Shown here: positions 1 to 6,652 of the stretch, piece after piece
Position numbering within the stretch: position 1 is the stretch's first letter
How the letters are laid out: every line of letters starts with the position of its first letter
Source: a virus
Lineage: Duplodnaviria > Heunggongvirae > Uroviricota > Caudoviricetes
Direction: 5' to 3' (one strand)
IMG/VR virus record: IMGVR_UViG_2671180921_000008
Coordinates: 1-6,652 of that record
DNA length: 6,652 nucleotides
Made by a program: the position numbers and the translations under genes
The notes under the pieces: generated by a model
What the model was told of the DNA's origin: nothing
The model's input: the letters and a program-made list of their open reading frames with translations, nothing else
Database searches by the model: none

Positions 1-242
1 AATACGGTGCTCCGTTGACGCTTACGCCGAATAAGCTCATCTCTCATGCATTCCGGGCATTCGCTAGGTCTTGAGGCAAACTTAATTGGCCCAGTCGAGT
101 AACGGTTACGCTGCTCAAACTCACCATGTTTTTCACAGATGCCAGTGCCAATTTCTACAGCTGTATGCTCGATAGCAATTGGCGGAGAACTCAATTCTGC
201 AAGTTTTTTCTCAAGTTGGGAGATCTTTTCATCCAGCGTCAT
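1..242 (-). CDS. Hypothetical replication-module protein, N-terminal part only (runs off the window start); sits where lambda has P / the helicase loader
   Basis: Minus-strand ATG at 242..240, 2 nt after the O-like stop (TGA 247..245). Translation MTLDEKISQLEKKLAELSSPPIAIEHTAVEIGTGICEKHGEFEQRNRYSTGPIKFASRPSECPECMRDELIRRKRQRSTV. C-x2-H and C-P-E-C pairs suggest a zinc ribbon. It does not resemble lambda P; function is inferred from position only. Confidence 0.4.
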   Translation of the reverse strand, partial: MTLDEKISQLEKKLAELSSPPIAIEHTAVEIGTGICEKHGEFEQRNRYSTGPIKFASRPSECPECMRDELIRRKRQRSTV

Positions 243-244
243 GT

Positions 245-1120
245 TCACTCCTGCGCCCATGAAGGCATTTCAGTTTGTCCGTAATCTTTGGTGGCAAAGT
301 TTTCCTGCATAGCTCGATGCTGCGGCCTCGGTTGAGATTTCCCCTTTGGAGTCTTGGGCTCAAAAATCCCCTGCCAACCACTGGCGATGCTCTGGTTTAT
401 AATTTCTTCAGGTGTATATCCCTTCCCCAGACTTCTGCTTAGAACGTTGATAGCCTGAGTAACACTTTGCTTAGACTTGATCGACTTACCTATCTCCTTG
501 CGATATGTAACCCACGACAACCATGTTTCTGCTGATAACCAATCAGGCAACTCTGTTTCTAGCGGGTCGAACTTCTGAGAAACTTTTTTGGGGGATATAG
601 GGGGTTTATTAATATTTTCTTTTGTCTTTAAAGAATGTCTTTTGTGTGTCTCTAACTTCGAGACATTGAGTGTCTCTAATTTGGAGACATTTTTTGTCTC
701 TAACTTCGAGACAAAGTTGCTAACTTGGAGACACTTGCTGAATTGCCACGCAGATACCTCAATGTTTACACCGATTTGATTTCCATCCATAAACAGGCAA
801 TTCATTGAAATCAGTTCTTTTTTAGCCTTGTTAACATTCTGCCTTGACAGTCCTGTTAACTGAGCAATTTGCTCATCGGCTATTCGATCTGTTTTCTTAT
901 TGAATCCATATGTTTTCCGGACGTAGGCCAGCATAACTTTCAACTGGCGAGCGGTTAAATCGGCACTTGCGATAGCTTCCAGCAGCTCGTTAGCGAATCT
1001 GGTGTAACCATCATCGATATCAGCCACTCTTCGCTCCTGTTCAACAGGTTCACTCTTCGGCAGGTAAAATACTTCAGCCAGGCTCATTTCCAACCTCCGC
1101 ATCAAAGCATTGGGCTTCAA
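245..1120 (-). CDS. O: Replication initiator, lambda O family (N-terminal iteron-binding domain conserved, C-terminal domain divergent)
   Basis: 291-aa ORF. The segment QERRVADIDDGYTRFANELLEAIASADLTARQLKVMLAYVRKTYGFNKKTDRIADEQ aligns with the lambda O N-terminal domain as I recall it. The ori iterons lie inside the gene, as in lambda. The true start may be ATG 1087..1085, which has a GGAGG 7 nt upstream, rather than 1120. Confidence 0.85.
   Translation of the reverse strand: MKPNALMRRLEMSLAEVFYLPKSEPVEQERRVADIDDGYTRFANELLEAIASADLTARQLKVMLAYVRKTYGFNKKTDRIADEQIAQLTGLSRQNVNKAKKELISMNCLFMDGNQIGVNIEVSAWQFSKCLQVSNFVSKLETKNVSKLETLNVSKLETHKRHSLKTKENINKPPISPKKVSQKFDPLETELPDWLSAETWLSWVTYRKEIGKSIKSKQSVTQAINVLSRSLGKGYTPEEIINQSIASGWQGIFEPKTPKGKSQPRPQHRAMQENFATKDYGQTEMPSWAQE
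648..733. repeat. Replication origin iterons: four 18-bp direct repeats, each an internal inverted repeat (GTCTC...GAGAC), with a flanking AT-rich tract at about 590-647
   Basis: GTCTCTAACTTCGAGACA (648-665), GTCTCTAATTTGGAGACA (672-689), GTCTCTAACTTCGAGACA (696-713), GTTGCTAACTTGGAGACA (716-733), spaced about 24 bp. Inside the O reading frame they encode the repeated VSKLET peptide. The adjacent AT-rich stretch (tttattaatattttcttttgtctttaaagaatg) lies downstream in the O direction, matching lambda ori layout. Confidence 0.75.
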
Positions 1121-1718
1121 GAGACTTAACCATCACCACACTGCCATCTGTATTAATAACTATCGATGAGTTATATTTGCTTATCAGTTGCTTCGCGTAA
1201 TCAATTCCGGCGCGAATAAGGAAATTTTTCACCGCAGGAAGATGACCAACTACACTACCCAGACCTTGCTCTATAAGCTCCTCATTAAGATCAAGCTCAT
1301 TTTCATGGCGAAAAGAAATGAATGAGTCGTAAATTGCGTATTCTGCCGTCTCGCCATTTCTTTCAGGGCCAACCAGCGCCCTTATTTCATTTAGAGATTC
1401 AGAAAGATCATTATCTTCAAGCTTGAAAAACTCTCGATTATCACTAAGCCTCTCTTTTGCAAAGGCTTTATGAATGAGTTTTTCATCTGATGCGGGATTA
1501 TTTGAATGAAAGGCTGCTATCACCTTAAATGGCTTAGGAACGCCAGTAGAGGCTGAAATTTCTTTAGCCCTAACTTCTGGTGAATGCTTAGTCATCCCAA
1601 TCTTATAAATTCCTGGCATGCACTCATTCGAAAGCACATAAACAAAGCCATTTGATTTAAAATCATCTGGCACCTTCATGCTCTTCAGAACCTGGAATTT
1701 GTCATTTTCGTATGTCAT
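1074..1718 (-). CDS. T5orf172 / GIY-YIG-like domain protein (moron between cII/oop and O)
   Basis: 214-aa ORF with AGGAG 6 nt before the ATG. The N-terminal motif GFVYVLSNECMPGIYKIGMT...EVRAKE matches the T5orf172 (MUG113-type GIY-YIG-like) signature as I know it. The C-terminal ~90 aa are unassigned. Lambda has no gene at this position. Confidence 0.65.
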   Translation of the reverse strand: MTYENDKFQVLKSMKVPDDFKSNGFVYVLSNECMPGIYKIGMTKHSPEVRAKEISASTGVPKPFKVIAAFHSNNPASDEKLIHKAFAKERLSDNREFFKLEDNDLSESLNEIRALVGPERNGETAEYAIYDSFISFRHENELDLNEELIEQGLGSVVGHLPAVKNFLIRAGIDYAKQLISKYNSSIVINTDGSVVMVKSLEAQCFDAEVGNEPG

Positions 1719-1731
1719 AATTACTCCTGTG

Positions 1732-1804
1732 GATTGATCCAGTAATTCCCTCAGAATTGCATATCAATTTGCTTAAAATCCTCGGTGGCAGCCGGGGATT
1801 TTTT
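1732..1804 (+). ncRNA. oop: oop-like antisense RNA with intrinsic terminator, overlapping the 3' end of cII
   Basis: GATTGATCCAGTAAT...CCTCAGAA...CCTCGGTGGCAGCCGGGGATTTTTT resembles lambda oop RNA as I recall it. Terminator hairpin 1780-1797 (7 bp, two G-U pairs) followed by a T-run 1799-1804. It is antisense to the cII 3' end. The promoter lies around 1699-1725 (TTGTCA at 1699-1704; the -10 is ambiguous). Confidence 0.5.
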
Positions 1805-2047
1805 CTTTGTGATTTCATCAAGCGCATACTTAAAAGCCCTGCTAATCGGACTGATGTCTGATGCCATTCCGAAAGCACACAAGACCGAAGCAATAAATCT
1901 CCAGTCCGTTCTGCTTATCTTCGATTCATGACAGCCAATCATCTTTGCCAGACCGCGCTGGGTAAGCGTTGACAGGTTGATGAGTAAATCAGTTTCAGCG
2001 CGATCAACGTCGCGCTGTGATAGTTTGCTGTAACTTGTTTGTTCCAT
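1751..2047 (-). CDS. cII: cII-family transcriptional activator (not the lambda allele)
   Basis: 98-aa ORF directly downstream of cro and nutR. The C-terminus KKKSPAATEDFKQIDMQF matches lambda cII KKRPAATERSEQIQMEF, and the central region has the same helix-turn-helix-like layout. Most of the sequence diverges from lambda cII. Confidence 0.8.
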   Translation of the reverse strand: MEQTSYSKLSQRDVDRAETDLLINLSTLTQRGLAKMIGCHESKISRTDWRFIASVLCAFGMASDISPISRAFKYALDEITKKKSPAATEDFKQIDMQF

Positions 2048-2060
2048 TTCTTATGATTTC
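2025..2060 (+). promoter_or_regulatory. Putative pRE (cII-activated promoter) with a TTGC-N6-TTGT repeat
   Basis: TTGCTGTAACTTGT at 2025-2038 resembles the lambda cII site TTGC-N6-TTGC. It overlaps the cII start codon region on the opposite strand, as in lambda. The -10 is not clearly defined. Confidence 0.3.
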
Positions 2061-2074
2061 CAATAGTGAATATT

Positions 2075-2097
2075 ACGCATCTGTTGATGCGTTTTTT
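2075..2097 (+). terminator. Hairpin plus T6 run in the cro-cII intergenic region (intrinsic-terminator-like on plus strand; on the minus strand it lies in the tR1 zone)
   Basis: 7-bp perfect stem ACGCATC (2075-2081) / GATGCGT (2086-2092), 4-nt loop, T-run 2092-2097. Confidence 0.3.
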
Positions 2098-2099
2098 GT

Positions 2100-2137
2100 G
2101 GGGACGAATCATCCCCGACCTGATTGTTTAAAGAGCG
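2100..2137 (-). promoter_or_regulatory. nutR: nutR: boxA CGCTCTTTAA and boxB hairpin GGGGATGATTCGTCCCC
   Basis: On the minus strand: boxA consensus at 2137..2128, an 11-nt spacer, then boxB at 2116..2100. The identical boxB recurs in nutL downstream of pL. Confidence 0.65.
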
Positions 2138-2144
2138 GTGTTAC

Positions 2145-2354
<210 letters not shown>

Positions 2355-2369
2355 TTAGTACATGCAATC

Positions 2370-2439
2370 ATTATCACCGCTAGAGGTAAAATAGTCAACA
2401 CGCACGGTGTTAGATATTTATCCCTTGCGGTGATAGATT
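2370..2439. promoter_or_regulatory. Right operator OR1-OR2-OR3 with divergent promoters pR (toward cro) and pRM (toward cI)
   Basis: OR1 TATCACCGCTAGAGGTA (2372-2388), OR2 CAACACGCACGGTGTTA (2396-2412), OR3 TATCCCTTGCGGTGATA (2419-2435). pR on the minus strand: -35 TTGACT (2398..2393), -10 GATAAT (2375..2370). pRM on the plus strand: -35 TAGATA (2411-2416), 17-bp spacer, -10 TAGATT (2434-2439). The cI ATG at 2446 implies a leaderless transcript, as in lambda. Confidence 0.9.
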
Positions 2440-2442
2440 TAA

Positions 2443-3159
<717 letters not shown>

Positions 3160-3189
3160 AGCACATAGCATTCCTGGATAAAAATACAG

Positions 3190-3232
3190 ATTCCCTTTAT
3201 GGGAAATGAATCTATAATTCCCAAAGAGGGAA
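3190..3232 (+). promoter_or_regulatory. Putative promoter-operator of the toxin-antitoxin cassette: two TTCCC-N5-GGGAA palindromes flanking a TATAAT
   Basis: Palindrome 1 TTCCCTTTATGGGAA (3191-3205); perfect -10 TATAAT (3213-3218); palindrome 2 TTCCCAAAGAGGGAA (3218-3232). This is the usual autoregulated TA operator layout. The -35 is weak. Confidence 0.45.
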
Positions 3233-3244
3233 CTACATCGGATT

Positions 3245-3532
3245 ATGAAGGTCTTAAACGTAGAGAAGCTTCACAGTTTTAGCCGGAAACACAATCAGGC
3301 CAAGGGGGCTTTAGACTCTTGGTATGATGAAGTGAGAAGAGAAAACTGGAAAACGACTCAAGACATACGGAATAGATTTAATTCTGCCGACTTCCTTCCT
3401 GACAACAGGGTAATTTTTAATATAAAAGGCAATAACTATCGGCTCGTTGTCCAAGTTGTTTACCAAGCAGGAATTGTCATAGTTGAAAAAGTTGGAACTC
3501 ATGCAGAGTACGACAAGTGGAGACTTAAATGA
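3245..3532 (+). CDS. higB: HigB-family toxin (ribosome-dependent mRNA interferase, RelE/ParE superfamily)
   Basis: 95-aa ORF. FNIKGNNYRLVVQVVYQAGIVIVEKVGTHAEYD aligns with E. coli HigB (YgjN) FNVGGNELRVVAMVFFESQKCYIREVMTHKEYD along its full length, as I recall that sequence. The stop overlaps the next start (ATGA at 3529-3532). Confidence 0.8.
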   Translation: MKVLNVEKLHSFSRKHNQAKGALDSWYDEVRRENWKTTQDIRNRFNSADFLPDNRVIFNIKGNNYRLVVQVVYQAGIVIVEKVGTHAEYDKWRLK

Positions 3533-4185
3533 ATCGAACTAGCTGGCGCATCATTAAAAATAGTGAAGAGCATGCTGCAGCTATGGAAAGGCTCATTGAA
3601 CTTGCGTCTAGTGATTTACAACCTGGAACTGAAGATTTTGATGAGTTTGAACTACTAGGCTTGCTTATTGAGCACTATGAGTCACGCGAGTTCCCTATGG
3701 ACAAGCCAGACCCCATAGAAGCAATCAAGTTCCGCATGGATCAGCAAGGCCTCTCTTATGCCGACATGAAACAATACATTGGCTCAGCATCTAAAGTATC
3801 TGAGGTCTTAAATCGTAAGCGTCCATTAAGTCTTTCAATGATCCGTAGACTGCATGACGGGCTTGGCATTCCTGCAGATATCTTAATTCAAGATATGAGC
3901 GCAATTGAATGGAGTCTGGTTGACGCTGAGGAAGAAGAAACGACAATGACTAGCGTCATTGTTCAGTGTGAGTCAGCCGCCACATCATCTTCTCCTTATT
4001 ACGCTGAAAAGGCTACAGAATCTTACGTTTCAAAAATGTTGTTCAGCGCAGTAAGGGGTAACGGCGAATGCAAAGAAAAACGGAATGTTTTTTCTTTGAT
4101 AAGTAACTTGTCATCAAGTTTCACAGCAGCTAACAACCTGAATGACGAAATGACTCCTGACGGGAATTACTCATTAGTATCATGA
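3529..4185 (+). CDS. higA: HigA-like HTH antitoxin with a ~95-aa C-terminal extension (candidate chaperone-addiction region)
   Basis: 218-aa ORF. Residues ~1-123 align with E. coli HigA (YgjM): IEAIKFRMDQQGLSYADMKQYIGSASKVSEVLNRKRPLSLSMIRRLHDGLGIPADILIQ versus IAVIRTLMDQYGLTLSDLPEIGSKSMVSRVLSGKRKLTLEHAKKLATRFGISPALFID. Residues ~124-218 are an acidic, Ser-rich extension with aromatic patches (SPYYAEKATESYVSKMLF). Start and stop are both translationally coupled (ATGA) to the neighbours. Confidence 0.75.
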   Translation: MNRTSWRIIKNSEEHAAAMERLIELASSDLQPGTEDFDEFELLGLLIEHYESREFPMDKPDPIEAIKFRMDQQGLSYADMKQYIGSASKVSEVLNRKRPLSLSMIRRLHDGLGIPADILIQDMSAIEWSLVDAEEEETTMTSVIVQCESAATSSSPYYAEKATESYVSKMLFSAVRGNGECKEKRNVFSLISNLSSSFTAANNLNDEMTPDGNYSLVS

Positions 4186-4586
4186 AAATTGAACTCATTA
4201 GCAAAAAAGTTGAACGCTTGGTTATGAAGCAGCTAGAAGCTGATTCAGCGGCAAAAAAAAACCTGAACGCAACCGTTAAGCTGAATAATGAACTTTACAC
4301 TAATGTGAAGGATTCAAAGCTATTTAGAGTGAGATATTTTACCTCCATAACCATTGAAGGTAGACTAGAGATGGACATCACATACGACTTTGATTTTCGG
4401 TCAGAAGATGATTTTTCCCATGAAATGGCAAAATCACATGAGATAAGGTCCATTGCTCCCACTATGGCATATCCCTATATAAAAACATATGCCGAGCAAA
4501 TTATCCTCATGTCAAATCTTGGTAGGTTCAATCTTCCTTACTTTGATTTCTTGACCAATCCCATGGAAACGAACAGCAATAAGTGA
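4182..4586 (+). CDS. SecB-like chaperone (third component of a TAC-type module)
   Basis: 134-aa ORF. YPYIKTYAEQIILMSNLGRFNLPYFDFL aligns with E. coli SecB [31 protein letters not shown], and VKLNNELYTNVKDSKLFRVRYFTSITIEG with SecB [31 protein letters not shown], as I recall SecB. It is coupled to the antitoxin stop by ATGA and has no hydrophobic transmembrane stretch, so it is not RexB-like. Confidence 0.65.
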   Translation: MKIELISKKVERLVMKQLEADSAAKKNLNATVKLNNELYTNVKDSKLFRVRYFTSITIEGRLEMDITYDFDFRSEDDFSHEMAKSHEIRSIAPTMAYPYIKTYAEQIILMSNLGRFNLPYFDFLTNPMETNSNK

Positions 4587-4595
4587 AATCCCCCA

Positions 4596-4621
4596 CCCGG
4601 CCTCAGCGCCGGGTTTTCTTT
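4596..4621 (+). terminator. Rho-independent terminator closing the cI/cassette transcription unit
   Basis: Perfect 6-bp GC stem CCCGGC (4596-4601) / GCCGGG (4608-4613), 6-nt loop, then TTTTCTTT. It lies 10 nt after the last cassette stop, just upstream of OL. Confidence 0.7.
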
Positions 4622-4774
4622 GCCTCTCGATCCCCACACCTAATAACACCATAACCAATTGTATTTATTGAAAAATTTATAGATACAACTTGCTAAATAG
4701 TGCAATTCTGATCCCTCACCTACCAAACAATGCCCCCCCTGCAAAAAATAAATCCATATAAAAAACATACAGAT

Positions 4775-4837
4775 AACCATCTGCGGTGATAAATTATCTC
4801 TGGCGGTGTTGACACACATACCACTAGCGGTGATACT
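4775..4837 (+). promoter_or_regulatory. Left operator OL3-OL2-OL1 with promoter pL (rightward in this window)
   Basis: OL3 AACCATCTGCGGTGATA (4775-4791), OL2 TATCTCTGGCGGTGTTG (4795-4811), OL1 TACCACTAGCGGTGATA (4819-4835). -35 TTGACA (4809-4814), 17-bp spacer, -10 GATACT (4832-4837). Near-identical to the lambda pL/OL region as I recall it. Confidence 0.88.
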
Positions 4838-4882
4838 AAACACATCAGCAGGAAGCTGGAAGCCAAACGGAACAGATTGGCA

Positions 4883-4921
4883 GGCTCTTTAACATTGATG
4901 GAATGGGGATGATTCGTCCCC
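4883..4921 (+). promoter_or_regulatory. nutL: nutL: boxA GGCTCTTTAA and boxB hairpin GGGGATGATTCGTCCCC
   Basis: boxA at 4883-4892, 12-nt spacer, boxB at 4905-4921 (GGGGA/TCCCC stem). boxB is identical to nutR on the other strand and lies about 45-80 nt downstream of the pL start. Confidence 0.65.
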
Positions 4922-5076
4922 ACCAAAGAGAGGTTGGCTTTGGGATTTGATGAATGCGCAGGTCGATGCGCTACCACTTAGCGGTGAGCACCTGCATTTT
5001 GGGCAGGATGGATAGCCGCAATAAGGGGATCGACACATGACATCAAATCACCAAAGTCAATCATCGGAGGTATCCA

Positions 5077-5283
5077 GTGAAAGCAAGAGAGATTCGCAAA
5101 CTCGAACGCGCTCGTAAGCACAAAGAGGCGACAGCAAAACGTAAAAATATTGACCGTGTTTCAATGGTGGTTTCGCTAGCAGGAGCGAATAGGAAGAAGG
5201 TTGAATGTGGTTCGTGCTGCCTGCCAAACGTAGCCATTTACGCGGCAGGCTACCGGAAATCAAAACAACTGACAGCAAGATGA
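5077..5283 (+). CDS. N: N-like transcription antiterminator, N-terminal arginine-rich part; apparently truncated (see the out-of-frame C-terminal remnant)
   Basis: GTG start at 5077 with GGAGG 6 nt upstream. N-terminus MKAREIRKLERARKHKEATAKRKNIDR is an arginine/lysine-rich motif typical of N-family boxB-binding peptides. First gene after pL-nutL. Ends at TGA 5281-5283 after 68 codons. Confidence 0.6.
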   Translation: MKAREIRKLERARKHKEATAKRKNIDRVSMVVSLAGANRKKVECGSCCLPNVAIYAAGYRKSKQLTAR

Positions 5284-5285
5284 CT

Positions 5286-5333
5286 TGTGTTGGTCGCCAG
5301 AAAATGAAATTAGGCAGCAAACCACTTATTTGA
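5286..5333 (+). pseudogene. N: Out-of-frame 3' segment encoding a lambda-N-like C-terminus (CVGRQKMKLGSKPLI-stop)
   Basis: In the frame offset by 2 nt from the N ORF, 5286-5330 reads CVGRQKMKLGSKPLI then TGA. Lambda N ends ...TCSGRQKIKGKSIPLI as I recall it. This frame is closed upstream by TGA at 5202-5204. Confidence 0.5.
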
Positions 5334-5341
5334 GGTGATAT

Positions 5342-5428
5342 ATGGAAGAAGAATTTGAAGAGTTCGAAGAGCATCCTCAGGATGTGATGGAACAATACCA
5401 GGACTACCCTTATGACTACGACTATTGA
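5342..5428 (+). CDS. Small acidic 28-aa ORF (MEEEFEEFEEHPQDVMEQYQDYPYDYDY), possibly the lambda orf28 equivalent
   Basis: ATG at 5342 with GAGGTGA 4-5 nt upstream. It overlaps the start of the next ORF. Below the length cutoff of the ORF track. Function unknown. Confidence 0.4.
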   Translation: MEEEFEEFEEHPQDVMEQYQDYPYDYDY

Positions 5429-5612
5429 TAAGAATCAATGGTGTGGACAATTCAAGCGATGCAATGGATGCAAGCTGCAATCGGAATGCATGGTTAAGCC
5501 TGAAGAAATGTTTCCTGTAATGGAAGATGGGAAATATGTCGATAAATGGGCAATACGAACGACGGCAATGATTGCCAGAGAACTTGGTAAACAGAACAAC
5601 AAGGCTGCCTGA
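5412..5612 (+). CDS. ral: Small Cys-rich protein, 66 aa; tentatively Ral-like (restriction alleviation) by length and position
   Basis: 66-aa ORF MTTTIDKNQWCGQFKRCNGCKLQSECMV... with C-x5-C-x2-C-x5-C spacing. Same length and early-left-operon position as lambda Ral. I cannot verify sequence identity from memory with certainty. Confidence 0.45.
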   Translation: MTTTIDKNQWCGQFKRCNGCKLQSECMVKPEEMFPVMEDGKYVDKWAIRTTAMIARELGKQNNKAA

Positions 5613-5639
5613 TGGTGGCCTTTATTTTTAAGGAGCTAT

Positions 5640-5882
5640 ATGAAAATTAAAACTATGGCAGCAAGCCCATTAAGCGGTCGTATTTTTCAAGGAACATTAA
5701 ACACTGAAAAAGGAATGTGGGTAGGAAAGAAAGAAGATGTCACCGAACAAGCGATTAAGGCAGTAACTGAACACCTGATGATAAAAGACCGGAAATATGC
5801 ATACGAAACGAATGATGGCAAATGGGTGATAATAATGCATCAACTGGTTGATGAATTACCAGAAGAGTTTATTGCTGATTAA
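5640..5882 (+). CDS. Hypothetical protein, 80 aa
   Basis: ATG at 5640 with AGGAG 4 nt upstream. No motif recognised. Confidence 0.5.
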   Translation: MKIKTMAASPLSGRIFQGTLNTEKGMWVGKKEDVTEQAIKAVTEHLMIKDRKYAYETNDGKWVIIMHQLVDELPEEFIAD

Positions 5883-6008
5883 AATTATTTTGGCATAAAC
5901 AACAGAATAAACACTGCACTGTGTATTCATTCCAACGAGTGAATACACGGAGCAATGTCGCTCGTAACTAAACAGGAGCCGACTTGTTCTGATTATTGGA
6001 AATCTTCT

Positions 6009-6036
6009 TTGCCCTCTAATGTGAGGGCGATTTTTA
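6009..6036 (+). terminator. Rho-independent terminator (tL-type, expected to be read through under N antitermination)
   Basis: Stem GCCCTC (6011-6016) / GAGGGC (6023-6028), extendable by two pairs, 6-nt loop, T-run 6031-6035. Confidence 0.55.
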
Positions 6037-6055
6037 TCTATGAGGATATGAATAG

Positions 6056-6211
6056 ATGTCAAACATCAAAAAATACATCATTGATTACGACTGGAAAGCA
6101 TCAATAGAAATTGAAATTGACCATGACGTAATGATAGAGGAAAAACTTCACCAGATTAATAATTCTGGTCAGACTCTGAATACCGACTCAATAAACACGG
6201 CTCTGTATTAA
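6056..6211 (+). CDS. Hypothetical protein, 51 aa (possibly the 5' half of a frameshift-split gene)
   Basis: ATG at 6056 with GAGGA 9 nt upstream. MSNIKKYIIDYDWKASIEIEIDHDVMIEEKLHQINNSGQTLNTDSINTALY. Below the ORF-track cutoff. Confidence 0.35.
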   Translation: MSNIKKYIIDYDWKASIEIEIDHDVMIEEKLHQINNSGQTLNTDSINTALY

Positions 6212-6225
6212 ATGCTGTATTAATC

Positions 6226-6423
6226 ATGCTGGAGCAACATGCTCTGCTTATAGCAATTTCAAGCGACTTAAATGCATATGGTGTTGTGTGTGAGTTCGAC
6301 TGGAATGATGGAAATGGTCAGGAAGGATGGCCTCCAATGGATGGTAGTGAAGGAATAAGAATTACCGATATCGATACATCAGGAATATTTGATTCAGATG
6401 ATATGACTATCAAGGCCGCCTGA
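6226..6423 (+). CDS. Hypothetical acidic protein, 65 aa (possibly the 3' half of a split gene)
   Basis: ORF from the track. Its frame is already open from 6163, overlapping the 3' end of the preceding ORF in a different frame. Confidence 0.4.
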   Translation: MLEQHALLIAISSDLNAYGVVCEFDWNDGNGQEGWPPMDGSEGIRITDIDTSGIFDSDDMTIKAA

Positions 6424-6448
6424 GCGCGGCGTTACCGCATACCAATTA

Positions 6449-6469
6449 CGCTTCACTCGAGGCGTTTTT
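6449..6469 (+). terminator. Weak terminator-like hairpin with T5 run upstream of cIII
   Basis: Stem CGCTTC (6449-6454) / GAGGCG (6459-6464) with one G-U pair, 4-nt loop, T-run 6465-6469. Confidence 0.3.
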
Positions 6470-6495
6470 CGTTATGTATAAATAAGGAGCACACC

Positions 6496-6636
6496 CTGCA
6501 ATATGCCATTGCAGGGTGGCCTGTTGCTGGCTGCCCTTCCGAATCTTTACTTGAACGAATCACCCGTAAATTACGTGACGGATGGAAACGCCTTATCGAC
6601 ATACTTAATCAGCCAGGAGTTCCCAAAAATGGATAA
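6496..6636 (+). CDS. cIII: cIII-like ORF (lambda cIII homolog) lacking an ATG at the expected start (CTG) and ending at a TAA earlier than I recall for lambda
   Basis: Frame reads (L)QYAIAGWPVAGCPSESLLERITRKLRDGWKRLIDILNQPGVPKNG then TAA. This matches lambda cIII MQYAIAGWPVAGCPSESLLERITRKLRDGWKRLIDILNQPGVPKNG... as I recall it. AAGGAG (6484-6489) sits 6 nt before the CTG at 6496. The TAA at 6634-6636 coincides with codon 3 of the overlapping kil-like frame. Confidence 0.5.
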   Translation: MQYAIAGWPVAGCPSESLLERITRKLRDGWKRLIDILNQPGVPKNG

Positions 6637-6652
6637 AACACTTATGGCTATC
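6629..6652 (+). CDS. kil: kil-like ORF, first 8 codons only (MDKTLMAI...), overlapping the cIII 3' end
   Basis: ATG at 6629 with AGGAG 9 nt upstream. The N-terminus resembles lambda Kil (MDQTLMAI...) as I recall it, and lambda kil overlaps cIII in the same way. It runs off the window end. Confidence 0.35.

Follow-up and report, generated by a model that had tools for sequence, protein, structure and literature searches.

The T5orf172 domain is a proven nuclease both in the phage protein Odn (E180A, PMC8263062) and in SNIPE, also called PD-Lambda-1 (E414A, PMC13190303). The locus described here has much in common with the putative T5orf172 homing endonuclease genes (HEGs) of ICP1 and other phages, among them that of the origin-directed nuclease Odn, or Gp88: it encodes the same Pfam nuclease domain, with the Tyr-Tyr-Arg-Glu residues of GIY-YIG enzymes, in a free-standing gene (PMC10448857, PMC8263062), is variably present in close relatives, lies next to essential replication genes and coincides with a mosaic exchange boundary. 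It differs in that the nuclease domain is N-terminal, the host phages are temperate and lambdoid, and its place, just after the cII/oop linker, does not vary. An acidic orphan domain takes the place of the CapR, DUF723 or DUF4397 zinc finger or the RepA_N DNA-binding domain; the 214 aa protein has no Pfam match to any of these, and two initiator profiles compared with its C-terminal domain reached a probability of at most 1%.

Classical GIY-YIG enzymes such as I-TevI and T4 Seg share with this protein an N-terminal catalytic domain of around 95 aa and, after it, a C-terminal domain about as large. The R-E-F-F motif of the protein resembles the R-E75-N-F-W of I-TevI; mapping of residues onto I-TevI was not significant (hhalign probability below 1%). 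However, the C-terminal domain is not the linker, zinc finger and HTH arrangement of I-TevI, and the protein is acidic. SNIPE has a T5orf172/GIY-YIG domain that is matched by a PADLOC profile and is the proven DNA-cutting module of that system (PMC13190303), but it is encoded by the host, measures ~490 aa, is anchored in the membrane and combines a DUF4041 domain with a C-terminal nuclease, none of which applies to the phage protein; only positions 355-449 of the 496 in the profile are matched. The PADLOC system PDC-S57 is likewise a single gene, of ~212-245 aa, with an N-terminal T5orf172 domain. Its best model is matched at positions 3-93 of 212, leaving the C-terminal half without a match, and the gene here lies in a repressed early phage operon; no validation of PDC-S57 was found in the literature searched. 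A different kind of gene occupies the same slot in Stx2 phage 1717, where a 53 aa ORF like HK97 gp53 and Sf6 gene 42 has the same linker, the same ATGACA start and the same 14 nt overlap with the initiator, yet encodes an unrelated, small, basic protein without a nuclease domain.

A conserved gene at the cII-O junction

The early-right operon of lambda is among the best-understood pieces of DNA, and many lambda-like prophages of the Enterobacterales have an uncharacterised, strongly conserved nuclease gene there, where the replication module begins. In the window, the 6,652 nt stretch analysed here (positions 1 to 6,652 of IMG/VR record IMGVR_UViG_2671180921_000008), this gene is a 214 aa CDS on the minus strand at 1074..1718 (ATG 1718-1716, TGA 1076-1074), found in the ORF list and by its Pfam matches. 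It lies between cII (1751..2047, minus strand; Pfam Phage_CII, E=5e-32; the CDS spans 1751-2047) and the replication initiator gene O (245..1087, minus strand; Pfam Phage_rep_O, E=4e-36), all three being on the same strand; in lambda, cII (38360-38653) is followed directly by O at 38686. A sequence-only reading had proposed that a 214 aa gene was wedged between cII and O, as the two flanking Pfam matches bear out, and that it overlapped the start of O, which it does by 14 nt at its stop codon, given the O ATG at 1087 in RefSeq and in phage Bas106. Because the protein has 52 homologues in the database, a dN/dS of 0.08-0.3 in the N- and C-terminal halves alike and an AF2 model with a pLDDT of 84.7, a chance ORF is excluded; purifying selection acts on both the nuclease and the C-terminal domain. 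RefSeq E. coli genomes name the product 'GIY-YIG nuclease family protein', and an annotated CDS of phage Bas106 is 99.5% identical to the gene, making this cultivable BASEL phage a tractable system.

Upstream, alignment with lambda and with an allele lacking the gene reveals a conserved lambdoid linker, AATTACTGGATCAATCCACAGGAGTAATT followed by ATGACA (1713..1748, minus strand), which contains the ribosome site (AGGAG, 1728-1724) and start codon that were originally those of O and, on the plus strand, the -10 of the oop promoter (CATAAT, 1716-1721). The same linker precedes the nuclease relatives in phages of Klebsiella, Pantoea, Enterobacter and Proteus, as well as the 53 aa ORF of Stx2 phage 1717. 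A terminator scan detected a terminator-like hairpin at 1775..1802 on the plus strand, which on textbook lambda biology would be that of an antisense oop-like RNA; the surrounding region aligns with the lambda cII 3' end and cII-O spacer, and an Rfam search for the oop family returned only the cIII thermoregulator. A pR-like promoter (TTGACT-17-GATAAT; 2370..2398, minus strand) was found by a promoter scan and would drive cro, cII, the nuclease gene and O, with no promoter-like site between it and the nuclease gene in the same scan. The earlier expectation of early expression from pR fits this anatomy, with the pR-like promoter at 2398-2370, nothing promoter-like between cII and the gene, and the use of O's own ribosome site. 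The arrangement suggests that pR drives early synthesis of the nuclease alongside cII and O, that the nuclease and O are translationally coupled, and that the gene is silent in the lysogen. Downstream, O encodes a 280 aa protein (843 nt in Bas106 and RefSeq) and contains ori iterons at 642..736, where a repeat search found four copies of TGTCTCTAAyTTsGAGACA at 24 nt spacing, at the place where the ori iterons of lambda are annotated within its O gene. In the rex slot the prophage also has three genes that form a defence-like cluster.

A predicted nuclease domain and an acidic orphan domain

The N-terminal part of the protein (aa 24-112; 1383..1649, minus strand) was predicted from its sequence to carry a T5orf172/GIY-YIG signature, and an HMM search gave matches far above the cut-offs for both Pfam T5orf172 (PF10544; aa 24-112, E=2.3e-15, 57.4 bits against a cut-off of 20) and MUG113 (PF13455; aa 38-111, E=4.3e-16, 59.7 bits against 22.3). 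Precomputed annotation places both domains in all 39 family representatives. In an alignment of these 39 sequences, which share 34-83% identity, Y27, Y38, R50, E79 and E96 are invariant, and the full set of residues invariant in the nuclease family comprises G24, Y27, Y38, K39, G41, T43, R50, E53, E79, H83, R95, E96, F97 and F98. The putative catalytic Tyr-Tyr-Arg-Glu set is thus conserved, with the predicted catalytic Glu assigned by motif resemblance to the I-TevI RE75NFW alone. The predicted fold matches GIY-YIG nucleases only and contains their beta-beta-alpha core; the best structural neighbours of the model are the structure-specific nucleases Slx1 and HIGLE. A Foldseek search of the model against the PDB gave no significant match, and the family profile found nothing at E<=1 among PDB chain sequences. 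Together, profiles and model identify the domain as a probable GIY-YIG nuclease of the T5orf172 type.

The C-terminal domain (aa 117-214; 1077..1370, minus strand), predicted to adopt a small alpha/beta fold, had been left unassigned, and so it stays: its ~100 aa have no match in Pfam or NCBIfam, and a search of 1.84 billion representatives with this domain alone returned its own family only. Two large repeat proteins, with CARDB and Ig repeats, also scored with it and were judged spurious. Fold comparison gave no match, with no zinc finger, HTH, NUMOD or DNA-binding fold, and neither Pfam nor fold showed the nuclease to be joined to a module for binding specific DNA sequences. Mimicry of initiators in the manner of Odn was considered and rejected, as profiles of the O type and of the 'MARSRNIKPGFF' type gave hhalign probabilities of at most 1%. 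Residues 113-214 have a net charge of -8, and the nuclease family is acidic throughout (pI 4.5-5.4). This domain is therefore an acidic orphan. GIY-YIG homing endonucleases are generally basic, and an acidic pI is atypical among them.

A cassette that replaces and rebuilds the start of O

Comparison with the cII-O junctions of related prophages identified 'empty' alleles, and these delimit a cassette of 670 bp (1043..1712) in place of which they have 42 bp. Against one such locus, L002, blastn aligned the flanks at 26-1042 (98.8% identity) and 1713-2072 (95.8%), leaving positions 3044-3085 of L002, 42 bp, unmatched. On these alignments a lambda-type O gene has lost its first 42 bp to the cassette, and the original ribosome site and ATGACA start of O now serve the nuclease gene. 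In return the cassette gives O a new ribosome-binding site (GGAGG, 1094..1098, minus strand; read from the sequence, within the nuclease CDS near its 3' end and 6 nt ahead of the ATG at 1087), a start codon and 15 codons, with the 14 nt overlap between the two genes. On alignment and translation, the resulting variant O 5' end (1043..1087, minus strand) reads MSLAEVFYLPKSEPV... in place of the lambda-type MTNTAKILNFGRGNF.... Relative to lambda, which has cII and O without the gene, the proposal of an insertion holds, but not as a simple insertion: the sequence-only reading overlooked a replacement cassette rebuilding the 5' end of O. Nor is the gene merely an extended O N-terminus, as its reading frame differs and 27-28 genomes have the same O allele without it; neither is it a core replication gene. 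An anomalous composition of the cassette was rejected, since its GC content of ~40-43% is like that of its neighbours.

Among 5,426 complete E. coli genomes, the nuclease cassette is present in 19, in copies that are at least 99.2% identical and all intact; no partial copies at ~65% identity or more were found in the same set. The 52 bp variant O 5' end occurs in exactly these 19 genomes (19/19). Only one O allele has the cassette in E. coli; of the 46-47 genomes with this allele, about 27-28 lack the cassette. It is hence a presence/absence polymorphism between near-identical alleles next to a functional O (19 of ~47 genomes, flanks 96-99% identical). The O haplotypes with and without it are intermixed, and no cassette-specific co-conversion or SNP tract was found in O beyond 1042. 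The carriers span at least six different immunity regions, and the upstream boundary of homology differs among the loci compared, lying at 1743, 1812 or 2072. The sequence that the cassette replaces is extremely conserved, the 71 bp empty junction being found in 1,345 genomes, and ~20 copies of the cassette compare with 1,801 places holding the putative target. One candidate for decay, P0032, seems to join the nuclease C-terminus to O; its contig has many split genes, and it is most likely an assembly error.

Relatives ahead of other replication initiators

A point missed by the sequence-only reading is that the family keeps its place just upstream of replication initiators of many unrelated kinds. 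In all 88 further loci with a callable downstream ORF, the relative lies at the boundary of the replication module, immediately ahead of the initiator gene. These initiators belong to at least six families, and in 84 of the 88 loci the gap between the genes is -30 to +12 nt, such that they usually abut or overlap. Nuclease subfamily and initiator family assort independently; co-variation between them was rejected, as nucleases 76% identical (loci L056 and L059) precede unrelated initiators, and initiators 80-87% identical follow nucleases just 35-41% identical. No mention of a GIY-YIG gene between cII and O in lambdoid phages turned up in the literature searched. This is a previously undescribed nuclease family that always sits ahead of a replication initiator.

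The C termini of the relatives are distinctive. Thirty-seven of 73 distinct relatives end ...GIYGP...F, and several end ...LPPVDEPIPF, DDSDIPF or DFDDAPF, resembling the tip of E. coli SSB, ...PPMDFDDDIPF; such a tail is absent from the window protein and its 214 aa subfamily. The SSB-tip-like tails, seen in half of the relatives, suggest protein recruitment rather than recognition of DNA sequence. PHROG 8130 has matches to an initiator N-terminus as well as to the T5orf172 domain, which suggests that initiator-nuclease chimeras like Odn exist among related phages.

Possible functions

Our best guess, to which we would give a probability of roughly 0.35, is that the protein is a mobile conflict nuclease resembling a free-standing homing endonuclease, made early from pR and cutting the DNA of rival lambdoid phages. 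If a phage with the cassette met, in one cell, a related lambdoid genome lacking it, the nuclease would cut that rival close to where its replication module starts, the likeliest target being the highly conserved linker and O 5' end, which the cassette itself destroys. Recombinational repair would then copy the cassette across or exclude the rival's markers, and the nuclease gene would mark a boundary of genetic exchange. The invariant Tyr-Tyr-Arg-Glu residues, the presence/absence polymorphism, the six or more immunity backgrounds and the complete linkage to the variant O 5' end (19/19) accord with this, as does purifying selection on both domains. So do the constant place of the relatives at the module boundary (88/88 loci) and their independent assortment with initiator type, a pattern reported for phage T5orf172 homing endonuclease genes near essential replication genes (PMC10448857). 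Against homing stand the failure to find a zinc finger, HTH, NUMOD or any fold or Pfam match for the C-terminal domain, the lack of degraded copies (all 19 in E. coli being intact) and of a co-conversion tract, the rarity of the cassette relative to 1,801 putative target sites and its restriction to one O allele in E. coli, an acidity that is atypical of GIY-YIG homing endonucleases, and the SSB-tip-like tails of half the relatives. Module shuffling at the linker could give the same pattern without homing, because the slot after the linker also houses other small genes, such as the 53 aa ORF of Stx2 phage 1717. Whether homing or rival-cutting, such a nuclease would supply a mechanism for the sharp cII/O mosaic boundary in lambdoid phages, and would extend the occurrence of nuclease genes at exchange boundaries from lytic vibriophages to temperate coliphages. 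Being made early, with cII and O, the nuclease would have to leave both the host chromosome and the phage's own genome uncut. The roles first suggested, in anti-defence, host takeover or superinfection exclusion, are conjectural; the data favour a specific or protein-targeted nuclease over a general host-takeover DNase, since the gene is transcribed together with cII at a time when the choice between lysis and lysogeny is still to come.

The same acidity and lack of a DNA-binding domain would suit the main rival, which we consider possible but doubtful: an accessory replication or recombination nuclease, recruited to fork or repair proteins through its acidic C-terminal domain (in relatives, the SSB-tip-like tail) and acting on DNA structures, not sequences, possibly by nicking or cleaving forks or intermediates in aid of replication, restart or the switch to rolling circle. 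This would explain co-expression and coupling with the initiator, and it draws on the position directly ahead of at least six families of initiator (gap -30 to +12 nt in 84/88 loci), the tails of 37 of the 73 relatives, the structure-specific neighbours Slx1 and HIGLE, and strong purifying selection with no decayed copies. However, the gene is optional, since lambda lacks it and the same O allele works without it in ~27 genomes; the window protein and its subfamily have no SSB-like tail; and subfamily and initiator assort independently, therefore implying no specific initiator partnership. We know of no T5orf172 protein with a replication-accessory role. Those that have been described are conflict nucleases (PMC8263062, PMC13190303, PMC10448857). 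A protein-recruited fork nuclease would add a new accessory function to lambdoid replication, and SSB-tip mimicry in the relatives makes this reading directly testable. Early expression from pR, the sporadic, accessory nature of the gene and a domain shared with Odn, a phage nuclease that cuts a satellite origin (PMC8263062), would also fit an early counter-defence or anti-parasite nuclease destroying satellite, plasmid or host defence-element DNA, as would the span of PHROG 8130 over initiator N-terminus and T5orf172 domain; this is rather improbable, as the C-terminal domain is unlike replication initiators (hhalign <=1%) or any DNA-binding fold, no target can be named, and the position is fixed whatever the rest of the genome. 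A lysogen-defending role is unlikely, and superinfection exclusion of the PDC-S57 or SNIPE kind, cutting incoming phage DNA, is the least probable reading of all: PADLOC does detect PDC-S57 (E=6e-29) and the PD-Lambda-1 nuclease domain (E=8e-12), and the cluster in the rex slot is defence-like, but the matches are limited to the nuclease domain (3-93 of 212 and 355-449 of 496), the protein has neither a transmembrane segment nor DUF4041, the literature searched yielded no PDC-S57 paper, and the gene should be silent in the lysogen, as cI represses the pR operon in which it lies and the scan detected no separate promoter for it. A further reading, which we consider doubtful, is an undescribed class of accessory nucleases at the head of lambdoid replication modules that would reach their substrates by way of proteins and not of DNA sequence, docked onto replication-fork or repair machinery by the acidic domain and, in many relatives, the SSB-tip mimic, and there cutting rival replicons or host forks; such a class would be a replication-coupled weapon or helper not accounted for in lambda biology.

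Structure of the cassette

The 214-aa nuclease ORF (1074-1718, minus strand) is firmly supported as a real, selected and optional two-domain nuclease gene, carried by a mobile cassette that heads the replication module. The window spans a lambdoid region for immunity and replication, in reverse orientation. In lambda, cII is followed by O with nothing between them, and an E. coli prophage (EC2001) has the same O allele as the window and lacks the ORF. Alignment of the flanks of this prophage with the window (26-1042 at 98.8%, 1713-2072 at 95.8%) reveals that a 670-bp cassette (1043-1712) substitutes for 42 bp, corresponding to codons 3-16 of the lambda-type O (MTNTAKILNFGRGNF...), a stretch identical in lambda itself. 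Hence the sequence-only reading, in which the ORF was inserted between cII-oop and O, was right that it is absent from lambda, but this is a replacement rather than a simple insertion.

The nuclease gene has taken over the ancestral O start (ATGACA) together with the AGGAG ribosome binding site of O, whilst the end of the cassette carries a GGAGG site, a new O start at 1087 and a diverged O N terminus (MSLAEVFYLPKSEPV...). The nuclease stop overlaps this start by 14 nt, in agreement with the overlap originally proposed; the ORF is not an extension of O (245-1087, minus strand). The oop promoter (1693-1721, plus strand) retains its -10 box (CATAAT) in the cassette allele, and its lambda-type -35 box is changed from TTGAGT to TGGAAT with the spacing still 17 nt; phages with the cassette may therefore transcribe oop more weakly. 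Within O, the ori iterons (642-736; 24-nt spacing) vary in copy number among otherwise near-identical O alleles, through a 48-nt deletion in locus L045 and expansions by 24 or 48 nt in L042, L049 and L132.

Upstream of the nuclease gene on the minus strand are cII (1751-2047), cro (2145-2345) and a pR-like promoter (TTGACT-17-GATAAT, 2398-2370), and a consensus scan found no promoter between the latter and the ORF. This anatomy fits the early expression from pR suggested previously, and the translation of the nuclease would be coupled to that of O. As it is cotranscribed with cII, ahead of the lysis-lysogeny decision, we infer that it is not an indiscriminate DNase.

Distribution of the cassette

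The nuclease gene is present in 19 of 5,426 complete E. coli genomes, every copy being full length with an identity of 99.2% or higher; this collection has no partial copies, and exactly the same 19 genomes have the variant O 5' end. The body of the window's O allele is found in 46-47 genomes, so around 27 have it without the cassette, and the lambda-type empty junction occurs at 1,801 places in 1,345 genomes. At least six different immunity regions occur among the carriers, that of the window included, and the upstream limit of homology varies between them (1743, 1812 or 2072). O haplotypes with and without the cassette are intermixed, with no cassette-specific SNP tract in O beyond 1042. One carrier, the BASEL phage Bas106, has been cultured (99.5% identity, annotated as 'hypothetical protein'), and IMG/VR contains 13 further near-identical copies. 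No single place in any complete E. coli genome of the collection contains over 65% of the window, hence its mosaic of modules is either rare or unsampled.

The two domains of the nuclease

The T5orf172 signature noticed in the N-terminal half was confirmed by profile searches: residues 24-112 match Pfam T5orf172 (E = 2.3e-15) and, within the same span, MUG113 (E = 4.3e-16), both far over the gathering score. The protein falls in two PHROGs families of unknown function and matches no NCBIfam model; PADLOC matches are limited to the nuclease domains of PDC-S57 and PD-Lambda-1. An AF2 model built from 39 homologues is confident (pLDDT 84.7), and the residues invariant across the family (G24, Y27, Y38, K39, G41, T43, R50, E53, E79, H83, R95, E96, F97 and F98) make up the GIY/YIG/Arg/Glu set. 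The R-E96-F-F of the window protein resembles R-E75-N-F-W in the checked sequence of I-TevI, a likeness of motif only, as the hhalign comparison was not significant. Experiments have established nuclease activity for the T5orf172 domains of Odn (PMC8263062) and SNIPE (PMC13190303).

Modelled alone, residues 117-214 are confidently predicted to form a small alpha/beta domain (pLDDT 82.8) that is acidic (net charge -8); the whole family has a pI of 4.5-5.4. Described as unassigned from the sequence, this part has indeed no relatives outside the nuclease's own family among 1.84 billion representatives, and no similarity to replication initiators was found. Purifying selection acts on both domains, with dN/dS values of 0.08-0.3 against diverged relatives; among 20 near-identical copies, the variable codons are synonymous in 15 cases and non-synonymous in 13, and there is no frameshift. 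In 37 of 73 distinct relatives (including P0031, P0034, P0035, P0039 and P0040, and those at loci L011, L023, L024, L071 and L080-L083) the protein ends in GIYGP...F-COOH, and some tails (LPPVDEPIPF, DDSDIPF, DFDDAPF) closely resemble the C-terminal tip of E. coli SSB, PPMDFDDDIPF. Such tails, which the window protein lacks, suggest docking onto SSB-interacting proteins.

A conserved slot ahead of diverse initiators

Homologues of 214-238 aa, with identity down to around 35%, are found in prophages of Klebsiella, Pantoea, Enterobacter, Cronobacter, Pectobacterium, Mixta, Dryocola, Salmonella and Proteus. Of 94 loci examined, each with a relative of 195-250 aa, 88 had a callable downstream ORF, and in 84 of these its start lies between -30 and +12 nt relative to the nuclease stop. 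The downstream proteins form ten clusters, two of them singletons that are truncated copies of types among the other eight; representatives of these eight substantive clusters were scanned, and all match families of replication initiators or replisome organisers. Among them are several O types, a 'MARSRNIKPGFF' type (PHROG 17247/16167), an HTH_36/DnaD-like type and a type whose best match carries the annotation of a DnaD-like helicase loader. Initiator family and nuclease subfamily assort independently. The conserved lambdoid linker ACTGGATCAATTCACAGGAGTAATT lies within the 30 nt upstream of the nuclease gene in 53 of the 94 loci. In Stx2 phage 1717, an identical linker and ATGACA precede an unrelated 53-aa basic ORF in this slot (L134:2345-2506), annotated as similar to HK97 gp53 and Sf6 gene 42; this ORF, too, has a 14-nt overlap with the initiator start. 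In lambda the slot is empty.

One 'MARSRNIKPGFF'-type initiator (L072:4661-5683), just 3' of a nuclease relative, is around 50 aa longer than its relatives. PHROG 8130, a function-unknown family of 434 positions, matches the N terminus of an initiator at positions 11-102 and the T5orf172 domain at 181-257, and so appears to represent an initiator-nuclease chimera of the Odn kind in related phages. At L004:5621-5700, from a prophage of Klebsiella aerogenes, an in-frame ATG 5' of the called O start overlaps the last codons of the nuclease gene and would yield a lambda-like O N terminus (MGGEMNTAEILNFPG...). The start may thus have been called too far 3', and in this prophage the nuclease gene was inserted with the O 5' end left in place.

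Possible functions

Phage T5orf172/GIY-YIG nuclease genes are a known kind, from which the lambdoid family is set apart by its orphan acidic domain and its strictly conserved position ahead of diverse initiators; a literature search found no paper on this family. Our preferred reading, tentative at a probability of roughly 0.35, is a homing-endonuclease-like conflict nuclease directed against cassette-less lambdoid genomes, which would be cut close to the conserved linker and the 5' end of O, the sequence that the cassette replaces. This matches descriptions from other phages, in which T5orf172 genes lie at the boundaries of exchange (PMC10448857). However, the protein has no DNA-binding module and belongs to an acidic family, the cassette is rare and, in E. 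coli, tied to a single O allele, neither decayed copies nor a co-conversion tract was found, and ordinary module shuffling at the linker would give the same pattern.

The main rival, itself rather unlikely, is a nuclease recruited by other proteins to replication or recombination intermediates, as favoured by the fixed position of the gene, its translational coupling to the initiator and the SSB-tip mimicry among relatives. An Odn-like role against parasites is less probable than either. The gene would be silent in lysogens, and a part in lysogen defence seems very improbable.

Other genes of the immunity region

On the plus strand are a lambda-like cI (2446-3159) and, marking the cIII 5' region, an Rfam Lambda_thermo element, the cIII thermoregulator (6483-6541; 81 bits). 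Three overlapping genes (3245-4586, plus strand) occupy the rexAB slot beside cI. They encode a HigB-like toxin matching PD-Lambda-2_A (E = 1e-43), a 218-aa HTH protein whose match to PD-Lambda-2_B is limited to positions 1-125 of 402 (E = 3e-50), and a 134-aa protein matching PD-T4-9_C (E = 3e-11). Judged by these matches, the trio looks like a hybrid, a candidate defence or toxin-antitoxin system.

Follow-up and report, generated by a model that had tools for sequence, protein, structure and literature searches.

A HigBAC toxin-antitoxin-chaperone cassette, sister to the NT1F31 system, in place of rexAB in a lambda-immunity prophage

The window, by which we mean the whole 6,652-nucleotide stretch of phage DNA that was analysed, very probably (a probability of roughly 0.88) carries a HigBAC anti-phage toxin-antitoxin-chaperone (TAC) module, a moron located in the slot between cI and N of a prophage with lambda immunity. 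Positions 3190-4621 enclose its regulatory region, three genes and the terminator. It is a sister allele of the already known HigBAC of E. coli NT1F31, and no new kind of system. The gene structure, the family and fold assignments, the slot, and the conservation of mapped residues and palindromes were computed here; addiction to the chaperone, the arrest of translation, anti-phage defence and triggering by gpV come from work on the published homologue. The trigger of the window's allele is presumably the same as that of NT1F31 or similar to it. From base 29 on, the window has 0 mismatches to contigs of two independent E. coli assemblies. The window's source contigs measure 6-15 kb.

Gene organization

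The genes higB, higA and higC are consecutive on one strand, in the TAC order toxin-antitoxin-chaperone (Table 1); the entire higA gene covers 3529-4185 (+ strand, 218 aa). As an earlier note on this DNA had recognized, they are joined by ATGA stop/start overlaps, located at 3529-3532 (higB/higA) and 4182-4185 (higA/higC). A single terminator follows higC, and none is internal.

Table 1. Coordinates of the cassette and its neighbours in the window
Feature	Position	Strand	Length	Description
pRM-like promoter (TAGATA, 17 nt, TAGATT)	2411-2439	+		directly before leaderless cI start
cI	2446-3159	+	237 aa	repressor, lambda immunity type; HTH_3 and Peptidase_S24 (Pfam)
Palindrome 1, TTCCCTTTATGGGAA	3191-3205			candidate HigA operator over -35 of the cassette's own promoter
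-10 hexamer TATAAT	3213-3218	+		perfect match, between the palindromes; weak -35
Palindrome 2, TTCCCAAAGAGGGAA	3218-3232			candidate HigA operator over transcription start
higB	3245-3532	+	95 aa	RelE-superfamily ribosome-dependent mRNA interferase toxin
higA, residues 1-121	3529-3891	+		toxin-neutralising N-terminus and HTH DNA-binding domain
higA, residues 122-218 and stop codon	3892-4185	+		chaperone-addiction (ChAD) extension
higC	4182-4586	+	134 aa	predicted SecB-fold TAC chaperone and phage sensor
Intrinsic terminator	4595-4622	+		homologous to lambda terminator after rexB
OL operators and pL (TTGACA, 17 nt, GATACT)	4776-4837	+		right-hand neighbour of the slot

Toxin, antitoxin and chaperone

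HigB matches the Pfam family HigB_toxin (PF09907; E 2.8e-30, 104.8 bits, cut-off 27); among solved structures it matches E. coli HigB (5ycl/5ifg, E ~6e-5). HigA aligns over residues 53-119 with the HTH domain of the HigA structures 5ycl_A/5ifg_B (E ~6e-5) and over residues 5-127 with the PADLOC model PD-Lambda-2_B (E 3e-50); the Pfam HTH_3 score, 20.4 bits, falls slightly under its cut-off of 23. Homology to canonical type II toxin-antitoxin systems is thus found through PF09907 for HigB and through 5ifg/5ycl for both proteins. NCBIfam gave no meaningful match for HigB, HigA or HigC.

Homology to the 138-aa E. coli HigA stops near residue 119 of the 218 in the window's protein, and residues 122-218 have no domain match. 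This 97-residue tail corresponds to the C-terminal ChAD extension of TAC antitoxins, which is absent from two-gene homologues. It contains four aromatic anchors, W128, Y158, F188 and Y214, spaced about 30 residues apart, the positions of which were checked against the mapping of Mets et al.

The AlphaFold2 model of HigC (pLDDT 86.7) consists of four strands and a long helix, and its SecB fold is apparent from Foldseek, where the best match was the TAC chaperone Rv1957 (5MTW; E 2.9e-7, TM 0.72-0.76); E. coli SecB 1QYN (TM 0.74) and 1FX3 were matched too. At the sequence level, PADLOC's model of the CmdC chaperone, PD-T4-9_C, matches HigC (E 2.8e-11), Pfam returned no family at E <= 1, SecB PF02556 included, and a PDB sequence search returned nothing at E <= 10. 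Because the relation is visible at the fold level only, we describe HigC as SecB-like and not as a member of the SecB sequence family; with Pfam SecB unmatched, the chaperone call rests on the fold and the CmdC profile. Residues Y39, N41, R49 and D71 are present, and HDX-MS assigns the peptide groove to strands 1-3 and helix 1. The three assignments of the earlier note, a HigB-like toxin, a HigA-like antitoxin with a long C-terminal extension and a SecB-like third protein, therefore stand; for the last, a PADLOC profile matched and the Pfam SecB family did not.

The rexAB slot

Window positions 2131-3159 align to lambda 38255-37227 (92.6% identity), and this alignment ends with the final base of the cI stop codon. 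Positions 4595-4856 align to lambda 35825-35570, a stretch that opens with rexB's final base and takes in the terminator, OL and pL. The edges of these two alignments imply that 3160-4594 replaces lambda 35826-37226 (rexA and rexB) base for base, so that the placement in the rexAB slot, proposed before, is exact. HigBAC of lambdoid prophages has this same location: the cassette follows a cI-type repressor in BP-4795 and in Klebsiella and Citrobacter prophages. The 68-aa N open reading frame (5077-5283) was considered as a truncated gene and this was rejected, given its Arg-rich N-terminus and significant N_peptide match; it is called identically in other assemblies. A nearby gene at 6056-6423 is frameshifted.

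In strain PE15 the slot holds a HicA-HicB-SecB-like trio, closed by the same terminator element as higBAC. The 141-aa protein of this HicAB-type cassette gave no clear sequence match to HigC (BLASTP E 0.33, hhalign E 0.057), and it took structure prediction to settle the matter. Whole TAC cassettes with different toxins (HigBA, HicAB) thus appear to be swapped between fixed junctions, the cI stop codon and the terminator.

Transcription

The pRM-like promoter before cI, which we take to be pRM from established lambda knowledge, is the probable upstream source of read-through into the cassette. No + strand terminator was found between cI and higB, which makes transcription of higBAC from pRM likely, as the earlier note had supposed. 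It had also suggested a promoter proper to the cassette, and this too is likely, given the conserved TATAAT between two palindromes. The sequence TTCCC-N5-GGGAA occurs twice in the window, where 0.01 occurrences are expected; its half-sites are invariant in the E. coli, Klebsiella, Citrobacter and Serratia loci, the spacer and flanks being variable, and TATAAT is invariant in five of five aligned loci, among them the Serratia locus, which has no repressor upstream of it. We surmise that these elements constitute a higBAC promoter under HigA control, starting near 3225, with both palindromes acting as operators. A consensus promoter scan missed this candidate because its -35 is poor. The candidate promoter/operator pair is not described in the preprint of Mets et al.; the restriction of allelic divergence to the extension and HigC, the cI remnant in Stx phages and the PE15 trio likewise go beyond that preprint. 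At the other end of the cassette, the terminator hairpin (4595-4614) has a 7-bp stem with 6 GC pairs (-13.7 kcal/mol) and is followed by TTTTCTTT.

Relation to HigBAC of NT1F31

The study of Mets et al. reportedly appeared in Cell Host & Microbe in 2024. The opinion of the earlier note that no such cassette of a lambdoid immunity region had yet been studied was mistaken, since Mets et al. (bioRxiv 10.1101/2024.02.24.581848) studied the NT1F31 HigBAC, which is located on a lambdoid prophage downstream of cI, at the RexAB locus; toxin, toxin-antitoxin, the addition of chaperone and a phage panel were all tested there, and the trigger was identified. HigBA of NT1F31 is toxic, and either HigC or deletion of residues 122-218 rescues; HigB blocks translation, as evidenced by the cessation of 35S-Met incorporation (10.1101/2024.02.24.581848). 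HigBAC protects strongly against lambda-vir and Bas25. The abortive-infection role suggested in the earlier note is right for the family and, by analogy, may hold for the window. The trigger is the lambda tail protein gpV, which competes with the HigA extension for HigC (competition by ITC; gpV S54P escape mutants); inactivation of HigA is independent of ClpXP, and the chaperone sets the sensing range (Mets et al., 10.1101/2024.02.24.581848). A genuine defence system was in this case recoverable from a reading of sequence alone.

The NT1F31 peptide, primers and upstream sequence (Dataset S1) match BP-4795, which we used as the NT1F31-group copy. The cassette DNA is 94.9% identical to it. Protein lengths (95, 218 and 134 aa), gene order, ATGA coupling and slot are equal in NT1F31 and the window, and the palindromes and TATAAT are the same over the aligned promoter region; the neighbouring repressor differs, being a lambda-type cI in the window and an H-19B/BP-4795-type cI in the NT1F31 group. 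HigB differs from NT1F31 HigB at 3 of 95 residues (96.8% identity), and HigA and HigC are 93.6% and 88.1% identical to the BP-4795 copy. Among the mapped residues, HigA W128, F188 and Y214 and HigC Y39, N41, R49 and D71 are identical to NT1F31, and HigA position 158 is Y in the window and F in NT1F31 (F158Y). Protein identity and mapped-residue conservation both place the allele in the NT1F31 type.

Residues 1-138 of HigA are identical to BP-4795, all 14 HigA substitutions lying in 139-218 (14/97 positions of the extension). HigC differs at 16 of 134 residues, nine of them in residues 16-33, which comprise the end of strand 1, the next loop and the start of strand 2. These differences in HigC and the extension mean that trigger specificity could differ. 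A tentative alternative, less probable than an unchanged or similar trigger, is accordingly that architecture and mechanism are the same and the HigC/extension pair has drifted to a phage protein other than gpV. The confinement of the HigA/HigC substitutions to extension residues 139-218 and HigC, the clustering of nine HigC changes at 16-33, given a groove built from strands 1-3 and helix 1, and the published role of the chaperone in setting the sensing range (Mets et al., 10.1101/2024.02.24.581848) are all in its favour. So is the much faster divergence across genera of HigC (60-88% identity) and of the extension, the most variable part of HigA (38-86%, the four anchors being retained), compared with HigB and the N-terminal part of HigA (84-100%). 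Pairwise dN/dS between the window and BP-4795 alleles is, however, 0.33 (higB), 0 (N-terminal part of higA), 0.45 (extension) and 0.27 (higC), and neither the pocket residues nor the aromatic anchors have changed. There is purifying selection between both alleles; as no region has a pairwise dN/dS above 1, positive selection on the sensor is not claimed. If the allele has drifted, the slot would be home to co-evolving sensors of one family, each allele with a phage range of its own. The natural variation between alleles, confined to the sensor half (extension and HigC), provides a ready-made test of how the specificity of chaperone-based sensing evolves.

Proposed mechanism

In the anti-phage reading that we prefer, read-through from pRM would transcribe the three translationally coupled genes in the lysogen, probably supplemented by a promoter of the cassette itself, which HigA would control at the two palindromic operators. 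HigB would be a ribosome-dependent mRNA-cleaving toxin neutralised by HigA, the disordered 97-residue extension of which is predicted to render HigA aggregation-prone unless tetrameric HigC grips it via the four aromatic anchors. Upon infection by a siphovirus, an abundant structural protein (for the NT1F31 allele, the lambda major tail protein gpV) would occupy the same HigC grooves and leave HigA unprotected; HigB would then be freed, translation would stop and infection would be restricted.

Carriers and alternative roles

The cassette is common in Shiga-toxin phages, with 30 phage records, mostly of Stx1a-converting phages, and its presence there may bear on phage-phage competition in STEC. 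In Stx phages the cassette adjoins a leftover of the 3′ end of lambda cI. The carriers checked belong to P22-like or short-tailed Stx-phage types. With lambda gpV as the tblastn query, no homologue came up in four stretches of carriers: JNE122398 (a Stx1a phage; bases 5000-54143), ST2-8624 (bases 13000-62822), the 11 kb surrounding the BP-4795 cassette and, in strain 2017.06.05CC, the late-gene side of the P22-like remnant. In the annotation of strain CUVM3 the capsid genes are of P22 type, and a major tail protein of lambda type is absent. The window's allele combines the repressor of lambda immunity with a HigC and an extension that have diverged. We put forward, as a rather speculative extension, that this sensor may therefore read another phage protein than the NT1F31 allele does and that the conserved dual-palindrome promoter may keep HigBAC active without pRM, which would oblige carriers to avoid or tolerate self-triggering upon induction.

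It is improbable that the cassette serves mainly as an addiction or stabilisation module for the prophage or immunity region, with no significant exclusion role. HigBA was originally discovered as a locus that stabilises plasmids, according to the introduction of the preprint (10.1101/2024.02.24.581848), and the cassette moves whole between unrelated immunity types, taking flanking remnants with it, like selfish modules. Nevertheless, the NT1F31 allele strongly protects from lambda-vir and Bas25 and has a defined phage trigger, the slot is a recognised defence locus (RexAB, BstA), and post-segregational killing has no obvious target where a prophage is chromosomally integrated. Still less credible is a decaying, non-functional remnant, for despite the frameshift in the neighbour gene at 6056-6423 and the degradation of some carrier prophages, the three open reading frames are full length, the overlaps, key residues, operators and terminator are conserved, dN/dS is below 1 and the identical sequence recurs in independent assemblies.

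Comparison with other known systems

HigBAC shares with M. tuberculosis HigB1-HigA1-Rv1957 (5MTW) the TAC order, the HigBA unit and an extension bound by a SecB-fold tetramer. HigC and Rv1957 are only 16-17% identical, the HigA extension of the window is more than twice as long as in the Mtb TAC, and the latter is chromosomal, without a reported phage role. CmdTAC/PD-T4-9 (Vassallo et al. 2022, PMC9519451) is likewise a prophage-borne TAC defence, matched by higBAC in the chaperone alone: its toxin, CmdT, is an mRNA ADP-ribosyltransferase, unlike the HigB-family toxin found here, its antitoxin is unrelated to HigA, and it protects from T-even phages.

PD-lambda-2 (Vassallo et al. 2022) also acts against lambda, and HigB matches its component PD-Lambda-2_A (E 1e-43). 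The HigA match spans positions 3-125 of the 402-position PD-Lambda-2_B profile; PD-lambda-2B has a C-terminal peptidase domain in place of the extension, and the third gene of the system is P4-antitoxin-like, without the SecB fold. The window has neither the peptidase fusion nor the P4-antitoxin-like gene, and HigC matches CmdC, not PD-Lambda-2_C. In PD-lambda-2 toxicity comes from the B component by itself, and A provides the rescue, the reverse of the HigB and HigA roles, and therefore roles are not to be assumed from homology in every relative.

Lambda RexAB, described as a sensor and an ion channel, and Salmonella BTP1 BstA, described as one protein with a DNA self-immunity element, have no sequence or mechanistic kinship to HigBAC. 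Both are abortive-infection functions expressed by the lysogen, and both occupy the same place as higBAC, flanked by the repressor gene and the terminator that precedes OL.

Organization of the immunity region

The window is a lambdoid prophage immunity region, oriented so that cI reads forward. The minus strand carries a replication O-like gene, a T5orf172/MUG113 gene, cII and cro; on the plus strand, three small genes 3′ of cI precede a terminator, which is followed by OL/pL, N, ral and the cIII thermoregulator (Table). The earlier note had placed a three-gene cassette where λ carries rexAB, between cI and OL/pL, and both the gene boundaries and the position are borne out. Positions 2131-3159 align with λ 38255-37227, ending at the cI stop codon, and 4595-4856 with λ 35825-35570, a stretch that opens with the final rexB base and takes in the terminator, OL and pL; therefore the intervening 1435 bases (3160-4594) replace the 1401 bases of λ which contain rexA and rexB. 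The terminator is λ's own element and lies outside the cassette.

Table. Features of the window.
Feature	Position	Strand	Remarks
GTCTC/GAGAC repeats	610-740		inside O-like gene
T5orf172/MUG113 gene	1074-1718	-	214 aa, GIY-YIG-like
cI	2446-3159	+
Palindrome 1	3191-3205		perfect TTCCC-N5-GGGAA
TATAAT (-10)	3213-3218		perfect; between palindromes
Palindrome 2	3218-3232		perfect TTCCC-N5-GGGAA
higB (gene 1)	3245-3532	+	ATGA overlap with higA, 3529-3532
higA (gene 2)	3529-4185	+	ATGA overlap with higC, 4182-4185
higC (gene 3)	4182-4586	+
Terminator	4595-4614		plus T tract
ORF17 homologue, split	6056-6423		ORFs of 51 and 65 aa
Lambda_thermo (Rfam)	6483-6541		81 bits; cIII thermoregulator RNA element

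From the Lambda_thermo match, cIII is located at the window's right end. The T5orf172/MUG113 gene, located between cII and the O-like gene, overlaps the start of the latter; it is present at this position in strain HZ13, and absent from λ, strain 2017.06.05CC and phage BP-4795. The repeated units within the O-like gene (e.g. TCTCTAACTTCGAGACA) are probably origin iterons, as in λ. ORF17 of BP-4795 (122 aa) is annotated as a putative ssb, and related genomes have a DUF2528 family protein in that region; here the loss of one base from a run of T near 6164 has split its homologue. Since two independent assemblies carry this frameshift, it is probably real.

Gene products of the cassette

The gene 1 product is a HigB-family toxin, with matches to PF09907 (E 2.8e-30) and, at E ~6e-5, to E. 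coli HigB mRNA interferases of solved structure; the latter match includes the C-terminal THxEYD motif. Residues 53-119 of the gene 2 product align with the helix-turn-helix (HTH) domain of solved HigA, and residues 5-127 with the first 125 positions of the PADLOC profile PD-Lambda-2_B (E 3e-50); its C-terminal extension (residues 122-218) has no match among Pfam, PADLOC profiles or solved structures. Gene 3 has no sequence match in Pfam, NCBIfam or the PDB; among PADLOC profiles it matches CmdC, the chaperone of CmdTAC (E 2.8e-11). An AlphaFold2 model built from 20 homologues (pLDDT 86.7) shows four long strands and, after them, a long helix. Its top Foldseek match is the Mycobacterium tuberculosis TAC (toxin-antitoxin-chaperone) chaperone Rv1957 with bound HigA1 extension peptide (5MTW; E 2.9e-7, TM 0.72-0.76), and the other best matches are SecB structures of E. 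coli and Haemophilus influenzae. Thus none of the computational outcomes that, according to the earlier note, would refute its assignment of a HigB-like toxin, a HigA-like antitoxin with a long extension and a SecB-like protein was observed.

A different cassette is found in the same slot of an E. coli PE15 prophage with a lambda-type cI (NZ_CP041628.1, 1556468-1557598; 2798-3928 of the stretch analyzed), where the order is YoaK, HicA (PF07927), HicB and a protein of 141 aa; the HicB stop and the start of this protein overlap. This HicB (148 aa, PF05534) has a C-terminal extension of approximately 48 residues. The AlphaFold2 model of P0056, a 99%-identical relative of the 141-aa protein, has a pLDDT of 81.6 and best matches Rv1957 (5MTW; E 6.6e-5, TM 0.71), so that the trio appears to be a second TAC cassette, of HicAB type. 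It closes at the same terminator as HigBAC.

Transcription

The pRM hexamers and leaderless cI start match the λ arrangement, and no plus-strand terminator was found between cI and higB; the natural expectation is that the cassette is transcribed by read-through from pRM, like cI-rexA-rexB. The TTCCC-N5-GGGAA palindrome occurs twice in the window, where 0.01 occurrences are expected. Half-sites and -10 are invariant across the E. coli, Klebsiella, Citrobacter and Serratia loci, where spacers, flanks and coding sequence diverge. With one palindrome over the -35 and the other over the transcription start, the arrangement is in keeping with an autoregulated promoter, as in type II toxin-antitoxin operons, and HigA is therefore the likely binder of these candidate operators. 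The text of the preprint describing HigBAC from E. coli NT1F31 (Mets et al., bioRxiv 10.1101/2024.02.24.581848) mentions neither operators nor a native promoter.

Distribution and mobility

The cassette is present in 88 of 5426 complete E. coli genomes (five with the window's allele, 83 with the other) and in 30 phage records; most of these are Stx1a-converting phages, and BP-4795 and ST2-8624 are also among them. Each of the two alleles is found beside each of two repressor types: the window's HigA (WP_062898284.1) lies next to an H-19B/BP-4795-type repressor in E. coli CUVM3 (1-1629 of that stretch) and a lambda-type cI in strain 2017.06.05CC, and therefore alleles and immunity types reassort freely. 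In BP-4795 and NT1F31 a 27-base remnant of the 3′-end of a lambda-type cI (QWPEETFG, stop) follows their own unrelated cI, directly upstream of the cassette; 4944-4970 of the BP-4795 stretch and the NT1F31 upstream sequence correspond to window 3133-3159. Both share lambda-type sequence to approximately 130 bases past the terminator. These flanks show that recombination within them brought the cassette into those phages from a relative with lambda immunity.

In Klebsiella and Citrobacter the cassette again lies 3′ of a cI-like repressor, and in Serratia it is located elsewhere, in a P22-like element and not after a repressor. The Serratia HigBAC (3055-4405 of two stretches; 60% identical) is flanked by a DUF927 primase-like gene on one side and P22-type ejection-protein genes on the other, and retains both palindromes and the TATAAT.

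Comparison with the NT1F31 system

Mets et al. report that HigC is needed to relieve the toxicity of NT1F31 HigBA, that deleting HigA residues 122-218 abolishes this dependence, and that HigB blocks protein synthesis. The operon restricts lambda-vir and Bas25; escape phages carry S54P in gpV, the λ major tail protein, which binds HigC in competition with the HigA extension. The window's allele possesses all of these parts. By analogy with its homologue, transcription from pRM, from the cassette's own promoter or from both, with coupled translation, would let HigB and HigA assemble with a HigC tetramer into an inert complex in which the chaperone grooves hold the extension; a structural protein of the phage, the presumptive trigger, would compete for HigC, HigA would be lost, and freed HigB would cleave mRNA on the ribosome, restricting infection. 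tblastn detected no gpV homologue in the small sample of carrier stretches searched. These are short-tailed Stx-phage or P22-like types, and the CUVM3 carrier is likewise annotated as P22 type; in so small a sample, the absence is consistent with a siphovirus-directed weapon which the carrier itself does not trigger.

Dataset S1 of Mets et al. provides NT1F31 higB, 150 upstream bases, a peptide covering HigA 121-146 and primers for mutagenesis, with which the window was compared; values for HigA, HigC and whole DNA refer to the BP-4795 copy. HigB differs from that of NT1F31 at 3 of 95 residues, and within the aligned promoter region the palindromes and TATAAT show no differences. Peptide and primers of NT1F31 fit the allele of BP-4795 and other Stx phages, unlike that of the window, which is 94.9% (DNA), 93.6% (HigA) and 88.1% (HigC) identical to the BP-4795 copy. 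HigA residues 1-138 are identical and all 14 changes fall within 139-218; nine of the 16 HigC changes are in residues 16-33. The divergence is confined to the sensor half, with dN/dS below 1 everywhere. Across genera, HigB and the N-terminal part of HigA retain 84-100% identity, whereas the extension falls to 38-86%, keeping its four aromatic anchors, in agreement with a supplementary figure legend of Mets et al. The residues reported as functionally important (HigA W128, F158, F188 and Y214; HigC R49) are all conserved in the window's allele except for a conservative F158Y.

Two E. coli draft assemblies have contigs identical to the window from base 29 on. Public databases already contain all three of its proteins, under the annotations HigB-family toxin, HTH protein or HigA, and hypothetical protein. 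The observation of the earlier note is thus confirmed and its structural interpretation supported; its suggestion that such a cassette was uncharacterized for a lambdoid immunity region fails, as Mets et al. characterized NT1F31 HigBAC. The cassette is a sister allele of that defence system at its published location.

Follow-up and report, generated by a model that had tools for sequence, protein, structure and literature searches.

The window, that is, the whole 6,652-bp stretch of DNA analysed here, corresponds to the immunity region of a prophage with lambda immunity and encodes replication protein O, an ORF with a T5orf172/MUG113 domain, cII, cro and cI. The cI gene (2446–3159, plus strand) is a 237-residue ORF for a lambda-type repressor with HTH_3 and Peptidase_S24 domains. 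Aligned with lambda, the window loses its homology directly past the cI stop codon and regains it at a terminator hairpin (4595–4614, plus strand); from there the homology runs on through the OL operators to the pL hexamers (4809–4837). The hairpin, which was picked up by a terminator scan, is an intrinsic terminator shared with lambda, where it lies downstream of rexB, and it marks the right end of the inserted DNA. Given these limits of homology, the three genes in between, together with the 85 bp upstream of them (3160–4594), form a cassette that sits exactly in place of rexA–rexB. Beyond the cassette, a frameshifted N region was considered and rejected: the ORF at 5077–5283 reaches the end of the Pfam N_peptide profile, and an out-of-frame lambda-N-like tail is better read as a remnant of recombination.

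The first gene of the cassette, higB (3245–3532, plus strand), encodes a 95-residue ribosome-dependent mRNA interferase toxin of the RelE superfamily (Pfam HigB_toxin PF09907, E=2.8e-30). HigB also matches PADLOC PD-Lambda-2_A at E=1e-43, and the nearest solved structures are those of E. coli and Shigella HigB (5IFG and 5YCL). The second gene, higA (3529–4185, plus strand), encodes a 218-residue HTH antitoxin, the predicted repressor. The presence of a DNA-binding domain in this cognate antitoxin is borne by three matches: HTH_3 at residues 67–118 (E=5e-4; the score of 20.4 bits falls slightly short of the Pfam cut-off, 23), E. coli K-12 HigA in 5IFG (E=7e-5) and, over the N-terminal 125 residues, PADLOC PD-Lambda-2_B (3e-50). 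Within the HigA family, conservation is highest in the HTH. Compared to two-component relatives, which are about 130 residues long, HigA carries a long C-terminal chaperone-addiction extension (ChAD, residues 122–218) with spaced aromatic residues (W128, Y158, F188 and Y214). The third gene, higC (4182–4586, plus strand), encodes a 134-residue SecB-like chaperone of a toxin–antitoxin–chaperone (TAC) system. It matches PADLOC PD-T4-9_C (CmdC, the CmdTAC chaperone) at E=2.8e-11; the window protein has no Pfam match, and sequence searches of PDB gave no match for it alone or for a seven-sequence profile. Its SecB-like nature rests on the PADLOC match, on two of seven homologues that match Pfam SecB (best 1.4e-5), and on the published pocket residues Y39, N41, R49 and D71, all of which are kept.

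Translation signals differ along the cassette. As the preliminary description had remarked, the Shine-Dalgarno sequence of the toxin gene is weak: only GGA is found, 5–7 nt before the ATG. The higA gene has GGAG 7 nt upstream of its start, which overlaps the higB stop codon (ATGA), and the higC start overlaps the higA stop codon in the same manner (ATGA). These start contexts fit low translation of the toxin and coupled translation of the antitoxin and chaperone.

Judged by sequence, the cassette is a close variant of the known antiphage system HigBAC, since the lengths and key residues of its proteins are common to those of E. coli NT1F31. The NT1F31 system is located in a lambdoid prophage, downstream of cI, in the RexAB slot (Mets et al., bioRxiv 10.1101/2024.02.24.581848). 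The window likewise has the cassette downstream of cI instead of rexAB, and both HigA proteins are 218 residues long with a ChAD at residues 122–218. HigA W128, F188 and Y214 of NT1F31 are kept in the window, as are the four HigC residues listed above; HigA residue 158 is a tyrosine in the window and a phenylalanine in NT1F31. Chaperone-dependent neutralisation and phage defence have been shown for NT1F31 HigBAC, which is triggered as the lambda tail protein gpV competes with the HigA ChAD for HigC (10.1101/2024.02.24.581848). The tripartite organization with a ChAD-tailed antitoxin is also that of the Mycobacterium tuberculosis TAC (HigB1–HigA1–SecB-like, Rv1955–1957; PMC5105189 and PMC6377645), as summarised in 10.1101/2024.02.24.581848. 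The M. tuberculosis ChAD is less than half as long as that of HigBAC (10.1101/2024.02.24.581848).

The region between cI and higB (3160–3244, plus strand) is specific to the cassette, forms the left end of the HigBAC module and contains the predicted promoter and operators. The anatomy of this region, read directly from the DNA, agrees with the preliminary description, which had reported two near-identical 15-bp palindromes with centres 27 bp apart, a perfect TATAAT between them, and an 85-bp gap between cI and the toxin gene. Counted with its stop codon, cI extends to 3159, and the ATG of HigB follows at 3245. The sequence of 3180–3244, directly before this ATG, is aaaaatacagaTTCCCtttatGGGAAatgaatcTATAATTCCCaaagaGGGAActacatcggatt. 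The first palindrome, O1 (TTCCCtttatGGGAA, or TTCCC-TTTAT-GGGAA), occupies 3191–3205 with its centre at 3198 and is a predicted operator for a HigA dimer. The second, O2 (TTCCCaaagaGGGAA, or TTCCC-AAAGA-GGGAA), occupies 3218–3232 with its centre at 3225 and is also a predicted HigA operator. Neither palindrome is assigned to a strand, and together they span 13 to 54 nt upstream of higB. Both are part of the cassette DNA and not of the lambda backbone, since the lambda homology breaks off just past cI. The hexamer TATAAT (3213–3218, plus strand), read from the sequence as the −10 element of the predicted higBAC promoter, shares its last T (3218) with the first T of O2. The candidate −35 element, ATTCCC at 3190–3195 (plus strand) with a 17-bp spacer, or alternatively TTCCCT with a 16-bp spacer, is weak (three of six positions) and overlaps the left half-site of O1. 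A consensus promoter scan of the window did not call a promoter at O1/O2, because no −35 hexamer there reaches four of six. Another inverted repeat returned by a repeat search (3182–3193 with 3208–3219) is not conserved in relatives and was dismissed.

O1 and O2 are the sole matches in the 6,652-bp window to TTCCC-N5-GGGAA when one mismatch is allowed. Shuffling gives an expectation of 0.14 such matches, with two or more anywhere in 2 of 200 shuffles. The base composition predicts 0.004 perfect sites for 6,652 bp and puts the probability that a second one falls within 40 bp of a first at about 5e-5. A terminator scan found no plus-strand terminator in 3159–3245 and flagged the palindromes on the minus strand only.

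The cassette and its upstream region are about 95% identical in Stx phages (BP-4795, ST2-8624 and many Stx1a phages), and 88 of 5,426 complete E. coli genomes match at least 80% of the 3100–4700 stretch. In BP-4795, where the cassette follows an unrelated cI, neither the palindromes nor TATAAT show any change. The window was compared with twelve further TAC lineages: Klebsiella, two Salmonella, three Serratia, two Citrobacter, Yersinia, Morganella, Pectobacterium and BP-4795. A prophage repressor gene directly precedes the cassette in 12 of the 13 lineages, and these repressors are of several types. In ten diverged lineages, whose HigA proteins share 47–89% identity over the aligned part, no change is seen in either TTCCC/GGGAA half-site pair, in the TATAAT or in the 12-bp length of the linker; the sequences of the N5 spacers, linker, leader and upstream flank do drift. 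The Morganella and Pectobacterium loci have O1 followed by a −10-like hexamer and no perfect O2, so the second site is not obligatory.

More distant relatives extend this conservation beyond TAC systems. A comparison set of 65 non-redundant higBA loci in which the HigB start was usable was assembled from at least 80 two-component loci found by a genome scan and from the fetched TAC loci; it covers Gamma- and Betaproteobacteria, Bacteroidota, Chloroflexi, Verrucomicrobia and others. Among the matches listed, a perfect TCCC-N5-GGGA is present within 100 bp upstream of higB in 52 of the 65 loci and a site with at most one mismatch in 62. The positions of the TCCC core cluster at −53 and −26 from the higB start codon, as do those of O1 and O2, respectively, and −26 is the commonest position across the 65 loci among the matches listed. 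Most distant loci have a single palindrome among the matches listed. Four marine gammaproteobacterial loci (L019, L023, L007 and L003) display the full layout of the window, with O1, a 12-bp linker ending in TATAAT, and O2. These are two-component loci, and the arrangement is therefore older than the gain of the chaperone. Betaproteobacterial loci have one AGTCCC-N5-GGGACT, which takes up the spacer between TTGnnn and a TAAACT-type hexamer. The palindrome of Bacteroidota immediately precedes TAnnTTTG, the −7 element characteristic of this phylum. Wherever it is found among the matches listed, the palindrome overlaps promoter elements of the clade's own type.

This distribution bears on whether the palindromes could have nothing to do with HigA, being instead sites for another protein (lambda cI or Cro, LexA or a host factor), the cI terminator, or chance matches. 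The neighbourhood of cI, the LexA-like box adjacent to O1 (described below) and the minus-strand flag of the terminator scan would be in keeping with one or another of these options, which are nevertheless exceedingly unlikely. The same palindromes precede higBA outside phage contexts as well, in many phyla, and they bear no likeness to the operators of lambda. The latter were tried as candidates (17-bp half-palindromes of the TATCACCGC type) and rejected: O1 and O2 are dissimilar to them and lie in non-lambda DNA, and lambda-type operators are found as expected beside pL, at OL (about 4775–4835). An intrinsic terminator would have a G+C-rich stem and then a U-tract; the two stems here are of only 5 bp, with no T-run after them on the plus strand. 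Chance is excluded by conservation in relatives, most directly by the density of TCCC-N5-GGGA, with 58 sites in 6.5 kb upstream of higB compared to 2 in 373 kb of flanks.

The identity of the protein that reads the palindromes can be approached through the HigA recognition helix, since the outer base of the half-site tracks this helix across loci. The helices SKVSEVL, RVSEVL and RASEIL pair with TTCCC/GGGAA. NRVYEVL and NRVYEIL pair with GGGAC in all 20 loci listed, 17 of which also have GTCCC, and GRVSEVL pairs with CTCCC/GGGAG in both loci listed. The helix/half-site classes are phylogenetically clustered and therefore represent few independent events. This co-variation points to HigA as the probable reader of the palindromes. 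Thus, among the matches listed, the operator is both conserved with the antitoxin gene (the 52 and 62 of 65 loci given above) and co-varies with the DNA-reading residues of its product.

The same observations weigh on a role of the palindromes in RNA. O1 and O2 could pair with each other in read-through transcripts to form a hairpin of about 14 bp, located shortly before higB, that affects processing, stability or translation of the toxin message. The predicted fold does pair 3191–3205 with 3218–3232, and the minimum free energy of the 101-nt segment is −21.4 kcal/mol (z = −2.06; an equally good fold arises in 9 of 200 shuffles). Furthermore, loci of the TAC clade combine a T-rich O1 spacer with an A-rich O2 spacer, which permits cross-pairing. 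However, this complementarity is perfect only in one locus (L087) and poor in another (L088), and it is the identity of the half-site bases, not just their ability to pair, that is conserved. Half-site changes follow the HigA recognition helix, most of the distant loci listed have a single palindrome, and a transcript from the predicted promoter would hold only half of O2. An RNA-level element is thus very improbable as the explanation of the palindromes.

The nearest solved structures to the window proteins, those of K-12 (5IFG, 6KML) and Shigella HigBA, belong to a system with a comparable promoter. K-12 higBA, the closest homologue that has been characterised, is a toxin-first operon with a PF09907 HigB and a HigA that consists of an N-terminal helical part and an HTH, as in the window. 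The promoter of this operon (also known as ygjNM) has a start mapped by primer extension, is repressed by HigA, and is induced in a Lon-dependent manner (Christensen-Dalsgaard et al. 2010, PMC2814082). Upstream of K-12 higB, GTTGCCaatctGGCAAC (TTGCC-N5-GGCAA), ggatgtTATCATa (TATCAT) and TTGCCaatttGTCAAC (TTGCC-N5-GTCAA) follow each other in this order, so that here too two 5-N5-5 palindromes bracket the −10 element. The half-sites, TTGCC/GGCAA in K-12 and TTCCC/GGGAA in the window, are one base apart, and the operator centres are separated by 29 bp in K-12 and by 27 bp in the window. The proteins have diverged further, with 27% identity between the HigB sequences and 41% in the HTH region of HigA. 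Unlike the window, K-12 has no ChAD tail in HigA, no chaperone at the locus and no prophage context.

The best-studied working model for a twin-operator layout is Phig of Proteus vulgaris Rts1, where inverted-repeat operators O1 and O2 lie over the −35 and −10 elements of a toxin-first operon (PMC12266136). One HigA dimer binds each Proteus operator non-cooperatively, and a single operator suffices for repression (PMC12266136). The Proteus HigB and HigA belong to an unrelated sequence family, recognize other operator sequences and operate without a chaperone. The O2 centre is at about −5 in Proteus Phig, compared to the predicted +1 in the window. For the chaperone-bearing M. tuberculosis system, Fivian-Hughes and Davis reportedly found in 2010 that HigA1 represses its own promoter via a palindrome.

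Taken together, the palindromes of the window are very probably HigA operators inside an autoregulated sigma-70 promoter of the higB–higA–higC cassette. The preliminary description had already read the layout as an antitoxin-autoregulated promoter, and this reading gains support from the cross-phylum palindrome, the co-variation with the recognition helix and the layout of K-12 higBA. With TATAAT as the −10 element, transcription is predicted to start at about 3225, within 3223–3226, and to give a leader of about 20 nt. O1 would then cover the weak −35 element and the spacer (about −34 to −20), and O2 would cover the last base of the −10 element, the predicted start and the early leader (about −7 to +8), which is the placement of operators in autoregulated promoters of type II toxin–antitoxin systems. 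The centres of the two half-sites in each palindrome are 10 bp apart, from which we infer that one HigA dimer binds per palindrome, on one face of the DNA. Since O1 and O2 cover the predicted promoter in this way, occupation of either site would exclude RNA polymerase and result in negative autoregulation. The repressing species would be HigA or a HigBA(C) complex, the chaperone-bound form only if HigA can still contact DNA with its ChAD tail wrapped around the HigC tetramer. Loss of HigA, which here would result when a phage protein titrates the HigC chaperone, is expected to empty the operators and let the promoter fire.

In a lysogen, the cassette is probably also fed by read-through from cI (pRM), as rexAB is in lambda. 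Such read-through is plausible given that the cassette occupies the site of the pRM-transcribed rexAB of lambda, and the lack of a plus-strand terminator between cI and higB in the scan makes it likely that polymerase would pass. Could read-through from cI (pRM or pRE) be the only source of transcripts, with TATAAT not working as a promoter and HigA binding the palindromes as a roadblock or as a relic? The weak −35 element, the silent promoter scan and the position of the cassette directly after a repressor gene in nearly all TAC lineages would be in keeping with this idea, as would the missing terminator. It is nonetheless improbable on three counts. First, neither TATAAT nor its precise register with the two operators varies among the ten diverged TAC lineages, which argues for selection on the hexamer itself. 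Second, the same layout is found in two-component relatives outside prophages, where it must serve as the promoter. Third, a transcription start has been mapped for the K-12 homologue, whose layout is the same (PMC2814082).

The palindromes are of an ordinary control type, and the site in the window appears to be previously undescribed. In the NT1F31 work, the constructs were driven from Ptet or PBAD and the text contains neither 'operator' nor 'autoregulat' (10.1101/2024.02.24.581848); the O1/O2 cis-elements therefore fall outside the published description of HigBAC. The native transcriptional control of HigBAC is not described in the open-access literature searched. A search of that literature for HigA together with TTCCC or GGGAA returned nothing relevant, which does not prove novelty. 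The general view of toxin–antitoxin autoregulation is unchanged by these observations, and their main added value is the conservation of the operator across phyla and the pairing of helix and half-site. The three helix/half-site pairings amount to a small natural data set on HTH specificity and a basis for predicting cross-talk between HigA paralogues. The operators also provide a testable model for how loss of HigA would feed back on cassette expression after a phage tail protein hijacks HigC. Furthermore, operators of its own would explain how the cassette stays self-contained among prophages with unrelated repressors.

A candidate LexA (SOS) box, TCCTGGATAAAAATACAGAT, with the pattern CTG-N10-CAG and no assigned strand, abuts O1 at 3172–3191, which would correspond to about −53 to −34 relative to the predicted promoter start. 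The box is a side lead and is not established. A broader joint reading, in which the gap is a three-input node (pRM, HigA and LexA) and TTCCC-N5-GGGAA is a near-universal HigA operator with a simple helix-to-base code, is tentative and on balance rather doubtful. If the node were real, pRM would tie HigBAC to lysogeny, the HigA operators would make it responsive to the status of antitoxin and chaperone, and the LexA box would link it to SOS, so that the defence cassette would be boosted exactly during cI cleavage. If the operator were near-universal, co-resident members of the family (PD-Lambda-2-type systems and other higBA copies) would be expected to cross-regulate.

The heterology index of the candidate LexA box is 8.4, the best in the window; the 20 E. 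coli boxes from which the matrix was built range from 0.5 to 9.2, and 3 of 100 shuffles equal the candidate. The CTG-N10-CAG pattern is found at the same position in four other lineages, one of which, a Citrobacter locus (L096), has the canonical CTGTATACATGAACAG; the pattern is broken in four lineages and absent from three.

In 12 of the 13 chaperone-type lineages compared (L001, the BP-4795 locus, and L084–L097), the HigBAC cassette lies directly 3′ of a prophage repressor gene, with Serratia marcescens L087 as the sole exception to this arrangement. The repressors upstream of the cassette vary and are either Peptidase_S24 types of differing length or of the Phage_CI_repr type. In BP-4795 and Citrobacter, an unrelated repressor gene is separated from the cassette by a non-coding relic of a lambda-type cI 3′ end (..CAGTGGCCTGAAGAGACGTTTGGGTGA; about 2501–2530 in L001, and in the intergenic regions of L089 and L084), which is partly present in Klebsiella. 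The relic suggests that the cassette moved out of a lambda-type cI setting via recombination within the cI end.

The palindrome arrangement of the window recurs in the higBA promoter of E. coli K-12 (L083 4457–4530, minus strand), where twin TTGCC-N5-GGCAA palindromes flank a TATCAT hexamer in matching geometry, with one base changed per half-site and 29 bp between the palindrome centres. In the betaproteobacterial loci (L017–L067), a single operator fills the −35/−10 spacer exactly. The −10-like hexamer of these promoters ends only about 7 nt upstream of the HigB start codon, so their higB mRNAs are probably leaderless or almost so. Within the chaperone-type clade (the window and L087–L096), the spacers of the two predicted HigA operators are mirror images, T-rich in O1 (3196–3200) and A-rich in O2 (3223–3227), which allows the two sites to pair in RNA reading through from cI (z = −2.06 for the predicted fold). 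DNA bending or RNA structure is a possible reason for this spacer pattern.

One base away from O1 is a LexA-box-like sequence, TCCTGGATAAAAATACAGAT (CTG-N10-CAG, 3172–3191). Its heterology index of 8.4 is the top score in the window, as calculated with a matrix of E. coli boxes. At the equivalent position, Citrobacter L096 carries the canonical CTGTATACATGAACAG, and CTG-N10-CAG is also found in L087, L088 and L093, whereas the Klebsiella, S. salamae, S. fonticola and Yersinia loci have a broken box. A second box-like sequence, TACTGGATCAATCCACAGGA (CTGG-N8-ACAG, 1725–1744, minus strand, heterology index 10.2), precedes a T5orf172/MUG113-domain ORF (1074–1718), an insertion between cII and O, with 6 nt separating it from the start codon (ATG).

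Within 3245–3900, HigB matches component A of the PD-Lambda-2 defence system, and the first 125 residues of HigA match component B. The PD-Lambda-2_B profile extends over 402 positions, so one toxin–antitoxin core is reused with differing C-terminal sensor modules.

In the region 5077–5333, the N gene (5077–5283) matches PF25694 over profile positions 44–100 only. Downstream of the gene lies an out-of-frame stretch that is near-identical to the 3′ end of a different type of N (..CVGRQKMKLGSKPLI), which suggests a remnant of recombination more than a frameshift.

Follow-up and report, generated by a model that had tools for sequence, protein, structure and literature searches.

The closest described relative of the locus analysed here is HigBAC of Escherichia coli NT1F31, an anti-phage toxin-antitoxin-chaperone (TAC) system that a lambdoid prophage carries 3' of cI, at the locus of RexAB (Mets et al. 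2024, bioRxiv 10.1101/2024.02.24.581848). The antitoxin HigA of NT1F31 carries a C-terminal chaperone-addiction tail (ChAD) of 96 amino acids (residues 122-218), more than twice as long as the ChAD of the Mtb system, and deletion of residues 122-218 makes it independent of the chaperone. Recognition by the chaperone HigC is mediated by four aromatic residues, W128, F158, F188 and Y214; the mutant affected in all four was stable without HigC, and F188A was the sole single substitution with a phenotype (Mets et al. 2024). In an AlphaFold-Multimer model, which is not a solved structure, the ChAD wraps around the whole HigC tetramer, and the four anchors, spaced by about 30 residues, fit into four equivalent pockets made up of Y39, N41, R49 and D71, an arrangement that accounts for the length of the ChAD (Mets et al. 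2024). The loss of HigA was independent of ClpXP, Lon and HslVU. The system is triggered by the major tail protein of lambda, gpV, which competes with the ChAD for HigC: escape mutations were found in gpV, gpV fragments bound HigC in ITC and competed with a ChAD peptide, and HigC grafted onto CmdTA carried the sensing over. NT1F31 HigBAC defends against lambda-vir and Bas25 (Mets et al. 2024). The ChADs described in 2016 were those of Mtb HigA1, with about 45-46 amino acids, and three others of 30-41 amino acids (Bordes et al. 2016, PMC5105189).

The DNA studied here, referred to as the window, is the whole stretch of 6,652 nucleotides at positions 1 to 6,652 of IMG/VR virus record IMGVR_UViG_2671180921_000008, and it is the immunity region of a lambdoid E. 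coli prophage. The minus strand encodes an O-type replication gene (245-1120), a T5orf172/MUG113 gene (1074-1718), cII (1751-2047) and cro (2145-2345). The genes on the plus strand begin with cI (2446-3159), whose product has HTH_3 and Peptidase_S24 matches. It is followed, all on the plus strand, by the three genes considered below, by an intrinsic-terminator hairpin with a T-run (4595-4614, from the terminator scan), by a pL-like promoter (TTGACA-17-GATACT, 4809-4837), by an ORF matching the N-peptide family (5077-5283), by ral (5412-5612) and by the cIII thermoregulator RNA (6483-6541). The Pfam match of the N ORF is confined to positions 44-100, and in the window DUF2528 is split across two frames.

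The three genes, which lie on one strand in the order toxin, antitoxin, SecB-like chaperone, are higB (3245-3532, plus strand), higA (3529-4185, plus strand) and higC (4182-4586, plus strand), the third gene of the cassette. Both junctions are 4-nt ATGA stop/start overlaps. The higB product, 95 amino acids long, is a RelE-fold ribosome-dependent RNase toxin (Pfam HigB_toxin, E 2.8e-30; PADLOC PD-Lambda-2_A, E 1e-43), 97% identical to NT1F31 HigB. HigA has 218 and HigC, a SecB-like TAC chaperone, 134 amino acids. NCBIfam gave no match for any of the three proteins, and no Rfam RNA family was found within the cassette. The cassette lies 3' of cI and is followed by the terminator, the pL-like promoter and the N-peptide ORF, a layout shared by related loci. 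The terminator at 4595-4614, directly 3' of higC, constitutes the conserved right-hand boundary of the cargo slot: about 700 further E. coli genomes share no part of the query other than the approximately 55 nt at 4595-4650, a segment that lies under the 3' end of rexB in lambda lysogens. The HigBAC cassette thus occupies the slot that holds rexAB in lambda. No promoter-like site was found in the gap between cI and higB (3160-3244). Judging from this and from the gene order, the cassette is probably co-transcribed with cI and would then be expressed in the lysogen. A promoter-like site at 3920-3947, in the tail coding region (9 of 12 matches), was dismissed, as the sites observed regionally (3) were fewer than expected (5.1).

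We consider it very probable that residues 123-218 of HigA are the ChAD of a prophage-borne HigB-HigA-HigC TAC anti-phage system, which is an allelic variant of NT1F31 HigBAC. This reading draws on the anatomy of the tail, its predicted disorder, the SecB fold of the HigC model, the co-occurrence of tail and chaperone and the conservation of anchors and pockets, all observed in the present analysis. Chaperone dependence, triggering by gpV and defence would carry over to the window allele by analogy with the orthologous system, whose HigA and HigC are 93% and 88% identical. The feature itself is real and already known, having been published as the ChAD of HigBAC.

Codons 1-122 of higA (3529-3894, plus strand) encode the folded HigA antitoxin/HTH domain, and codons 123-218 with the stop codon (3895-4185, plus strand) encode the ChAD tail. 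Within the folded domain the Pfam HTH_3 match covers residues 67-118, and the part of the E. coli HigA structures 5ifg and 5ycl that aligns to residues 53-119 is the far C-terminal end of these 138-residue proteins. An earlier note on this DNA, made from the letters alone, had described an extension of about 95 residues past the HTH domain at 3898-4185. These coordinates are exact: from the first base of codon 124 at 3898 to the last base of the stop codon at 4185 there are 95 codons and the stop. That note was right in placing the end of HigA homology at the ...ILIQD motif, and off by one in the numbering, since the last residue is D122 and not 123; 96 residues follow. Its description of the tail as acidic, Ser/Thr-rich and provided with aromatic patches agrees with the composition (S 17.7%, E 11.5%, T 7.3%, N 7.3%; 14 D/E against 6 K/R; net charge -8) and with the eight aromatic residues, among them SPYYAEKATESYVSKMLF.

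In AlphaFold2 predictions based on a 44-sequence alignment, residues 1-123 of HigA form seven helices with pLDDT above 90, whereas residues 127-218 have pLDDT of about 40 and no secondary structure. The Uversky charge-hydropathy measure places the tail on the 'folded' side, so that the disorder call rests on AlphaFold2 and on the literature. The extension is accordingly predicted to be intrinsically disordered and not a folded domain. The tail DNA has no direct or tandem repeats that would point to a duplication of the four motifs.

The AlphaFold2 model of HigC (pLDDT 86.7, pTM 0.81) consists of four strands and a long helix. Its best Foldseek matches were 5MTW (Mtb Rv1957 with ChAD peptide) and the SecB proteins of E. 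coli and H. influenzae, with TM values of 0.72-0.76 and E of about 3e-7. HigC also matches the PADLOC profile PD-T4-9_C, which represents CmdC, the chaperone of CmdTAC (E 2.8e-11). At the level of sequence, no SecB signal was obtained for HigC by Pfam (even at E <=10), NCBIfam, PDB phmmer or PDB profile search, and the SecB assignment therefore rests on the predicted structure and on the CmdC profile. Pfam SecB (PF02556) does match 3 of 20 HigC homologues, with a best E of 2.2e-4. The pocket residues Y39, N41, R49 and D71 are all present in the window; N41, R49 and D71 do not vary across 20 homologues, at least 90% of which keep Y39. Model confidence is low in loop 16-33 (mean pLDDT 63 for residues 21-30). 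On the strength of the model, HigC is a divergent TAC-type SecB paralogue. It differs from housekeeping SecB in its context, as it is encoded in a toxin-antitoxin operon instead of the order yibN-grxC-secB-gpsA, and in falling below the Pfam SecB threshold.

The association between tail and chaperone was examined in 80 genome loci recovered with the HigA N-domain alone, to which loci fetched for individual long-tailed proteins were added. A HigC homologue (E 2.6e-34 or better) was found directly downstream in all 12 loci with an intact tail of 62-123 amino acids, and in none of the 79 loci with other HigA tails, either short or of about 280 residues (Fisher p = 3e-15). Among the 80 N-domain loci most tails had at most about 30 residues (four were between 32 and 101), 12 had about 280 and one had 96, and it was only at this 96-residue-tail locus that a HigC homologue was encoded. 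The tails of about 280 residues are a PD-lambda-2B-type peptidase fusion. The lengths of the top 120 HigA homologues are bimodal, with 120-139 amino acids in one group and 190-229 in the other. Short homologues of 122-135 amino acids, about 60-65% identical over the N-domain, stop 1-30 residues past the HTH, whereas the long ones have tails of 62-126 amino acids. The earlier note had taken the extension for a destabilising TAC-type segment bound by a SecB-like chaperone. The SecB fold of the HigC model and the co-occurrence of tail and chaperone favour this assignment, and published experiments have demonstrated it for the 93%-identical orthologue.

Three candidates for a naturally short HigA were rejected. 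The Klebsiella copy P0019 is cut after E136 by an ISL3 insertion, P0051 is located in a decayed Serratia symbiotica locus, and P0016 is N-terminally mis-called in an indel-ridden assembly. In the ISL3-cut Klebsiella copy HigC is lost and higB is intact, which is consistent with chaperone independence once the tail is lost. The truncation near residue 125 suggested in the earlier note as a test for chaperone independence has in effect been published for NT1F31, in the form of the 122-218 deletion cited above.

The four published anchor positions are occupied by aromatic residues in the window. The W128 codon (3910-3912, plus strand), anchor 1, is in an EWS motif and corresponds to the published W128; this position is aromatic in 95% of 39 long homologues. 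For the Y158 codon (4000-4002, plus strand), anchor 2, which is F158 in NT1F31, the value is 64%; for the F188 codon (4090-4092, plus strand), anchor 3, in the published aggregation-prone patch, 59%; and for the Y214 codon (4168-4170, plus strand), anchor 4, in the C-terminal motif D-x-x-[YF]-S-L-[VI]-S, 90%. A weaker aromatic peak is seen at tail position 166 in the same 39 homologues. In a set of 79 long tails, an [ED]W motif was found 6 residues past the HTH in 75 and the C-terminal aromatic residue in 74. W128 of the EW motif and the last aromatic residue are separated by a median of 86 residues, and in most cases by 77-97, although the intervening sequence has diverged past recognition; outside the anchors, tail column identity in the 39 long homologues is mostly 0.15-0.4. 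In the HigA N-domain the dN/dS ratio is 0-0.03, compared with 0.23-0.56 in the ChAD. Between the window and NT1F31 the numbers of non-synonymous and synonymous differences are 0:8 in the N-domain versus 15:7 in the ChAD (p = 0.002). Positive selection on the ChAD was considered and rejected, the values of 0.23-0.56 indicating relaxed constraint. Taken together, dN/dS and conservation show the pattern of a disordered region with few anchor residues. For HigC loop 16-33, dN/dS values of about 1 were confined to the two closest pairs, in which the sites are very few.

The window allele resembles NT1F31 HigBAC in having the same three genes in an ATGA-coupled operon, the same slot 3' of cI and a 96-aa ChAD. 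W128, F188 and Y214 of HigA, as well as Y39, N41, R49 and D71 of HigC, are kept, and residues 1-138 of HigA are identical. DNA identity over 3200-4650 is 94.9%; at the protein level it is 97% for HigB, 93% for HigA and 88% for HigC, and the lengths are the same (95, 218 and 134 amino acids). Codons 1-138 of higA contain 12 synonymous-codon differences. The two systems differ conservatively at position 158, where the window has Y and NT1F31 has F, and all 15 HigA substitutions are within residues 139-218 of the ChAD. HigC has 16 substitutions, nine of which are in loop 16-33. At the C-terminus of HigA the window has YSLVS, the family consensus, whereas NT1F31 ends in YLLLP, so that the last four residues are SLVS in one and LLLP in the other. 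The window allele is rare: an identity of about 99% is reached in five complete E. coli genomes, and the common allele, found in Stx phages, O26 and NT1F31, is 94.8-94.9% identical to the window.

By analogy with the NT1F31 work, the system would function as follows. Synthesis of HigB, HigA and HigC would be translationally coupled through the ATGA overlaps, and the disordered tail would render free HigA unstable. In the uninfected cell the tetrameric HigC would grip the tail by W128, Y158, F188 and Y214, with roughly one anchor per subunit, and HigA held in this way would survive and neutralise the RNase HigB. Once a susceptible siphovirus infects the cell, one of its nascent structural proteins (gpV for the NT1F31 allele) would compete with the tail for the HigC pockets; unprotected HigA would be lost, and HigB would stop translation and abort the infection. 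In such a scheme the sensor would be HigC, and the tail a resident client out-competed by the phage protein.

Three other explanations of the extension were weighed against its being a ChAD. One is that the ORF owes its length to an artefact, in which an indel or a lost stop codon fused a normal HigA of 125 residues to a downstream frame. Some other genes of the window do look broken, namely the partial N and the split DUF2528. However, HigA has 218 residues in all four E. coli loci that were aligned. Of 5,426 complete E. coli genomes, 88 carry the cassette, as do 30 phage records, many of which are from Stx-converting phages. Homologues of 207-229 amino acids, with identities down to 45-47%, occur in Klebsiella, Salmonella, Serratia, Citrobacter, Pectobacterium and other genera, hold the frame to the end and keep the motif D-x-x-[YF]-[SAT]-L-[VI]-S at their extreme C-terminus. 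PHROG 11202, a profile of 218 positions, is matched by HigA end to end, and the chance of a 95-codon open frame is only about 0.002 (0.0026 from base composition, 0.0016 from 20,000 shuffles). The earlier note had named a stop near codon 125 as the sign of such a fusion, and there is none in related intact sequences. The homologue sequences already refute this explanation, and we give it almost no credence. The extension might, alternatively, fold as a conserved domain of its own with a different activity, like the peptidase domain of PD-lambda-2, a possibility that the earlier note had also named. Fusion of the HigA N-domain to a C-terminal region of about 280 amino acids, seen in 12 of the 80 loci and in PD-Lambda-2_B, indicates that the HigA module accepts functional C-terminal fusions. 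Against this, residues 124-218 gave no domain match in Pfam, NCBIfam or PADLOC, and a word-index-free phmmer search with the tail alone against 1.84 billion representatives returned only HigA relatives and compositional matches to giant Ser/Thr-rich, low-complexity proteins. The low pLDDT, the lack of predicted secondary structure and the poor column identity outside the anchors likewise speak against a folded domain, which we regard as very improbable.

The remaining explanation is that the tail itself has a further function, for example as a phage sensor, a phage factor binding or modifying the tail and not the chaperone. The earlier note had suggested this because the extension seemed longer than any described ChAD. 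That comparison holds against the 2016 literature (30-46 aa), relative to which the tail is 2-3 times longer, and fails against the 96-aa ChAD of Mets et al. 2024, whose length is explained by the matching of four anchors to four chaperone subunits. The clustering of all 15 allele differences in residues 139-218, a ChAD dN/dS 10-20 times the N-domain value and the conserved C-terminal [YF]-S-L-[VI]-S motif could also be taken as signs of an additional role. The dN/dS of the ChAD is nevertheless below 1 and carries no signal of positive selection. In the NT1F31 work, moreover, escape mutations map to gpV, it is HigC that gpV fragments bind, with the ChAD as the competing client, and sensing was transferred to CmdTA with HigC. 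A sensory function of the tail is therefore improbable, and the preferred reading remains that of a ChAD serving as the client of HigC.

What the window adds to Mets et al. 2024 is a natural allelic series only, in which the folded domain of HigA is invariant and the ChAD and one HigC loop are variable. With substitutions in both the ChAD and HigC, the trigger range and the turnover of the tail could differ from those of NT1F31. From the sequences one may go further and propose that the minor allele is functionally distinct, co-diversification of the ChAD with HigC loop 16-33 having led to another trigger spectrum and, separately, the C-terminal [YF]-S-L-[VI]-S serving as a degron for the clearing of HigA; we think this rather unlikely. 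The allelic series could help to map trigger specificity and to seek the protease that clears HigA. For annotation, the PGAP/RefSeq names 'helix-turn-helix domain-containing protein' and 'hypothetical protein' can be replaced by HigA (with ChAD) and HigC, components of an anti-phage TAC system that has been validated.

Comparison with other known systems places the cassette among several partly related ones. It shares with the Mtb TAC system (HigB1-HigA1-Rv1957) the order of a toxin, an antitoxin with a disordered C-terminal ChAD and a SecB-fold chaperone; in both, aromatic residues are needed for chaperone recognition, and the HigC model superposes on 5MTW (TM 0.72-0.76). The Mtb ChAD has about 45 amino acids and contains aromatic-plus-basic motifs as well as a Val-Ala degron for ClpXP (Bordes et al. 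2016, PMC5105189; Guillet et al. 2019, PMC6377645; Mets et al. 2024, bioRxiv 10.1101/2024.02.24.581848). The tail in the window differs in being 96 amino acids long and acidic (net -8), with anchors preceded by acidic or polar residues, and the two chaperones are just 16-17% identical. CmdTAC/PD-T4-9 is likewise an anti-phage TAC system with a homologous SecB-like chaperone, whereas its antitoxin is unrelated to HigA. Its toxin is an mRNA ADP-ribosyltransferase, it protects against T-even phages, and an Ala-Ala degron for ClpXP forms the end of CmdA (Vassallo et al. 2022, PMC9519451; Vassallo et al. 2024, PMC11618068). PD-lambda-2 is a tripartite anti-lambda system with a homologous HigB and a homologous HigA N-domain. 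Window HigA matches PADLOC PD-Lambda-2_B with E 3e-50, only at positions 3-125 of the 402-position profile. PD-lambda-2B has a C-terminal peptidase domain instead of a ChAD, and the window tail has no peptidase domain. The third gene of PD-lambda-2 is P4-antitoxin-like, not SecB-like (Vassallo et al. 2022, PMC9519451). Lambda RexAB, finally, shares with HigBAC the cargo slot between cI and the conserved terminator/pL/N region, while its proteins and mechanism are unrelated to those of HigBAC.

When the higA and higC genes (3529-4586) were compared with their Klebsiella counterparts at locus L090 (2501-3570), synonymous divergence was only 0.27 in the part encoding the chaperone-addiction tail (ChAD) of HigA, as against 0.96 in the part encoding the N-domain, and in higC it was saturated. 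This difference between the ChAD on the one hand and the N-domain and higC on the other suggests recombination breakpoints within higA, and thus a ChAD tail that is swapped as a module.

Two further forms of the tail were found among the homologues. In a Klebsiella pneumoniae locus (L087, 2501-4311) HigA is cut after E136 by an ISL3-family insertion, and the remainder of the ChAD is gone together with higC, with higB left intact. The locus thus represents a natural deletion of the ChAD, and it is consistent with independence of the chaperone upon loss of the tail. The other form is a subclass of 192-aa HigA proteins, represented by Klebsiella locus L093 (2501-3519) and by the homologues P0048, P0065 and P0068-P0070. 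Their tail is shorter, 73 aa, and 62-66 residues separate the EW motif, [ED]W at the W128 anchor, from the last aromatic residue. At L093, the only locus of this subclass that was checked, a HigC homologue is still present downstream, so the 73-aa tail may represent a type of ChAD in which the number of anchors is reduced.

At the very end of the tail (HigA residues 215-218, window 4171-4182) the window encodes SLVS, which is the family consensus, and the published allele of E. coli NT1F31 has LLLP. Nine of the 16 HigC differences between these two alleles fall in the loop of residues 16-33 (window 4227-4280), where dN/dS is approximately 1 in the closest pairs; within this loop, residues 21-30 have an average pLDDT of 63 in the predicted structure.

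The terminator scan placed a strong hairpin terminator on the (+) strand directly 3' of higC (4595-4614). Within 3200-4650, the approximately 55 nt at 4595-4650, hairpin included, are the only portion common to about 700 further E. coli genomes, and in lambda lysogens the 3' end of rexB overlies the equivalent segment. The cargo slot downstream of cI, in which different defence cassettes are exchanged, appears to have its conserved right-hand border in this segment. No complete E. coli genome was found to match 4587-5420 with at least 80% coverage.

Antiterminator N (4840-5333) looks broken or mosaic: the Pfam N_peptide match of ORF 5077-5283 is limited to positions 44-100, and a lambda-N-like C-terminus (...TCVGRQKMKLGSKPLI) lies in a different frame at 5205-5333. 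It is followed on the (+) strand by the antirestriction gene ral (5412-5612). The DUF2528 (lambda ea10-like) region at 6056-6423 consists of two ORFs in differing frames, 6056-6211 and 6226-6423, which align to successive portions of the family, probably reflecting a frameshift or a pseudogene. The cIII thermoregulator RNA (Rfam Lambda_thermo, 81 bits) was detected at 6483-6541 (+).

On the replication side, a 214-aa T5orf172/MUG113 (GIY-YIG-like) gene is located between cII and the replication gene O (1074-1718, (-) strand) and overlaps the start of O by 47 nt. Lambda has no gene at this position.

A second anti-lambda system, the likewise tripartite PD-lambda-2, employs the same HigB and HigA N-domain module (window 3245-3903). 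In place of the ChAD carried by HigA of the window, its HigA domain has a C-terminal fusion partner of approximately 280 aa, described as a peptidase by Vassallo et al. (2022, PMC9519451). The form with the C-terminal fusion of about 280 aa was present in 12 of the 80 genome loci (L006, L009, L010, L012 and L016 among them).

Follow-up and report, generated by a model that had tools for sequence, protein, structure and literature searches.

The locus analyzed here raises the question of what is encoded by the third gene of a small cassette lying between a lambda-type repressor gene and the pL promoter, and what its product does in a prophage. The window (the whole 6,652-nt stretch, IMG/VR record IMGVR_UViG_2671180921_000008, to which all coordinates refer) had been given a preliminary description, in which this product was said to resemble SecB rather than any Rex or Abi protein. 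The SecB-like reading is correct and the system is already known: it is the HigBAC system of Mets et al. 2024. Window positions 3173-4624 very probably form a HigBAC toxin-antitoxin-chaperone (TAC) anti-phage cassette, placed between cI and pL, in the rexAB slot of a prophage with lambda immunity, and working by a mechanism of the HigC/ChAD/HigB/gpV type. The features concerned are listed in Table 1.

Table 1. Coordinates of the cassette, its parts and its flanks in the window
Feature	Position	Strand	Description
cI repressor	2446..3159	+	Peptidase_S24 (E 5e-28) plus HTH_3; lambda-type immunity
Leader with probable autoregulated promoter	3173..3244	+	Two TTCCC-N5-GGGAA palindromes; conserved block
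higB	3245..3532	+	95-aa RelE-fold ribosome-dependent RNase toxin; PF09907 HigB_toxin (E 2.8e-30)
higA	3529..4185	+	218-aa antitoxin; HTH_3 at residues 67-118 (E 5e-4)
HigA N-terminal toxin-binding and HTH domain	3529-3891 (residues 1-121)	+	
HigA C-terminal chaperone-addiction (ChAD) extension	3892-4182 (residues 122-218)	+	97 aa
higC	4182..4586	+	134-aa SecB-fold TAC chaperone (SecB-TA); feature under study
Intrinsic terminator	4595..4624	+	7-bp GC-rich stem, then T-tract; lambda counterpart downstream of rexB
oL/pL region	4780..4837	+	TTGACA-17-GATACT promoter (scan 10 of 12); lambda oL/pL homology

The rexAB slot and the three-gene operon

Window 2131-3159, which covers cro, oR and cI up to the cI stop codon, is 92.6% identical to lambda 38255-37227. 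Homology resumes with window 4595-4856 (90.5% identity to lambda 35825-35570), starting with the final base of the rexB coding sequence, and blastn against lambda gave no alignment anywhere within window 3160-4594. The higBAC cassette is an exact substitute for lambda rexA-rexB: the swap has its left edge directly past the cI stop codon and its right edge at the terminator. The whole window is a mosaic, and no intact copy was found in the complete E. coli genomes, where the best coverage was 65%.

A Rex homologue in the cassette was dismissed: no lambda DNA, rexA-rexB included, aligns there, and the family matches obtained are to HigB, HTH and SecB-like proteins. An Abi homologue was dismissed as well, the sole NCBIfam match to AbiGI being noise (E 0.15). 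Lambda RexAB and HigBAC sit in the same slot, abutting the cI stop codon on one side and, on the other, the terminator that precedes oL/pL, and have the same general role, the prophage-encoded abortive exclusion of superinfecting phages, but there is no sequence or fold relationship between them. The usual description of RexAB is of a sensor combined with an ion channel in the membrane. In HigBAC, unlike RexAB, an RNase toxin would be freed through chaperone titration.

The cassette has the makeup of a TAC system: its operon encodes a toxin, an antitoxin with a C-terminal ChAD extension and a SecB-like chaperone. The three-gene architecture implied earlier was recovered as higB, higA and higC, joined by ATGA overlaps at both junctions. 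In PADLOC, HigB matched PD-Lambda-2_A (E 1e-43) and HigC matched the CmdC model PD-T4-9_C (E 2.8e-11). In PHROGs all three proteins fall into families of 'unknown function', HigA with a further, weaker match to a 'transcriptional regulator' family, and this placement is therefore of no real functional help. Residues 122-218 of HigA lie beyond the canonical antitoxin domain and are variable and acidic (pI 4.2). The aromatic residues W128, F188 and Y214 are conserved in 5/5 aligned HigA orthologues, and in the sequences from E. coli and Citrobacter an aromatic residue, Y or F, also occupies position 158.

The open reading frame of higC is as had been described: it runs on the + strand from an ATG at 4182 to a TGA ending at 4586 and encodes 134 aa, and its ATG shares an ATGA overlap with the stop codon of the 218-aa frame upstream (higA). 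When 1.84 billion proteins were searched with HigC, 82 representative clusters were obtained at E<=1e-3; its close homologues in the Enterobacteriaceae form 27 clusters. Against the orthologue from E. coli NT1F31, dN/dS is 0.23, indicating purifying selection. Because the homologue clusters are conserved, the dN/dS is low and translation is coupled, higC is a real gene, and a spurious frame was dismissed on these grounds.

The organization of the leader is consistent with autoregulation. Its two palindromes, at 3191-3205 and 3218-3232, flank a perfect TATAAT at 3213-3218, and the palindrome pattern occurs twice against 0.01 occurrences expected by chance. The leader block is kept in cassettes from Citrobacter, Serratia and metagenomes whose flanks have diverged; in the copies from Serratia the palindrome arms persist despite altered spacers. 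The palindromes are presumably HigA operators, by which the cassette would be autoregulated. A standard sigma-70 scan upstream of higB returned no promoter; the higB promoter probably lies in the leader, with the perfect -10 and a weak -35. In prophages from Citrobacter and metagenomes the higBAC triad is likewise conserved downstream of an S24 repressor, and it occurs in Serratia as well.

Relationship of HigC to SecB

Single-sequence searches did not connect HigC with SecB. A direct family search of Pfam and NCBIfam gave nothing at E<=1, phmmer against PDB sequences nothing at E<=10, and BLASTP against E. coli SecB nothing at E<=100. A profile of close HigC homologues (A1, Neff 1.8) found no SecB among PDB sequences, and hhalign gave it a probability of 0.3% against SecB. 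The link emerged only once an exhaustive profile search had added remote relatives. The Pfam SecB family PF02556 was matched by 71 of the 81 remote relatives (best E 1.4e-13), and the remote-relative profile matched, over the full length, PDB chains of SecB from H. influenzae (E 5.7e-6) and from E. coli (E 3e-4). With hhalign, the alignment of the same profile with E. coli SecB ran from one end to the other, over 128 columns, at a probability of 91.3% (E 9.3e-7).

These results support the view that the product of the third gene is a relative of SecB at the level of fold and profile. The preference for SecB over Rex and Abi holds, given the PF02556 matches and the lack of any rexA-rexB alignment in the cassette. 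The by-eye alignment that had been offered for it was not reproduced pairwise (BLASTP, phmmer and Pfam all being null) but was borne out by the profiles. The same is true of the family models: HigC has no direct match in Pfam or NCBIfam, and its homology to SecB is transitive, over the full length of the profile.

HigC has a four-stranded antiparallel sheet followed by a long helix, as does E. coli SecB (PF02556; PDB 1qyn, 5jtl). The two proteins have in common the conserved motifs PxxxYPY(x)R and NL(x)P(x)NF and a groove-type holdase binding of unfolded clients. In the hhalign alignment, HigC 92-104 (APTMAYPYIKTYA) lies opposite SecB 102-114, and HigC 117-123 (NLPYFDF) lies opposite SecB 127-134 (NLAPVNFD), the latter pairing being approximate because the alignment places a one-residue gap there. 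The two conserved blocks reported earlier by eye are most likely these two stretches. HigC residue 131 pairs with SecB residue 141, so that SecB 142-155 (QQQAGEGTEEHQDA) has no counterpart. The statement that HigC is shorter than SecB and lacks its acidic tail (134 against 155 aa) is thus correct; the second helix of SecB is missing as well. The genes also differ in setting, E. coli secB belonging to a yibN-grxC-secB-gpsA operon and higC to a toxin-antitoxin operon.

Another possibility, raised in the preliminary description, is that HigC also works as a general export chaperone of the SecB type, or that it titrates host SecA or preproteins, and in this way alters host or phage export. Its fold is that of SecB, the TAC chaperones tested to that date could replace E. 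coli SecB in vivo (Guillet et al. 2019), and Rv1957 and SmegB replace E. coli SecB (Sala et al. 2013). Against this, the net charge of HigC is 0 and its pI 6.7, compared with -14 and 4.3 for SecB. The SecA-binding surface of SecB has been defined as D20/E24/E77 (Guillet et al. 2019); opposite this acidic cluster HigC has R12/K16/I66, which are not conserved in its family, the strand register being moderately reliable here. Neither the acidic SecA-binding surface nor the SecA-contacting C-terminal helix and acidic tail is found in HigC. A role in export is therefore extremely unlikely, and HigC would be expected to act without coupling to SecA.

The NT1F31 orthologue and the proposed mechanism

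The cassette is an orthologue of the HigBAC system of E. coli NT1F31, to which it is 95.0% identical over 1498 bp of nucleotide sequence. Amino acid identity is 97% for HigB (WP_112844290.1), 94% for HigA (WP_112844289.1) and 88% for HigC (WP_112844288.1), and these three NT1F31 coding sequences are the exact proteins of Mets et al. The two cassettes agree in gene order, in protein lengths (95/218/134 aa), in a leader with two palindromes and in the slot that they occupy in a lambdoid prophage, between cI and N/pL. They differ in the immunity flank, which is of lambda type in the window and carries a different cI/cro in NT1F31. The HigBAC name and the gpV client had both been missed in the preliminary description.

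HigBAC stands in place of rexAB in some lambdoid prophages and is anti-phage (Mets et al. 2024, bioRxiv 10.1101/2024.02.24.581848). In that work, NT1F31 HigBA was toxic unless HigC was co-expressed, HigC stabilized HigA, and removal of HigA residues 122-218 abolished the dependence on the chaperone. This bears out, for an 88%-identical orthologue, the earlier suggestion that the SecB-like protein acts on its cognate antitoxin: HigC acts on the C-terminal ChAD of HigA (bioRxiv 10.1101/2024.02.24.581848). HigC was modelled and treated as a tetramer, and its R49A variant was inactive. The system defended against lambda-vir and Bas25 when expressed constitutively from a multicopy plasmid; the lambda gpV mutant S54P escaped it, and gpV bound HigC (bioRxiv 10.1101/2024.02.24.581848).

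The same authors list the HigC pocket residues (Y39, N41, R49, D71) and the ChAD aromatic residues (W128, F158, F188, Y214) (bioRxiv 10.1101/2024.02.24.581848). The four pocket residues are all present in the window, and across the family they vary little or not at all. The aromatic residues are retained too, as W128, Y158 (F in NT1F31), F188 and Y214. All NT1F31 residues that were probed by mutation are kept in the window cassette.

Taken together, these data suggest the following mechanism. HigC would be a SecB-fold holdase, presumably a tetramer, that binds the acidic, aromatic-studded C-terminal ChAD of HigA (about 97 residues) and keeps HigA soluble; HigA held soluble in this way could neutralize HigB, a ribosome-dependent RNase. 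A protein of an infecting phage with a ChAD-like aromatic pattern would compete for HigC. For the characterized allele this competitor is the lambda major tail protein gpV, which forms the tail tube. On competition HigA would be lost, HigB would shut down translation and the infection would abort. With the gpV of an infecting phage, rather than an exported protein, as the non-cognate client of HigC, the cassette would be a functional analogue of Rex exclusion. The present analysis contributes gene order and overlaps, the SecB fold and profile homology, the NT1F31 orthology, the retention of key residues and the replacement of rexAB; chaperone dependence, the RNase-type block of translation and gpV sensing are known from published work on the orthologue (88-97% identity). 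The window allele probably behaves like the NT1F31 allele.

Alternatively, the cassette might serve mainly in prophage addiction or stabilization, by post-segregational killing, or regulate the lytic cycle of its own carrier. Such a role is in line with classical toxin-antitoxin logic. In addition, the NT1F31 carrier prophage has a gpV that shares 97% identity with that of lambda and retains all the trigger determinants reported, so that this prophage's own phage could trigger HigBAC on induction. However, defence against two phages and gpV escape mutations are experimental results (bioRxiv 10.1101/2024.02.24.581848), the cassette occupies a known exclusion-gene slot, and a gpV homologue is absent from most carriers examined. 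We therefore regard addiction or self-regulation as very unlikely to be the main function, and defence by HigBAC is the reading kept here.

Other TAC systems fit into the same scheme. The M. tuberculosis system HigB1-HigA1-Rv1957 (PDB 5mtw) likewise consists of HigB, HigA and a SecB-like protein, and its chaperone binds the aromatic residues of a C-terminal ChAD. Sequence identity to HigBAC is only ~15-17%. Rv1957 is about 181 aa long. It is longer than HigC, with 138 residues resolved in chain 5mtw_C and a mass of ~20 kDa (Sala et al. 2013). The M. tuberculosis ChAD, in contrast, is less than half the length of the window ChAD and ends in a ClpXP degron, whereas NT1F31 HigA is independent of such a degron. 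The M. tuberculosis operon has a chromosomal stress-response context and HigBAC a prophage exclusion slot. Closer in setting are CmdTAC (PD-T4-9) and MqsRAC, which, like HigBAC, are TAC defence systems of prophages or mobile elements whose third gene is SecB-like (Vassallo et al. 2022, PMC9519451). Their toxins are the ADP-ribosyltransferase CmdT or MqsR instead of HigB, and they target T-even phages, compared with lambda-like phages for HigBAC (Vassallo et al. 2022, PMC9519451).

Allele divergence, carriers and distribution

The divergence between the two E. coli alleles is concentrated in the chaperone and the ChAD. HigC differs at 16/134 positions, mostly in the loop between strand 1 and strand 2 (residues 16-33), and the ChAD at 14-15/97, F158Y included. 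All HigA substitutions lie past residue 138; dN is 0 for HigA residues 1-131, and dN/dS is 0.82 for the ChAD. Since HigC and the ChAD differ to this extent from the tested proteins, the trigger specificity of the window allele could differ as well.

The carriers differ too. The window-type allele has its nearest carriers among P22-like prophages, whereas that of NT1F31 is carried by a lambda-like siphovirus. Among complete E. coli genomes, the window-type allele was seen only in P22-like prophages that lack a tail tube: all three complete genomes holding it have it in such short-tailed prophages, and the NT1F31-type allele resides in long-tailed phages. Together with the clustering of substitutions in the sensor parts, this makes it a tentative possibility that the window-type allele responds to something other than, or in addition to, lambda gpV, with ChAD-HigC as a diversifying sensor module. 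Nevertheless, neither the four HigC pocket residues nor the four ChAD aromatic positions show more than conservative change, HigC as a whole is under purifying selection, and mosaic recombination could yield an equal pattern of divergence.

A broader proposal, which we consider rather doubtful, is that ChAD-HigC may be a fast-evolving, co-varying sensor with alleles for different phage structural proteins. The spectrum of the window-type allele would then be distinct from that of the gpV-sensing NT1F31 allele, and in lambda-like carriers the system would act on their own phage at induction or need to be switched off.

Of 5,426 complete E. coli genomes, 88 have the cassette, as do at least 30 phage genomes in the databases, among them Stx1a and Stx2a converting phages such as BP-4795 and ST2-8624. 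Both the RefSeq E. coli genomes listed and the annotated phage records give the third gene of the cassette no other name than 'hypothetical protein'.

This is no new kind of system, because HigBAC in the lambdoid rexAB slot has already been dissected, chaperone addiction and gpV sensing included. A reading of the sequence by itself recognized a SecB-like TAC chaperone in what is still a 'hypothetical protein' to Pfam, NCBIfam and RefSeq annotation, and the practical value lies in the annotation of the cassette's third gene. In NT1F31 the gpV trigger is encoded by the carrier prophage itself, and how a lambda-like carrier tolerates such a defence is a question for follow-up. A second is whether the trigger range of HigBAC is allele-specific.

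SecB-like fold of the third cassette gene

The higC ORF, third gene of the cassette, runs from ATG to TGA and encodes 134 aa. Its start is joined through ATGA to the stop of the 218-aa ORF (higA), which overlaps the stop of the 95-aa ORF (higB) in the same way. Homologues fell into 27 clusters (53-98% identity) in Escherichia, Klebsiella, Citrobacter, Salmonella and Serratia, and when 1.84 billion representatives were searched with a profile, 82 clusters reached E<=1e-3, with lengths of 115-160 aa in nearly all. Together with a dN/dS of 0.23 against the orthologue of E. coli NT1F31, these homologues indicate that higC is a real gene.

The preliminary description proposed that the product resembles SecB across two blocks and that it is shorter, without the acidic SecB tail. 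Direct sequence methods did not detect such a relationship: no match was found in Pfam or NCBIfam at E<=1, in PDB sequences by phmmer, or to E. coli SecB by BLASTP at E<=100, and a profile of close HigC homologues did not detect SecB either. The positive evidence comes from three independent lines, structure, relatives and profile, all more sensitive than the direct methods. First, in the AlphaFold2 model (mean pLDDT 86.7, pTM 0.81) the chain forms four long antiparallel strands and then a helix of 25 residues, and Foldseek, one of the checks suggested initially, returned only SecB-family chains from the PDB at E<1e-4. The top match was M. tuberculosis Rv1957 with a ChAD (chaperone-addiction) peptide (5mtw, E 3e-7, TM 0.72-0.76), followed by SecB of E. 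coli and H. influenzae; the matches in BFVD were phage proteins carrying a SecB annotation. Secondly, of the 81 remote relatives that the HigC profile brought in, 71 matched Pfam SecB (PF02556) when searched one by one. Thirdly, a profile of these relatives matched SecB of H. influenzae (E 5.7e-6) and E. coli (E 3e-4) along the full length, and hhalign of this profile against E. coli K-12 SecB gave a probability of 91.3% (E 9.3e-7). Two conserved blocks can be seen in the alignments, APTMAYPYIKTYA of HigC paired with a 13-residue SecB stretch and NLPYFDF paired with SecB NLAPVNFD; these are very probably the two blocks noticed by eye. HigC ends opposite SecB residue 141, so it has nothing that corresponds to the acidic tail QQQAGEGTEEHQDA, and the model shows no second helix. 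The initial observation of a SecB-like third gene is thus confirmed, and its main interpretation is correct.

HigBAC and its characterised orthologue

The first cassette gene encodes a HigB toxin (PF09907, E 2.8e-30) and the second an Xre-type HTH at residues 67-118 with about 100 more residues after it. A HigB toxin, a long HTH gene and a SecB-like gene together have the architecture of a toxin-antitoxin-chaperone (TAC) system. In an independent comparison with PADLOC, the third gene matched CmdC, which serves as chaperone in CmdTAC (PD-T4-9_C, E 2.8e-11), and the first two matched PD-Lambda-2 components of HigB-like and HigA-like type. The cassette shares 95.0% nucleotide identity with a locus of NT1F31 whose CDSs, WP_112844290.1 (HigB), WP_112844289.1 (HigA) and WP_112844288.1 (HigC), are the exact proteins of Mets et al. 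(bioRxiv 10.1101/2024.02.24.581848); at the protein level, identity is 97%, 94% and 88%, respectively. Thus higC is the already characterised, already known chaperone of the HigBAC TAC defence. Among the RefSeq E. coli genomes listed, as in annotated phage records, it carries the label 'hypothetical protein'.

It was reported for NT1F31 that HigBA is toxic without HigC, that HigB specifically blocks protein synthesis, and that deletion of HigA residues 122-218 (ChAD) makes HigA chaperone-independent. HigC pockets formed by Y39, N41, R49 and D71 were predicted to take the aromatic ChAD residues W128, F158, F188 and Y214, and HigC R49A was inactive. NT1F31 HigBAC gives protection against lambda-vir and Bas25; phages that escape it carried S54P in gpV (the major tail protein), which binds HigC in competition with ChAD (all bioRxiv 10.1101/2024.02.24.581848). 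All four pocket residues are present in the window HigC and are invariant or near-invariant across the family, and the window ChAD has W128, Y158, F188 and Y214. Given these residues and the close orthology, we infer that the NT1F31 mechanism would carry over to the window allele.

An effect on protein export had also been raised. In SecB, the handover of clients to SecA uses an acidic cluster (D20, E24, E77) together with the C-terminal region (Guillet et al. 2019). HigC lacks this C-terminal region, its net charge is 0 and its pI 6.7 (SecB, -14 and 4.3), and R12, K16 and I66 occupy the D20, E24 and E77 positions in a profile alignment of 13% identity with uncertain strand register; positions 12 and 16 are free to vary within the family. 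These features make coupling to SecA unlikely. Other TAC chaperones with altered acidic clusters complemented an E. coli secB deletion (Sala et al. 2013; Guillet et al. 2019).

Place and movement of the cassette

The window is a lambdoid immunity region.

Features of the window and matching lambda segments
Feature	Position	Strand	Remark
Replication protein O, cII, cro		-	
T5orf172/MUG113 gene	1074-1718	-	214 aa, GIY-YIG-like
Lambda block 1	2131-3159		lambda 38255-37227, 92.6%
cI	2446-3159	+	
Palindrome 1	3191-3205		TTCCC-N5-GGGAA
TATAAT	3213-3218		perfect
Palindrome 2	3218-3232		TTCCC-N5-GGGAA
Cassette	3245-4586	+	three genes
higB	3245-3532	+	
higA	3529-4185	+	
higC	4182-4586	+	
Intrinsic terminator	4595-4614		
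Lambda block 2	4595-4856		lambda 35825-35570, 90.5%
oL/pL-like promoter			beyond terminator
N-peptide fragment	5077-5283	+	Pfam N_peptide positions 44-100 only
ral	5412-5612	+	PF11058, E 1.6e-48
DUF2528 gene	6056-6423	+	ORFs 6056-6211, 6226-6423

In blastn against lambda, block 1 runs as far as the cI stop codon, and block 2, which includes the terminator and oL/pL, begins at the last base of rexB. The 1,435 bp between them (3160-4594) therefore stand in place of the 1,401 bp of lambda that carry rexA and rexB; as judged from these alignments, higBAC with its leader is a rexA-rexB replacement, flush at both ends, in a lambda-immunity background.

Elsewhere in the window, the T5orf172/MUG113 gene lies between cII and O, overlapping the O start, and could represent an accessory or homing-endonuclease-like insertion. 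Just upstream of N, at the equivalent place, RefSeq records have an annotated 'frameshifted' pseudogene. The antirestriction gene ral lies downstream of N with further early-left genes, and the two ORFs of the DUF2528 gene suggest a disruption.

In the leader, the two palindromes (0.01 expected by chance) enclose the TATAAT upstream of higB. This block is near-invariant in Citrobacter, Serratia and metagenomic copies, with unrelated sequence further upstream, and is likely a HigA-autoregulated promoter containing a candidate HigA operator. A generic promoter scan misses it, its -35 element being weak.

In prophages of Citrobacter and of metagenomes, the triad lies downstream of differing S24 repressors. 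In Serratia marcescens it lies in a different, P22-like context without an adjoining cI-type repressor, with a DUF927 primase-like gene on one side and P22 gp7/injection-protein genes on the other. Recurrence in such varied contexts indicates that it behaves like a mobile cassette, and the Serratia position that it moves outside the rexAB slot too. The cassette is fairly common: at >=80% coverage it occurs in 88 of 5,426 complete E. coli genomes and in at least 30 phage records, including BP-4795, ST2-8624 and many Stx1a-converting phages.

Allelic divergence and the trigger of carrier phages

Two HigBAC alleles exist in E. coli, the window type (99% identical to WP_072652053.1) and the NT1F31/BP-4795 type, whose HigC is 88% identical to that of the window. 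Divergence is largely confined to ChAD and HigC (window 3892-4586 compared with L001). Between the alleles, dN was 0.013 for HigB (dN/dS 0.24), 0 for HigA residues 1-131 (10 synonymous changes, dN/dS 0), 0.077 for ChAD residues 132-218 (dN/dS 0.82) and 0.054 for HigC (dN/dS 0.23), in which the 16 substitutions cluster in the strand 1-strand 2 loop (residues 16-33). Thus the chaperone-ChAD pair changes while the toxin-neutralising core stays fixed. Co-evolution of a sensor module would fit this pattern, and relaxed constraint on a disordered region together with recombination would fit it equally well; the pattern goes modestly beyond Mets et al.

The prophage of NT1F31, a complete lambda-like siphovirus, has the host bio-ybhB genes on one flank. 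Its major tail protein (L014:28671-29408, minus strand) is 97% identical to lambda gpV (L016:56-793) and identical over residues 24-187, which contain all reported trigger determinants (W36, S54, D61-D64 and W67). Since these are intact, the HigBAC carrier encodes its own trigger, a point apparently not discussed in the preprint text (bioRxiv 10.1101/2024.02.24.581848). BP-4795 and an Stx1a phage share the NT1F31-type allele, and tblastn found no gpV homologue in either. The three complete E. coli genomes with the window-type allele have it in short-tailed prophages of P22-like type, of which one is degraded. As for the window itself, it is a mosaic, absent as an intact copy from all complete E. 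coli genomes searched. What remains of interest is the range of triggers specific to each allele, and how a lambda-like carrier lives with a sensor of its own tail protein.
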